A stretch of DNA of 62,531 nt, counting the filler, from Dehalococcoidia bacterium (GTDB lineage: Bacteria > Chloroflexota > Dehalococcoidia > DSTF01 > JACRBR01): NCBI GenBank assembly GCA_041494685.1. It is 3 parts of 3 records of this genome, joined end to end, with 100 filler letters (N's around TTAATTAATTAA, not from the genome) between each part and the next. Parts side by side here need not be neighbours in the genome. Positions count along the whole stretch, not along the records: positions 25,591 to 51,015 come from JBGQBE010000050.1; 2 more parts are not named here. The stretch is one strand, 5' to 3'. Position numbers and translations under genes: made by a program. The notes under the pieces were generated by a model. That model worked only from the letters and a program-made list of their open reading frames with translations. It ran no database searches and was not told where the DNA came from. Positions 1-62,531 of this stretch are shown in pieces (the first letter of the stretch is position 1; each line of letters opens with the position of its first letter).

Positions 1-534
1 ATCGATCATCGGCATCCATTCGGCGAGCTCTTCGAGCCGCGGGTGCTCCCACCACGTCGCGTGGAACTTCGCGATCTCGCGGATCGAGAGCTCCGCCTCT
101 TCGAGCGTGCATCCCGCCGCGTGGTCGCCGACGACAGCAGGCGCGAGATCCTCGATCAGCAGGACGTACTCCTGTGTCTCGCGGTTCATCGCGCTGTAGT
201 ACAGCTTCGGAGTGCGCAGCTCGACCTCGTCCGCGATCTCCTCATAGAAGCGGATCTCGCGGTGGTAGAAGTCGAAGAGGTTGCCGACGTAGCGCCCCAT
301 CTCGCTGGCGGCCGGGAACTTCGCCAGCAGCGACGCGGGCGCGCCCTCCTCCGGCCGGTCGTACGTCAGCCCGACGATCGCGAGCTGCCCGATGAAGCCG
401 GAGCCCTCGCCGATCACCTTCGGCTCGATCTTCGTGACCATAGCACGGGTGATGACGCCGGTCGATCGCAGGGCGTCGGTCAGCCACTCGCACGTCAGTT
501 CCCCTGGTCCTGCTGGAATCGTCATCGTCTGCAC
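1..534 (-). CDS. Phosphotransferase (APH/EcKinase-like), 3' end truncated by window edge
   Basis: Manual translation MTIPAGPGELTCEWLTDALRS...GEGSGFIGQLAIV...LLAKFP...FYHREIRFYEEIA...YVLLIEDL. GGAGG RBS upstream. Start is GTG 534 or ATG 525. Confidence 0.75.
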   Translation of the reverse strand, partial: MQTMTIPAGPGELTCEWLTDALRSTGVITRAMVTKIEPKVIGEGSGFIGQLAIVGLTYDRPEEGAPASLLAKFPAASEMGRYVGNLFDFYHREIRFYEEIADEVELRTPKLYYSAMNRETQEYVLLIEDLAPAVVGDHAAGCTLEEAELSIREIAKFHATWWEHPRLEELAEWMPMID

Positions 535-557
535 CCTTCTCGTTCCTCCCCCGGTCA

Positions 558-1802
558 CTAGAACATGTTCGGACAGTACGGCGCGTACTCGGTGCGCCAC
601 ATCGCATCCCAGAGCCGCAGCGGCGCGTCCGGCGCCGCCTCGGCGCGGCCGTAGCGCACGGCGTTCGCCGGCGACACCTGGCCGTAGAGCAACTGCGCCA
701 GCGCGGAGATATCGAGCGAGAGCTGCGGCGCCTCTTGCGTGCGCGTGACGCGCGCGCCCTCGGGCCCCGCCTCCAGCGCCCAGCGCCCGGCGTTCCACGG
801 ACACATCTCGTCCCGCACATCGAACACGACGCGCCCCTCGTGCCCGTACGGCCGCAGCGGAAGCGCGCGCTCGAGGTCGATGATCCGGCCCAGGATGTGG
901 TCGCGGTGTGTCGCGTTCAGCTCGCGCGGGTCCAGCAGCACGTGCGGCGCCGGGTCATCGACCGGCGCGTTGTCGACGATGACGCGCGCGGCGAGGTCGA
1001 ACGTCTTCAGCAACTCCCAGATCGCGCGGTAGGCGCCCGGCGTCAGCCAGGCGTAGTCGCGCACCATGACACGCTGGCCGGGGCCGCCGCTGTCGCTGAA
1101 CATGCCCGCATGCCAGCGCGCACCCCACGCGACGTAGCCCTTCGGCTCGCCGCCCTCTTCGTAGATCGAGACGATGCTCGGGCCCCACGGCTGCGGCTCG
1201 CCCGGGGCGCCGCCGATGCCCAGCGTCTGGCCCTCCCACATCACCGGCGCGCGGCGCAGGGGGCCGTTCCGGGGCTCGATGTACTCGTCGTAGACGCGCT
1301 GTAGCACCGGCAACTCGTCCTTCGACCCCTCGCGCCAGGTGCCTGTGGGCTTCGGCATCGACGGGGCGAAGTTGATCAGCTTCGGGTCGATGGTGTAGCG
1401 GACGGCCGACGCGCAAACCGCGTACCCGTAGCGCTGGTAGATCGCCGCGACTGAGGCGAGCAGAATGGCGATCGGCTGCCACTGCTGCTCGTAGCGGCGT
1501 TTGAAGTCGGTCTCCATGATCTTGCGCAGGTGGCCGCGGCGACGGAACTGGGGCAGCGTGCCGACGAAGGTGACGCCGGCGGCGTGCGCCTTCGCGCCGT
1601 TCAGCCGAACCACGAGCGGGAACGCGCCGTACGCGGTCGCGAGCTCGCCGTCCTCGAACGCGCAGAGGGACCAGTCCGGCAGCAGCGGGACGCCGTGCGA
1701 CGGGTCGAACGGCTCGCCGGTGTAATTGCCGAAGACGATCGCCGGCACGCGGTAGAACGCCGCGGTCTCTTCTTCCCGATACGGACGGATCTCCAGTGCC
1801 AT
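558..1802 (-). CDS. Eis-like GNAT acetyltransferase with C-terminal SCP2-like domain
   Basis: VGTLPQFRRRGH acetyl-CoA motif, AIYQRYGY, C-terminal PWNAGRWALE...LAQLLYG...PYCPNMF. GGAGG RBS before ATG 1802. Confidence 0.85.
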   Translation of the reverse strand: MALEIRPYREEETAAFYRVPAIVFGNYTGEPFDPSHGVPLLPDWSLCAFEDGELATAYGAFPLVVRLNGAKAHAAGVTFVGTLPQFRRRGHLRKIMETDFKRRYEQQWQPIAILLASVAAIYQRYGYAVCASAVRYTIDPKLINFAPSMPKPTGTWREGSKDELPVLQRVYDEYIEPRNGPLRRAPVMWEGQTLGIGGAPGEPQPWGPSIVSIYEEGGEPKGYVAWGARWHAGMFSDSGGPGQRVMVRDYAWLTPGAYRAIWELLKTFDLAARVIVDNAPVDDPAPHVLLDPRELNATHRDHILGRIIDLERALPLRPYGHEGRVVFDVRDEMCPWNAGRWALEAGPEGARVTRTQEAPQLSLDISALAQLLYGQVSPANAVRYGRAEAAPDAPLRLWDAMWRTEYAPYCPNMF

Positions 1803-1910
1803 GCACCCTCCTGCGTGGAGGCGATCATACCAGACGCGGCACTGTACGGCGGCCGCCCTCGCGCCGTACGATGGGCGCGCAGGCGCACGCGAGCGGGAAG
1901 GAGGCTCCAC

Positions 1911-2411
1911 ATGCCGCGAAGCGGCCCCGACGCAGACCCGACCGATATCTTCCCCTTCGTCTTCGGCCAGCCCCCTGTCGATGACCGGGCGGCCCTCGAG
2001 ATGCTTTCCTGGTTCGTCTTCGGCGCCGGCCTGAACTGGCGCGTGATGAAGGCGAAGTGGCCGGCGTTCTTGCGCGCGTTCAAGAACTTCGAGCCGAAGG
2101 CCGTCGCCCGCTTCGGAGAACGCGACATCGACCGCCTGCTGGCAGACGCCGAGATCATCCGCAACGGCAAGAAGATCACGAGCACGATCGAAAACGCCCG
2201 CGAGATCATCGCCGTCGCGAAGGAGCACGGCAGCATCGCCGCCTGGCTGCGCAGCTATCGCAGCGACACGCCGACGCTCATCGGCGAGGTGAAGCGCCGG
2301 TTCCACCACATCGGCGACACGACGAGCCGCATGTTCCTCGCGGCGGCGGACGTCATCGACTACCCGACGTGGGAGCCGACTACGCGACAGAAGCGCGGCG
2401 CGATGCGGTGA
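1911..2411 (+). CDS. DNA-3-methyladenine glycosylase I (Tag)-like protein
   Basis: AGLNWRVMKAKWPAFLRAFKNFEPKAVARF...IIRNGKKI...IENAR matches the Tag family pattern. AAGGAGG RBS. Confidence 0.8.
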   Translation: MPRSGPDADPTDIFPFVFGQPPVDDRAALEMLSWFVFGAGLNWRVMKAKWPAFLRAFKNFEPKAVARFGERDIDRLLADAEIIRNGKKITSTIENAREIIAVAKEHGSIAAWLRSYRSDTPTLIGEVKRRFHHIGDTTSRMFLAAADVIDYPTWEPTTRQKRGAMR

Positions 2412-2425
2412 TCCCGTGGGTTGCG

Positions 2426-2456
2426 TTGCCGCCCGCATTGTGCGAACATACGTTCT
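2426..2456 (+). promoter_or_regulatory. Sigma70-like promoter overlapped by a LexA (SOS/Cheo) box
   Basis: TTGCCG(2426-2431)-N17-TACGTT(2449-2454). CGAAC-ATAC-GTTC at 2443-2455 fits the Gram-positive/Chloroflexi LexA consensus CGAACRNRYGTTY. Confidence 0.65.
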
Positions 2457-2760
2457 TACCAGCCAACCGCCGCCCATAGAAACAGCGAATCGTCGAGGAT
2501 GCACCCTATGGGTCGCGCACGCCACATTTGACATATGCGACGAAAAATCTGCGGGCTCCCGGACATAATTCGTCACTCCAAGGCGGCTGCCGCCTGCCCC
2601 CTCAAGCCCGCCCGATGTAAGATAGCCGCAGGTCGCCGTAGGCCTGCGGAGGCCGCACGGAGCGCCCGCTCCCCGTGGCACACCGGCGTAATCTCCGATG
2701 ATGGCGGCGGCGGGGCACACACCCTGCCGGACGTGATCTCGCACCCCGTACGAGGATGAT

Positions 2761-3333
2761 GTGGTCAGCCGAACGTTGAACTCCGAAGGCTACATGCTCC
2801 CCCTGGGCGGGGCCGAGTTCTGGCTGCAGGCCGAACTGCAGGACGCCATGGACCGGGTCATCAAGACGCACTTCCGCGACGTGCTGGCGATGCCGCGCTC
2901 CCCGTACCCGCGGCTCGAGATGAGCAACCGCATGACCTCCAGCGCCGGCCGCTGCTACCCGGACACGGGCGAGATCCGTCTCGCCACGCTCTACCACCGC
3001 GACCACGGCATCGACGAGACGCTGCTGGTGCTGAAGCATGAGCTGGCGCACTGGGCCGCGCGCTGGCGCTACGGCCGCCGCATCGCGCCGCACGGCCGCG
3101 AATTCCGCGCCGTCGCGCACGAGCTGGACCCACGCATCACCATCACCTGCCCGCCCTTTGCACAGAAGGAGCGGGCGCAGCGCCGCACCTGGCACATGAC
3201 GTGCCCGCGCTGCCGGCGCACCTATCGCCGCGCGCGCCGCGACAAGGTGGCGTGCCGCGCCTGCTGCGACAGCTACGCCGGCGGCCAGTACGACCGCCGC
3301 TTCCGCCTCGTCGTCGTCTCGCGTGCCGAGTAG
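2761..3333 (+). CDS. SprT-like zinc metalloprotease with C-terminal zinc ribbon
   Basis: SNRMTSSAGRC, LKHELAH (HExxH), PHGREF, CPRC...CRACC. GAGGA RBS. Confidence 0.85.
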   Translation: MVSRTLNSEGYMLPLGGAEFWLQAELQDAMDRVIKTHFRDVLAMPRSPYPRLEMSNRMTSSAGRCYPDTGEIRLATLYHRDHGIDETLLVLKHELAHWAARWRYGRRIAPHGREFRAVAHELDPRITITCPPFAQKERAQRRTWHMTCPRCRRTYRRARRDKVACRACCDSYAGGQYDRRFRLVVVSRAE

Positions 3334-3970
3334 CGTCGCCGTCCTCTTCGACATGGACGGCGTGCTGATCGACAGCCACCGGCACCATCTCGCGGCATGG
3401 CACCAGCTGGCGCGCGAGCACGGACTCCAGCACCCGCCCGACTACTTCACGCAGACCTTCGGCCTGCGCAACGACGCCATCCTCGGCCGACTGCTGCCCG
3501 GCATCGAAGCCGAACGGCTGCGGGCGCTCTCCGACCGCAAAGAGACGCTGTACCGCGACCTGGCGGGGCGCGACACCTCAACGCTGCCGGGGGTGCGCGA
3601 GCTGCTGGCATGGCTCGCTGAGCAGGGCGTGCCGAAGGCGGTCGTGACTTCCGCGCCGCGCGCGAACCTGGACCTGATCCTCGACACGCTGGACCTGCGC
3701 GGCAGCTTCGAGGCTCTCGTGGCGGAAGAAGACGCAAGGAAGGGCAAGCCCGACCCGGAGGGCTTTCTCGTGGCAGCGTCGCGCGTGGGCACCGGCCCGG
3801 CGCGGTGCGTCGTGGTCGAGGACGCCCCTGCGGGGCTGGCCGCCGCGAAGGCCGGCGGTATGCGCGCCGTCGCCGTCACGACCACGCACGCCGCGGATCA
3901 CCTTCACGACGCCGACCTGGTGGTCGAATCGCTCGCCGATGCCGCCGTGCGCAGCTTCATCCTGGAATGA
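3323..3970 (+). CDS. HAD-family phosphatase (beta-PGM/CbbY-like)
   Basis: FDMDGVLID motif I, GKPDPEGF, VVEDAPAG. Confidence 0.9.
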   Translation: MPSSVAVLFDMDGVLIDSHRHHLAAWHQLAREHGLQHPPDYFTQTFGLRNDAILGRLLPGIEAERLRALSDRKETLYRDLAGRDTSTLPGVRELLAWLAEQGVPKAVVTSAPRANLDLILDTLDLRGSFEALVAEEDARKGKPDPEGFLVAASRVGTGPARCVVVEDAPAGLAAAKAGGMRAVAVTTTHAADHLHDADLVVESLADAAVRSFILE

Positions 3971-4027
3971 CCTCCGTCGCCCGGGCACCGCGCCGTCAGG
4001 GCGCGGGCTGCGCTTCCCGGCGGCCCG

Positions 4028-4285
4028 CTATGCGGTCTCCGCGCGGCGGATGCGGTCCACGACGCCGAGGACGGCGTCGATGAGGATCCGGTCGCCGGGT
4101 TGAGGCGCGTCGTACGCCATATCGGCGGAGAGGCGCGCCTCGCGCGCGCCCTCCGGCGGGTCGTCCTCATAGCGAAAGAGCACCGAGTAGTACGGCGTGC
4201 CGTGCAGCTCGTACGGCCGCACGCTCACGATGACGCCGGGTTGCGGGCGGGCGCGTTCGCCGCCGCGCACCCACTTGCCGCTCAT
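4028..4285 (-). CDS. Small hypothetical protein (86 codons)
   Basis: MSGKWVRGGERARPQPGVIVSVRPYELHGTPYY..., ATGA overlap with upstream DUF35 gene. Confidence 0.65.
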   Translation of the reverse strand: MSGKWVRGGERARPQPGVIVSVRPYELHGTPYYSVLFRYEDDPPEGAREARLSADMAYDAPQPGDRILIDAVLGVVDRIRRAETA

Positions 4286-4701
4286 CCGCCGGCCTTCGTG
4301 AAGCGGACGAGCGTCGCGTCGTCGGCGACGTCGTCGAAGACGGCCTCGAGCGGCATGTCGCAGCGCAGATCGTCGTGTGCCACGCCGACGACGTTCGAGA
4401 CGATGCGCGGCCCCTCTTCGAGCTCGACGACGGCGTACTGGTACGGCGTCTCGCCCTCGAATCCGGGGAACTTCTGGTGCATGATGCCGAAGCTGTAGAG
4501 CGTGCCACGGCCGCTGGCGCGCGCCCACTCCGTGTCGGTCGACCAGCAGTCGGGGCAGCGCGGCCGCGAAGGCAGCCGCCAGGCGCCGCAGCCACGGCAA
4601 CGCATCAGCATCAGCTCATGGCGGCGCGCGCCGTCGTAGAACCCGCGGGATTCGTCGTCGGCCTGCGGGATGGGCCGGGTGTAGGTGGTGTTCTCGGCCA
4701 T
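4282..4701 (-). CDS. Zn-ribbon/OB-fold protein (DUF35 family)
   Basis: CRGC...CPDC zinc ribbon, ASGRGTLYSF, AVVELEEGPRIVSN. Confidence 0.9.
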   Translation of the reverse strand: MAENTTYTRPIPQADDESRGFYDGARRHELMLMRCRGCGAWRLPSRPRCPDCWSTDTEWARASGRGTLYSFGIMHQKFPGFEGETPYQYAVVELEEGPRIVSNVVGVAHDDLRCDMPLEAVFDDVADDATLVRFTKAGG

Positions 4702-4717
4702 CAGATCTCAGCTTTCG

Positions 4718-5908
4718 CTACGCCGGGTGCGGCGACAGCACGAGCGTGCTGTGGTGGTCGAGCACGCCGCCGTTACCGGTGACGAGCACGACGTCGTGCT
4801 TCGCAACCTGCCGTTCACCGCCCTGGCCGCGCGCCTGGATGACGCCCTCCGACAGCGGCGTCATACCCCACATGTAGTACGCGCTCAGCTGGCCGCCGCC
4901 GGTGTTCGTCGGCAGGCTGCCGCCCGGGCCCAGCTTGCCGTCGGCGACGAAAGGGCCGCCTTCGCCCTTCGCGCAGAAGCCGTAGTCCTCCAGCGTCACC
5001 AGCACGGTGTAGGTATAGCAGTCGTACGCCTGCACCACGTCCACGTCGCCGATGCCGATGCCCGCCATCGCGAACGCCTTCTCTTTCGCCATCGGCGCGC
5101 CCGTCTGCGTCTCCACGTCCCAGCCCTTGCGGCGCATGTCGCCCGGATGCCCCTGCCCCATCCCCCAGACGTACGCGGGGGGCTGCCGCAGCGACGGCGC
5201 CTCCTCGGCGCGGGAGACGATCACGGCGACGGCGCCGTTGGAGACGAGGCAGCAGTCCAGGAGGTGCAGCGGCTCGGCCACCCAGCGCGACGCGCGGTAG
5301 TCTGCGAGCGTGATCGGCTCCCGGTGCTCGGCGATCGGATTGAGCGCCGCCCACTGGCGCTCGGCGACGGCGATCGCGCCGAGATGGTCGTTCGTGGTGC
5401 CGTACATCGACATGTGGCGGCGCGCCGCCAGTGCATAGAGAGCGTTGACGCCGAAGACGCCGAACGCGGGGTAGAGCCCGCCCATGCCGCTCGGGCGCGC
5501 CGAACGTCCGCTGCCGGCGTACGCGGCGCCGCCGCCGCGGCCCTGCTGGAGCGGCGCGTCGGCGAAGACGCAGACGACGTGGTTGGCCAGACCATGGATC
5601 ACGTTCATCGCGGCGTATTGGACCATGATGTTCGCGGTTGCGCCGCCGGCGTTCATGCTCGACAGCAGCCGGAGATTCGTGAGGCCGAGATAGTTCTGCA
5701 GGCCGACGCCGCCCATAGCGCCCAGCGGCGAGATGCCGGGGTTGACGAGCAGGCCGTCGATATCTTCCTTGCGCAGTCCCGCGTCGGCGACGGCGCGCTG
5801 CACCGCCTCGGCCGCGAAGTGCGAAGCGTCGTGTCCGTAGACGCGCCCCATCTCGCTGATGCCGAGGCCGGTGATCGCCGCCCTGCCCTTGAGTTCGCGT
5901 CCGTCCAT
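4718..5908 (-). CDS. Thiolase-superfamily protein (SCP2-thiolase/Ltp2-like, probable retro-aldolase)
   Basis: AAITGLG, PLHLLDCCLVSNGAVA, QAYDCYT, NTGGGQLSAYYMWG. Adjacent to DUF35. Confidence 0.85.
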   Translation of the reverse strand: MDGRELKGRAAITGLGISEMGRVYGHDASHFAAEAVQRAVADAGLRKEDIDGLLVNPGISPLGAMGGVGLQNYLGLTNLRLLSSMNAGGATANIMVQYAAMNVIHGLANHVVCVFADAPLQQGRGGGAAYAGSGRSARPSGMGGLYPAFGVFGVNALYALAARRHMSMYGTTNDHLGAIAVAERQWAALNPIAEHREPITLADYRASRWVAEPLHLLDCCLVSNGAVAVIVSRAEEAPSLRQPPAYVWGMGQGHPGDMRRKGWDVETQTGAPMAKEKAFAMAGIGIGDVDVVQAYDCYTYTVLVTLEDYGFCAKGEGGPFVADGKLGPGGSLPTNTGGGQLSAYYMWGMTPLSEGVIQARGQGGERQVAKHDVVLVTGNGGVLDHHSTLVLSPHPA

Positions 5909-6079
5909 CTGCCCTCCGCAGGCCACTATCGCGGCCGAACGGGCGTGAATCAAGCGATACGACGCGGCGGCAGCGCTCCAAGGGGAGATGGAGGAACACG
6001 GGCCGAGCGCAGACCAAACAGCACGGATGCCGACTCGGAGGCACCTCCGCGCGGATTCCTTCGCGCGCTGGAGGGATCC

Positions 6080-9244
<3,165 letters not shown>

Positions 9245-9279
9245 AGCTGATCCCTCACCCTGGCGCTCCCGCAGCGGAC

Positions 9280-9546
9280 AACACAAAGCCCGTCCCGTGT
9301 AAGGGACGGGCCGATCGCATCGATCCCGCGGTACCACCCTTGTTCTCGCCACTGGCAAGCGCTCTCTCCGGGCGCCAACACGCCCTGCCCCGCTAACGGT
9401 GGGCCTCCGGGCCGATCTACTGGCCGCGCGCGCGACGTTCGACCGCCGGCTCGAGAGTGATCTTCCGCCGCTGCGCCTGCGTCCGGCTCGCACCGTGGCC
9501 CGGACTCGCTAGGGGCGCACCGCGGCGTACTCGTCTCCGTCATCGC
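9280..9546 (-). ncRNA. T-box riboswitch, Ile specifier, with intrinsic terminator
   Basis: On the minus strand: stem I with specifier GAAG-AUC-ACUCUC (AUC at 9461-9459), T-box AACAAGGGTGGTACCGCG (about 9327-9344), terminator GCCCGTCCC-TTACAC-GGGACGGGC-TTTGTGTT. Confidence 0.92.
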
Positions 9547-9602
9547 CTGTGCGCGCAGTATAGCGCGGGACGGATGCTCGGCAACGGGTCGCACAGACGC
9601 CC

Positions 9603-10571
9603 TTACGGAACCATGATCACGCGGCCGAAGGCGGCACGCGACTCGATGTAGGTGTGGGCGGCGGCGGCCTCGGACAGCGGGAAGGTGCGGTCGATGACGA
9701 CCTTCAGCTCTCCCTTCGCGATGTCGCGGAGCAGATCGTTCAGGATCGGCGTGACGCGACCCGGGTTCATCAGCGCCTCCGCGCCCAGGAAGACGCCGGT
9801 GAGCGAGCGGTTGCCGGCGCCCAGGATCGACGGGTCGATCTTCATGTCGCCGCGGCTGACGTTGCCTACCGAGATCGCGCGGCCCCGGTACGCCAGGCAC
9901 TCCAGGCTGCCCTGCAGCGTCGCGCCGCCGACGGAGTCCACCACGAGGTCGCAGCCGCGGTTGTCGGTCGCTTTGCGCACCGCGTCGACGAAGCTGCCGT
10001 CGCGGTAGTTGATGCCCGCGTCCATGCCGTACTGCTTCAGGCGCTCCAGCTTCTCGTCGCTCGACGACGTCGCCAGCACCCGCGCGCCGGCGCGCTTCGC
10101 CAGCTGCACCGCCGCGATGCCGACGCCGCTGGTGCCGGCCTGGATCAGCACCGTCTCGCCCGCCTTCAGGTGTCCGAACTCGAACAGGCAGTCGTGCGCC
10201 GTGCCCCAGGACACCGGCACGCACGCCGCGTGCTCGATCGAGCAGGCGTCGGGCACGAGCCACGTCTGCGTCGCGGGGACGGCGACGCGTCCGGCGTGCG
10301 AGCCGCTCGCCATGAACGTCATGACGCGGTCGCCCACCTTGCGGTCGGTCACCTCCGGCCCGACTTCGCGGATGACGCCGGCGCAGTTGTAGCCGACGAT
10401 GTGCGGCGTCGAGGTCATCGCGCCGCCGGCGCGGTTCAGCACGTCGCCGCCCTCGATCGCCATCGCCTTCACGTCGATGACGACGCCCTTCGGGTGGCAC
10501 GCCGGGTCGGCCACGTCTTCGTAGCGGAGGACATCGGGTGCGCCGGTCTGGTAGTACACTGCGGCCTTCAT
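9603..10571 (-). CDS. NADPH:quinone oxidoreductase / MDR-family dehydrogenase
   Basis: GETVLIQAGTSGVG, VVDSVGG, TFPLSEAAAAH. Confidence 0.9.
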   Translation of the reverse strand: MKAAVYYQTGAPDVLRYEDVADPACHPKGVVIDVKAMAIEGGDVLNRAGGAMTSTPHIVGYNCAGVIREVGPEVTDRKVGDRVMTFMASGSHAGRVAVPATQTWLVPDACSIEHAACVPVSWGTAHDCLFEFGHLKAGETVLIQAGTSGVGIAAVQLAKRAGARVLATSSSDEKLERLKQYGMDAGINYRDGSFVDAVRKATDNRGCDLVVDSVGGATLQGSLECLAYRGRAISVGNVSRGDMKIDPSILGAGNRSLTGVFLGAEALMNPGRVTPILNDLLRDIAKGELKVVIDRTFPLSEAAAAHTYIESRAAFGRVIMVP

Positions 10572-10599
10572 GGGTGCTCCTTCGTGCGTGGTGCGGGCG

Positions 10600-11061
10600 T
10601 CAGGGCTGGCGGCCGCGCGTGTAGATGTCGGGATCTGCCTTCTCCATCCAGCGCTCCGGCGCGGCGACGGGCCGGAAGCCGGTCTTCTCGTAGAGCGCGT
10701 GCGCGTCCTTGGTGCCGAGCATCCAACGCCGGAAGCCCTGGAGCCGCGGGTGCGCCGCTACGCACTCCATCAGCCAGACGCCCAGCCCCTGGCCGCGGAA
10801 CTCATCAAGCACGAAGACGTCGCAGACGTACGCGAACGTCGCGTAATCGGTGATGATGCGGGCCAGGCCGATCGTGCGCGCGCCGCCGCCGGTGTACAGC
10901 CCGAAGTTCAGCGAGCCCTCGATGCCGCGCCGGACGACATCGAGCGGGATGCCGGGCACCCAGTATGAGCGCTCCAACAGCCAGCGATGCACCACTTCGG
11001 CGTCGAGCTTCGACGCGTCGGTGCTGATGACGAACTCGCCGCGGCGCCACTCCTCCGCCAT
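10600..11061 (-). CDS. GNAT-family N-acetyltransferase
   Basis: ARIITDYATFAYVCDVFVLDEFRGQGLGVWL...DAHALYEKTGF. Confidence 0.9.
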   Translation of the reverse strand: MAEEWRRGEFVISTDASKLDAEVVHRWLLERSYWVPGIPLDVVRRGIEGSLNFGLYTGGGARTIGLARIITDYATFAYVCDVFVLDEFRGQGLGVWLMECVAAHPRLQGFRRWMLGTKDAHALYEKTGFRPVAAPERWMEKADPDIYTRGRQP

Positions 11062-11750
11062 CAGGAGAGGTGCTTCTTGAAGAACGCGAACGTGCGCTCC
11101 CACGAGATCTTCTCGGCGTCGGCGCTGTAGTGTCCGCCCGCCTTCTCGACTTCCGGCGAGGGGTTGCAGAACGCGTGGTGCGCGTTGGCGTAGACGTGGA
11201 ACTCGACGCTCTTGCCAGCGTCGCGGATCTGTCCCTCCAGCGCCCGCGCCGCGTCGGGCGTGGCCCAGCCGTCGGCCTCGGCGTAGTGGCCCAGCACGGG
11301 GCCGGCGATCTTCGTCAGGTCCGGCTGCACGCCCGGCAGCACGCCGTAATAGATCACGCACGCGTCGAGCGGCTTGAGCGTGGCGATGAAGAGCGAGAGG
11401 CCGCCGCCCAGGCAGAAGCCGACGCTGCCGACCTTGCCCGTGCAGGCCGGGTGCGACTTCAAGTAGTCGTACGCGCCGGCCATATCCTTCGCAGCGACGT
11501 CCATCTTCATCGCCATCATCAGCTTGCTCGCCTCGTCCGGCTCGTTCGTCGTCCGGCCGTGGTACAAGTCCGGCGCCAGTGCGACGTAGCCGTTCTCCGC
11601 AAGGCGGTCAGCGACGGTCTTGATCCAGGGCACCATGCCCCACCACTCCTGGATGACGATGACGCCGGGGCCCTTGCCGGACGCCGGAAGCGCCAGGTAG
11701 CCCTCGGCACCGTGACTGTTGCTGGGGAACGAGACCATCTGTCCAGCCAT
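11061..11750 (-). CDS. Dienelactone hydrolase family protein
   Basis: VIQEWWG, ALAPDLYHG, GFCLGG nucleophile motif, HAFCN. Confidence 0.92.
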   Translation of the reverse strand: MAGQMVSFPSNSHGAEGYLALPASGKGPGVIVIQEWWGMVPWIKTVADRLAENGYVALAPDLYHGRTTNEPDEASKLMMAMKMDVAAKDMAGAYDYLKSHPACTGKVGSVGFCLGGGLSLFIATLKPLDACVIYYGVLPGVQPDLTKIAGPVLGHYAEADGWATPDAARALEGQIRDAGKSVEFHVYANAHHAFCNPSPEVEKAGGHYSADAEKISWERTFAFFKKHLS

Positions 11751-11859
11751 GGGAACCGTCTCCTTTCGCTTGCGTGGGATGCAGATTGGGTACGACAAGG
11801 AAAGCACGCCCGCGTCCGGCGTTCAAGGTGGGCTTGCGTGGAGACGGCGGAGGCGCGGG

Positions 11860-13359
11860 CTACAGCCCCTGCACTGCCGCCGCGTCATCCGCGGCCTCGT
11901 CGGGCTCGACGATGCGGATCCGGGGCAGCGTGGCGCTCGCGGCAGCGACCAATTCATCGAACGACGCCTGCAGGTCGCCCATGATGCGCCGCAACTCCGC
12001 TTCGTCCGTACCGGCGTAGTGCACGCCCCAGTTCAGCTTCCCGAGATACGTCAGCGCGGCCACGTTGATCTGCTGCCCCGCGAACACGGGCGCGAATGGG
12101 TAGATCTCGACGAGCTTCGACTCCAGCGCGTACAGCGGCACCGGCGGGCCGGGGATGTTCGTGACGCAGACGTTATAGGCGCGGACGGTCGTGGCGAGCC
12201 ACATGCTCATGCGCTGCGCCAGCGTGCCGGTCCAGCGGTCGATCTTCGCGAGCGCCTCGACGGCCAGCTCCTGCTTGGTCTGCTTCAGGTACGCGATGTT
12301 CTGGCAGAGCAGCTCCAGGCGGCGGCGCGCGTCCGGCTCGCAGACCGGCAGGTCGACGATGTACGTGGACACGCGGTTGCCCAGGTTGCCGCGCTCCTGC
12401 CGCGTGCGGACGTTCAGCGGCACCATCGCGCGGACGCGCAGGCGGCGCATCTTGACGCCGGCGCGCAGCAGCAGCGCGCGGGCGGCGCCCGTCGTCACCG
12501 CGAGTGACACGTCGTCGCGCGTGCCGCCGAGGCGCGAGCGGATCGAACGCTCGTCCGAGCGGTCGGTGCTGAACCAGTCGTGGAGGCGCGCCGCCACGGG
12601 CGCGGGCGTCAGCGGCGTCTTCGACGTGCCGCGGATGCCGCGTAGTACGAAGCGCACGAGCGCGACGCTGTGCGCGACGAACGACCGGCGCGCGTCGCCG
12701 TCGTAGATGAGACGCACCGCTCCTCCGACGATCTCGGCGGGCGCTTTGGCGAAACGCGCGCCCTCAGCCAGCAGCAGGCGCGCGGGGTGCGGCGCCGGCG
12801 TCGGCTCGAACGGGGGCGCCAACTCGACCTCGGCGATCGGTTCAGCGGAGAGCAGCACGCTCAGGAAGTCCATGCCGGCGACGCCGTCTATCATCGCGTG
12901 CGCGGCCTTGAAGATGACGGCGAAGCGGTCGGGGTCGGCGAGGCCCTGGACGACGTGCATCTGCCACAGGGGCAGCGCTCGGTCCAGCGGGACGGAGAAG
13001 ATACCGCTCGCCAGCGCCTTCAGCGCGGCTTCGTCGCCGGGCGCCGGCAGGGCCGTCTCCGTGACGTGCTCTTCAACGACGAAGCCGGCGTGGTCGATCC
13101 ACACGGGCGAGCCGGTGACAGGGACGCGCACGACCTTCTGCCGGTAGCGGGGCACCGTGCGCAGGCGCGCGACGACGAGCCGGCGGAACTTGTCGACGTC
13201 GACGGTGCCGTCGGGCAACGCGAACGAGGTCTTCTCGAACAGCGCGACGACGCCGACGTGCATGTGGATGTGGGGGCGTTCGAAGGCGAGGAAGGAGGCG
13301 TCCTGTGGAGAGAGCCGTTCGAATGACGTTCGGCCTTGCCGGATCCCGCGCACTCTCAA
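11860..13359 (-). CDS. Wax ester synthase/diacylglycerol acyltransferase (WS/DGAT)
   Basis: ERLSPQDASFL, PLDRALPLWQ, AHAMIDG (variant of HHxxxDG), LGNRVS, VTNIPGP. Exact start uncertain. Confidence 0.88.
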   Translation of the reverse strand: MRVRGIRQGRTSFERLSPQDASFLAFERPHIHMHVGVVALFEKTSFALPDGTVDVDKFRRLVVARLRTVPRYRQKVVRVPVTGSPVWIDHAGFVVEEHVTETALPAPGDEAALKALASGIFSVPLDRALPLWQMHVVQGLADPDRFAVIFKAAHAMIDGVAGMDFLSVLLSAEPIAEVELAPPFEPTPAPHPARLLLAEGARFAKAPAEIVGGAVRLIYDGDARRSFVAHSVALVRFVLRGIRGTSKTPLTPAPVAARLHDWFSTDRSDERSIRSRLGGTRDDVSLAVTTGAARALLLRAGVKMRRLRVRAMVPLNVRTRQERGNLGNRVSTYIVDLPVCEPDARRRLELLCQNIAYLKQTKQELAVEALAKIDRWTGTLAQRMSMWLATTVRAYNVCVTNIPGPPVPLYALESKLVEIYPFAPVFAGQQINVAALTYLGKLNWGVHYAGTDEAELRRIMGDLQASFDELVAAASATLPRIRIVEPDEAADDAAAVQGL

Positions 13360-13519
13360 GCTTCACTCCTCCGACATACGAACCCGGCCGCCGGATCGCT
13401 CGCGGCGGCCGCCGCCTACGTTGTAACACGCGCCACCGGGGCACGGGGGCCCGATTATGCAGCGATCGGATTACGGAAGTGTCACAGCGCCGCCCGATCG
13501 TGCGTGGTGAAGCCTCCGG

Positions 13520-14884
13520 CTACTGGATCAGCTTCACGAAATGGGTAGGCGACGCGGGATCGTACGCACTGGCCCAAGCGCCCATGTTCACGTCGGTCGA
13601 TACGAAGCGGCCCGTCACCACTCCACCTGAACTGCCCTCCAGGAAGAAGAGTGCGAAGCTCAGGATCGTGAACGTGCATTTGCCGTTGCAGAGGCCCGCG
13701 ATCACAGGGATGACGATCACCTGGCGGCTGCAAAGCGTCGCGCCATCATCAGGAACCGGGCACTTGCCGGCACCCCAGGGATTGCAGGCTGAGTTCAGCT
13801 TGTACGTCGGGCCACCGGACGTCGACGTCGGTGCCGGAGTGGACGTCGCCGGCGTCGTCGCCATGGGCGTCGGCGAGGGACCGGGGGTGTTGGTCTGTGT
13901 TGGCGCAGCGGTGCTGGTCGCCATCGGGGTGTTTGTCGCGGTGGGCGGCGCCGGTGTATTTGTCGGTGTGCTGGTCGGTTGCTTGGCCGGGGGCGCGACC
14001 AGCGGTGACATCAGGTGGCCGCCCGAACTGCCACCTGTAGCCGCAACAGCAAAGCGATCACCGGCCTGCCCGGCGTCGTCATACGACGAGGCCTGCGTGA
14101 ACGCCCCGGCGAACGTACTGCACTGCGGCATCGTCAGCCCCAGACGATACGACACCGCTGCGTCGGTGGGGCCGACCATGTTGCCAGGCTCCGAGTCGCA
14201 GTCGGGGCCGTCGCAGCTGGTGGAGTCCTCCGCGCAGCCCGTAGGGTAGGCCCCCGGACAGGCCGCGGCCGTGCAGTTCGTCTGTGTGTTGGCGCAGGCT
14301 ACGCTTGAGCTCCCGTACTTGACGGAGTCCCTGTACGTGGCGGCGCCGTTGCCATCGAGGTCCATTGCGCCATAGTTACCGGTATAGCCACCGCCCGCGC
14401 CCTGCTTGATCGTGACGATCTGCCCCTGGGCGGCCGCGTCAAGCGTAGCCTGCGTCACCGCCCACGGCATGACGCCGCTGAGACCGCCGGGCGAGAACTT
14501 GCCCGCGACGGCCGTCGCGCTGACGTCCTGGTCCGGGACGCCCACGATCCGGATGAACGCGAACTTGTGGGTCCTGGTGATCTGCACCTTGACCTGGGGT
14601 GTGGTCGTCCCGCCCGACACCGTGACGGACACGATCGCCGTGCCGGGGTCGACGCCGTTCTTCGCTTCCCACGACGCCGCGCTGCTCTGGACAGCAGCGG
14701 CGTCCGGGAGATCCTGCGCGGCCGCAAGCGCGATGGCGTCGGCGTCGTTCTGGAGATTTCGCCGCTCCGACGCGTAGGCGCCGAGGTCCACGGCCATCGC
14801 CGTCATGCCGAGAAGCATCGGCAACAGCAGCGCGATCACCATCAGCATCTGCCCATGCTCGCGCGTCCCGTCGCAACTGCGCAT
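13520..14884 (-). CDS. TadG-like pseudopilin/adhesin, Cys-rich, with Pro/Thr-rich insert
   Basis: GQMLMVIALLLPMLLGMTAMAVDLG...LQNDADAIALAAAQDL N-terminal Tad motif. Confidence 0.8.
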   Translation of the reverse strand: MRSCDGTREHGQMLMVIALLLPMLLGMTAMAVDLGAYASERRNLQNDADAIALAAAQDLPDAAAVQSSAASWEAKNGVDPGTAIVSVTVSGGTTTPQVKVQITRTHKFAFIRIVGVPDQDVSATAVAGKFSPGGLSGVMPWAVTQATLDAAAQGQIVTIKQGAGGGYTGNYGAMDLDGNGAATYRDSVKYGSSSVACANTQTNCTAAACPGAYPTGCAEDSTSCDGPDCDSEPGNMVGPTDAAVSYRLGLTMPQCSTFAGAFTQASSYDDAGQAGDRFAVAATGGSSGGHLMSPLVAPPAKQPTSTPTNTPAPPTATNTPMATSTAAPTQTNTPGPSPTPMATTPATSTPAPTSTSGGPTYKLNSACNPWGAGKCPVPDDGATLCSRQVIVIPVIAGLCNGKCTFTILSFALFFLEGSSGGVVTGRFVSTDVNMGAWASAYDPASPTHFVKLIQ

Positions 14885-15182
14885 AAGTGAACATCCCTCT
14901 GACTACTGGCGTCCGTGACCACGACGGAGTCTCCGACAAGTATCGGAATCGCGAAACCGCTTCGGCATACCGGTCCGGGCACGAATCGGGCCGGATCTGG
15001 CGCGCCGGCACGGGCCGCCGGACCTGGCGAGGTAGCCGGGTGCCCAGCCGGCTGCGCCGTCTAATGTCAGAATTGACGTTTTTTCGCCGGATTCAATGAA
15101 ATCTCAAGCCGTGACCGGGCGTTTGCACTTAGGGGAGCAGTTCGGTGCTCTGGCTGCCGATACTGATGTTGAGATGCTGGAT

Positions 15183-15713
15183 ATGGCTGAATCCCTACTG
15201 AGCCACGCGATGCGGCGCGCTCCGCGCTTCCGTAGCCGCCGGGCACCCCGGCGTAGCTCGCCACGCCGCAGCGAGGCGGCGCAGAGCCTGGTCGAGTTCT
15301 CGCTGATGCTGCCGGTGCTCTTGATACTCGTGTTCGGCATCATCGACTTCGGCATGGGGCTGCGCGCCTACATCTCGGTGTCCCAGGCGACGCGGGAGGG
15401 TGCGCGGTACGCGGCGGTCGGCAACGCTGCCGGCACGTTCACGGCCGGCGGCACGGGCGAATGCAACGGTTCGACGACGACCACCACCGTTGGCCGCGTG
15501 TGCAGCGCGCTGGACGGACTGAAGCTCTCCGACATCCAGAGCGTCAGCGTCACCTACCCGAACGGCCAGTCGCCGGGCAACTCGGTACACGTCAGCGTCA
15601 ACTACAGCTATCACTACATCACGCCCATCAAGGCAATTGTCGGATTCTTCTCGGCGGGGGCCCTGCCCGGCGCCCTGACAATCAGCTCGTCGACCGACAT
15701 GCGCATCGAATAG
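15183..15713 (+). CDS. TadE-family pseudopilin
   Basis: AQSLVEFSLMLPVLLILVFGIIDFG...ATREGARYAAV. Start uncertain. Confidence 0.88.
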   Translation: MAESLLSHAMRRAPRFRSRRAPRRSSPRRSEAAQSLVEFSLMLPVLLILVFGIIDFGMGLRAYISVSQATREGARYAAVGNAAGTFTAGGTGECNGSTTTTTVGRVCSALDGLKLSDIQSVSVTYPNGQSPGNSVHVSVNYSYHYITPIKAIVGFFSAGALPGALTISSSTDMRIE

Positions 15714-15728
15714 ACCCTGAGGACAGCC

Positions 15729-16847
15729 ATGTTCTACCGACTGCGAGGACTTCTCTCCAACGAGCGCGGCCAGATCCTGATGCTTGCCGTTGCGATCTTG
15801 CCGATCATCATCGGCATGACCGGCATGGCGGTCGACCTTGGCCGCTACGCGTCGGCGCGCCGCGACATGCAGAAGGCGGCCGACAGCATTGCACTTGCCG
15901 CCGCGCAGGATCTGCCGGACACGAGCGCCGCGCAGACGTCCGGCCAGCAATGGGCCGCGAAATACGGCCTGGACCCGAGCGAATACACCCTCACGATCAC
16001 TGGCGGGACGACGGCGCCGAACGCGAAGATCGTGATCAGCCGTAACCACGACTTCACGTTCATGCGCTTCGTGGGCATTTCGTCGCGCAGCGTCGGAGCG
16101 CAAGCGACGGCGGTGAAGGCATCGTTTGGCGGCAGCAACGGCATCGTGCCATGGTCGGTCACCCAGGCGACGGTCGATGCCGCTTCGGCTGGCTCGCTGG
16201 TGACATTGAAATACGACGCGACCGGCAGCAATACGGGCGACTTCGGCGCCATCCGCATCGACGGTCCCGGAGCGAAGGTCTACGACACATCCGTCAGCTA
16301 CGGGAGCACATCGTTTGCCTGTGCGGCGTCGGCGCCGAACTGCACGACGGGGGCCTGCCCGGGCATCTACCCTACGACCTGCGCGGAGAACGCCCCTGAA
16401 TGCAATGGTCCGGATTGCACGCCGCAGACCGGAAACCTGATCGGCCCGACCCAAACGGGCGTTGATTTCCGCATGAACAACACAAGCCTCGCGTGTGACA
16501 CGTTCGCGGAAGCCTTCGGGACACCCGACGCATCGGGAAAGTATCATCTTGCCACAGCCTGTAATCCGTGGATAGACGGGCCCGGCAAGTGCCAGACGCA
16601 GACATCGCTCTGCAGCAGGCGGGTGATCATGATTCCGGTAGTCGACGGATTCGGTAACGGCTCGTCCGATCCGGCGACGATCTTGCGGTTCGCACTCGTC
16701 TACCTCGAAGGCTACGACTCTGGGAAGTGCCAGGGGAACAGCTGCGAGATCAAAGGCCACTTCGTCAACGCCGACGTCGACACGAGCGCGATCGCCGGCG
16801 CGTACGACCCACTGGCCATGGTGCACTTCGTGCGGCTGAGCCAGTAG
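15729..16847 (+). CDS. TadG-like pseudopilin/adhesin, Cys-rich; paralog of 13520-14884
   Basis: ERGQILMLAVAILPIIIGMTGMAVDLG...MQKAADSIALAAAQDL. Colinear with the divergent paralog. Confidence 0.82.
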   Translation: MFYRLRGLLSNERGQILMLAVAILPIIIGMTGMAVDLGRYASARRDMQKAADSIALAAAQDLPDTSAAQTSGQQWAAKYGLDPSEYTLTITGGTTAPNAKIVISRNHDFTFMRFVGISSRSVGAQATAVKASFGGSNGIVPWSVTQATVDAASAGSLVTLKYDATGSNTGDFGAIRIDGPGAKVYDTSVSYGSTSFACAASAPNCTTGACPGIYPTTCAENAPECNGPDCTPQTGNLIGPTQTGVDFRMNNTSLACDTFAEAFGTPDASGKYHLATACNPWIDGPGKCQTQTSLCSRRVIMIPVVDGFGNGSSDPATILRFALVYLEGYDSGKCQGNSCEIKGHFVNADVDTSAIAGAYDPLAMVHFVRLSQ

Positions 16848-16905
16848 GCGACGGTACAAGCCGTCCCGTTCCCTGCACTATTGCCGCACGGGAGGCGGGC
16901 CTGCG

Positions 16906-17739
16906 TCAGCCGGACCGGTAGAAGCGCGCCGCGTTGCCGCCCAGCACCGCGTCCCGGTCGCGCGGCGAGAGCGTCTCGATGCGCGCCATCGCAACGGCCA
17001 TGACGTCCGCATATGCGCCGGCGAGCGTGCAGACAGGCCAGTCGGAGCCGACCATGATCCGCTCCGGCCCGAACCACTCGAACACGACGTCGATGTACGG
17101 CTGGAGATCCGCCGGTGTCCAGGCGTTCCAGTCCGCCTCGGTCACCATGCCCGAGAGCTTGCATAGCACGTTGCGGTAGCGCGAGATCGCGGCGATGCCG
17201 CGGCCCCATGTCTCAACCTCACGCGCGCGAATCTCCGGCTTCGCAATGTGGTCGATGACGAAGCGCTGCCGCGGGAACGCCTTGACGAGCGCGGCCGCAT
17301 CGGGCAGTTGGCGGGCGTAGATCAGGATGTCGTACGCCAGGTCGAACTCCGCGAGCGCCGCGATGCCGCGCTGGAACTCCGGCCGCAGCATGAAGCCGTC
17401 CGGCTCGCCCTGCACGACCTGGCGGATGCCGCATAGCCGCGGGTGCGCCGCGACGCGCGCAAGCTGGCCGCGCACGTCCGGGGCACAGAGATCCACCCAG
17501 CCGACGACGCCGCGGATGAACGGATGTTCGTCGGCCAGCCGCAGCAACCACTCCGTCTCGGCGATGTCTTGCTGCGCCTGCACGACGATGCAGCCGTCGA
17601 AGCCCGCCGCGCGGAGCAGCGGCTCCAGGTCGGCGGGCAGAAAGTCACGGCGGAGCGCCGCCATCGAATCGTCGATCCATGCGTGCGTGTCCGGCGCGTA
17701 GCGCCAGAAGTGCTGGTGCGCGTCGATGCGCGGCGGCAT
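16906..17739 (-). CDS. Amidohydrolase, L-fucono-1,5-lactonase-like
   Basis: IDAHQHFW, GVVGWVDL, IDHIAKP, CKLSGMVTEA, GSDWPVC. Confidence 0.88.
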   Translation of the reverse strand: MPPRIDAHQHFWRYAPDTHAWIDDSMAALRRDFLPADLEPLLRAAGFDGCIVVQAQQDIAETEWLLRLADEHPFIRGVVGWVDLCAPDVRGQLARVAAHPRLCGIRQVVQGEPDGFMLRPEFQRGIAALAEFDLAYDILIYARQLPDAAALVKAFPRQRFVIDHIAKPEIRAREVETWGRGIAAISRYRNVLCKLSGMVTEADWNAWTPADLQPYIDVVFEWFGPERIMVGSDWPVCTLAGAYADVMAVAMARIETLSPRDRDAVLGGNAARFYRSG

Positions 17740-17741
17740 GC

Positions 17742-18815
17742 TCACTCCTCCGGGACCGGCGTCGCACCGTGCGCGCTCGACTCGTAGCAGGCCTCGACGA
17801 CCGCCATCGTGCGGAACGCGTCGTCGACCGCCGATACCAGCGTCGCGTCGTCGCCCGAGATGACGCGCTGGAGGTTCGACATTGGCCCCTCGAACGCCTC
17901 CAGGAACCACGACCCGCGCAGCGGCACGTCCGTCCAGTCGAGCTCGCGGGTCGCGATGAGCAGCTCGTCCGGCTCACCCTGCGGGTAGTTGAGGTTCACG
18001 CCCATCTTCGCGATCGCCGCGCCGGCCGTCCCCTCGACCTTGATCTGCGAGGCGGCGAAGCGCGGGCCGAAGTCGTGCGTGTGGTTCATCGCCAGGCTGC
18101 ATCGGACTTCGTCGCCGTAGTCGAGGATGATGCTCGTGCGGACGTCCGGATAGCCTTCGAGCGAGGGGTGGCGTGGCCCCCGGCAGTACACCCCGGAAGG
18201 CTCGCCCAGCAGCGCGCGGACGAGGTCGCGGTAGTGGATGGAGTGCATCAGCACCTCGAGCCGCGGCACATCTTTGAGGAACGCCCAGTAGCCCCACGGC
18301 GTGTGCAGGTTCAGCCGCACCTCCACGTCCGTTATGCCGCCCAGCACGCTGCGCGAGAGCGCGTCGGCCAGCGCCAGCATGTTCGGCGCGAACCGAAGCT
18401 GGAAGTTGACCGCGGCCGTCAGTTCGCGCTCGCGGCAGATCGCGCGGATCCGGCGGGCGTCGTCCAGGTCGCGGCCCAGCGGCTTCTGGACCAGGACGGC
18501 GGCGCCGCGCGGCAGGCGCGGCAGGATGCCCGTGATCTCGCCGGGCGGCACCGCCACGTCGAACACGGCACCGGGCGTCGCGGCGGCTTCGTCGAGCGAT
18601 GCGAACGCGCGCGTACCCGCCGCAGCGGCGCATTCGCGGGCGGCAGCCTGGTTCAGGTCGAAGATGCCCGCGATCGGGAAGCCCATGCGCGCGTACACGG
18701 GCAGGTGTGCGTCGCGCACGATACTGCCCGCGCCGATCACGACGATCGGCCGCGGCGCGGCGGGCCGGGGCCACGCCTGGCGCAGGCCGGCGAACGCGGA
18801 AGGAAGCTCGCTCAC
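17742..18815 (-). CDS. Gfo/Idh/MocA-family oxidoreductase
   Basis: IGAGSIVRDAHLP, VLVQKPLG, VNFQLRFAP, HSIHYRD. Confidence 0.88.
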   Translation of the reverse strand: MSELPSAFAGLRQAWPRPAAPRPIVVIGAGSIVRDAHLPVYARMGFPIAGIFDLNQAAARECAAAAGTRAFASLDEAAATPGAVFDVAVPPGEITGILPRLPRGAAVLVQKPLGRDLDDARRIRAICRERELTAAVNFQLRFAPNMLALADALSRSVLGGITDVEVRLNLHTPWGYWAFLKDVPRLEVLMHSIHYRDLVRALLGEPSGVYCRGPRHPSLEGYPDVRTSIILDYGDEVRCSLAMNHTHDFGPRFAASQIKVEGTAGAAIAKMGVNLNYPQGEPDELLIATRELDWTDVPLRGSWFLEAFEGPMSNLQRVISGDDATLVSAVDDAFRTMAVVEACYESSAHGATPVPEE

Positions 18816-18907
18816 ACGGCCATCATGGCGCGTCAGGCGGCGTACCGCCACACGGCGACTCCCCGTACAATCGCCGCAGACGACGCCTCGACCGGAGGGA
18901 GCCTGCC

Positions 18908-20206
18908 ATGGCCGTAACGATCACCGGCTTCACCGTCCGCGACATCCGCACGCCGACCTCGCGCACGCTGGCCGGCTCCGACGCCGTGCACACCGACCCG
19001 GACTACTCGGCGGCGTACGTCGTGCTGCACACCGACGCGCCGTCCGGCGTCGCCGGGCACGGCATGACGTTCACGCTGGGCCGCGGGACCGAGATCTGCG
19101 TCGCCGGCGTGTGCGCGCTGGCGCCGCAGATCGTCGGCCGCACGCTGGAGTCGCTGACGGCCGACATGGGCGCCTTCTGGCGCCTGCTCACCAACGAGAG
19201 TCAACTCCGCTGGATCGGGCCGGAGAAGGGCGCGATCCACCTCGCAACGGCCGCGATCGTGAACGCAGTGTGGGACCTCTGGGCGAAGGTCGCGGGCAAG
19301 CCGGTCTGGCAGCTCGTGGCGGAGATGACGCCCGAGGAGATCGTCGCCTGCGTGGACTTTCGCTACCTGACCGACGCGCTCACCCGCGACGAGGCGCTGG
19401 AAATCTTGCGACGCCAGGCGCCCACGCGCGCCGCACGCATCGCTCACGTCGAACGCGAAGGCTACCCGGCATACATCACGTCGGCCGGCTGGATGGGCTA
19501 CCCGGACGAGCAGGTGCGCGCGCTCTGCCGCGAAGCGCTGGCAGCCGGATGGACGCGCTTCAAGATCAAGGTCGGGCGTGACGCGGACGAGAACGTGCGC
19601 CGCTGCGCGCTCGTGCGCGAGGAGATCGGCCCGGAGGCGTGGCTGATGGTCGACGCGAACCAGGTGTGGGACGTCGGCGAGGCGATCGAGCACGTGCGGC
19701 GCATCGCACAGTACAACCTGCACTGGGTCGAAGAGCCCACGAGCCCCGACGACGTGCTGGGGCACGCGGCGATCCGCAAGGCGATCGCGCCGGTGCCGGT
19801 CGCGACGGGCGAGCACGCGGCGAACCGCGTGATCTTCAAGCAGTTGCTGCAGGCCGGCGCGATCGACTTCGCCCAGTTCGACAACTGCCGCCTCGGCGGC
19901 ATGAACGAGGCGCTGGCGGTGCTGCTGCTGGCGGCGAAGTTCGGCGTGCCGGTGTGCCCGCACGCGGGAGGCCTCGGTCTGTGCGAGTACGTGCAGCACG
20001 TCTCGCTGATCGATTACATCTGCTTCAGCGGCAGCCTGGACCGGCGCGCGATCGAGTTCGCCGACCACCTGCACGAGCACTTCCTGGATCCGGTCGTCGT
20101 GCACGGCAACCGATACATGCCGCCGAGCGCACCCGGCTTCAGCATCGAGATGCGCCCGGAGTCGCTGGATGAGTTCGAGTTCCCGAACGGGAAGGCGTGG
20201 CGGTAG
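18908..20206 (+). CDS. fucD: L-fuconate dehydratase (enolase superfamily)
   Basis: PTSRTLAGSDAVHTDPDYSAAYV, QLRWIGPEKG, KIKVG, WVEEPTSPDD, TGEH, VCPHAGG. Confidence 0.92.
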   Translation: MAVTITGFTVRDIRTPTSRTLAGSDAVHTDPDYSAAYVVLHTDAPSGVAGHGMTFTLGRGTEICVAGVCALAPQIVGRTLESLTADMGAFWRLLTNESQLRWIGPEKGAIHLATAAIVNAVWDLWAKVAGKPVWQLVAEMTPEEIVACVDFRYLTDALTRDEALEILRRQAPTRAARIAHVEREGYPAYITSAGWMGYPDEQVRALCREALAAGWTRFKIKVGRDADENVRRCALVREEIGPEAWLMVDANQVWDVGEAIEHVRRIAQYNLHWVEEPTSPDDVLGHAAIRKAIAPVPVATGEHAANRVIFKQLLQAGAIDFAQFDNCRLGGMNEALAVLLLAAKFGVPVCPHAGGLGLCEYVQHVSLIDYICFSGSLDRRAIEFADHLHEHFLDPVVVHGNRYMPPSAPGFSIEMRPESLDEFEFPNGKAWR

Positions 20207-20215
20207 CGCGCCGGC

Positions 20216-20551
20216 TCACTCGAGCGCGTACACCGGCTCCATGTCCGCCCACCGCTCGCCCGGCTTCGCCTCCGCGACCGGCTCCTGGAACGAATCCATC
20301 AGCGCCTGCCACTCGCGGATGCGCCCGCCGCGCTCCATGTAGCGGCCGAAGTCACGGTCGGGGTCGAAGCCATCGACGGTCTCCATGAGCATGAAGAGCC
20401 GCCGCCCCAGCGTCCAGATCAGCATGCGCTCGATGCCGATGTCGCGCAGGCCGCTCTCGACTTCCGGCCAGACGGCACGGTGGTGCTCGACGTACCGGGC
20501 GATGACCTCTGGATCGTCCTTGAGGTTGATCGTGCGCGCATACCGCTTCAT
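20216..20551 (-). CDS. L-rhamnose/L-fucose mutarotase family protein
   Basis: LKDDPEVIARYVEHHRAVWPEV...RLFMLME...EWQALM. Confidence 0.88.
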   Translation of the reverse strand: MKRYARTINLKDDPEVIARYVEHHRAVWPEVESGLRDIGIERMLIWTLGRRLFMLMETVDGFDPDRDFGRYMERGGRIREWQALMDSFQEPVAEAKPGERWADMEPVYALE

Positions 20552-20564
20552 CGAGACCCTCCCG

Positions 20565-21332
20565 CTAGAACACCAGCACGCCGCCATCGATGGGGTACGC
20601 CTGGCCCGTGATGAACGATGCCTCGTCGGAGCAAAGGTACAGCGCCAGCGCCGCCACTTCCTCCGGTTCGGCCATGCGGCCGACCGGCTGGTACTCAGAC
20701 AGCTTCTGATACATCTCCTGCTCGCGGCCGGGGTACGAATCGTGGAGGTAGCCATCGACGAACGGCGTGTGCACACGCGCGGGGCAGACGCAGTTGCAGC
20801 GGATGCCCTGCTTGATGTAGTCCACGGCGATCGAGCGCGTCATCGTCAGCACCGCGCCCTTGCTCATGGAGTACGCGAATCGATCCACCAGGCCGATCAG
20901 CGACGCGATCGACGCGAGGTTCAGGATCACGCCGCCGCCGGCCTCGACCATGCGCGGGATCGCCGCCTGGGAGCAGAGGTAGACGCCCTTCACATTGACC
21001 GCGTAGATGCGATCCAGGTCCGCCTCGCTGGTGCTGATGACGGTGCCGATGTGCGAGACACCGGCGTTGTTCACCAGGATGTCGATACGCCCCGCCGCCG
21101 CCGCGCGGTCGAATGCCGCGGCCACCGACGCGGCGTCGGAGACGTCGCACGCGACCGCCTCGGCTCCGCTGCCCGCGCCGCGGATCGCGGCGACGGTCGC
21201 CGCGCCCGCGGCCTCGTCGCGCTCCAGCACAGAGATGCGGGCGCCCTGCGCCGCGAACGTCTTCGCGATGGCCTGTCCGATGCCGGAGCCGGCCCCGGTC
21301 ACCACCGCGTGCTTGCCGTCCAGTCGAAACAT
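20565..21332 (-). CDS. SDR, 2-keto-3-deoxy-L-fuconate dehydrogenase-like
   Basis: TGAGSGIG, NNAG, DRFAYSMSKGAV (YxxxK), RCNCVCPARVHTPFVD. Context in fucose cluster. Confidence 0.85.
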   Translation of the reverse strand: MFRLDGKHAVVTGAGSGIGQAIAKTFAAQGARISVLERDEAAGAATVAAIRGAGSGAEAVACDVSDAASVAAAFDRAAAAGRIDILVNNAGVSHIGTVISTSEADLDRIYAVNVKGVYLCSQAAIPRMVEAGGGVILNLASIASLIGLVDRFAYSMSKGAVLTMTRSIAVDYIKQGIRCNCVCPARVHTPFVDGYLHDSYPGREQEMYQKLSEYQPVGRMAEPEEVAALALYLCSDEASFITGQAYPIDGGVLVF

Positions 21333-21354
21333 GGTTCCTCCTCCTCCGTCGCCG

Positions 21355-22761
21355 TCACGCCGGGATGCGGCGCCGCTCCTCCTCGACCTCCTCGAACCAG
21401 CGCGTGAGCGCGGCGTCCATGCGGGCGACGCGCTCCGGGTGCTGCTCGGCGAGGTCATGCTGCTCCATCGGGTCGTTGCGCAGGTTGAAGAGCTGCGGCG
21501 CGGGAGCCGTCGCGGCAGTGCGCTCGGGCTCCGGGTCGCGCGCGATATCGGCGTACTTCTCCGGGTGATACTTCGCGTCGATGTCCATCGCGAGGTCCTC
21601 GCGCGAGACCTGCATCACCTCGTCGATCGCCGGGCGGACGAGCTTCCAGTCGCCGTCGCGCATCGCCGCGTTGCTCTCGCCAACGGGCGTGTAGCGGTTC
21701 CACTGCCAGAAGCGCTCGGACGGCACGTCACCGCCCTCGCCGGCCAGCACCGGCAGCACGTCGACGCCGTCCAGCCGCACCCCGGCGGGTCGCTCGACGC
21801 CAGTGGCGGCGAGGAGCGTCGGCAGCCAGTCGGTGAAGTGCACCATCTCGTGCACCTGGCAGCCGCCGGCGAGCCGCGCGGGCCAGCGCACCACCGCCGG
21901 CACGCGGATGCCGCCCTCGTACACCAGCAGCTTCGCGCCGGCGAAGCCGCAGTTGTAGCGGTGCGACGACATCTCGCCCGCGCCGGTGAACTGCGGCCCG
22001 TTGTCGCTGGTGAAGATGACGATCGTGTTCTCGGCGACGCTCTGGCGTTCGAGCTCGTCGAGCACGCGCCCGACGCCGCGGTCCATGCAGCGGATCATGC
22101 CGTAGATGTGACTGACCGCGGTGGTGAACGCGCCGCTGTCGCGAAACGGCGCGAGGTCGTCGTCCAGCGCGTGGAACGGGAAGTGCGGCGCGCTGTACGC
22201 GAGCGTGAGCAGGAACGGCTCGCGCGCGTGCCGGCGCACGAAGCCGACGGCCTCGTCCGTGAAGACGTCGGTGATGTAGCGCCCGTCGCTCTTCCGGATC
22301 GCACCGTTCACGTCGAGGTGGTAGTCGACGTATGGCGACCAGCCGCCGGAGAAGCCGACGAACTCCGCGAAGCCGCGGGCGTTCGGGTGGTAGCGGGCAT
22401 CGAGCGCGCCGTTATGCCACTTGCCGACAAGCCCCGTCGCGTAGCCCGCCGCGCCCAAGCAGTCGGCCAGCGTGCGCTCGCCCAGCGCCAGGCGGTCCAG
22501 CCCGCGCATCTCGAGCGTGTCGATCGCGCCGGTGCGGTGCGGGTAGCGGCCGGTGAGCAGCGACGCGCGCGCGGGCGCGCACACGGGCGACGCGGAGTAG
22601 TGCTGCGTCAGGCTCACGCCCTCACGCAGCAGGTGATCGAGCGCGGGCGTCTGCGACGCGCCGTAGTTGAAGCAGCCGAGATCGCCGTAGCCCATGTCGT
22701 CCGCGACGATCAGAACGACGTTTGGCCGCGATCGCGCCGGGGGCCTGCGTTGGGTCGTCAT
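21355..22761 (-). CDS. Arylsulfatase (Cys-type formylglycine sulfatase)
   Basis: PNVVLIVADDMGYGD, CAPARASLLTGR (CxPxR), GKWHNG, FTSDNG. Confidence 0.92.
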   Translation of the reverse strand: MTTQRRPPARSRPNVVLIVADDMGYGDLGCFNYGASQTPALDHLLREGVSLTQHYSASPVCAPARASLLTGRYPHRTGAIDTLEMRGLDRLALGERTLADCLGAAGYATGLVGKWHNGALDARYHPNARGFAEFVGFSGGWSPYVDYHLDVNGAIRKSDGRYITDVFTDEAVGFVRRHAREPFLLTLAYSAPHFPFHALDDDLAPFRDSGAFTTAVSHIYGMIRCMDRGVGRVLDELERQSVAENTIVIFTSDNGPQFTGAGEMSSHRYNCGFAGAKLLVYEGGIRVPAVVRWPARLAGGCQVHEMVHFTDWLPTLLAATGVERPAGVRLDGVDVLPVLAGEGGDVPSERFWQWNRYTPVGESNAAMRDGDWKLVRPAIDEVMQVSREDLAMDIDAKYHPEKYADIARDPEPERTAATAPAPQLFNLRNDPMEQHDLAEQHPERVARMDAALTRWFEEVEEERRRIPA

Positions 22762-22960
22762 CGTGCCGGATTCTATACGCAGCACGCCGGATTGTCTCCA
22801 TGCGTGTGCCTGGTCATGGTTGGCGTACACTGATCCGGATGAGCGCATTCGGAGACTGGACCACGCGATACGGCGCGACCTCCGCGTACGATCCCGCCAC
22901 GGCTCTGTGGAGGGCGGGCCCGGTATGATTACCTGGTAAGCGGGTCCGCCACCGAATCGT

Positions 22961-23989
22961 TCAGTCGAACACGAACTCCGCGACCGTGCGCAGCGTGGCA
23001 GGGGGCCCGCCGACGAGCAGCGCCGTTACGACCGTGCGCTTCCACTCCGCGAGTTCATCCTTGACCTTGCCGCGCGGACCGATCAACGCGATGTCTTCCA
23101 CCATCCGCGTCGGGATCGCTGCCATCGCGTCGCGCGGGTGTCCCGCGAGGTAGAGATCCTGGATCTTCCGGCACTCCGCCTCGTAACCGAGACGGACGAA
23201 GACCTCGTAGTGGAAGTTCTGGCTGCGCGCGCCCATGCCGCCGACGTACAGCGCGATCATCGGGCGCAGCATGTCCGCCGCGGCCTCGACGTCGTCGTTG
23301 ATGATGACCGAGACGGCGGCGGGCACGGCGAAGTCGTCAGCCGTACGCCGCGCGCCGGGGCGCGCGAATCCTTCGGCAAGGGCGGCGCGATAGAACGCGT
23401 CGCTCTTCGGCGAGAAGAACACCGGCATCCAGCCGTCAGCGATCTCGGCGGCCATGGCCACGTTCTTCGGGCCTTCCGCGCCGAGGTAGATCGGGATGTC
23501 GGTCCGCAGCGGATGGACGATCGACTTCAGCGGCTTGCCGAGCCCGGTACCGCCCGTGCAGGGCACCTGGTAGTGCCGGCCGCGGAACTCCAGCGGCTGC
23601 TCGCGCGCGACGATGCGGCGGATGATCTCGACGTACTCCCGCGTGCGCTCCAGGGGCCGCGGATACGGCTGCCCGTACCAGCCTTCTACCACCTGCGGGC
23701 CCGACGCCCCGAGACCCAGGATGAAGCGGCCGCCGGACAGGTGGTCAAGCGTGATCGCGGACATCGCCATGGCGGCGGGCGTGCGCGCGGAGATCTGGGC
23801 GATCGACGTGCCGAGCTTCACGCGTGACGTGCAGGCGCCCCACCAGGCGAGGGGTGTCAGGCAGTCGGAGCCGTACGCCTCCGCCGTCCAGATCGAATCG
23901 AAGCCGAGCCGTTCGGCCTCAGCGATGCTCTCTTCGATGCCGGCGGGCGGGCCCGACGTCCAGTATCCGGTCGCCAGTCCGAGCTTCAT
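22961..23989 (-). CDS. LLM-class F420-dependent oxidoreductase
   Basis: WTAEAYGSD, ARTPAAMAM...LDHLSGGRFILGLGASGPQVVEGWYG. Confidence 0.92.
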   Translation of the reverse strand: MKLGLATGYWTSGPPAGIEESIAEAERLGFDSIWTAEAYGSDCLTPLAWWGACTSRVKLGTSIAQISARTPAAMAMSAITLDHLSGGRFILGLGASGPQVVEGWYGQPYPRPLERTREYVEIIRRIVAREQPLEFRGRHYQVPCTGGTGLGKPLKSIVHPLRTDIPIYLGAEGPKNVAMAAEIADGWMPVFFSPKSDAFYRAALAEGFARPGARRTADDFAVPAAVSVIINDDVEAAADMLRPMIALYVGGMGARSQNFHYEVFVRLGYEAECRKIQDLYLAGHPRDAMAAIPTRMVEDIALIGPRGKVKDELAEWKRTVVTALLVGGPPATLRTVAEFVFD

Positions 23990-25131
23990 GCGCCGCCCTG
24001 CCCGTCCGCCTCGTCCAGCGAGCCTGACATCTGCCTGACTGTCTCGACGTAGCCCTGCACCATGTCCAGGAGCACGTCGCGCGCCGGGCGGACGGTGTTC
24101 ATCATGCCGACGATCTGCCCGATGGGGGTGCCCAGAAGCTCCGCCGCGCGCGAGTGGGGCTGCGCGTCGGCCGCACGGTGCATGCGCGAGATCGCCTCTG
24201 CCGTCGCCATGAACTGCAGGGGCATCGGCAGCGTGCCGGGCGACTCGGGCGACTCCCACGCGTCCGTCCACGCCGTGCGAAGCTGGCGGGCGGGCTTCCC
24301 CGTCATCGCGCGGGAGCGCACGGTGTCGCGGGAGGTCGCGCGCAGCACCTTCTCCATCGCAGCCGGCTGCAGGTCGCTCTCCTTCGTGGCGAGCCAGACG
24401 CTGCCCGTCCAGACGCCCTGCGCGCCGAGCGCAAGCGCCGCCGCGATCTGCCGCCCGGTAGCGATGCCGCCCGCGCCCAGCACCGGCGCCGGCGCAACCG
24501 CATCGACGACCTGCGGCAGCAGCACCATCGTGGAGATCTCTCCCGTGTGGCCGCCGGCCTCGGTGCCCGACGCGACGATGATGTCGACGCCCGCTTCGCG
24601 CTGCTTCACCGCCTGCTCCGGCGTGCCGACGAGCGCTGCCACCGGCACGCCCTGCCGGTGCGCGCGCTCCACCACATCCAGCGGCGGCGGTCCGAGGGCG
24701 TTCACCAGGAGCCGGATCGGGTGGCGCAACGCGATGTCGACCTGCGACTGGCCGCTCGCCGGCACCCAGCCGAGCAGCGACTCGGTGGCGGCAACGCCGT
24801 CGGGCAGCTTCGGCACGTCGTACTTCGACAGCGTCTCCTCGATGAAGTCGCGGTGACGCTGCGGGATCATCGCCTCGAGCTGCTCCTTCGTGGCGTCGGC
24901 AGCGCCCTCCGCAAGCTTCGCCGGCATCACGACGTCCACGCCGTACGGCTTGCCGTCGACGTGCTCGTCGATCCATGCGAGCTCGATCTCCAGTTGCTCC
25001 GGCGAGAACGCCAGCGCGCCGAGCACGCCCATCCCGCCCGCGCGCGAGACGGCCGCGACCACGTCGCGGCAGTGCGAGAAGGCGAAAATCGGGAACTCGA
25101 TGCCGAACTGGTCGCAGAGTGGCGTCTTCAT
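23986..25131 (-). CDS. Nitronate monooxygenase / FabK-like flavin oxidoreductase
   Basis: PIFAFSHCRDVVAAVSRAGGMGVLG, GTEAGGHTG, AGGIATGRQ. Confidence 0.9.
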   Translation of the reverse strand: MKTPLCDQFGIEFPIFAFSHCRDVVAAVSRAGGMGVLGALAFSPEQLEIELAWIDEHVDGKPYGVDVVMPAKLAEGAADATKEQLEAMIPQRHRDFIEETLSKYDVPKLPDGVAATESLLGWVPASGQSQVDIALRHPIRLLVNALGPPPLDVVERAHRQGVPVAALVGTPEQAVKQREAGVDIIVASGTEAGGHTGEISTMVLLPQVVDAVAPAPVLGAGGIATGRQIAAALALGAQGVWTGSVWLATKESDLQPAAMEKVLRATSRDTVRSRAMTGKPARQLRTAWTDAWESPESPGTLPMPLQFMATAEAISRMHRAADAQPHSRAAELLGTPIGQIVGMMNTVRPARDVLLDMVQGYVETVRQMSGSLDEADGQGGA

Positions 25132-25150
25132 GGTCTACTCCTTCAGCGGT

Positions 25151-25490
25151 CTAGTACGACCGCGGCAGCCCCAGGTCCTGCTCCGCGACGTAGTTCAGGA
25201 TCATCTCCCGGTTCAGCGGCGCCGTCTTCAGCACGCGCGCACCGTTCCATAGCTGCGCCAGGCCGGTCTCCTCGGCGAAGCCGATGCCGCCGTGCGTCTC
25301 CAGCGACGCGTCGACGGCCTCCAGTGCAACGTCCGCGGCGAGCAGCTTCGCCTGGTTGGCGTAGTTGCCGACGAGCCCGGGGTTGAGGTTCTGGTCGAAG
25401 GCCCACGCGGCGCGGTACGTCATCAGCCGCGCCGCTTCGAGGTGGATCTTCGCTTCGGCGAGCGGGTGCTGCACGCCCTGGTACGCGCCG
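25151..25490 (-). CDS. Acyl-CoA dehydrogenase, C-terminal fragment (5' end lost in gap)
   Basis: GAYQGVQHPLAE...AARLMTYRAAW...THGGIGF. Confidence 0.85.
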
Positions 25491-25590
25491 NNNNNNNNNN
25501 NNNNNNNNNNNNNNNNNNNNNNNNNNNNNNNNNNTTAATTAATTAANNNNNNNNNNNNNNNNNNNNNNNNNNNNNNNNNNNNNNNNNNNN
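25491..25590. other. Artificial contig-joining linker (N44-TTAATTAATTAA-N44)
   Basis: N runs flank a 12-mer with stops in all six frames. Genes are truncated on both sides. Confidence 0.97.
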
Positions 25591-26058
25591 GATAGCGTCC
25601 GACGTCCACAGCTCCGACTGGGTCAGCGGCTCCCTGTGTTGGGCAAGCAATGTGACGGGCTCGCGCTGTACCTTGTTGTGGTAGACGACCACCTGGTCGT
25701 CCTCGTAGTGGACGGCGTCGGGCGCCTTCGGGTATGGGTGCAGATACTTGCCGTCCACGACGTGGATGTGGGCGTGCGCCTGGCTCTGCATCGCGTGGTG
25801 GCCGAAGTTGCTAACGAGGCGGAATCCGTTGCGGCAGTGCTGGCGGCCCATCGCCACCGCCGCTCGTGAGACCTTCGCCAGGATGTCCGAACTCCACAGC
25901 TCGCCTTGGTAGAGGTGGACGCGCGGCACGGCGAGCAGCATGACGTCGGCCCAGTCCAGCACGTTGTGGAAGACGATCACGTCGTCGTCTTCGTACTCGA
26001 TGCGGGCGGGGGCTTTGCGCTCGACGATGTCGCAGAAGACACAGTAGTAACGGGACAT
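25591..26058 (-). CDS. HIT-family protein with tandem duplicated HIT domain, 3' end truncated by gap
   Basis: CVFCDIV, YEDDDVIVF, HAHIH triad. A second copy starts at HYEDDQVVVYHN. Confidence 0.82.
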
Positions 26059-26169
26059 CACCCTCATTCTAGCGCAGGCTCTCGCAGGACGTGTTATGAG
26101 CGTGTGAACGAGGCGTCAACGTCCGCTCGCGGCCTAGCCCCTCGCGGACGGCGGGCCTATACTCCGGCC

Positions 26170-27453
26170 ATGGCCGACGTCCGCCCCTTCCGCGCGCTGC
26201 GCTACGACGCCGCGCGCGCGAACCCCGCACTCACGATCGCCCCGCCGTACGACGTGATCTCGCCGGCGCACCAGGCAGCGCTGTATGAGCGCAGCGAATT
26301 CAACATCGTGCGTCTGGAGTACGGCGAGCAGCGCCCGGGCGACACCGCCGCCGACAACCGCTACACGCGCGCTGCCCGCGACCTGGCGACATGGCGCGAT
26401 GCCGGGGTGCTGGCTCACGACGCCGCACCGGCGATCTACGCCTACCGGCAGGAGTTCGAGTGGGAGGGCGCGGTCCACGCGCGCATGGCCTGCTTCGCGG
26501 CCGTCCGGCTGGAGGAGTGGGAGAAGGGCGTGATCAAGCCGCACGAGCACACGCTCTCCGGCCCGAAGGCCGACCGGCTGGACCTCCTCCGCGCCACGCG
26601 CACTCAGGTGAGCCCGGTGTACAGCGTCTACCGGCCGCGCGACGGATCGCGGGCCGTGCTGGCGATGACAGGCGACGTGCTGTACGACTTCGCCGCGGAC
26701 GGGCAGCGCCACGTGCTGAGCGCGGTGCGCGACGCCGGGGCCCTACGCGCGTTCGCGGAGTACCTGGCCGCGTGCGACGTCTACATCGCCGACGGGCACC
26801 ACCGCTACGAGACGGCGCTGACGTATCGCAACGAGAGCCGCGCCGCAGCGGCGCAGTGGAGCGGCGACGAGCCGGAGAACTTCGTCCTGATGGCGCTAAC
26901 CGACGCGGCCGATCCAGGACTGCTCGTGCTGCCGACGCACCGGCTGATCACGAAGCCGTCGCTCCCCGGCGACGCACTGTCACGCATCGCGCGGTACTTC
27001 GACATGGAGGAGATCGCGGCTGGTGACGCGACGGCGCGGCTGCATGCTGCGCGCGACGTGACCGCGTTCGTCGCGCTGGGCATCGAGGCCGGGCGCGCGC
27101 ACTTGCTGCGGCTGCGCGACCGCGCGGGAGTCGAGGCGCTGATGCCGGCTGCGGAGCCGGAGGCGTGGAAGCGGCTGGACGTGAGCGTTCTGCAGTACGG
27201 CGTCCTGGCGCACGTCTTTGGCATCGATGACGCGGCGCTGAAGGCCGGCGGCGCGGTGTCGTACACGCAGGACGCAGCGGAGGCCGCCGCTGCGGTGCGG
27301 TCGGGCGCGGCGCGCGCGGCGTTCCTGCTGAACGGCACGCGCATCGACCAGGTGCTGGACGTGGCGGACGCCGGCGGCCGGATGCCGCAGAAGTCCACGT
27401 ACTTCTATCCGAAGCTGCCGACGGGCCTCGTGCTCAACTGGCTCGGGGCGTAG
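26170..27453 (+). CDS. DUF1015 family protein
   Basis: MADVRPFRALRY, APPYDVIS, PHEHT, YIADGHHRYETA, MPQKSTYFYPK. Confidence 0.92.
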   Translation: MADVRPFRALRYDAARANPALTIAPPYDVISPAHQAALYERSEFNIVRLEYGEQRPGDTAADNRYTRAARDLATWRDAGVLAHDAAPAIYAYRQEFEWEGAVHARMACFAAVRLEEWEKGVIKPHEHTLSGPKADRLDLLRATRTQVSPVYSVYRPRDGSRAVLAMTGDVLYDFAADGQRHVLSAVRDAGALRAFAEYLAACDVYIADGHHRYETALTYRNESRAAAAQWSGDEPENFVLMALTDAADPGLLVLPTHRLITKPSLPGDALSRIARYFDMEEIAAGDATARLHAARDVTAFVALGIEAGRAHLLRLRDRAGVEALMPAAEPEAWKRLDVSVLQYGVLAHVFGIDDAALKAGGAVSYTQDAAEAAAAVRSGAARAAFLLNGTRIDQVLDVADAGGRMPQKSTYFYPKLPTGLVLNWLGA

Positions 27454-27571
27454 GTTCTTAGCGCCACGTTTGCACCGCCTCCGGCTTTGCCGTACAACTG
27501 ACGGAGCCTCGTTCACAGGCACGACGCTGCACGCCCGGCCGCCCGCCGCGGCCGTATGAGGAGCCCGCATC

Positions 27572-28825
27572 ATGGCAAAGAAGGTAGTGCTCGCCTACTC
27601 GGGCGGGCTCGATACGTCCGTCGCGATCCGCTGGCTGAAGGAAGAGCGCGGCTTCGACGTCGTCGCGCTCACGATCGACCTGGGGAACGAGAAGGACCTC
27701 CAGACCGTCGAGCAGCGGGCGATGCAGATCGGCGCGGTCAAGGCGATCGTGCGCGACGGCAAGCAGCCGTTTATCGACTACTTCGCGTTCCCAGCGCTGA
27801 TGGCCGGGGCGGTATACGAGGGCCAGTACCTGCTCGCCACGGCGATCGGCCGTCCGCTCATCGCGAAGATGCTGGTAGACGTAGCGCGCGAAGAGGGCGC
27901 GTCGGCGATCGCTCACGGCTGCACGGGCAAGGGCAACGACCAGGTGCGGTTCGACGTCAGCACGCAGGCGCTGGCGCCCGACCTGGAGATCGTCGCGCCG
28001 GTGCGGGAGCACCGCATGAGCCGCGAGGAGCAGATCGAGTGGGCGGCGGAGCGCGGCGTGCCGGTGCCGGCGACGAAGGCCAGCCCGTTCAGCACCGACG
28101 AGAACCTCTGGGGACGCAGCATCGAGGCAGGCGTCCTGGAAGATCCGTGGCAGTCGCCGCCGGAGGAGATTTACGCCTGGACGCGCTCGCCGAAGGAGCA
28201 GCCGGACACCCCGCGCGAGATCGAGATCGAGTTCTTGCATGGGCGTCCGGTACGGTTGGACGGACACGAGATGGACGGCGTGACTCTGGTGCAGACGCTG
28301 AACCAGTGGGCCGGCGAACACGGCGTCGGACGGACGGACATGGTCGAGGACCGGCTGATCGGCATCAAGTCCCGCGAGATCTACGAGGCCCCGGCGGCCT
28401 GGACGCTTCACAACGCGCACGAGGCGCTGGAGCAGATGACGCTCTCGAAGCCACAGATCCGCACAAAGAACATGCTGCGGCAGGAGTACGCGGACCTGAT
28501 CTACAACGGACTGTGGTTCACGGCGCATCACCAGGACCTGGCGGCGTACGTCGCCAGCACCCAGCGGCACGTGACGGGCACGGTGCGCATGCGGCTGCAC
28601 AAGGGGCAAGCGGTGGCGATTGGCAAGAAGTCGCCCAAGAGCCTCTATAGTTATGCGCTTGCCACGTACGACCGCGGCGACCAGTACGACCAGGGGAACG
28701 CCGTCGGCTTCATCAAGATCTGGGGGCTGCCGGTGGCGCAGCAGGCGCGCACGCAACTGCTTGCCGAAGGCGAAGCGCCGTTCCAGCTCGGCACATCGGA
28801 ACCTGAGAGCGGCAAGGGCAACTAG
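27572..28825 (+). CDS. argG: Argininosuccinate synthase
   Basis: KVVLAYSGGLDTS, AHGCTGKGNDQVRF, DENLWGRSIE, GIKSREIYEAP. Confidence 0.97.
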   Translation: MAKKVVLAYSGGLDTSVAIRWLKEERGFDVVALTIDLGNEKDLQTVEQRAMQIGAVKAIVRDGKQPFIDYFAFPALMAGAVYEGQYLLATAIGRPLIAKMLVDVAREEGASAIAHGCTGKGNDQVRFDVSTQALAPDLEIVAPVREHRMSREEQIEWAAERGVPVPATKASPFSTDENLWGRSIEAGVLEDPWQSPPEEIYAWTRSPKEQPDTPREIEIEFLHGRPVRLDGHEMDGVTLVQTLNQWAGEHGVGRTDMVEDRLIGIKSREIYEAPAAWTLHNAHEALEQMTLSKPQIRTKNMLRQEYADLIYNGLWFTAHHQDLAAYVASTQRHVTGTVRMRLHKGQAVAIGKKSPKSLYSYALATYDRGDQYDQGNAVGFIKIWGLPVAQQARTQLLAEGEAPFQLGTSEPESGKGN

Positions 28826-28826
28826 G

Positions 28827-29606
28827 GTGCCCGCCGCAGTCCGCGCCCGCGCACGGTTATCCGCGTTGCTCATAGCGACGGCCGCCATGTCGCTTGCGGC
28901 CTGCGGCGACTCGGCACACACCAGTCCGCCGCCCCAGGTCGTCGCGACGGCCGGCGCGGCCTCGCGAGGCGTGAGCTTCGATGCGCTCGCGAGCGCCACC
29001 CCGGAGGCCGCGACACCGGCCGCGGCGGTGACGCTGCACGGACACGTCTTCGGATCCGGGCCGACGGGCGTGGTGCTGGCGCACATGCGCATCGCCGACC
29101 AGACGTCGTGGTTCCCGTTCGCGACGCAACTCGCCGCGACGGGCAAGTTCACCGTCCTGACGTTCGACTTCCGCGGATTCGGCGAATCCGCCGGCGAGAA
29201 AGACTTCGACGATCTCGCCGTGGATCTCGAGGCGGCGGTGCGATACCTGCACGACACGGCGGGGATGCGCAAGATCTTCGTGGTCGGCGCCAGCACGGGT
29301 GGCACGGCGGCGCTGATCGTTGCCGCCCGGACGCCACTTGCCGGCGTCGTGACTATCTCGGCCGAGGCGGACTTCCTGACGCTGCACGCCGTGGAACCGG
29401 CGCGCCAGGTCACCGCGCCAAAGCTCTTCATCACGAGCAGGGACGACGTACCGGCGGCCCGCAGCCTCGTGATGCTGATCGATGCGGCCGCCGAGCCGAA
29501 GGAGCAGCGTATCTACGACGGCGACGCGCATGGCACGAACATCTTCGACGGGCCGCATGCGCAGGAACTCTCGCAGGCGCTGCTCGACTTCTTGACCGCC
29601 CACTGA
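28827..29606 (+). CDS. Alpha/beta hydrolase lipoprotein
   Basis: Lipobox LAAC, FDFRGFGES, GASTGG nucleophile elbow, AHGT. Confidence 0.8.
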   Translation: MPAAVRARARLSALLIATAAMSLAACGDSAHTSPPPQVVATAGAASRGVSFDALASATPEAATPAAAVTLHGHVFGSGPTGVVLAHMRIADQTSWFPFATQLAATGKFTVLTFDFRGFGESAGEKDFDDLAVDLEAAVRYLHDTAGMRKIFVVGASTGGTAALIVAARTPLAGVVTISAEADFLTLHAVEPARQVTAPKLFITSRDDVPAARSLVMLIDAAAEPKEQRIYDGDAHGTNIFDGPHAQELSQALLDFLTAH

Positions 29607-29672
29607 GCGGAACCTCCGGCGGGTTGCCAGCGGCGCACCGCCGGGCGTACCCTCCGGGCGGAGGAACAGCGC

Positions 29673-30938
29673 ATGACGCAAGCGCCGGCCGAACTGGACC
29701 TGATGGCACTCTCGGAGATCGTGGCTTCGCCGGTGATGGAGCGGCACGGAGAGCGGATCGCGCGCGTAAAAGACGTGGTCGCGCGCGTGTCGGAGGGCGC
29801 CTATCCTTCGGTGGCGGGGCTCGTGGTCCGCTCGGCGGGGCGCGACTTCTTCATCCCGATCGACCGCGTGGCGGAGATCCGGCCGGGGCTCGTGCGGCTG
29901 AACTCGAGCGCGCTGGACGTCGGCCGGTTCCAGCGCCGCGACGGCGAGTTGCTGCTGACCAAGGACGTGCTGGATCGCCAGGTGATCGACGTGCGGGGCA
30001 CGCGCGTCGTGCGCGTGAACGACCTCTACATCTCGTACGGCCCCGACGGTTACCACGTCGTCGCGCTGGACACCGGCGGCCGGGCGATCCTGCGCCGGCT
30101 CGTGCCGGGCGGCATGCGCGCGCGGTTCCCCGGCCGCATGCTGACGGACTGGCGCGAGGTGGAGTACCTGAAGTCGGACACGCCGTCCGTCCGCCTGAAG
30201 ACGGAGCATCTGCAGCTCCGCAAGCTGCGGCCGCAGCAACTGGCGCGTATCCTCTCGGATCTGAGTAAGCAGGAGGGCGCGGAGGTGCTGGCGGCGCTGG
30301 ACGAAGAGCAGGCCGCCGACACGCTGGAGGAGCTTTCGACGGACCAGCAGGCTCAGCTGCTCAGCGCGATGTCGGTCGAGCAGGCGGCGGATCTGATCGA
30401 AGAGATGGAGCCGGACGACGCCGCCGACGTGCTGGCGAGGGTGCCCGCGCCGCGCGCCGAGGAACTGCTGGACGAGATGGAGGCGCCCGAGTCGGCGGCC
30501 GTCCGCAAGCTGCTGGAGTACGACCCTGACTCGGCCGGCGGCGTGATGACGACGAACGTGCTGACGATCGCGCCGCACCAGCCGGTAGCAGACGCGCTAC
30601 GCGTCTACACCACGCAGGAGGACGCCCCGGACTTCGCGTACTACTTCTTCGTGGTCGAGGCAGGCGAGCGCCTTGCCGGCGTGCTGAGCATGCGCCAGGT
30701 GTTGATCGCGGGGCCGGGCGCGCTGGTGCGCGATGTAATGACGAAAGAGCCGGTGGCGGTGGACCCGGAGGACGACGCCCAGCGTGTCGCCGAGACCATC
30801 GCGGAATATAATCTGTTGGCCATCCCGGTCGTCGATGACCACGGGCGCTTCCTCGGGGCGATCACGGTCGACGACGTGCTGGACGTCGTGTTGAAAGAGT
30901 CATGGAGACGCGGACGCAGCCGCGGGTTCGGCGGCTGA
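29673..30938 (+). CDS. Soluble MgtE-like protein (PRC-like + MgtE_N + CBS pair, no TM domain)
   Basis: VLDRQVIDVRG, AADLIEEMEPDDAADVL, YDPDSAGGVMT, YNLLAIPVVD...ITVDDVLD. Confidence 0.85.
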   Translation: MTQAPAELDLMALSEIVASPVMERHGERIARVKDVVARVSEGAYPSVAGLVVRSAGRDFFIPIDRVAEIRPGLVRLNSSALDVGRFQRRDGELLLTKDVLDRQVIDVRGTRVVRVNDLYISYGPDGYHVVALDTGGRAILRRLVPGGMRARFPGRMLTDWREVEYLKSDTPSVRLKTEHLQLRKLRPQQLARILSDLSKQEGAEVLAALDEEQAADTLEELSTDQQAQLLSAMSVEQAADLIEEMEPDDAADVLARVPAPRAEELLDEMEAPESAAVRKLLEYDPDSAGGVMTTNVLTIAPHQPVADALRVYTTQEDAPDFAYYFFVVEAGERLAGVLSMRQVLIAGPGALVRDVMTKEPVAVDPEDDAQRVAETIAEYNLLAIPVVDDHGRFLGAITVDDVLDVVLKESWRRGRSRGFGG

Positions 30939-30988
30939 CCTGAAACTGATGGACGACAATCATTCCGGATGCACGGTCGCAGCAGGAG

Positions 30989-32275
30989 TTGACGCATGCT
31001 GAACCGCGGGCTGGCCAGCAGCCGCGGCCGCGTGCCTTCGCGCGCCGTTTCCCCCACCTCTTCCTTCTCCTGGGCATCCTTGGCCCCGGACTGATCGCGG
31101 CGAACGCCGGCAACGACGCCGGCGGCATCGCGACATACTCCGCTGCAGGCGCGCGCTACGGCTACCAGCTGCTCTGGGTGCTGATCGTCATCCTGGTGGC
31201 GTTGATCGTGGTGCAGGAGATGTGCGCGCGGGTCGGCTCGGTGACGGGCATGGGGTTCTCGGACCTGGTGCGCGAGCGGTTCGGCGTGCGCATGACGACG
31301 TTCGTCGTGGTGGCGCTGCTGGTGGCCAATCTCGGCACGACGTTCTCGGAGTTCGTGGATATCGGCGCGGCGGCGGAACTGATGCACGTGCCGCGGATGC
31401 TCGCCGTGCCGGTAGCGGCAGTGCTGCTGTGGACGCTGGTGGTCTTTGGCTCGTACAAGATTGTGGAGCGCGCGTTCCTCGTCATGGCGCTGGTATTCGT
31501 TGCCTATCCGATCGCCGCGTTGCTGGCGCACCCGGACTGGGGCGCTGTGGGCCACGGGCTGGTGGTGCCGACGGTGCCGCGCTCGTCCGGCGGTGTGACA
31601 ATGGTGATCGCCATCATCGGCACCACGATCACGCCGTATATGCAGCTCTATCTCACCTCAAGCGTGGCCGAGAAGGCAGTGCGGCCCGAAGACTATGTCT
31701 ACGAGCGCGTGGACGTGATCGCCGGCTCGCTGTTCGCGAATCTCGTGGCGCTCACGATCATGGTGGCGACGGCAGCAACGCTCTACGCGCACGGCACCCC
31801 GGTCAACGACGCATCGCAGGCGGCGCGGGCGCTGGAGCCGGTGGCGGGCTCAGCGGCGGAAGTGCTGTTCGCGGTCGGGCTGCTGGGGGCGTGCCTGCTG
31901 GCGGCGCCGGTGCTGGCGCTGACCAGTGCTTACAGCGTGGCCGAGGCGATCGGGCTGGAGAAGGGCGTGTCGCAGGACTTCCGCCAGGCGCCGGCGTTCA
32001 TGGGCATCTTTACCGGCATGATCGTGGTGGGCGCGGCGTTCGCGCTGCTGCCGGGCATCCCGTTCACCAGCACGCTGCTGGCGATCCAGATCGTCGACGC
32101 GATGGTGCTGCCGGTGGTGCTGTTCGTGCTGCTGCGCCTGACGAACGACCGCGACCTGATGGGGGCGCGGGCAAACACGCCGATCTTCAACGCCATCGGC
32201 GGTATCACGGCGGCCGTCGTGATCACGCTGTCGCTGATCCTGGTGGTCATCACGGTAGCGGGGTTCATCGGCTAG
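30989..32275 (+). CDS. NRAMP-family divalent metal transporter (NRMT-like)
   Basis: GPGLIAANAGNDAGGIATYS, QEMCARVG, IGTTITPYM, multiple TM helices. Confidence 0.9.
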   Translation: MTHAEPRAGQQPRPRAFARRFPHLFLLLGILGPGLIAANAGNDAGGIATYSAAGARYGYQLLWVLIVILVALIVVQEMCARVGSVTGMGFSDLVRERFGVRMTTFVVVALLVANLGTTFSEFVDIGAAAELMHVPRMLAVPVAAVLLWTLVVFGSYKIVERAFLVMALVFVAYPIAALLAHPDWGAVGHGLVVPTVPRSSGGVTMVIAIIGTTITPYMQLYLTSSVAEKAVRPEDYVYERVDVIAGSLFANLVALTIMVATAATLYAHGTPVNDASQAARALEPVAGSAAEVLFAVGLLGACLLAAPVLALTSAYSVAEAIGLEKGVSQDFRQAPAFMGIFTGMIVVGAAFALLPGIPFTSTLLAIQIVDAMVLPVVLFVLLRLTNDRDLMGARANTPIFNAIGGITAAVVITLSLILVVITVAGFIG

Positions 32276-32436
32276 CAGGGCGCCGGGCTGAGAGCCCGCG
32301 CCACGATCTGGGCATTCTTCCCCGCCCTACCAACGGCGAACGGCTAACCGATCACCGCTAGCCCGGCTTGATCCAGCGCCCCGGAACGGACACCCTTCAG
32401 CGCCGGCCGGAATCAGCCTCGCAAGAAGGGAACCGC

Positions 32437-33618
32437 ATGCTGCCACTTGAAGGGATCAAGATTCTCGACCTGTCGCGCCTTGCGCCGGGTCCGTTCTGCT
32501 CGATGATGCTCGGCGACATGGGCGCCGACGTACTGCTGGTGGAGGCGCCGGCCGACGGCAAGCTCGCGGCCGCGATCGGCGGGCGTGGCGGGAACGTCGA
32601 GGTGATGGCGGCGTACAACATGATGAGCCGCAACAAGCGGAGTATCGTGCTGAACCTGCGAGAGCCGGACGCACGTGAGATCTTCTACAGGCTCGCGGAG
32701 ACGGCGGACGTGGTGCTGGAGGGCTACCGGCCGGGCGTGGTGAAGCGGCTGGGCGTGGACTACGAGACGCTGTCGCAACGCAACCCGCGCATTGTCTACT
32801 GCTCGCTGTCCGGGTTCGGGCAGACAGGGCCGTACAGCCAGCTCGTGGGCCACGACATCAACTACATCTCCGTCGGCGGGGCGCTGGGCATGATCGGCTG
32901 GCCCGACCAGCCGCCGGCGATCCCGATGAACATCATCGCCGACTTTGCGGGCGGCGGCATGCACGCGGCGTTCGGGATCCTGGCGGCGCTGATGGCGCGG
33001 GAGCGGACGGGCCGCGGACAGTATGTCGACATCTCGATGTCGGACGGCGTGCTGTATCTGCTGGCGAGCATGGTGGGGCCGGTGCTGATGGGCGGGGCAT
33101 CGCCCACGCCCGGCGGCACGCTGCTCAACGGCTCGGTGCCACACTACAACGTCTACAAATGCAGCGACGGCGGCTGGGTCAGCATCGGCAGCCTGGAGCC
33201 GCACTTCTTCGTGAACCTCTGCAAGACCATGGCGTGCGAGCGGTACATTCCGCATCAGTACGACGCGTCGAAGCGCGAGGAGATCGCGGCGTACTTCCGC
33301 GAGCAGTTCGCGACGAAGCCGCGCGACGAGTGGTTCCGGATCCTGAGCCAGAGCGACATCTGCGCAGCGCCGGTCTACTCGCTGGAGGAGGCGCTGCGCG
33401 ACCCGCACAACCTGGCGCGGCAGATGGTGGTGGAGGTGGACCACCCGACGCTCGGCAAGGTGAAGCACGTCGGCATCGGCACGAAGCTCTCGGACACGCC
33501 GGGCTCGGTGCGGTCGACGGCGCCGCTGGCGGGCCAGCACACCGACGACGTGCTCTCATCGATTGGCTACGACGCGGCGGGCGTGGCGGCGCTGCGTGAA
33601 CGGGGCGTGGTGCAGTAA
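32437..33618 (+). CDS. CaiB/BaiF family III CoA-transferase
   Basis: LDLSRLAPGPF, RNKRSI, GFGQTGPY, GHDINY, ADFAGGG. Confidence 0.93.
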   Translation: MLPLEGIKILDLSRLAPGPFCSMMLGDMGADVLLVEAPADGKLAAAIGGRGGNVEVMAAYNMMSRNKRSIVLNLREPDAREIFYRLAETADVVLEGYRPGVVKRLGVDYETLSQRNPRIVYCSLSGFGQTGPYSQLVGHDINYISVGGALGMIGWPDQPPAIPMNIIADFAGGGMHAAFGILAALMARERTGRGQYVDISMSDGVLYLLASMVGPVLMGGASPTPGGTLLNGSVPHYNVYKCSDGGWVSIGSLEPHFFVNLCKTMACERYIPHQYDASKREEIAAYFREQFATKPRDEWFRILSQSDICAAPVYSLEEALRDPHNLARQMVVEVDHPTLGKVKHVGIGTKLSDTPGSVRSTAPLAGQHTDDVLSSIGYDAAGVAALRERGVVQ

Positions 33619-33738
33619 GTCGGTTGGCGGACTTGACCCAGCCGATGTTGATCGCTGCCTGCTCGGCGCTTGCGTAACCGTCGTCGTCCGGCGCCGGAAG
33701 GCGTGACCCGCGGGGAAGCCGGGTGTACCCTGCGTCGC

Positions 33739-34449
33739 ATGATGTGGGATGACGTCGCGCCGCCGCCGGACGACGACGGCGAGGATCTGGAGCTCTCGAT
33801 CCAGAACGTCGCCGCGCACCCGGAGCCGGGCGGCAACCTCCGTGTGATGATCGCGACCACGCGGGGCGAGATCCGCGGCATCCTGCACCCCTGCGCCACG
33901 GGCCCGGGCGCGGCGATCTATGTCGGCGGCGCGATGGGCGGCTTCGAAGGGCCCGCCAACGATATCTACGGCCGGCTGGCGGACCGCCTGCGGCCGGCGC
34001 TGAGCGGCCTGCGCATCCATTACCGCCGTCCCGGCGTCTTCCAGGAGTGCGTGCTCGACGTGCTGGCAGCCGTCTCGTTCCTGCGCGGGATGGGCGCGAG
34101 CGGTGGCATCGTGCTGGTGGGCCACTCGTTCGGCGGCGCGGTCGTGATCAAGGCGGGCGAGCTTTCCGGCGCGGTCGTGGGCGTCGCCGCGCTGTCGCCG
34201 CAGCTGTACGGCACACACTCCGTGCAGCAACTCGACAAGCCGCTGCTGCTGGTGCACGGCATGCGCGACGGCGTCCTCGACCACGCCGCCAGCGAAGACA
34301 TCCACGCGCGGGCGCACGAGCCGAAGCGCCTCGTGTTGTACGCGGAGGCCGACCACACGCTCGTCCAGGCGGCGGGCGACGTCGAAGAGCTGCTGGTGGC
34401 CTGGCTGCCCCAGATGGTGGGACGCACACCGGCAGCCGGGCGGAACTGA
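33739..34449 (+). CDS. Alpha/beta hydrolase
   Basis: GHSFGG, LLVHGMRD, ADH. Confidence 0.82.
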   Translation: MMWDDVAPPPDDDGEDLELSIQNVAAHPEPGGNLRVMIATTRGEIRGILHPCATGPGAAIYVGGAMGGFEGPANDIYGRLADRLRPALSGLRIHYRRPGVFQECVLDVLAAVSFLRGMGASGGIVLVGHSFGGAVVIKAGELSGAVVGVAALSPQLYGTHSVQQLDKPLLLVHGMRDGVLDHAASEDIHARAHEPKRLVLYAEADHTLVQAAGDVEELLVAWLPQMVGRTPAAGRN

Positions 34450-34494
34450 TACACCGCCTGTCTGCGGTGAAGCGTCCCCTGTAGACTTCGGGCC

Positions 34495-35316
34495 ATGACA
34501 CCCACCGACCTGCCGCTCTCGACTTCCGGCGCGACCGCGATAGACGTCGCGTGGCGCTGTGGGCGCGAGGGCGGCGCGCACGCGCTGTCGCGCTTCCGCG
34601 GCGTCCACGCCATCGACGTGAAGGGGCACCGCAACATCGTCACCCAGACGGACGTCGAGACGGAGCTGCTGATCAAGGCGATCCTGGCGGCGGAGTATCC
34701 CGGCCACAAGATCCTGTCCGAGGAGACGGCGTCGGACACCGACGCGAGCAGCGGCTGGACGTGGGTGATCGACCCGATCGACGGCACGAAGAACTACGCG
34801 ATCGGCATGCCGTTCTGGTGCACGAACATCGCGCTCTGCCACGACGGCGAGCCGGTGGTGGGGCTCACGTACGACCCGGTGCACGACGAGGGCTTCTGGG
34901 CGATCGCCGGCGAAGGCGCGTACTGCAACGACGAGCGGATCGCGGCATCGGAGCTTCCGGACGTGTTCAGCGCGGTGATCAGCATCGACCTGGGGTACGA
35001 CGACGCGCTCGGTTCGGAGCAGCTGGAGCTGATGCAGCGCATCTTCCCGAACGTGCAGGGCATCCGCATCACGGGGAGCGCCGCCCTCGGGCTGGCATAC
35101 GCGGCGTGCGGGCGGGTCGACCTCTACACGCACATGAACATCTCGCCGTGGGACATCGCGCCGGGCATCCTGCTGGTGCGCGAGGCGGGCGGCGTAGCCA
35201 CGGAGCGCGGCGGCGCGCCGATGCGGATCACCAGCCGTACGTTCGCCGCCGGCGGGAAGCATGTGCATGATGACTTCATGAGCCGGTATGCTGCGGTGCA
35301 GGGTGGGAAGCAATAG
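34495..35316 (+). CDS. Inositol monophosphatase family protein
   Basis: ILSEE, WVIDPIDGTKNY, GSAAL, PWDIAPG. Confidence 0.93.
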   Translation: MTPTDLPLSTSGATAIDVAWRCGREGGAHALSRFRGVHAIDVKGHRNIVTQTDVETELLIKAILAAEYPGHKILSEETASDTDASSGWTWVIDPIDGTKNYAIGMPFWCTNIALCHDGEPVVGLTYDPVHDEGFWAIAGEGAYCNDERIAASELPDVFSAVISIDLGYDDALGSEQLELMQRIFPNVQGIRITGSAALGLAYAACGRVDLYTHMNISPWDIAPGILLVREAGGVATERGGAPMRITSRTFAAGGKHVHDDFMSRYAAVQGGKQ

Positions 35317-35332
35317 AGGGAGCGCAGCCCCC

Positions 35333-36016
35333 ATGATCACCCGCGCCCGTCTCGTCCCAAGCCTCCTTTCCGTCAGCCTTGTCATCGCCGCGTTCGGCGC
35401 GGCCGCCTGCTTCGGCGGCGGTGGCGGCAGCAAGACGCCCGCGGCGACGGCAACGCCGCAGCTGCCGGGCCCGATCGAGGCGCTCGCGACCTGGGTACAC
35501 GACAACCGCAACGTCGACTTCATCGGCGACTGCCGGAACGCGAAGCCGGGCATCGACGTGGGCAAGATGTGCGTCCTCGAAGTCGGTTCGCGGGGCACGC
35601 GGAAGGCGTACGCACTGGGTCCGACCTTCGCCGACCCAACGGCGCTGGCGATGGTGGACCAGGGTAAGGACGGCGCGTGGACGGTGCTCTCGGTGAAGAA
35701 CCGCGACCCCAGCCAGCCGTCGGTGCCCGGTATCGACTGGCCGTTGCAGGTGGGCGACCAGGTGATCGTGATCGGTCTGGGCGACAACGATTGCCTGCGC
35801 GTGCGCGACCAGGCGTCGCAGCAGGGCAAGCAGTTGAACTGCATCCCGGACGGCACCAAGGCCATCGTGCAGGAGGGGCCGACGGAGGCCGAGACGTTCA
35901 GCTGGTGGCGGATCGCCGGCGACGGCTTCAATGGCTGGTCGGCGGGCACGTGGCTGCGCCTGCCGGACGCGATCGCGGCGGCGCTGGCGACGCCCGTGCC
36001 GACGGCGACGCCGTAG
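35333..36016 (+). CDS. Lipoprotein with C-terminal SH3b-like domain
   Basis: Lipobox AAAC, CLRVRDQAS...IPDGT...EGP...WWRI...GWSAGTWL. Confidence 0.75.
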   Translation: MITRARLVPSLLSVSLVIAAFGAAACFGGGGGSKTPAATATPQLPGPIEALATWVHDNRNVDFIGDCRNAKPGIDVGKMCVLEVGSRGTRKAYALGPTFADPTALAMVDQGKDGAWTVLSVKNRDPSQPSVPGIDWPLQVGDQVIVIGLGDNDCLRVRDQASQQGKQLNCIPDGTKAIVQEGPTEAETFSWWRIAGDGFNGWSAGTWLRLPDAIAAALATPVPTATP

Positions 36017-36476
36017 GCCGCTGCGGGGTCGGGCTGAGCCGGCGTTTGATTGCTTGATTGCATGTTCGCGTTTTCCGTTCCCGGGGAGTTCACCGGGCCG
36101 CGCTGAATCTGCGTGAGGGCGACGAAGCCCGGCAGACCGATTGTGCTTGATTGAGTTTGATTGAGAGGCTCCGCATTCAATCATTCGTGTGGGGCGTTGG
36201 CGCGTCCGGGTGGCGAGGTCGAGTATAGGCGGAAGCGCGGGCGAAGTCCGAGGGGCGGATGTCACCGCCCTCAACGCTCGCGGGTAGGCCCCTGCTTCAC
36301 GGGGACGTCGGACTCGGATCCGCACGACAGCGCATCGGAGCCGGCGGATGACTGAACGCGTGCGAGAACGGGCACCGACGAAGCCGTGCGTGCATCGCTC
36401 CGCAGTGAGGTAAGGTGCTTTACAAGCAATCTCGCGGCGCATATACTCGCAGCCATTGCGGTTCTATGGTGGCGGT

Positions 36477-37454
36477 ATGAACGTTCGGACACTCTTGCTC
36501 GCAGGATTGGCGGGAACGATAGCAGGCGTTCCGCTGCTGGCGCCGAGTCGCACCGCGCACGCGGCAGTAACGAGCGTGAAGTTGGTGGCATGTCGGCGCG
36601 TTGAGGCTCTCGCTCCGGACGCTTGCAAGGGGAAGGCGTCTCTTCCCGTCGGGCAGATCATCAACATCGCCGACAACCTGGGCGACAAGGACGGCGTTCT
36701 TGAGGCGAGCGACCTCGACGAGGTCGTGGCGACGCCCGCCACGTTGGACGAGACGGCGACGAATCCATCTGATTCGCTCCTGGTATTTGCGTTTGTGGAT
36801 CAGATTTCGCCGGTGACGTTCGCGAGCTCCTCGAATCAGGTCGCGTTCGTAGCGAGCGATTCGGCGAGTTGGTTGTGTGCGGCAAGGGCGGACGACGATT
36901 GCGGCGGAGAATTCCCCGACGGCGTAGTGACGGCAAACCTCATCAATCGCACGGCACGCGTCGGCGAGACGATCACGATCACGGTGGGAGAGGCTCAGGC
37001 CCGGATCACGATTGCGGGTGTCGGAGTTGGTCCGGGTGTCTCGACAGCAACGCCGCCGCCAACTGCGCCTCCGTCAGCGACCGCGACGCGCACTCGTGTG
37101 ATCCCAACATCGACGGCGCGGATGGCGCCGACGCCCACCGCGACGATCGTGCCGCCGATTCCCTCCGACGGCATGGACTGGACGCGGGTGGCGGAGGTGG
37201 TGGGAGGGCTGGCCGTCGTCGCGGGGGTCGCCGGCAGTGGTGTGGTCATTGCACGGCGCGTGCAGCGAGGGACGAAGCCCAAGGACGCGCGGGGAGCAGG
37301 CGCGGAGCCAACACTGCACGGGGCGATCGACGCTACCGGGAGTCAGGAGATCGAGGCTAACGAGCACGGCATCGTCACGCTGCGGGCGGTGCTGGGCCAG
37401 CCAAAGCACATCGAGCTGATCGAGGAGGAGCAACGTGACGACGACACGCGTTGA
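36477..37454 (+). CDS. Hypothetical exported, single-pass membrane-anchored protein
   Basis: Signal peptide ending AHA-A, Cys pairs, Pro/Thr linker, TM VVGGLAVVAGVAGSGVVIA, cytoplasmic tail. Confidence 0.65.
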   Translation: MNVRTLLLAGLAGTIAGVPLLAPSRTAHAAVTSVKLVACRRVEALAPDACKGKASLPVGQIINIADNLGDKDGVLEASDLDEVVATPATLDETATNPSDSLLVFAFVDQISPVTFASSSNQVAFVASDSASWLCAARADDDCGGEFPDGVVTANLINRTARVGETITITVGEAQARITIAGVGVGPGVSTATPPPTAPPSATATRTRVIPTSTARMAPTPTATIVPPIPSDGMDWTRVAEVVGGLAVVAGVAGSGVVIARRVQRGTKPKDARGAGAEPTLHGAIDATGSQEIEANEHGIVTLRAVLGQPKHIELIEEEQRDDDTR

Positions 37455-37974
37455 CAGCACGGTGCAGGATGTATTCGCAGGGGACGGCAAACGCGCATCC
37501 CACACCGCGCAGGCGCTGAAGGGTGTGCGAGGTTCGTCGCCGGGATTCATCAAGGTCGCCACGACGGAGACGCTGGCGAAGGCGGTGTGGGACGTGTTCG
37601 ACTTTCCCCTGGGCGACCTGATCTTCAGCGCGTGGGACGATCACGAGAAGGTGAACGAGGCGAAGGCGGCGACGGCGGGGAAGCGCGGGGAGCGGCGGGA
37701 GGTCGAGATCCTGACACACACGATCCGCTCGACGCACCACCCGATAATCGAGCTGGAACCCATGCGCAAAGACGTATGCGAGCTGGACTTGATTCTCGAA
37801 CTGAAACTGAGCGGCGCGATCGTGTCGGTGGCGGGCGGGCAGGTGGTGGGCGTGTCACCCGGAGACGCGCAGGCGAGTGCGACGCTGGGATACGACGGCC
37901 AAACGCTGCTTAGCACGCGCCCAGTCAAGATCCGGCTGCGGGAATCGATCCCGCCGCCGCCGCCGCCCTACTGA
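37435..37974 (+). CDS. Hypothetical protein
   Basis: GGAGGAG RBS, overlaps previous gene, coding-like composition. No recognised motif. Confidence 0.65.
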   Translation: MTTTRVDSTVQDVFAGDGKRASHTAQALKGVRGSSPGFIKVATTETLAKAVWDVFDFPLGDLIFSAWDDHEKVNEAKAATAGKRGERREVEILTHTIRSTHHPIIELEPMRKDVCELDLILELKLSGAIVSVAGGQVVGVSPGDAQASATLGYDGQTLLSTRPVKIRLRESIPPPPPPY

Positions 37975-38042
37975 CCACCCTCCCGAAACTTCTCCGTGTT
38001 CTCGAGCCTCCACGGAAAGTTCTCCCGGCTTGTAGAGCTTTC

Positions 38043-38071
38043 TTGACGATCCGGGGGGCATCTCGTATGGT
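38043..38071 (+). promoter_or_regulatory. Sigma70 promoter of tRNA-Gly
   Basis: TTGACG-N17-TATGGT, about 50 nt upstream of the tRNA. Confidence 0.7.
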
Positions 38072-38119
38072 CGCAGTAGCGGCTCGTGCATAGCCGGCCG
38101 GCTCCTCGGTGCCCCACGA

Positions 38120-38195
38120 GCGGGGGTAACTCAATTGGTAGAGTGCTAGCCTTCCAAGCTGGAAGTTGCGGGTTCGAGTCCCGTCCCCCGCTCCA
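38120..38195 (+). tRNA. tRNA-Gly (anticodon TCC)
   Basis: Cloverleaf: GCGGGGG/CCCCCGC acceptor, ACTC/GAGT D-stem, CTAGC-CTTCCAA-GCTGG anticodon arm, GCGGG-TTCGAGT-CCCGT T-arm, encoded CCA. Confidence 0.97.
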
Positions 38196-38598
38196 CCTTT
38201 CCCACTGCGCCATGACTTCTCCAAGTTCAAAAGGAACGGCGAAGCCATGCCGTCGGAACTCCTCCTCTACACGAAGTCCTGGCGGCATTCGCCGCGGCGG
38301 TGCTCGTCACCGTCCTAGCCGGGTATCGGCGGTCTGCGCGCTGCTGCCTGATGGCCGCGCGCTCACCGCTGCAGCCAGCACGATGCGTCGGATGGTCTTT
38401 GGCAGGCAGCCGTCGCGGCCGGTGGAAGCTGGCTCGGCGTGGTAGGCCGATCGGCCGGTATACGACCGGGGCGCGCAGGCGTAGTATCGATCCGAAGCGC
38501 GGAGGCCGACGCGCGCACGGGAGCCCCACATACTCCGCGTGGTGAAGCTGCCGTCCTGGCCGAACACGCGGGGGCCGACGGCTGCGGGAGGCGACGGC

Positions 38599-38781
38599 AT
38601 GAACGATCCGAGCGCACTGGAATCGGAACTGGCACCGGAGACGGAGGTCGCGATCGAAGTGGCCCGCCGCCTGCCCCTGCTGCTGCTGGTGGTGGCTGTC
38701 GCTCTGATAGCAGTCGTCTGCTGGCGCAGGACGCACCGGCATGAGCACGCCGCAGCGCGTGACGATCTACGTCCGGGTTAG
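38599..38781 (+). CDS. Small single-TM hypothetical protein
   Basis: GGGAGG RBS, MNDPSALE...LPLLLLVVAVALIAVVCWRR. Confidence 0.5.
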   Translation: MNDPSALESELAPETEVAIEVARRLPLLLLVVAVALIAVVCWRRTHRHEHAAARDDLRPG

Positions 38782-38926
38782 CGGGGAGTGGCCACAGAGC
38801 CGCTGCGCTGGCAGTGGGCGCAGCCAGCGGCGCCGGTGGGCTGGTACGTGCGCCGGAGGCGGGTGGTCTGATCGCGGAAGTGGGAGCGATGATCGAGTAC
38901 CGGGGCGACGCCGCACGGAGGACAGG

Positions 38927-39115
38927 ATGCCGACTGACACCAGCGACAAGAACAAGCTCCGCACATCGCACCTGGCGCTGCGCACACGGCTGCTAGCGAA
39001 ACGAAAGCTCGCGGAGACGCGAATGGCCGAGGCGCGAGAGGATCTGAGACGCATCGACCGCGAGATCGCAGCACTGGAACGCGAACAGCGCCTCCTCGAC
39101 CGCGGGAGCCGCTGA
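38927..39115 (+). CDS. Small coiled-coil hypothetical protein
   Basis: GGAGGA RBS, heptad-like LAETRMAEAREDLRRIDREIAALEREQRLL. Confidence 0.55.
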   Translation: MPTDTSDKNKLRTSHLALRTRLLAKRKLAETRMAEAREDLRRIDREIAALEREQRLLDRGSR

Positions 39116-39365
39116 ACTTGCGCGCTCGCTCTACCGTGCGACGACGAGGCTCACTGTTGTCCCTCTGCCACGCGGGGCCGTAGCCCGGTGCCAGCATGCC
39201 CAGTTCGGCTAACCTTGAACACGGCCGGACGCTATGCAAGGTTGAGCGACAGGATCCCGGTCCGTAAGACGGTCGGATCGGCCCGGGAAGAGCGTTTTGA
39301 CAGCTGTCTCAATTGAAGCTAGGTTAGGTTCGACGATTAACGGGGCGCGGTTCGCACCGCGACTT

Positions 39366-39409
39366 CTAGCTTGGAAGGCTAGGAGTTGCGGGTCCCGTCC
39401 CCCGCTCCA
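39366..39409 (+). repeat. Degenerate copy of tRNA-Gly 3' half (att-like direct repeat)
   Basis: CTAGC-TTGGAAG-GCTAG-GAGTTGCGGG-TCCCGTCCCCCGCTCCA versus tRNA CTAGC-CTTCCAA-GCTGG-AAGTTGCGGG-TTCGAG-TCCCGTCCCCCGCTCCA. Confidence 0.85.
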
Positions 39410-39443
39410 CTTTCTCCACATTTGCGCGCAGCGGAGGCGGCCT

Positions 39444-40241
39444 GTGACACCTGACGAGGTCATCGCGCGGGCGGATGCCAACTATTTCGACTCGTTTCGC
39501 ACGATCGTCGGGGCGATCGCGGACGGCGACGTGCGCGAGTCGGGCGGGGTGCTGATCGTCGCCTCGCGGCTGCCGACGGCGTGGCTGAACATCGCGTTCG
39601 TGACGCGGCCGCTCGCGGCGCCGGAGCGACAGCTGCGCGATGCGGTGACGTTCTTCGACGCGCACCGGCTGCCGTTCGTCGTCCGCGTGCGGCAGGGGCT
39701 GGACCCGGCCGCGGAACGCGCCGCCGAGGCGCTGGGCCTGCCGTACGCGGATACGGTGCCGGGCATGGTGCTGCGCGACGTCGCGGACGCGGCGGTGCCG
39801 GAGCCGCCGGCGGGGCTGGAGATCCGTATCGCGCACGACGATGCAACGATCGCGGATCACGGCGCGGTCGTGGCCGAGTCGTTCGGGATGCCGATCGAGT
39901 GGGCGCGGGCGTTCGCCACGCGAGAGCTGGTGAGCCAGCCCGGCGTGGAGCTGTACGTCGGCTACGTGGACGGCCAGCCGGTCGCGTCGTCGGCGCTCGT
40001 GGCGTCGCGCGGCGCCGCGGGCGTGTACAACGTCGGCTGCGTCGAGACGCACCGACGGCGCGGCCACGGCGAGGCGATGACGTGGCACGCGGTACGCCGC
40101 GGCCGGGCCTGGGGCTGCGAGATCGCGAGCCTGCAGGCGTCGGCGATGGGGCAGCCGGTGTACGAGCGCATGGGGTTTAGGCTGGTGACGGGGTATCGGA
40201 CGTTCACGCGGCCGGCGGAGGGCGCCGAGGCGCGCGGGTGA
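39444..40241 (+). CDS. GNAT-family N-acetyltransferase
   Basis: AGVYNVGCVETHRRRGHGEAMT...LQASAMGQPVYERMGF. GGAGG RBS before GTG. Confidence 0.88.
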   Translation: MTPDEVIARADANYFDSFRTIVGAIADGDVRESGGVLIVASRLPTAWLNIAFVTRPLAAPERQLRDAVTFFDAHRLPFVVRVRQGLDPAAERAAEALGLPYADTVPGMVLRDVADAAVPEPPAGLEIRIAHDDATIADHGAVVAESFGMPIEWARAFATRELVSQPGVELYVGYVDGQPVASSALVASRGAAGVYNVGCVETHRRRGHGEAMTWHAVRRGRAWGCEIASLQASAMGQPVYERMGFRLVTGYRTFTRPAEGAEARG

Positions 40242-40314
40242 CGCGCGATCGCGGGGGTGCGGGCGCGGCAGGCTGCGGCCCTACGCGAACCGGGAGAAGA
40301 CGCGCCAGACAGAC

Positions 40315-40349
40315 AGAGAGGGTGCCAGATCGGCGCCCTCTCTTCGTTT
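40315..40349. terminator. Probable bidirectional intrinsic terminator
   Basis: AGAGAGGGTGCC-AGATC-GGCGCCCTCTCT-TCGTTT between convergent genes. Confidence 0.65.
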
Positions 40350-40365
40350 GCGGTCGGCTGTGCGG

Positions 40366-41613
40366 TTAGCGGCGGGCGCCGGCCAGGCTGGTGCGGCGGC
40401 GGCGGCCGAACGTCGCGGCGCGGTTGCCGCCCGCGACGGCGGTCTTCGCCGGCTGAACCTTCACCGCTTCGCCGTCCGGCGTGATGCGCGGGAGCGTGCG
40501 GCCGAGGCCGCGCTCGATCTCGCGCCATTTCGGCAGGTCGGCGGGGCCCAGCAGGGTGATCGCGCGGCCGGAGCGGCCCATGCGGCCGGTGCGGCCGACG
40601 CGGTGCGTGAAGAGCTCGTGCGTCTCCGGCAACTCGTAGTTGATGACGCGGGTGACGTGCAGCACGTCGAGGCCGCGGGCGGCGACGTTGGTCGCGAGCA
40701 GGATCGGCGTCTTGCCGGCGCGGAAGTCCTCGAGGACGCGGTCGCGCTGGCCCTGGCTGAGGTTGCCCTGCAGCACATCGACGTTGTAGCCCATGCGCTC
40801 GAGCTTCAGCCCGAGGTTGCGTACGCCGTGCTTGGTGCGTCCGAAGACCAGCGTCGCGCCCTCGGTGGGCTCGTCGAGCAGGCGGATCAGGACGTTGAGC
40901 TTGTCCTCGCGCCAGATCTCGTAGACGACGTGGTCGATGTCCGGGCCCTCGACCTCTTCGCCGCGGGCGGTCTCGACGACGACGGGGTTCTTGAGGTACT
41001 TGCTGGAGACCTTGTGCACCCACTCGGGCGTCGTGGCCGAGAAGAGGGAGGTCTGCCGGTCGCTGGCGGTCTGCGAGAGGATGCGCTCCACGTCCGGCGC
41101 GAAGCCGCGGTCGAGCATCTCGTCCGCCTCGTCGAGCACGAGGTAGGTGATGCCGTCGAGGCGCATCGTGCCGCGGTTCAGGTGGTCGAGCACGCGGCCG
41201 GGCGTGCCGACGACGATCTGGGCGCCCGCGTAGATGGCGTCCTGCTGCGGGCCAAAGGCGCGGCCGCCGTAGATGAGCGTGCTGCGAATGCCCGCCGGCT
41301 TCGCGAGCGCTTCCAGCACGTCGCCGACCTGCTGCGCCAACTCGCGCGTGGGTACCAGGACCAGCGCCTGGAGCCAGCGGTTGCCGGGGACGATCTTCTC
41401 GATGAGCGGGAGGCCGAAGGCGAGGGTCTTGCCGGAGCCGGTGTAGGCCTGGCCGATGACGTCTTTGCCTTCGAGCAGCGGGGGGATGGTGGCGTCCTGG
41501 ATTTCGGTGGGTGTAACGATTTGCATGGCTTCAAGGACCTTCACGCTGGAAGGACGAAGCGGTAGTTCACTAAACGATGACAAACGGGTACCTTTCGCCA
41601 GATCACTGGTCAC
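40366..41613 (-). CDS. DEAD-box RNA helicase
   Basis: PTEIQ, TGSGKT, PTRELA, TPGR, DEAD, SAT, ARGLD, HRVGRTGR. Start uncertain. Confidence 0.95.
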   Translation of the reverse strand: MTSDLAKGTRLSSFSELPLRPSSVKVLEAMQIVTPTEIQDATIPPLLEGKDVIGQAYTGSGKTLAFGLPLIEKIVPGNRWLQALVLVPTRELAQQVGDVLEALAKPAGIRSTLIYGGRAFGPQQDAIYAGAQIVVGTPGRVLDHLNRGTMRLDGITYLVLDEADEMLDRGFAPDVERILSQTASDRQTSLFSATTPEWVHKVSSKYLKNPVVVETARGEEVEGPDIDHVVYEIWREDKLNVLIRLLDEPTEGATLVFGRTKHGVRNLGLKLERMGYNVDVLQGNLSQGQRDRVLEDFRAGKTPILLATNVAARGLDVLHVTRVINYELPETHELFTHRVGRTGRMGRSGRAITLLGPADLPKWREIERGLGRTLPRITPDGEAVKVQPAKTAVAGGNRAATFGRRRRTSLAGARR

Positions 41614-41837
41614 TTGCGGATCTTCTCGACGACCAGTGCGAAAGGGGAGATGTTTCTTGAGGGGAACGACAATCGCAGCGGACGCTTACTGAAGATTCTA
41701 TCTGTTATGTGCAGAGTGTACGGCTTCCGGGGCTGCCCTGGCAAATCGGGGAACCCCTCGGATCGCCGTCCGAAGCTGCTGTAAGGGTGCTGAGGAGCAA
41801 CCCAGCGCTTGTCATAAGTCTGAAGGAGGAGCCAGGC

Positions 41838-42683
41838 ATGAGCTTTGAAACGATCGACTACAGCGCGGCCGAGGGCATCGCGCGGCTGAGGCTGAACCGG
41901 CCCGAGCGGCTGAACGCGATCAACGGGCAGCTGGTCGCGGATCTGCGGGCGGCCGTGCAGGCGGCGAACGAGGACTCGTCCGTGCGGGTGATGGTGCTGA
42001 GCGGGACGGGGCGCGCGTTCTGCGCGGGCTACGACCTGGACTGGGGCACGAAAGCCGAGGACGCGGCCCAGCGCGCGATGAGCGGGCAGTGGGACCCCGT
42101 GCGCGACTACGTCGGCATGTCGCGGAACGTGCGGGCGTACATGGCGCTCTGGGAGAGCCCGAAGCCGGTGATCGCGCAGGTGCACGGCTGGTGCGTCGGC
42201 GGCGGCACGGACCTGGCGCTCTGCAGCGATCTGATCTTCATGGCGGAGGACGCGTCGATCGGCTATCCGCCGGCGCGCATCTGGGGCGAGCCGACGACGG
42301 TGATGTGGGTGTACCGGCTGGGGCTGGAGCACGCGAAGCGGCTGATGCTGACGGGCGCGGCGCTGAGCGGCACTGAGGCCGAGCGGCTGGGGCTGGCGTC
42401 GAAGGCGGTGCCGGCGGAGCGGCTGGCGGACGAAGTGGACGCGATGGCGCGGCAACTGGCGACGATCCCGCTCAACCAACTGGTGATGAGCAAGCTGCTG
42501 GTGAACCAGGCGTACGAGAACATGGGGCTGCGCACGTCGCAGATGCTGGGCACCGTGTTCGACGGCATCGCGCGGCACACGCCGGAGGGCATCGCCTGGC
42601 GGGACATGGCGATGAAGGAAGGATTCCGCGAGGCGGTGCGCCGCCGCGACGCGCCGTTCCGGGACTACGGCGAGCGGCCGTGA
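41838..42683 (+). CDS. Enoyl-CoA hydratase/isomerase family protein
   Basis: LNRPERLNAI, AFCAGYDL, PKPVIAQVHGWCVGGG. AAGGAGG RBS. Confidence 0.92.
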   Translation: MSFETIDYSAAEGIARLRLNRPERLNAINGQLVADLRAAVQAANEDSSVRVMVLSGTGRAFCAGYDLDWGTKAEDAAQRAMSGQWDPVRDYVGMSRNVRAYMALWESPKPVIAQVHGWCVGGGTDLALCSDLIFMAEDASIGYPPARIWGEPTTVMWVYRLGLEHAKRLMLTGAALSGTEAERLGLASKAVPAERLADEVDAMARQLATIPLNQLVMSKLLVNQAYENMGLRTSQMLGTVFDGIARHTPEGIAWRDMAMKEGFREAVRRRDAPFRDYGERP

Positions 42684-42821
42684 TTGGTCGCTCGCCCGCT
42701 GGTGACTCGCTGATTGGTTGATTGGCTGATGCGGCGTTCGTGAAGCGGGGTTCACCTTCACGCACGCGTTACTGTTCGCTACGATGCGCTGTCCCCCAAT
42801 TCAGCCAGCGATGGGCCACAC

Positions 42822-44084
42822 GTGTCGTCAATCCCACCCGCATCCACCGTCTCCGCGAGCGAACCGCGCTACCGCTGGGGCTCCCGCACGTTCTATACGC
42901 TCCTCAAGTACCCCGACTTCCGGGTGCTCTGGATCGGCAACGTCGGCACGATGCTGGGCCAGTGGGTGCAGTTCGCCGCGCAGGGGTACCTGGTCTTCCA
43001 GCTGACGGGCTCGCCGTTCCAGGTGGGCGCAATCGGCTTCACGCGGGGCATCACGGCCGTCGGCTTCTCTCCGTTCGCGGGCATGATCACCGACCGATTC
43101 AGCCGCAAGTCGGTGCTGATGGTGATGACGGCGGTGAGCGCCACCGTCGCGACGTTCGTCGCCGTGCTGATCTTCACGCACGTGATCCAGGTATGGATGC
43201 TGTACCCCCTGGCGTCGCTGGAGGGGTTCGGCGACGCGATCAACCAGCCGGCGCGGCAGGTGATGATCTACGACGTGGTCGGCAGCGAGGACTTGCCGAA
43301 CGCGATCGCCGTGAACTCGCTGGGCTCGAACACCATGCGCATCGTCGGTCCGGCGCTGGCGGGCGCGCTGATCGGGACGCTGGGCATCCAGGCGGCGTTC
43401 GCGTTGCAGGCGTCGGCGTACGCGGGTTCGGTGCTCGCCACGTCCTTCATCAGAACGCGTGGCGTGCCGACGAAGCGGATGACCACGTCGGTGCTGGCGA
43501 GCATGGCGGACGGCCTCGCCTACGCGCGCCGGAACCGCGACGTGTTGCTGCTGGTGATCATGTCGGGTATCCCGAGCCTGCTCGTGTATCCGTACGTGCA
43601 GTTCATCCCGGTGTTCGCGAAGGACGTGCTGCACGTCGGTTCAATCGGCTTCGGATTCCTGGCGTCCGCTGTGGGGTACGGGTCGATCATCGGGGCGCTG
43701 CTGGCAGCGAACCTGACGCAGATCAAGAAGCGGGGGCAGATCCTCGTCTGGACGACGGTGATCTACATGGCACTCGTGACGGCATTCGCGCTGTCGAACG
43801 TGTACGTGCTCTCGTTCAGCCTGCTGGTCGTGGCGGGCATTGCGAACAGCGTGTACCTGATGTTCAACCAGGTGATGGTGCAGTTGATCGTCGATGACGA
43901 GTACCGGGGGCGCGTGCTCTCGTTGTACGTGATGGTGAACGGCGTCACGCCGTTCTCCGCGCTGCTGATGGGTGCGCTGATCGACCAGTTCGGCGCGCAG
44001 GCGACCGTGGCCAGCTTCACGGGCCTGGCAACGGCGATCGTCCTGGTGATCGGCTTGACGAGCAGGCGGCTGCGCCAGATCTAG
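42822..44084 (+). CDS. MFS transporter
   Basis: GMITDRFSRK motif A, about 12 TM segments, YRGRVLS. Confidence 0.9.
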   Translation: MSSIPPASTVSASEPRYRWGSRTFYTLLKYPDFRVLWIGNVGTMLGQWVQFAAQGYLVFQLTGSPFQVGAIGFTRGITAVGFSPFAGMITDRFSRKSVLMVMTAVSATVATFVAVLIFTHVIQVWMLYPLASLEGFGDAINQPARQVMIYDVVGSEDLPNAIAVNSLGSNTMRIVGPALAGALIGTLGIQAAFALQASAYAGSVLATSFIRTRGVPTKRMTTSVLASMADGLAYARRNRDVLLLVIMSGIPSLLVYPYVQFIPVFAKDVLHVGSIGFGFLASAVGYGSIIGALLAANLTQIKKRGQILVWTTVIYMALVTAFALSNVYVLSFSLLVVAGIANSVYLMFNQVMVQLIVDDEYRGRVLSLYVMVNGVTPFSALLMGALIDQFGAQATVASFTGLATAIVLVIGLTSRRLRQI

Positions 44085-44102
44085 GATCAGGCGGAGACAG
44101 CG

Positions 44103-44133
44103 GAAGGCCCGGAGCGGACTGCCCCGGGCCTTC
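44103..44133. terminator. Stem-loop terminator between MFS and cold-shock genes
   Basis: GAAGGCCCGG-N11-CCGGGCCTTC. Confidence 0.6.
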
Positions 44134-44156
44134 GTGTGTGCGTCCTGGCGCGGTTA

Positions 44157-44372
44157 TTAGCCGACGATGCGGACGTTCACCGCGCGGTCTCGCTTGGGGT
44201 CGCGCGGGTCCGACTCCTTGTCGAACTCCACGTTCTGGCCCTCGCTCAATTGATCGAAGACGCCGCCCTGCAGGGACGAGCTGTGGAAGAAGATGTCTTC
44301 CGACGCGCCCTCCGGTCGAATGAAGCCAAACCCGCGATCGCGGACGAGGCGCTTGATCTGTCCTGTTGCCAT
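44157..44372 (-). CDS. Cold-shock domain protein
   Basis: RGFGFI (RNP1), DIFFHSS (RNP2). AGGAGG RBS. Confidence 0.95.
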   Translation of the reverse strand: MATGQIKRLVRDRGFGFIRPEGASEDIFFHSSSLQGGVFDQLSEGQNVEFDKESDPRDPKRDRAVNVRIVG

Positions 44373-44602
44373 GGTCGTGTTCCTCCTGTCGCCGTGGGAT
44401 CCTTACGTTCGTCCGGCATGGTTGCCGGCCGCTGTCCACGGCGTTCTGCGCACGTTCATCACCCGCACTGAAGCGGCGGCCTCAACTCCGTCGGAGTCGT
44501 CGTGTGCGCCTGTGAGTAATGCGGCGGCAGGAGACTTTGCGGAGAGGGCTTACGCATTGACCGTACCATGCCCGCAAGGCGAATCGCAATATGGCGGACG
44601 GT

Positions 44603-45385
44603 CTATGCCCGGAGCGTCACATCGCCCGCTTCAACGCGCACGCGAAGACCTGCATCCGTACGGACGAGCAGTGCGCCGTCGGTATCGACGTCCTCGGCGA
44701 TGCCGTCCGCGGAGCCGCCCGGCCACGAGGCGTGCACCTGCTTGCCGAGCGTGACGAGGCGCGCGCGCCAGCGTGGCAGCGGCGAGTCGCCCTGTACCGC
44801 CGCGGCGTAGAGCTGCTCGAAGTGGAGCAGGTACGCCGCCAGCGCGGCTTCGCGGTCGATGTCGTGGCCGGTGACGGCGCGCAGGCTGGTGGCGATGTCG
44901 CGGATATCGGCGTATTCGCGCGGGTCGAAGTTGACGTTGATGCCGGCGCCCACGAGCACGACCGGATTCCGTGCGTCGGTGAGGTCGGTCTCGATGAGGA
45001 CGCCGGCGAGCTTCTTGCCGCCCACCTGCACGTCGTTGGGCCACTTGATATCCGCGCGCACGCCGGCGGCGTCTTCCGCCGCGCCGCAGATGGCGAGCGG
45101 GGCGATCATGGCGAGGTCGCGCAGGGCGTGCGCCCGCGGCCGCAGCAGCAGAGTAGAGGCGAGGTTGACGGCGGGCGGCGTCAGCCACGAGCGGTCGAGG
45201 CGGCCGCGGCCCGCGGTCTGCTCGTCCGCGGCCGCGACGGTACCCTCGGGCGCGCCGGCGCGGGCGGCTTCGCGGGCGACGTCCATGGTGGAGCCGACGC
45301 TGGCGTCGAAGAGGAAGTTGCGGCCGAAAGTCTCCGTACGCAATAGCGTGTGGAAGCGGGCTACGTCGAATGGTGTGCCGGTCAT
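44603..45385 (-). CDS. birA: Biotin--[acetyl-CoA-carboxylase] ligase (no HTH)
   Basis: EQTAGRGRLDRSW, IKWPNDV, KKLAGVLIE, GINVN. Confidence 0.93.
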   Translation of the reverse strand: MTGTPFDVARFHTLLRTETFGRNFLFDASVGSTMDVAREAARAGAPEGTVAAADEQTAGRGRLDRSWLTPPAVNLASTLLLRPRAHALRDLAMIAPLAICGAAEDAAGVRADIKWPNDVQVGGKKLAGVLIETDLTDARNPVVLVGAGINVNFDPREYADIRDIATSLRAVTGHDIDREAALAAYLLHFEQLYAAAVQGDSPLPRWRARLVTLGKQVHASWPGGSADGIAEDVDTDGALLVRTDAGLRVRVEAGDVTLRA

Positions 45386-45785
45386 GGTGACGTCCTGTTT
45401 GATTGTTTGATTGTTGTTTCGAGTTTGCGCCTTCTTGGTCTTCCGGGTATCTGCGGATCGGCCGACTTTGATTGTATGGCGCACCGGCGAAGGGGTGTAG
45501 TGGTGGTGAGTAAGCAGCCGCGACTCCGAGTCACGTGACGATGGTAGCACCGGCGGCGGGCAGGACGAACCGCCGGGTATCACGGTTAGCCCGTGAGTGG
45601 GTCAGTGGGCCACGGGCGGAATCATCGGCGGTGTCCGTCGTTGGCTCGACGATCGCCGTCTCCGTTGGTGACGCGAAGCCGCCGCAGGTGGTGGCGCCGG
45701 GCGGGCGAGGGCGAGCACTACCACCTCGCATCGAGAAGGGAGCATCGCATTCGTGTAACTGGTGCGAAAATGAGACGAAAGCATC

Positions 45786-45850
45786 TTGACGAGCTCCGAT
45801 GATGAGCGCAGAATGGGGGATACCGAAACGCAACGAGTCGGTATCCCCAT
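45786..45850 (+). promoter_or_regulatory. Sigma70-like promoter with a long inverted repeat over the TSS and start codon
   Basis: TTGACG(45786)-N17-CAGAAT(45809-45814). GGGGATACCGA(45816-45826)-N11-TCGGTATCCCC(45838-45848) abuts ATG 45849. Confidence 0.6.
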
Positions 45851-47144
45851 GAAACGGATCGCCCTCATAGCTCCAGTCGTCCTGGCAGTGATTACATTAG
45901 CCGTATTGGCGTGCGGCTCGCCACAGACGGCGAATCAGGCGGCCACGCAGGCGGCGGGTACCGTTGCCACCGAAGCGGCGCGCCTGCGCATCGAGATGGC
46001 GGAGCCGTCCGCGACGTGCGACGGGCGCACACGCGAGGCGCGCATCTGGCTTGACAGTCTGCCCGCCAAGCCGGTCGCCAAACCGACCTCGCCTCCCCTG
46101 TATGTGTTCCCTGGCACGCCCGCGCCGACGCCGGTGCCGGCCGAAGGCCTGACGGGCCTTGAGTTTACGCTCAGATTCGACCCCGGCGTGGTCTGGGTAC
46201 AAAACAAGGCCGACGTAGCGCTCGGCGCCGACCTTCGTGCCGCTGCGGGAGCTGGCGCGGTTGGAGAGTTCCTCCTCCCTCCGCCGCGGCTTGATAACTA
46301 TGAAGGGACGGTGATGGCCGGCGCCGTGATGCTCGGGACGACGGGCGCGGTGAATCCGTCGGTTGCGGGCAAGTCGATCTTGCTGATAACGGTGGGGCTG
46401 CTGCCGGTCGGTGAGGGGAAGACGAAGCTGACGTTGAGCGGCGTGAGCCTGCTAGCGAGCAGCTACTACGCGTACCCATCGGTGGCGGTGAGTGACGCGA
46501 CGCTGGAGGTCGCGGGGCCCTGCGCCAAGCGGGACACACCGACGCCGTATCCGAAGGCCACGGCGACGCCCGTGCCCCCGCCGCCCGGCACGCCGTCGTC
46601 GCCGCCGCAACTCGCCGCCTCACCCGTCGCGATCACCCCCGTTACAAGCGGCGTCGCCGCGCGCCTCGATTGCCCCGCAGACTTCGCCACCTACCGCGAC
46701 ACAAAGAGCACCTTCTCTGTGTGCGGGCCGACATGGCTCGAAGGACGAGCCGGGATCGACGACGTCGGCGCGCCCCTCATCAACCTGGGCACACCACCGG
46801 GATCGCAAGAGCCAGGGGTATTCGTTTCCGTGCAGGTGACTTCGCGCGGCACCTTCCCGGATGAGGCCCAGGTAGCCAAGTTGTGTTCGATAGGACTTGT
46901 GCCAGCACAGAGCTTCGGCGAGGAGGTACACGTGACGGTCGCGGGGCTAAGTGCCGTCGGGTGCCATGTCGTGGGCGAACCTCACGCGACCGAAGGCCCG
47001 CTCGAGGAGTTCAGCCTAACCGCTCTCCTGCCGAACGGCAGCCCAGGCTCGTACTTGAATGTGGTCGTGACGTGGAGAACGCGAGACACTGGAGCTAAAG
47101 CCCTGATTGACCAGATGTTGAGCACGATCGTCGTGGGTAAATGA
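45849..47144 (+). CDS. Lipoprotein with cohesin-like domain, Pro/Thr linker and PsbP-like C-terminal domain
   Basis: Lipobox VLAC. Cohesin-like GLTGLEFTLRFDPGVV...LLITVGLLPVGEGKTKLTLSGVSLL...VSDATLEV. C-terminal FATYRDTKSTFSVCGPTW...IDQMLSTI. Confidence 0.7.
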   Translation: MKRIALIAPVVLAVITLAVLACGSPQTANQAATQAAGTVATEAARLRIEMAEPSATCDGRTREARIWLDSLPAKPVAKPTSPPLYVFPGTPAPTPVPAEGLTGLEFTLRFDPGVVWVQNKADVALGADLRAAAGAGAVGEFLLPPPRLDNYEGTVMAGAVMLGTTGAVNPSVAGKSILLITVGLLPVGEGKTKLTLSGVSLLASSYYAYPSVAVSDATLEVAGPCAKRDTPTPYPKATATPVPPPPGTPSSPPQLAASPVAITPVTSGVAARLDCPADFATYRDTKSTFSVCGPTWLEGRAGIDDVGAPLINLGTPPGSQEPGVFVSVQVTSRGTFPDEAQVAKLCSIGLVPAQSFGEEVHVTVAGLSAVGCHVVGEPHATEGPLEEFSLTALLPNGSPGSYLNVVVTWRTRDTGAKALIDQMLSTIVVGK

Positions 47145-48271
47145 CGCGAATCATTATCGCCGGCCTCTGCATCCTAGGAGCGATCGCGAGCGGTACGGCG
47201 ACCGTCGCCGCGTTGAGCAGTTCGTTCCATTACAAGTGGCCCTACCGGTGGAATACCTCGGCCGCTATCACGACTCTCCCATTCCAGGGCTTTCATGGGT
47301 GCTATCCAAATGGCGCCCCGGCCTACGAGTGCGTCGCGGCCTACGATTTGGTCGTCGCTAGTGGGAGCGTCGCGGCGGCAAATGAAGGAACGGCGTTCGT
47401 CCAGGGCGGCTTCCTTCCGGGTGAGTGCCGGAGCGACGGGCATTACGGCAACTTCGTCGATATCGACGGCGTGAGATACGGCCACCTGGACGCATTCGCC
47501 GGCGGCGTGGCTACGGGCGCGAATCTCCTCCAGGGTGACGAGGTTGGCGTGCAGGGATCGACCGGAAACGTGCTTCCCTGCCCGGGCGGCGTGCACCTCC
47601 ATTGGGAGTTCCTTGGCGCATCATCGGTGCCCGTGATCAACGGCGGATCGTCGACGTCGACCAACTCCGCGATCGGCGAGTACAGTGCATCCGGTGCCAC
47701 GCTGCGCACGTATTACCGCACCCACGGGAGTTGGAACGGCATTGGCTGGACGTACGAGCATTGTCCGGGTACATGCACGCTCGACATGACGGCCAACAAG
47801 ACGTGGGGCCGCATGCAGGACTTCCAGCACGATCCGGACGGCTTCGGCGGCACGTTCGACACGATCCATGTCGCAACTTGGGATCAGACGCACGCCTATC
47901 TCGTGGACTCGGTGTTCTGGCAGGCGTGGTCTGCGGGCGGCCAGGACCAGAACGGCGTTGTGCACCCGATCGGCATGGCCAAGGCGGAGCGCGGCGCATG
48001 TCCGCCGGGATCATCGGCTGAGTGTCTGTTCTACCAGCCGTTCCATCTGGGCTTCGTGTGGATGGATTCGTACACAGGGCGGCACGCGGTGTTCTGTCCG
48101 GACCTCAACGGCGACCGGATCGTAGACTTGACGGATCTCACGATCGAGGCTGGCCAATACCTCGAGCAGCCTGCGCCACCGGCCGTCGAGGTGGACGGGG
48201 AAGACGACCTCGTGGACATGACCGACCTCACCATCATGGCGGGCGAGTACCTGCATGACTGCCACGTGTGA
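47141..48271 (+). CDS. Secreted M23-family peptidase with LGFP-like repeats and C-terminal dockerin-like domain
   Basis: Signal peptide. YGNFVDI, YGHL, GDEVGVQGSTG, HLHWE. Duplicated DLNGDRIVDLTDLTIEAGQY / EVDGEDDLVDMTDLTIMAGEY. Confidence 0.75.
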   Translation: MTRIIIAGLCILGAIASGTATVAALSSSFHYKWPYRWNTSAAITTLPFQGFHGCYPNGAPAYECVAAYDLVVASGSVAAANEGTAFVQGGFLPGECRSDGHYGNFVDIDGVRYGHLDAFAGGVATGANLLQGDEVGVQGSTGNVLPCPGGVHLHWEFLGASSVPVINGGSSTSTNSAIGEYSASGATLRTYYRTHGSWNGIGWTYEHCPGTCTLDMTANKTWGRMQDFQHDPDGFGGTFDTIHVATWDQTHAYLVDSVFWQAWSAGGQDQNGVVHPIGMAKAERGACPPGSSAECLFYQPFHLGFVWMDSYTGRHAVFCPDLNGDRIVDLTDLTIEAGQYLEQPAPPAVEVDGEDDLVDMTDLTIMAGEYLHDCHV

Positions 48272-48292
48272 CGCGGCGGTAGGATCGGCTCG

Positions 48293-50128
48293 TTACTTGT
48301 CCAGCCTTAGCACGGCCATGAAGGCTTCCTGGGGGATCTCGACGTTGCCGACGCGCTTCATCCGCTTCTTGCCCTCGGCCTGCTTCTCCAACAGCTTGCG
48401 CTTGCGGGAGACGTCGCCGCCGTAGCACTTCGCGAGGACGTTCTTACGCATCGCGCGGATCGTCTCGCGTGCGACGATGCGGCCGCCGATAGCGGCCTGG
48501 ATCGGCACGTCGAACATCTGGCGCGGGATGAGCGTGCGCAGCTTCTCGACGAGCTGGCGGCCGTGCACCGCGGCGTTCTCGCGGTGCGTGATCAGCGAGA
48601 GCGCGTCGACCGGCTCGCCGTTGACGAGGATGTCGAGCTTCACGAGCGGCGCGGCGCGGTACTCGCTGAAGCTGTAGTCCAGGCTGGCGTAGCCCTGCGT
48701 GCGCGACTTCAACTCGTCGTAGAAGTCGACCAGGATCCCGGAGAGGGGGATGCGGTAGTCCAGCACGACGCGCCCCTCTCCCTTCTTGGTACCGTCGTCC
48801 TGCACAATGCTGTGCTGCAGGTACTCCATCCGCTTGAACTCGCCGCGGTTGCTGGTGACCAGCTCCATGATCGGGCCGATGTAGCGGTCCGGCGAGACGA
48901 TCGAGATATCCATCCACGGCTCGCGGATCTGGTCGATCTCCTGCGGCGGCGGCAGCGCGGCCGGATTGTCGATGCGGATCTCCTGGCCGTTCGTCTTCGT
49001 CACCTCGTACTCGACGCTGGGTGCCGTGGCGAGCAGGTCGAGCGCGTACTCACGTTCGAGCCGCTCCTGGACGATCTCCATGTGGAGCAGGCCGAGGAAG
49101 CCGCAGCGGAAGCCGAAGCCGAGCGCTCCGCTCGACTCCGGCTCGTAGACCAGCGACGCGTCGCTGAGTTGCAGCTTGTCGAGCGCGTCGCGCAGGAGCG
49201 GGTAGTCGTTGGCCTGCGAGGGGTAGAGTCCGGCGAACACCATGGGCTTCGCGGGGCGGTAGCCGGCGAGCGCATCGGTCGCGGGCCGGGCATCCTCGGT
49301 CAGGGTGTCGCCGACGCGGCATTCCTTCACGTTCTTCAGGCCGGTGGCGACGTAGCCGACCTCGCCGGTCATCAGCGTGCCGATGGGGTCGAGGCCGGGG
49401 CGGAAGACGCCTACCTCGATCGGCTCGACGGCGAGGCGGGTGGACATGAGCTGCACCTTGCGGCGCGTGCTCATCTCGCCGTCCACGACCCGCACGTAGG
49501 CGATGACGCCCTTGTAAGGGTCGTACTTGCTGTCGAAGATCAGCGCGCGCAGCGTTTTGCCGATGTTGGCGGCGGGCGGCGGGACGCGCTCGACGATGGC
49601 TTCGAGGAGGTCGTGCGTGCCGGTGCCCTCTTTCGCTGAGACGAACATGATCTCGTCCGCGGAGAACCCGAGCGTATCGACCAGCTCCTGGGCGACGCGC
49701 TCGGGTTCGGCGCTGGGCAGGTCGATCTTGTTGACGACGGGGATGAGCTTGAGGTCGGCTTCGAGCGCCAGGTAGACGTTGGCGAGCGTCTGGGCCTGGA
49801 TGCCCTGCGCGGCGTCGACGATGAGCAGCGCGCCCTCGCACGCGGCGAGCGCGCGCGAGACCTCGTAGCCGAAGTCGACGTGCCCCGGCGTGTCGATCAG
49901 GTTCAGCTCGTACTCGACGCGGTCCTTCGCGGTGAAGGCCATACGGACGGCCTTCGCCTTGATCGTCACGCCCTTCTCGCGCTCGAGGTCCATGTCGTCG
50001 AGCACCTGCGCGGACATATCGCGCTTGGAGATGGTGCCCGTCTCCTCGAGGAAGCGGTCTGCCAGCGTCGATTTGCCGTGGTCGATATGGGCGATGATGC
50101 AGAAGTTGCGAATCCGCGAAGGTTCCAT
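48293..50128 (-). CDS. lepA: Translation elongation factor 4
   Basis: [56 protein letters not shown]. Confidence 0.98.
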
Positions 50129-50255
50129 CTGCCTTCTAGGGTAGCAATCCGGGGGATTAGTCGCTGGCGGCCCGCCCGGTGTCAGACGTGTCCGCCCCGT
50201 CGACGCGCGCGCCGCGCCGCCATCAGACACTACGACCAGCGACCGGCGCGACTGG

Positions 50256-51015
50256 TCAGGCGGTGCGGCTGCGCAGCGCCAGCAGCACCATCGTCATCGT
50301 GAGCACGGCGAGGCCGGCGATGGCGCCGAAGCCGGCGGCGAGCGAGCCGGCGTCCCAGCCGCCGAGGATGAGGTCGCGCATGCCCTGGATGACGTAGGTG
50401 ACGGGGTTGATCGTGGCCAGGAACTCCAGCCAGCCCGCGAAGAACTCCTTGGGTGCGAACGCCGGCGAGAGGAAGAGCAGCGGGAAGAAGAGCAGGAACC
50501 CCACCTGCGCCGCCTGCGCGCTGCCCGTCTTGAGCGCGATCGCCACGCCGACACCGGAGTAGGCGAGGCCGAAGGTGCCCGCGGCCAGCACCAGGACGAC
50601 GAAGCCGGCAGGGCCGGTGGCGAAGCCGCTGCCGGCGACGATGCCGGCGGCGCCGATGAGCACGGCGAGCATCATGGCGCGGATGCTGTCCGCGACGAGC
50701 CGGCCGAGCACGATCGAAAGCCGAGACGTGGGCGTGAGCATCAGCTTGTCGAGATAGCCGCGCTCGATATCGGTGACGAGGCCGAGGCCGGCGGAGCCGG
50801 CCGCGCTGGCGACGGCCTGTAGGACGGCGACGGGCATCTGGAAGCCGGTGTAGTTCGTGACGCCGAACGCGCGCCCGGCGACGTTGCCGATGGCGCCGAC
50901 GGTGACGGCGAAGAAGAACATCGGGATGAAGATGTTCGAGATCTCGAGCGCCGGCTGGCGCCACGTCTCACGCAGTGAACGCACCACCAGGTAATAGGTG
51001 TCGGTTACCGTCCGC
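50256..51015 (-). CDS. ABC-2 type transporter permease, 5' end lost in gap
   Basis: [34 protein letters not shown]. Confidence 0.88.
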
Positions 51016-51115
51016 NNNNNNNNNNNNNNNNNNNNNNNNNNNNNNNNNNNNNNNNNNNNTTAATTAATTAANNNNNNNNNNNNNNNNNNNNNNNNNNNNN
51101 NNNNNNNNNNNNNNN
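51016..51115. other. Artificial contig-joining linker (N44-TTAATTAATTAA-N44)
   Basis: Identical to the linker at 25491-25590. Confidence 0.97.
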
Positions 51116-51969
51116 ATGAAGAGGCCGGGATAGAGGACGCCTTTGAACGGCGTGCCCTCGGCGGCCATCGCGCGCACCGCGGCCTCGGTGATGTCGCGGC
51201 GGATCTGCCCGGCGGTCGAGGCGTCGAGCCAGGCCGGCGGGCTGTAGACGCCCATGCCGCCGGTGTTGGGGCCGCAGTTGCCGTCGAACACGGGCTTGTG
51301 GTCGCAGGAGAAGGGCATGTGGGCGACGGTCTTGCCGTCGCTGAAGGCGTGCGCGCTCGTCTCGCGGCCGGCGAGCCGGTCTTCAATGACGACGCTGCTC
51401 CCCGCCGCGCCGAGGCGGCGATCGACGAGGAGTTCTCGCAGGACCTCGATCGCCTGCGCGTGCGAGTCGGTGACGATGGCGCCCTTGCCCGCGCTGAGGC
51501 CGTCGGCCTTCACGACGACATCGCGGGGGCGCGACTCGACGTAGCGCGCGGCTGCGGCGAAGTCGTCGAAGCTGGCGTTCTCGCTCATCGGGATGCCATG
51601 GCGGCGCATGAGGTCCTTGGCGAAGGACTTGGAGGCCTCGATCCGCGCGGCCGCCTTCGTGGGGCCGAAGGCGGCGATGCCCGCGGCTTCGAGGCGGTCG
51701 ACCAGGCCGAGCGCCAGCGGATCGTCGGGCGCGACGATGACGAAATCGATGCGGCGCTCGCGCGCGATGGCGACGACGGCATCGCCGAACGCGGTCACTT
51801 CGCCGGCGGGGGCGTAGGGCTTCGGGATGGCGAGCGGGAGCGTGTCGGCGATCTGGGCGATGCCGGCGTTGCCGGGCGCGACGCAGAGTGCGCCGAGGCG
51901 CGGCGACTGCCGCAGCTTCCACGCGATCGCGTGTTCGCGCGCCCCGGAGCCGATCAGCAGTACGTCCAT
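51116..51969 (-). CDS. purD: Phosphoribosylamine--glycine ligase, 3' end truncated by gap
   Basis: IGSGAREHAIAWKL, APGNAG, VVKADGLSAGKG, GPNTGGMG. Confidence 0.95.
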
Positions 51970-52157
51970 CAGCCCGCGGTGCTCTGTTCGAAGTGGCGGA
52001 GGACAGCGACGACGCCGAGGAGCAGGATGACGGGCAGCAGCAACTCGCCCGGGCGAATCGCACTGCGGCGCCGGCGCGGCTGGTACGTGTAGATCTCGGG
52101 CTCGTCCGGCCCGTGCTGGAGATAGCCGTTGCTGCTGTCCGAGCGCTCGGTGGTCAC
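51969..52157 (-). CDS. Small single-TM hypothetical protein
   Basis: Fills the guaA-purD gap exactly. TM LLLPVILLLGVVAVL. Confidence 0.55.
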   Translation of the reverse strand: MTTERSDSSNGYLQHGPDEPEIYTYQPRRRRSAIRPGELLLPVILLLGVVAVLRHFEQSTAG

Positions 52158-52161
52158 GGCG

Positions 52162-53823
<1,662 letters not shown>

Positions 53824-53912
53824 GTCGTATCCTGTGCGTGCGGGGTGAGGTGCCCTGAGTGTACCGGCGCAGCTTCCGCCGGTCAACAGTTACTGTTCAT
53901 CGACATAAGCGT

Positions 53913-54530
53913 ATGGACGAGAACCAGCAGTACCGCCACGCCGCCGTCGTGCTCCGTTCGGGGGGTATCGTCGCGCTGCCGACCGACACGGTGTACGGCC
54001 TGTGCGCCGTCGCCACGGACGCCGCGGCGGTGGAGCGCATCTACGAGATCAAGGGCCGCGACCCGGGACAGGCGCTGCCGGTCTTCGCCGGCTCGGTCGA
54101 GCAGGCGGGGCTGATCGCGGAGATGACGGCGCCGGCGCGGGCGCTCGCCGCGAAGTTCTGGCCGGGCGCGCTGACGATCGTGCTGCGCCGGAAGCCCTCC
54201 TTCGCGACGCGGGCGGCGGCGGGCGGCGACACGATCGCCGTGCGCGTGCCCGGCGACGCGGTGATCCGCGAGCTGGCGCTGCAGCTGGGACCGCTGACCG
54301 GGACCAGCGCCAATCTCGCGGGGCGCGACGAGTGCCACACGGCGGCCGACGTACGCGCGCAGCTCGGCGACGCGGTGGATCTGGTGGTCGACGCGGCGGT
54401 CGCGGCCACGGGGAAGCCATCGACGCTCGTCGACTGCACGGAGGCCGGGGTCGTGCGCGTGCTGCGCGATGGCGCGGTGTCGCGCGGCGCGATCGAGGCG
54501 GCGTTGGCCGGCACGGCTGGCCTGATCTAG
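53913..54530 (+). CDS. tsaC: L-threonylcarbamoyladenylate synthase (TsaC/Sua5/YrdC)
   Basis: LPTDTVYGL, IYEIKGR, FWPGALT, TSANL. Confidence 0.92.
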   Translation: MDENQQYRHAAVVLRSGGIVALPTDTVYGLCAVATDAAAVERIYEIKGRDPGQALPVFAGSVEQAGLIAEMTAPARALAAKFWPGALTIVLRRKPSFATRAAAGGDTIAVRVPGDAVIRELALQLGPLTGTSANLAGRDECHTAADVRAQLGDAVDLVVDAAVAATGKPSTLVDCTEAGVVRVLRDGAVSRGAIEAALAGTAGLI

Positions 54531-54605
54531 CATGCGGCAGGAAGGTGCGCTGATGCCCTCGACCCTCCGATTGCCGCACGCCGGGATCGCCGTGGTTCGC
54601 CTGTG

Positions 54606-55667
54606 ATGGCGAGCGCGAGCGCCCTACCGCCGCTCGATCCCGCGCGCGTGGGCGCGGCGCTGTCGCGCTACCGCGAGCCGGTCGTGGCGGCGATGCGCGC
54701 GGCGCTGGACCGGCCGGGCGTGGGGCACATCGCGCTGATGCGCTACCACCTGGGCTGGGAGGACGCCGCCGGCAAGACGATTGCGGCGCCCGGCGGCAAG
54801 ATGCTGCGCCCGGCGCTCTGCCTGATCTGCTGCGAGGCTGCCGGCGGGGACGCGCGCACGGCGATGCCGGCCGCGGCGGCGATCGAGCTGCTGCACAACT
54901 TCACGCTGATCCACGACGACATCGAGGACGCCAGCGACACGCGGCATGGGCGCGAGACGCTGTGGCGCATCGTCGGTGTGCCGCAGGCGATCAACGCGGG
55001 CGATGGGCTCTTCGTGCTGGCGCGGCGCGCGCTGCTCGACCTGGAGGGCGCGGGCGCATCGCCGGAGCGGGTGCTGCGGGCGGTGCGGACGCTTGACGAG
55101 GCGTGCGTTGCACTGTGCGAGGGCCAGTACGCCGACATCGGCTTCGAGACGCGCGACCGTGTCACGCAGGCGGAGTACGAAGCGATGATCGCGGGCAAGA
55201 CGGCGGCGCTGCTGGGCGCGTCGGCGGCGATCGGCGCGATCGCGGGCGGCGCGGACGACGCGACGGCGGCGGCGCTGGGCGAGTGCGGGCGGCTGCTGGG
55301 GCTGGCGTTCCAGGTACAGGACGACGTGTTGGGGATCTGGGGCGAGGAGGCGGTGACGGGGAAGCCGGTGGCCGACGACATCCGATCGCGCAAGAAGTCG
55401 TACCCGGTCGTCTACGCGTTCGACCACCTGGACGCGGCGGGACGCTCCCGGCTGGAGCAGATCTACGCGCAGGAGCGGCTGAGCGAGGACGACGTGCGCG
55501 GGGTGCTTGCGCTGCTGGACGCGGCGGATGCGCGCGCGGTCTCGACTGAGACGGCGGAGCGGTACGCGGCGTCGGCGTTGGAACTGTTGCGGCCGCTGCG
55601 CCTCGACGCGGAGCGGCGTGCGGACATCGAGGCGCTGGCCGCGTTCTTCGTGCACCGGAGCGCGTGA
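54606..55667 (+). CDS. Polyprenyl diphosphate synthase (GGPP synthase-like)
   Basis: GGKMLRP, LIHDDIED (FARM), FQVQDDVLG (SARM). Confidence 0.92.
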   Translation: MASASALPPLDPARVGAALSRYREPVVAAMRAALDRPGVGHIALMRYHLGWEDAAGKTIAAPGGKMLRPALCLICCEAAGGDARTAMPAAAAIELLHNFTLIHDDIEDASDTRHGRETLWRIVGVPQAINAGDGLFVLARRALLDLEGAGASPERVLRAVRTLDEACVALCEGQYADIGFETRDRVTQAEYEAMIAGKTAALLGASAAIGAIAGGADDATAAALGECGRLLGLAFQVQDDVLGIWGEEAVTGKPVADDIRSRKKSYPVVYAFDHLDAAGRSRLEQIYAQERLSEDDVRGVLALLDAADARAVSTETAERYAASALELLRPLRLDAERRADIEALAAFFVHRSA

Positions 55668-55730
55668 GCGATCTGCGCACGCGGGCTGAACGCCCGCGCT
55701 ACGGCGCATGGGGCAGGTAACGGAGACGAC

Positions 55731-56918
<1,188 letters not shown>

Positions 56919-56933
56919 CGGGCGTCGATAGCT

Positions 56934-56977
56934 CGGTCAAGCCGTGATTTGACCGGCTACGGGTGCTCTGTTACCCT
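56934..56977 (+). promoter_or_regulatory. Promoter with inverted repeat over the -35 box
   Basis: CGGTCAA-N8-TTGACCG. TTGACC-N17-TACCCT with extended TG. Confidence 0.45.
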
Positions 56978-57019
56978 CCCTTGGGTCTCCGGGCAATCCC
57001 GTCTCCCAGGAGGTTCCGC

Positions 57020-57397
57020 ATGAGCCACGAATCCGGCAGCGTGATCGCTTCGGTCTCCGGCGACAGCGTCGAGATAGACCAGAGCGCGGTGCGCAACGTC
57101 GAGGGTGAGCGCGTCGAGCTGCGGCAGGCGGCGGCGCAGCACGTCCGCGGCGAGAACCTGGACGTGGCGGAGAGCGCCGTGCTCAGCGTGCGCGCGGCGG
57201 ACGTCCACATGCGGGACTGCGCGTCGTTCGCCGTGGTCGGCGAGCACGTGCGGTTGAAGGAAAGCGGCGTCGTCTTCCTCTTCGCGCGGAGCGTGGAGGG
57301 CGACGTGAAGAACGCCATCACGCCGGCCGCGGCGTTCGCCTTCGGGCTGGGCGCGGTGGCGGGCATCGGCATATTGCGGCGGTTGCGCCGCCGGTAG
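57020..57397 (+). CDS. Small 15-residue-repeat (beta-solenoid-like) protein with C-terminal TM anchor
   Basis: AGGAGG RBS. Repeats SVSGDSVEIDQSAVR / NVEGERVELRQAAAQ / HVRGENLDVAESAVL / SVRAADVHMRDCASF / AVVGEHVRLKESGVV. Confidence 0.75.
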   Translation: MSHESGSVIASVSGDSVEIDQSAVRNVEGERVELRQAAAQHVRGENLDVAESAVLSVRAADVHMRDCASFAVVGEHVRLKESGVVFLFARSVEGDVKNAITPAAAFAFGLGAVAGIGILRRLRRR

Positions 57398-57413
57398 GAC
57401 AGGGACAGAAGAC

Positions 57414-58064
57414 ATGGCGAACAGCGAACTCCAGGTGGCGCCGCGGACGGTGCTGGGCAAGAAGGTGGCGCAGCTGCGCCGAACGGGCGTGACGCCGGCG
57501 AACGTCTTCGGGCACAAGATCGAGTCGCAAGCGGTGCAGGCCGACACGGCCGAACTGACGCGCCTGCTGCGGGGCATCACGCGCAACGCGATCATCAACC
57601 TGAACGTGGCAGGCGAAGCCACGCCGCGCACGGTCGTCGTACGGCAGGTATCGCGCGATGCCGTGACGGACCAGATCCTGCACCTGGATTTCTTCCAGGT
57701 ATCGATGACGGAGCGTATGCGGGCCGACGTGCCGGTGGTGCTGATCGGCGTGTCCGACGCGGTGACGACCTTCGGCGGCGTGCTGCTGCAGACGCTGGAG
57801 CGCATCTCGGTGGAGGCGCTGCCGGCCGACATCCCGACGCAGTTCGAGGTTGACGTGAGCCGGATCACGCAGCTCGACGAGTCGCTGCACGTGAAGGACC
57901 TGGGAATCGACGCATCGCGCCTGACGCTGCACACCGACCCGGACGTCGTCGTGGCGCGCGTAGCGTCGCCGCGTGTCGTCGTGGTGGAAGAAGTTGCGGC
58001 GGTACCGGCGGCGGGCGCCGCGCCGGCGACCGAGGCCGCACCGGCCACGCCGGCCAAGCCGTAA
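57414..58064 (+). CDS. rplY: 50S ribosomal protein bL25/Ctc
   Basis: RTVLGKKVAQLRRTGVTPANVFG, ILHLDFFQV, VEALPADIP. Confidence 0.95.
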   Translation: MANSELQVAPRTVLGKKVAQLRRTGVTPANVFGHKIESQAVQADTAELTRLLRGITRNAIINLNVAGEATPRTVVVRQVSRDAVTDQILHLDFFQVSMTERMRADVPVVLIGVSDAVTTFGGVLLQTLERISVEALPADIPTQFEVDVSRITQLDESLHVKDLGIDASRLTLHTDPDVVVARVASPRVVVVEEVAAVPAAGAAPATEAAPATPAKP

Positions 58065-58091
58065 CGCCGAGCAGTTACAGGTTCGATACGA

Positions 58092-58126
58092 AGAACGAGC
58101 GCCCCGCGAGGCGCTCGTTCTGTGTT
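58092..58126 (+). terminator. Intrinsic terminator after rplY
   Basis: AGAACGAGCGCC-CCGCGA-GGCGCTCGTTCT-GTGTT. Confidence 0.75.
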
Positions 58127-58188
58127 GCGGCGGAGAGCCGGGACCGTTCGTCGCGGACAGGGCGATCGTGCGGTGCGGCGCGCAAGCG

Positions 58189-59165
58189 CTAGGAGCGCGC
58201 CATCACTTCGCTGATGATGCGCTGCTTGACGGACGCGGAGTTGTCGATGGTCGTATGGTCAACGGGGGCGAGCGGGCCGCCCCGGTCGCCGTCCTTCGGG
58301 CCCTGCTCGCCGCTGGCATCCCAGTTCTCGGCGTTCGGCGCGTCGTACGGCGCGCCCTGGAGCGCGCCGGGGTTGTGCTCGTAGACGTTGAAGACATGCA
58401 CGCGCTTCGGCCGCGAGAGCGTGTCGCCGGTGTAGAGCACGTCGACGCGGTCCACGTCCACGACCTCGATGATGCGTTTGGCGTACGACGCCTCGAGGCG
58501 CGAGGCGACGACGTCCGCGGTGACCGCGCCGTGGCTGTGGCCGAGCAGCACGGCGCGCAGGCAGGGATAGCGGTCGAGGTACACCTGTACCGCGTGCGAG
58601 AGCCACTGCTCCATCGCGCCGTGGACGTTCTGCGCGCCCGCGATCGCGGGGCCGGCCAGCACGGCGATCGTCTGCACGCCCTTGTCGTCGTACGCCTTCT
58701 GGATGCCGTCGATCATGCTGCGCACGCCGGCGGCGTCGGCGCGGTCCTTGAGATTGACCACGCCGCCGCCGACGCCGACGAGCAGCACGGCGCTCTGGTC
58801 GGGCCCGCAGGTGACGTCGGCGGACTTGAAGTAGCCGTGCGCGACCGCGTACTCGGGCGCGCTGGACGAGCCGCCCTTGCAGGCGGCAGCCTCGCGCGCC
58901 TCGTCGAGGGGGATGTCGATGCCGCGGAAGAAGGCGGCGTCCTGGTCGTCGCGCGCGCCGTCGGCGTTGAAGTCGGGCACCTTCGAGAGGTCGGCGGCGT
59001 CGTTCTCGTTCAGGCGGTGGTCGCCGTTGACATCCTGGCAGGCGAGCTGACTGAAGACGGCGCGGGGCGCGCGAGCGAGGCCGGTGTTGTTGCAGGCCAG
59101 CAGCAGCGCCGTCGCGGCGAGCGCGGCAGCGGCGATGAGCGCGGTCTTCGCGCGCACGCGGCGGA

Positions 59166-59169
<4 letters not shown>
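58189..59169 (-). CDS. Lipoprotein with dockerin/EF-hand-like repeat pair and alpha/beta hydrolase domain
   Basis: Lipobox LLAC. DVNGDHRLNEND / DFNADGARDDQD. GHSHG elbow, VDVD, DHTTID. Confidence 0.75.
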
Positions 59170-60257
<1,088 letters not shown>

Positions 60258-60388
60258 CGCATCCAGTCTACCGGACGCGGCCGTCGGGCCTCGCGGGCTT
60301 CACGGAAGCGCGGATTCGCGCGACAATGCGGGCGATGGCCGCGTGGCGACGACCGCCGCGGGCGGCAGCGAGGGGGCAGGACACGGAT

Positions 60389-61285
60389 ATGACTACGACG
60401 ACGACCACCGACGTCCACGTGGGCCGCGACTACGGCCGGCACGACTTCGTCATCGATGCGGCAGAGGTGGCGAAGTACTGCGGCGCCGTGGACGACCACA
60501 ACCCGATCTACAGCGGGGCGTCGTCGTTCGGCGGGGCCGTGGCGCCGGCGCTGGTGCGCCACTCCGAGGTGTACGAGTACCGGCCGCTGGACAGGCCGGG
60601 CGCGCCGTCGTGGTACCTGCCGAACCTGTACGGCAACCTGCACGCGCGCCAGGAGTGGGAGCTGTTCCGGCCGGTGATGGTGGGCGACGCGCTGCACACG
60701 CGCTCGTTCATCGCCGACCGCTACGTGAAGCGCGGGCGCGACTACGTGGTGAACGAGGTGTTGTACTTCAACGCGGAGGACGCCATCGTGGCGCGCGGGC
60801 GCACGCACCAGAGCTTCCTGCGCGAGACGGACAATGCCGGCATCGTCGTCGACAAGACGCGCGAGAAGTCGAAGGAGCGGCGGTTCGAGGTGGACACGGC
60901 GGCGGCGATCGAGGAGATCCCGACGCTGCAGAAGCAGATCACGCTCGATATGTGCTGGAAGTTCAGCGGGCCGAACAAGAACTACCACAACGACAAGGAG
61001 TCGGCGATCAAGTGGGGCTTCCCGGACATCGTGGTGCAGGGGATGATGTCCACGTGCTTCCTGTCGGAGATGCTGACGGACCGGTTCGGCGCGGGCTGGA
61101 TCGCCGGCGGCAAGATGAACGTGAACCTGGTGAACATCGTCTGGCAGAGCGACAGGCTGACGTGCCGCGGCTTCGTGCGGGAGATCGCGCCGGAGGGCGA
61201 GCGGCAGCGCGCGCACCTGGACGTGTGGGTGGAGAAGGAAGACGGCACGAAGGTGACGATCGGCACCGCCAGCGCGGTGGTGTGA
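60389..61285 (+). CDS. MaoC-like double hot-dog dehydratase
   Basis: DDHNPIY, LHARQEWELFRPVMVGD, NYHNDKESAIKWGFPDIVVQG. Confidence 0.85.
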   Translation: MTTTTTTDVHVGRDYGRHDFVIDAAEVAKYCGAVDDHNPIYSGASSFGGAVAPALVRHSEVYEYRPLDRPGAPSWYLPNLYGNLHARQEWELFRPVMVGDALHTRSFIADRYVKRGRDYVVNEVLYFNAEDAIVARGRTHQSFLRETDNAGIVVDKTREKSKERRFEVDTAAAIEEIPTLQKQITLDMCWKFSGPNKNYHNDKESAIKWGFPDIVVQGMMSTCFLSEMLTDRFGAGWIAGGKMNVNLVNIVWQSDRLTCRGFVREIAPEGERQRAHLDVWVEKEDGTKVTIGTASAVV

Positions 61286-61328
61286 GGCTTCGCTTGATTT
61301 GAAGGCTCGTCTGTGGAACGATCCGGCG

Positions 61329-61997
61329 ATGCCTTCCTATGTTGACCGCGCAACACTTCATCCGAAGGGCTTTCACGATTCCGCGGCTCTGCCGTACGGC
61401 CTGCGCGTGTCTGAGGTGAAGGCCGCCATCGATGACATCTACGACTTCCTCTACAACGTGAACCGCTTTCTCGTGGAGAAGGGCTGGGATCGGCTTGAGG
61501 AGACGCTCGCTGCCGCGACGTTCAGCGGCGTGATCAGCGAGCTGGTCGTGGAAGGCGTGTCGAAGCGCAGTGCCACCGTCATCAAGAATCAGTTCCACAA
61601 CGGAAGGCCCGACGTCGTGCCACGCAGCCACTACCAGGGTGATGGTGTGCATCGGGGCAGTGAGGGCATCGAAGTCAAGGCGTCGCGGTGGTCAAACGGC
61701 TGGCAGGGTCATAACGTGGAGGACGGCTGGCTGATGATCTGCCAGTACTTCGTCGATGTGGGCGTCGACGATCCGGAGAAGCGCCAGCCAACGCGGATCG
61801 ACCGCGTACTATGCGCGCAACTGGAGGAAGCCGACTGGAGCTTTTCGGGGCGGCGCGAGGGCAGCCGCCGCACGCCGACGGCCGCGATCAAGAGGTCCGG
61901 CGTCGCAAAGCTCGAGGCGAACCCCGTGTACCTCGATCCGACGTACGCGCCGCGGCCGAAGCCGAAGAAGAAGCAGCAGGCTCCGCCGGAAGGTTGA
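61329..61997 (+). CDS. PD-(D/E)xK nuclease, probable Type II restriction endonuclease
   Basis: NGRPDVVP...GIEVKAS catalytic pattern. Convergent with a DNA methyltransferase. Confidence 0.65.
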   Translation: MPSYVDRATLHPKGFHDSAALPYGLRVSEVKAAIDDIYDFLYNVNRFLVEKGWDRLEETLAAATFSGVISELVVEGVSKRSATVIKNQFHNGRPDVVPRSHYQGDGVHRGSEGIEVKASRWSNGWQGHNVEDGWLMICQYFVDVGVDDPEKRQPTRIDRVLCAQLEEADWSFSGRREGSRRTPTAAIKRSGVAKLEANPVYLDPTYAPRPKPKKKQQAPPEG

Positions 61998-62531
61998 TCG
62001 CGGCCAGCCGCGGAATTGCGACCGCGGCCAGCGTGACGTAGTCCGGATCGAGTTCCACGCCAACGCCTCGGTAGCCAACAGCCTCGCACGCGGCAAGCGT
62101 TGAACCGCTGCCTGCGAATGTGTCCAGGACGGTGCCGGCGCCAAGGGGCAGCATCGCGCGCACGACCTGCCGCAGGAAGGCCTGTGGCTTGAGGCTCGGG
62201 TGGGGCGCAAGCGCCCGCTCGTCCGGCCGCGTAGGCCTGCTCTCGATGACGTCGAGGAACGGGCTCTCGGGTGAGATGCGCCGGAGGCCGCCCGTCTTCC
62301 ATTTCCGCAGATTCTCCGCGACCGTCCCCTCGCACGGCTTGCGCACCAACACCCACGGTTCCCACGCGGAGCGGGGCATCACGGTTACATCAGGGAACTC
62401 CTGCTCGGCGTTCTTAGGGCGGTCTCCGCCCCGCAGCGTCTGGGTGAGCCGCACGATCTCTCCGCGCTTCTCGTAGCGCGCGTGGACCATCGCCTGCGCA
62501 ACGACGTGCGATAGCAACGGGCTCGTCGCGA
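61888..62531 (-). CDS. Site-specific DNA methyltransferase (N4-C/N6-A, beta class), 5' end outside window
   Basis: HPSLKP, VLDTFAGSGST (FxGxG near the C-terminus), GVELDPDY. Confidence 0.88.
   Translation of the reverse strand, partial: ATSPLLSHVVAQAMVHARYEKRGEIVRLTQTLRGGDRPKNAEQEFPDVTVMPRSAWEPWVLVRKPCEGTVAENLRKWKTGGLRRISPESPFLDVIESRPTRPDERALAPHPSLKPQAFLRQVVRAMLPLGAGTVLDTFAGSGSTLAACEAVGYRGVGVELDPDYVTLAAVAIPRLAAINLPAEPAASSSASAAARTSDRGTRGSPRALRRRTS

Follow-up and report, generated by a model that had tools for sequence, protein, structure and literature searches.

A PsbP-like lipoprotein gene paired with a secreted M23-family peptidase gene in Dehalococcoidia

Secreted wall hydrolases endanger the cell that produces them. 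A two-gene cassette of 2.4 kb, lying in the 62,531-nucleotide stretch that we analysed (the window) from the genome of an uncultured Dehalococcoidia bacterium, encodes a predicted surface lipoprotein followed by a predicted secreted hydrolase, and raises the question of what the first protein does to the second. The first-pass annotation had answered with a closed, one-to-one cohesin–dockerin scaffold, to which the PsbP-like domain of the lipoprotein was an add-on. We tentatively favour a different answer, in which the lipoprotein may tether the hydrolase and keep it latent, as an immunity protein or holster.

Genes and domains of the cassette

Both reading frames, their ATGA overlap and every motif quoted in the first-pass annotation (GLTGLEFTLRFDPGVV, YGN, YGHL, GSTG, HLH, HGC...ECVAAYD and the repeats DLNGDRIVDLTDL and EVDGEDDLVDMTDL) were found again in sequence and translation (Table 1). 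Gene 1 opens at ATG 45849 with the N-terminus MKRIALIAPVVLAVITLAVLAC-G, and its TGA (47142-47144) overlaps the ATG of gene 2 (47141-47143), an arrangement that would couple the translation of two envelope proteins. Single-sequence Pfam and NCBIfam scans named next to nothing in either protein: Peptidase_M23 (PF01551) matched gene 2 at 25.6 bits, below its cut-off of 28.7, and Cohesin, Dockerin_1, LGFP and PsbP went unmatched. Pfam is blind to gene 1, and the five domain calls made earlier hold because predicted folds and relatives support each of them.

Table 1. Features of the cassette, in window coordinates.
Feature	Position	Strand	Basis
Gene 1 (P0001), predicted membrane-anchored lipoprotein, 431 aa	45849..47144	+	ORF, translation
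Signal peptide of gene 1, lipobox-like VLAC-G (Cys22)	45849..45917	+	Sequence reading
Cohesin-fold domain of gene 1, residues 41-224	45969..46520	+	Predicted fold
Pro/Thr-rich linker of gene 1, residues 225-275	46521..46673	+	Composition
PsbP-like domain of gene 1, residues 276-431, four conserved Cys	46674..47141	+	Predicted fold
ATGA start/stop overlap of gene 1 and gene 2	47141..47144	+	Sequence reading
Gene 2 (P0002), predicted secreted M23-LGFP-dockerin protein, 376 aa	47141..48271	+	ORF, translation
Sec-type signal peptide of gene 2, residues 1-27	47141..47221	+	Hydrophobic N-terminus, relatives
Divergent M23 metallopeptidase domain of gene 2, residues 28-170	47222..47650	+	Profiles, fold, residues
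LGFP-like, presumed wall-binding, domain of gene 2, residues 171-318	47651..48094	+	Predicted fold
Duplicated dockerin-like module of gene 2, two Cys at its bounds, residues 319-376	48095..48268	+	Relatives

Relatives of gene 1 escaped a word-index homolog search altogether and required an exhaustive one, which gathered 57 representatives at E ≤ 0.001. In most of the closer relatives, too, a Cys follows the hydrophobic segment, the distant ones having a plain membrane helix, and because the genome encodes Lgt and LspA, lipidation of gene 1 is possible. In the AF2 model (mean pLDDT 79.7), the N-terminal domain forms the nine-stranded flattened beta-sandwich of cohesin topology, in keeping with the cohesin-like beta-sandwich read at first pass. 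It superposes on 4uyp_A with Z 15.2 (r.m.s.d. 2.3, 137 of 144 residues; VIA-align wide); cohesins alone fill ranks 1-17 (Z 11.4-15.2), other beta-sandwiches such as adhesin and pilin domains reach at most 9.1, and the best Foldseek matches are also cohesins (E 5.6e-7 and weaker). By sequence, Pfam Cohesin (PF00963) has no match in gene 1 at E ≤ 1 and matches one of 21 relatives (at 0.041), a six-frame Cohesin scan of the genome hits five places other than gene 1, and the gene 1 profile found nothing significant among PDB sequences, the cohesin 3ghp appearing only at E 2.2. Much of the linker that follows is modelled with pLDDT below 50 (residues 231-241 and 247-255).

The C-terminal domain is modelled as the alpha-beta sandwich of PsbP, and the earlier PsbP/DcrB-like assignment is borne out at Z of about 10-11: 3hlz scores 11.0, PsbP 10.7 (7pi0_P) and 10.6 (2xb3), TplEi 10.7 (5h7y), Tsi3 9.7 (4luq_C) and LpqN 9.3 (VIA-align wide), with 1v2b_B matched by Foldseek at E 1.1e-4. 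Only one of 21 relatives matches PsbP by sequence (at 0.029). Among relatives, C275, C292 and C346 are invariant and C372 nearly so. A C-type lectin suggested for residues 270-367 by the PDB profile search (E 0.041) was dropped, the model matching PsbP-like folds. In the predicted structure, Tsi3 and TplEi are matched no better than PsbP itself or mycobacterial lipoproteins, and the likeness therefore does not specify a function.

For gene 2, 28 relatives were found. The hydrophobic N-terminus is kept among them and appears as a helix (residues 2-16) in the AF2 model (mean pLDDT 74.4). The M23 domain already recognized at first pass is matched by Pfam in 18 of 21 relatives at E ≤ 0.1 (best 2e-10), by zoocin A in a PDB profile search (E 6.6e-8) and by M23 folds at Z 10-12.3. 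D69, H115, H152 and H154 are kept in all 16 loci compared, and H52 in 15. The last of these, the putative first zinc ligand, stands 17 residues ahead of D69 and not 4; the first H...D motif is split by a 16-residue, Cys-bounded loop that varies among relatives, and residues 47-63 have pLDDT below 50.

LGFP modules are wall-binding. Of the two LGFP-like repeats claimed for gene 2, the fold stands and the sequence signature does not: residues 174-326 superpose on the C-terminal domain of Corynebacterium glutamicum mycoloyltransferase A (MytA; 6swz, Z 8.8, r.m.s.d. 2.7, 106 residues; 6sx4, Z 8.4; VIA-align wide), a moderate match with low pLDDT at residues 202-238, and Pfam LGFP (PF08310) has no match at E ≤ 0.1 in the 21 relatives scanned.

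Dockerins bind Ca through Asp or Asn at loop positions 1, 3, 5, 9 and 12. Two tandem loop-helix repeats with such residues make up the C-terminal module, in agreement with the first reading of this interval; all five positions fit in repeat 1 (DLNGDRIVDLTD), and repeat 2 (EVDGEDDLVDMTD) has Glu first and one residue more than its relatives. Dockerin_1 (PF00404) leaves the window protein unmatched at E ≤ 1 and matches 7 of 21 relatives (best E 2e-8). The module shares 46% identity (E 1.1e-8) with another domain encoded in this genome, on contig C46, that lies above the Dockerin_1 cut-off, and a family HMM also retrieves the genome's other Pfam-called dockerins. Fold matches are weak (Z 3.3-4.7).

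Setting, distribution and variation

As described at first pass, the cassette is flanked by the genes for a biotin-protein ligase with BirA-type domains and for LepA; the two flanking genes run on the minus strand. Its A/T richness, judged by eye at that stage, is real but modest: GC is 65.2% against a window mean of 68.7% (s.d. 1.9), which ranks the region within the lowest 4% among 277 segments of equal size, and GC3 runs at 77-79% in the two genes and at 84-95% in four genes nearby. Cassettes occur in 14 of 93 genomes of the order (48 of the 93 at least 90% complete), and flanking genes differ among the three genome loci read. On these sequence grounds the cassette looks accessory, as had been suspected. 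Across a phylum sample of 401 genomes, which holds only two further genomes of the order, the full-length family appears in one, the window's own, and the other seven matches cover the M23 part only. Two genomes (G458 and G459) carry two copies each, and in G461 another gene for a PsbP-like lipoprotein follows immediately downstream of the locus.

Within the order, the two genes stay together as a conserved pair. Of 19 distinct loci, 18 have a gene for a PsbP-like, membrane-anchored protein immediately upstream of the M23-LGFP gene: 16 of 16 genome loci (same strand) and two of three metagenome loci, the third being a partial match. The homologues thus co-occur, as the first-pass annotation supposed, although the cohesin–dockerin pair is not the conserved core that it took it to be. 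Cohesin is present in 8 of 18 evaluable loci and missing from 10, including the closest relative of the window cassette; eight of the nine two-domain cohesin–PsbP genes in the order are followed by an M23-LGFP gene. Because the PsbP-like gene is upstream in 18 of 19 loci, and never clearly missing, whereas cohesin is found in only 8 of 18, we take the PsbP-like domain to be the invariant partner, and the cohesin–dockerin link appears to be an optional second tether. Nor is the system a closed one-to-one pairing, since five cohesin-less genome loci retain the dockerin and four of the genomes concerned each contain 6-10 further Pfam cohesin matches, some of them in multi-cohesin open frames. At three loci, a BNR/sortilin-like domain stands in place of the dockerin.

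Two artefacts were considered and rejected. Cohesin-less upstream genes are not products of short flanks, each having its own signal or anchor right before the linker, and an apparent break in the cohesin–dockerin link at G468 is a dockerin tail missed by the HMM at 1e-3.

Judged by sequence similarity, dockerin subtype does track cohesin presence. In 15 of 16 loci the nearest dockerin neighbour is alike in having or lacking cohesin (35 of 20,000 label shuffles reach this), compared with 11 of 16 for the nearest enzyme-core neighbour (2,288 of 20,000). The window cassette is 72% identical to a cohesin-less one (G422) in the enzyme core and 35% in the dockerin; against a cohesin-bearing one (G406) the values are 52% and 55%. 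Distances of the PsbP-like domain and the enzyme core are correlated (Mantel r 0.68; 0 of 5,000 permutations reach it), with the PsbP-like domain the more diverged in 16 of 16 nearest-neighbour comparisons.

Shared descent of adjacent genes also yields co-occurrence and correlated divergence, and the loci, drawn from one order, are not independent. The quicker divergence of the PsbP-like domain may reflect weaker constraint only. An anchor or activator role fits the synteny equally well.

Candidate mechanisms

The first-pass annotation pointed out that many Dehalococcoidia lack peptidoglycan synthesis, so that the target could be other bacteria. That argument fails here and a wall-less host is rejected: the genome has four PBP transpeptidase, two FtsW/RodA and eight Mur-ligase matches, and a dcw-like cluster on contig C6. 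Because the genome makes its own peptidoglycan, a secreted endopeptidase requires control.

Taking as shown the folds, the conservation of catalytic residues, the coupling of the genes and their strict pairing, we infer as follows how the two proteins bind, how the enzyme is inhibited and what it attacks. Gene 2 would supply a Sec-secreted M23-family zinc peptidase with an LGFP-like domain and a C-terminal dockerin, and gene 1 a lipoprotein displayed on the outside of the cytoplasmic membrane. The lipoprotein would catch the enzyme on emergence; its PsbP-like domain, the obligate partner, would bind the M23-LGFP body and hold it inactive, and cohesin, where present, would offer an optional extra attachment into which the dockerin plugs. 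Latency would shield the producer's peptidoglycan until the enzyme is released, for local wall cutting or, more likely, for attack on neighbouring cells. An inhibitory or immunity role for the PsbP-like domain, raised at first pass as a side possibility, is compatible with these findings and has become the leading idea.

Complex prediction for the PsbP-like domain (gene 1 residues 262-431) and the M23-LGFP body (gene 2 residues 28-318) gave a median ipSAE of 0.35 (runs 0.00, 0.35 and 0.66), against 0.01 for the best of three controls; pLDDT in the partners came to 75 or more, the runs agreed on at least 0% of contacts, and no interface was reported. Of 157 solved complexes 116 attain the pass mark, as do 2 of 215 mismatched pairs, and passes at or below 0.60 comprise only 18 of the 157 solved complexes and both mismatches. 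A pass at such a level is wrong more often than right unless the guess was likely beforehand. These predictions lend weak support to a contact, which as modelled is as compatible with activation as with inhibition.

Lipoprotein partners control other wall enzymes. The PsbP-like lipoprotein might accordingly recruit, position or activate the M23 enzyme as an autolysin for remodelling of the host's own wall, with no inhibition at all; we consider this somewhat unlikely. The organism makes peptidoglycan, strict pairing and ATGA coupling suit any obligate partnership, and a membrane anchor with a long linker would put the enzyme in the wall. A housekeeping role should, however, be widespread, and the cassette is confined to 14 of 93 genomes, sits in varied neighbourhoods at the three genome loci read and is duplicated in two genomes. 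Five further canonical M23 genes in the genome are free for housekeeping, and gene 2 is therefore an extra.

An absence of any physical partnership is less probable still. The two proteins would then be co-transcribed envelope proteins, and the dockerin would join a wider cohesin network of the cell, for which the genome offers five Cohesin and nine Dockerin_1 matches at E ≤ 1, all outside gene 1 and gene 2; one of the three complex runs, at 0.00, also agrees. Against this, 18 of 19 loci preserve the adjacency in the face of 28-73% amino-acid divergence between nearest relatives, altered neighbourhoods and module swaps (cohesin loss, and replacement of the dockerin at three loci).

The closed cohesin–dockerin scaffold of the first-pass annotation, aimed at foreign walls by a wall-less host, has become improbable. 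Its cohesin fold and dockerin are both real, dockerin subtype goes with the presence of the neighbouring cohesin, and dockerin-bearing wall hydrolases are reported from rumen metagenomes, a "lyticome" being proposed (PMC6487960, PMC6403190), with dockerins on lysozyme-like and DD-carboxypeptidase-like proteins (PMC6487960). The losses of cohesin alone, the dockerins kept beside many other cohesins and the host's full wall synthesis all weigh against it. Improbable too is a general secreted scavenging protease with a PsbP-like folding helper: some M23 enzymes also cut proteins, this domain is divergent, below the Pfam cut-off and split at its first motif, and its fold matches include LasA and beta-lytic protease, but its best solved sequence relatives are wall hydrolases (zoocin A, a phage endolysin M23 domain, Csd3 and ShyA) and the neighbouring domain resembles an LGFP module.

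Relation to known systems

The cassette does not amount to a cellulosome, in which a scaffoldin with several cohesins carries glycoside hydrolases: it has a single cohesin and a peptidase as client, and neither gene encodes a carbohydrate-active domain. Closer in kind are non-cellulosomal cohesin–dockerin systems (Clostridium perfringens NagH-NagJ, 2ozn; the Archaeoglobus fulgidus cohesin, 2xdh; the rumen dockerin wall hydrolases), with which the cassette shares the cohesin beta-sandwich (Z 13.3 to 2xdh) and a duplicated Ca-loop dockerin on an enzyme unrelated to cellulose. It differs from them in that its lone cohesin is joined to a lipoprotein that has a further, invariant partner domain, the genes of the cohesin and of its presumed dockerin client overlap, and the host belongs to the Chloroflexota.

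With M23 (LytM/lysostaphin) endopeptidases, gene 2 shares the HxH motif (H152-L-H154), catalytic His115, Asp69 and the fold (Z 10-12); in place of the canonical HxxxD, the putative first zinc ligand is parted from Asp by a variable loop. A review of the family (PMC9662197) describes how occluding segments of the same chain keep known M23 enzymes latent; the words "dockerin" and "LGFP" occur 0 times in its main text. Restraint here would instead be exerted in trans by a separate lipoprotein, unlike that of a pro-region or same-chain domain. The LGFP-like domain, which superposes on that of C. glutamicum mycoloyltransferase A, is here attached to a peptidase in another phylum.

The adjacent genes and the PsbP/Mog1-like fold of the putative immunity protein also recall the type VI effector and immunity pairs Tse3-Tsi3 and TplE-TplEi of Pseudomonas aeruginosa (Z 9.7 and 10.7), in both of which the immunity protein neutralizes a secreted hydrolase (for Tse3-Tsi3, PMC3792639). 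Here the likeness is one of fold, with no detectable sequence kinship, the window is without secretion-system context, and the enzyme is an M23 peptidase in place of a muramidase or lipase. We found no description of this pairing of an M23 peptidase with a PsbP-like lipoprotein in the literature searched, subscription journals lying outside its coverage.

Producers can gain immunity to wall hydrolases through alteration of their own wall, and if our tentative reading is true, capture of the enzyme by a surface lipoprotein encoded apart from it would offer a different solution from restraint within the same chain. It is possible, though rather doubtful, that PsbP-fold lipoproteins form an unrecognized trans-acting class of immunity or latency proteins for M23 peptidases, cohesin-fused in part of the lineage, with the enzyme holstered by two contacts on the surface of its maker and released as a weapon against nearby bacteria: a minimal "lyticome" in monoderm Chloroflexota. 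The natural variants, with or without cohesin and with dockerin or beta-propeller, are built-in comparisons. If the tethering reading is true, a cohesin–dockerin plug would here serve a lytic enzyme and not the digestion of cellulose; together, the lipoprotein and the plug would widen the known uses of the PsbP fold and of the cohesin–dockerin pair.

Domain composition and genomic setting

The two genes of the cassette, gene 1 (P0001) and gene 2 (P0002), were described in the first-pass annotation as a cohesin lipoprotein coupled to a dockerin-tagged M23 wall hydrolase. Sequence models alone say little about the identities of their domains, which are settled by relatives and predicted structures: a Pfam scan of gene 1 gave no match, the only Pfam match in gene 2, Peptidase_M23, scored 25.6 bits and so fell short of the 28.7 cut-off, and an NCBIfam scan of both proteins yielded nothing beyond the Pfam result.

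The predicted model of gene 1 (mean pLDDT 79.7) bore out the proposed architecture. Residues 41–224 are predicted to adopt a cohesin fold (Z 15.2, r.m.s.d. 2.3, 137 of 144 residues, to 4uyp_A), with only cohesins at ranks 1–17 of the structure-match list and Foldseek in agreement. Residues 276–431 are predicted to form a PsbP-like domain, with 3hlz as the best match (Z 11.0) alongside PsbP (Z 10.6–10.7), the immunity proteins TplEi (Z 10.7) and Tsi3 (Z 9.7), and the mycobacterial lipoproteins LpqN and MTC28 (Z 9.2–9.3). What the domain has in common with Tsi3 is a PsbP/Mog1-like sandwich, the fold given for Tsi3 in PMC3792639. The expected Pro/Thr linker, modelled at low confidence, joins the two domains, and the N-terminus ends in VLAC-G, a lipoprotein signal in a genome that encodes Lgt and LspA. 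The frame can be extended to an upstream TTG; the hydrophobic N-terminus begins only at the ATG.

In the predicted model of gene 2 (mean pLDDT 74.4), residues 26–174 match M23 folds (Z 10–12.3); Pfam M23 was found in 18 of 21 aligned relatives, and the family profile matched zoocin A among solved structures (E 6.6e-8). The first H...D motif appears split, as had been noticed, with His 17 residues ahead of Asp, not 4. Asp69, His115, His152 and His154 are kept in all 16 loci and His52 in 15; the His-Asp loop varies in length, is flanked by a Cys pair in roughly half the loci and lies in a part of the model that is of low confidence. The LGFP claim held at the level of fold, residues 174–326 matching the C-terminal domain of Corynebacterium glutamicum mycoloyltransferase A (Z 8.8, r.m.s.d. 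2.7, 106 residues), but not in Pfam (LGFP in 0 of 21 relatives). LGFP domains bind the corynebacterial wall. The tail is a dockerin-like module, 46% identical to a domain encoded elsewhere in the genome whose score clears the Dockerin_1 cut-off; its fold matches to dockerin-containing chains (Z 3.3–4.7) are weak, as usual for so small a module, and Dockerin_1 was detected in 7 of 21 aligned relatives (best 2e-8). Two Cys flank the dockerin in all 16 dockerin-bearing loci aligned (CPD... ...C-x-x, with CSD in G405 and CPS in G461 replacing CPD), a pair suggestive of a disulfide clasp.

The genes overlap by four nucleotides, as first described, and are bordered by biotin-protein ligase and LepA genes, both on the minus strand, in keeping with the birA/lepA flanks originally proposed. 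The assembly (3.29 Mb, 97.6% complete) contributes at least three contigs to the window, joined end to end at N runs. Both cassette genes lie on contig C50; a purD-like gene further along is on another contig and is therefore no true neighbour. The impression of an A/T-richer cassette was also correct: its GC content is 65.2%, against a window mean of 68.7% (s.d. 1.9) and within the lowest 4% of 277 equal-size windows, and its GC3 is 77–79%, against 84–95% in four neighbouring genes.

Positions of the cassette and of related features in the window and in other loci
Feature	Source	Position	Strand	Basis
Gene 1, P0001, 431 aa	Window	45849-47144	+	ORF and translation
Gene 2, P0002, 376 aa	Window	47141-48271	+	ORF and translation
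ATGA overlap (gene 2 ATG over gene 1 TGA)	Window	47141-47144		Sequence read directly
Upstream TTG of gene 1 frame	Window	45786
Dockerin of gene 2	Window	48095-48268
Contig C50	Window	25591-51015
N runs	Window	25491-25590; 51016-51115
purD-like gene	Window	just past 51064
Cohesin+PsbP gene	G402, L056	1498-2769	-
457-aa cohesin frame	G404, L059	1048-2418	-
Second PsbP-like lipoprotein gene	G461, L038	805-1479	-
Split in M23-LGFP gene	G422, L018	~5713-5822
Second cohesin/dockerin cluster	G000, contig C38 (L004, L005, L009, L010)	~23300-28000

Distribution and gene pairing

The gene 2 family is rare, with 28 clusters in a large protein collection. Across 401 genomes sampled from the phylum, only the window's own carries the full-length family, the remaining seven matches covering the M23 part only. 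Of 93 genomes in the order, 19 have a match to the family at E ≤ 1e-15, and 14 of these (16 loci) have the full M23-LGFP architecture.

HMMs for five modules were made from our own alignments and used to scan all fetched loci. The partner genes co-occur: a PsbP-like gene with its own signal or anchor sequence stands directly upstream on the same strand in 16/16 genome loci. The same arrangement was found in two of three distinct metagenome loci (L082 and L083, identical in sequence, counted once), and the third, on a 1.9-kb contig, has a partial PsbP-like match (E 1.8e-4). Cohesin, proposed as a conserved element of the pair, is present in only 8 of 18 evaluable loci. The short, cohesin-less forms of gene 1 were ruled out as artefacts, since signal and linker directly precede the PsbP-like domain.

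Two-domain cohesin+PsbP genes in the order have an M23-LGFP gene after them in eight of nine cases. The sole exception is in G402, where the next frame, judged by eye from its translated N-terminus, resembles a TetR-type regulator; its congener G401 carries the full gene pair. Seven loci hold more distant PsbP-only paralogues lacking an enzyme neighbour. A 457-aa frame in G404, in which Pfam names nothing, has a gene 1-type cohesin (E 6e-37) but lacks both a PsbP-like domain and an M23 neighbour.

The C-terminal module of the enzyme is a dockerin in 13/16 genome loci (including G468, missed by our HMM and visible on inspection) and 3/3 metagenome loci. Three loci of one family have a BNR/sortilin-like domain instead, and cohesin in none of the three. 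These loci with BNR/sortilin-Vps10-like repeats (L035 in G471, L039 in G473 and L043 in G486) keep the upstream PsbP-like gene; their M23-LGFP proteins are longer, at ~680 aa, in G471 and G473, and the gene is split into two frames in G486. In G422, the closest relative, the M23-LGFP gene is likewise split into two frames, within the LGFP-like part; contig coverage is ~1.3 according to the contig title, so the split is equally likely to be a sequencing error or a true frameshift. The PsbP-like domain has diverged more than the enzyme core in 16/16 nearest-neighbour comparisons, and their distances correlate (Mantel r 0.68; 0 of 5000 permutations reach it), a correlation that shows co-inheritance, not co-evolution.

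Proposed contacts between lipoprotein and enzyme

Non-cellulosomal cohesins and dockerins are widespread. The dockerin is kept in five genome loci without cohesin, and each of four such genomes has a further 6–10 Pfam cohesin matches, part of them in multi-cohesin open frames. The window's genome has, at E ≤ 1, five other cohesin and nine other dockerin matches, so the gene 2 dockerin could serve a wider network; contigs C17, C28 and C38 carry other cohesins of this genome. Nearest dockerin neighbours have the same cohesin status in 15/16 loci (reached by 35 of 20000 label shuffles), and nearest enzyme-core neighbours in 11/16 (2288 of 20000). The clearest case of dockerin sequence tracking the neighbouring cohesin is the window's locus compared with G422, where cohesin is absent (core identity 72%, dockerin identity 35%), and with G406, where it is present (52% and 55%). 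Because these are related loci and short segments, a tie between dockerin sequence and neighbouring cohesin is suggestive only. Contig C38 of the window's genome holds a second cluster of cohesin and dockerin matches, possibly a further small cohesin-dockerin system; one of its frames, of 352 aa, begins with a membrane helix and combines a weak cohesin match (E 0.49) with one to Dockerin_1. Two earlier publications (PMC6487960, PMC6403190) cover dockerins carried by wall-active enzymes and the notion of a lytic complex.

Complex prediction for the PsbP-like domain (262–431) and M23-LGFP (28–318) returned a verdict of weak support: median ipSAE 0.35 (runs 0.00, 0.35 and 0.66), against 0.01 for the best of three controls, with partner pLDDT of at least 75 and run agreement given as ≥0% of contacts. 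The pass mark was reached by 116/157 solved complexes and 2/215 mismatched pairs; at ≤0.60, passes came from just 18 of those 157 solved complexes and from both mismatches, and by the tool's own account a pass in this range is wrong more often than right when the guess is not already likely. These counts hold only roughly, our own alignments having been used as input. Synteny makes the contact likely beforehand, and the prediction adds a small increment.

Accessory character and proposed role

A foreign target had been argued from absent peptidoglycan. That argument falls: the window's genome has four PBP transpeptidase, two FtsW/RodA and eight Mur-ligase-domain matches, including a dcw-like cluster on contig C6, so the organism builds peptidoglycan. 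It also has five other canonical M23 genes, which makes the divergent gene 2 an extra. The cassette looks accessory, as proposed, from its patchy spread, duplication (two copies each in G458 and G459), low GC3, flanking genes that differ among the three loci whose neighbourhoods were read, and an extra PsbP-like gene in G461. G461 carries a cohesin+PsbP gene upstream of its M23-LGFP gene and a second PsbP-like lipoprotein gene immediately downstream, which recalls orphan immunity genes.

Latency of M23 enzymes via same-chain segments is reviewed in PMC9662197, in the main text of which a term search gave no mention of "dockerin" or "LGFP". The literature covered, which lacks most subscription journals, yielded no account of an M23 gene in coupling with a PsbP-like lipoprotein gene.

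The observation in the first-pass annotation was confirmed, and its interpretation, a cohesin-dockerin scaffold displaying or restraining the enzyme, was supported in part only. The main rival is that the lipoprotein acts positively, anchoring or activating an autolysin; the data at hand do not tell this role from restraint. Immunity is somewhat favoured by the patchy distribution, by the duplication and by the additional PsbP-like gene. Lipoprotein and enzyme are best read as a tether-and-restrain pair, in which the PsbP-like domain would bind the enzyme body and keep it latent, and the cohesin, where present, would hold the dockerin as a second contact.
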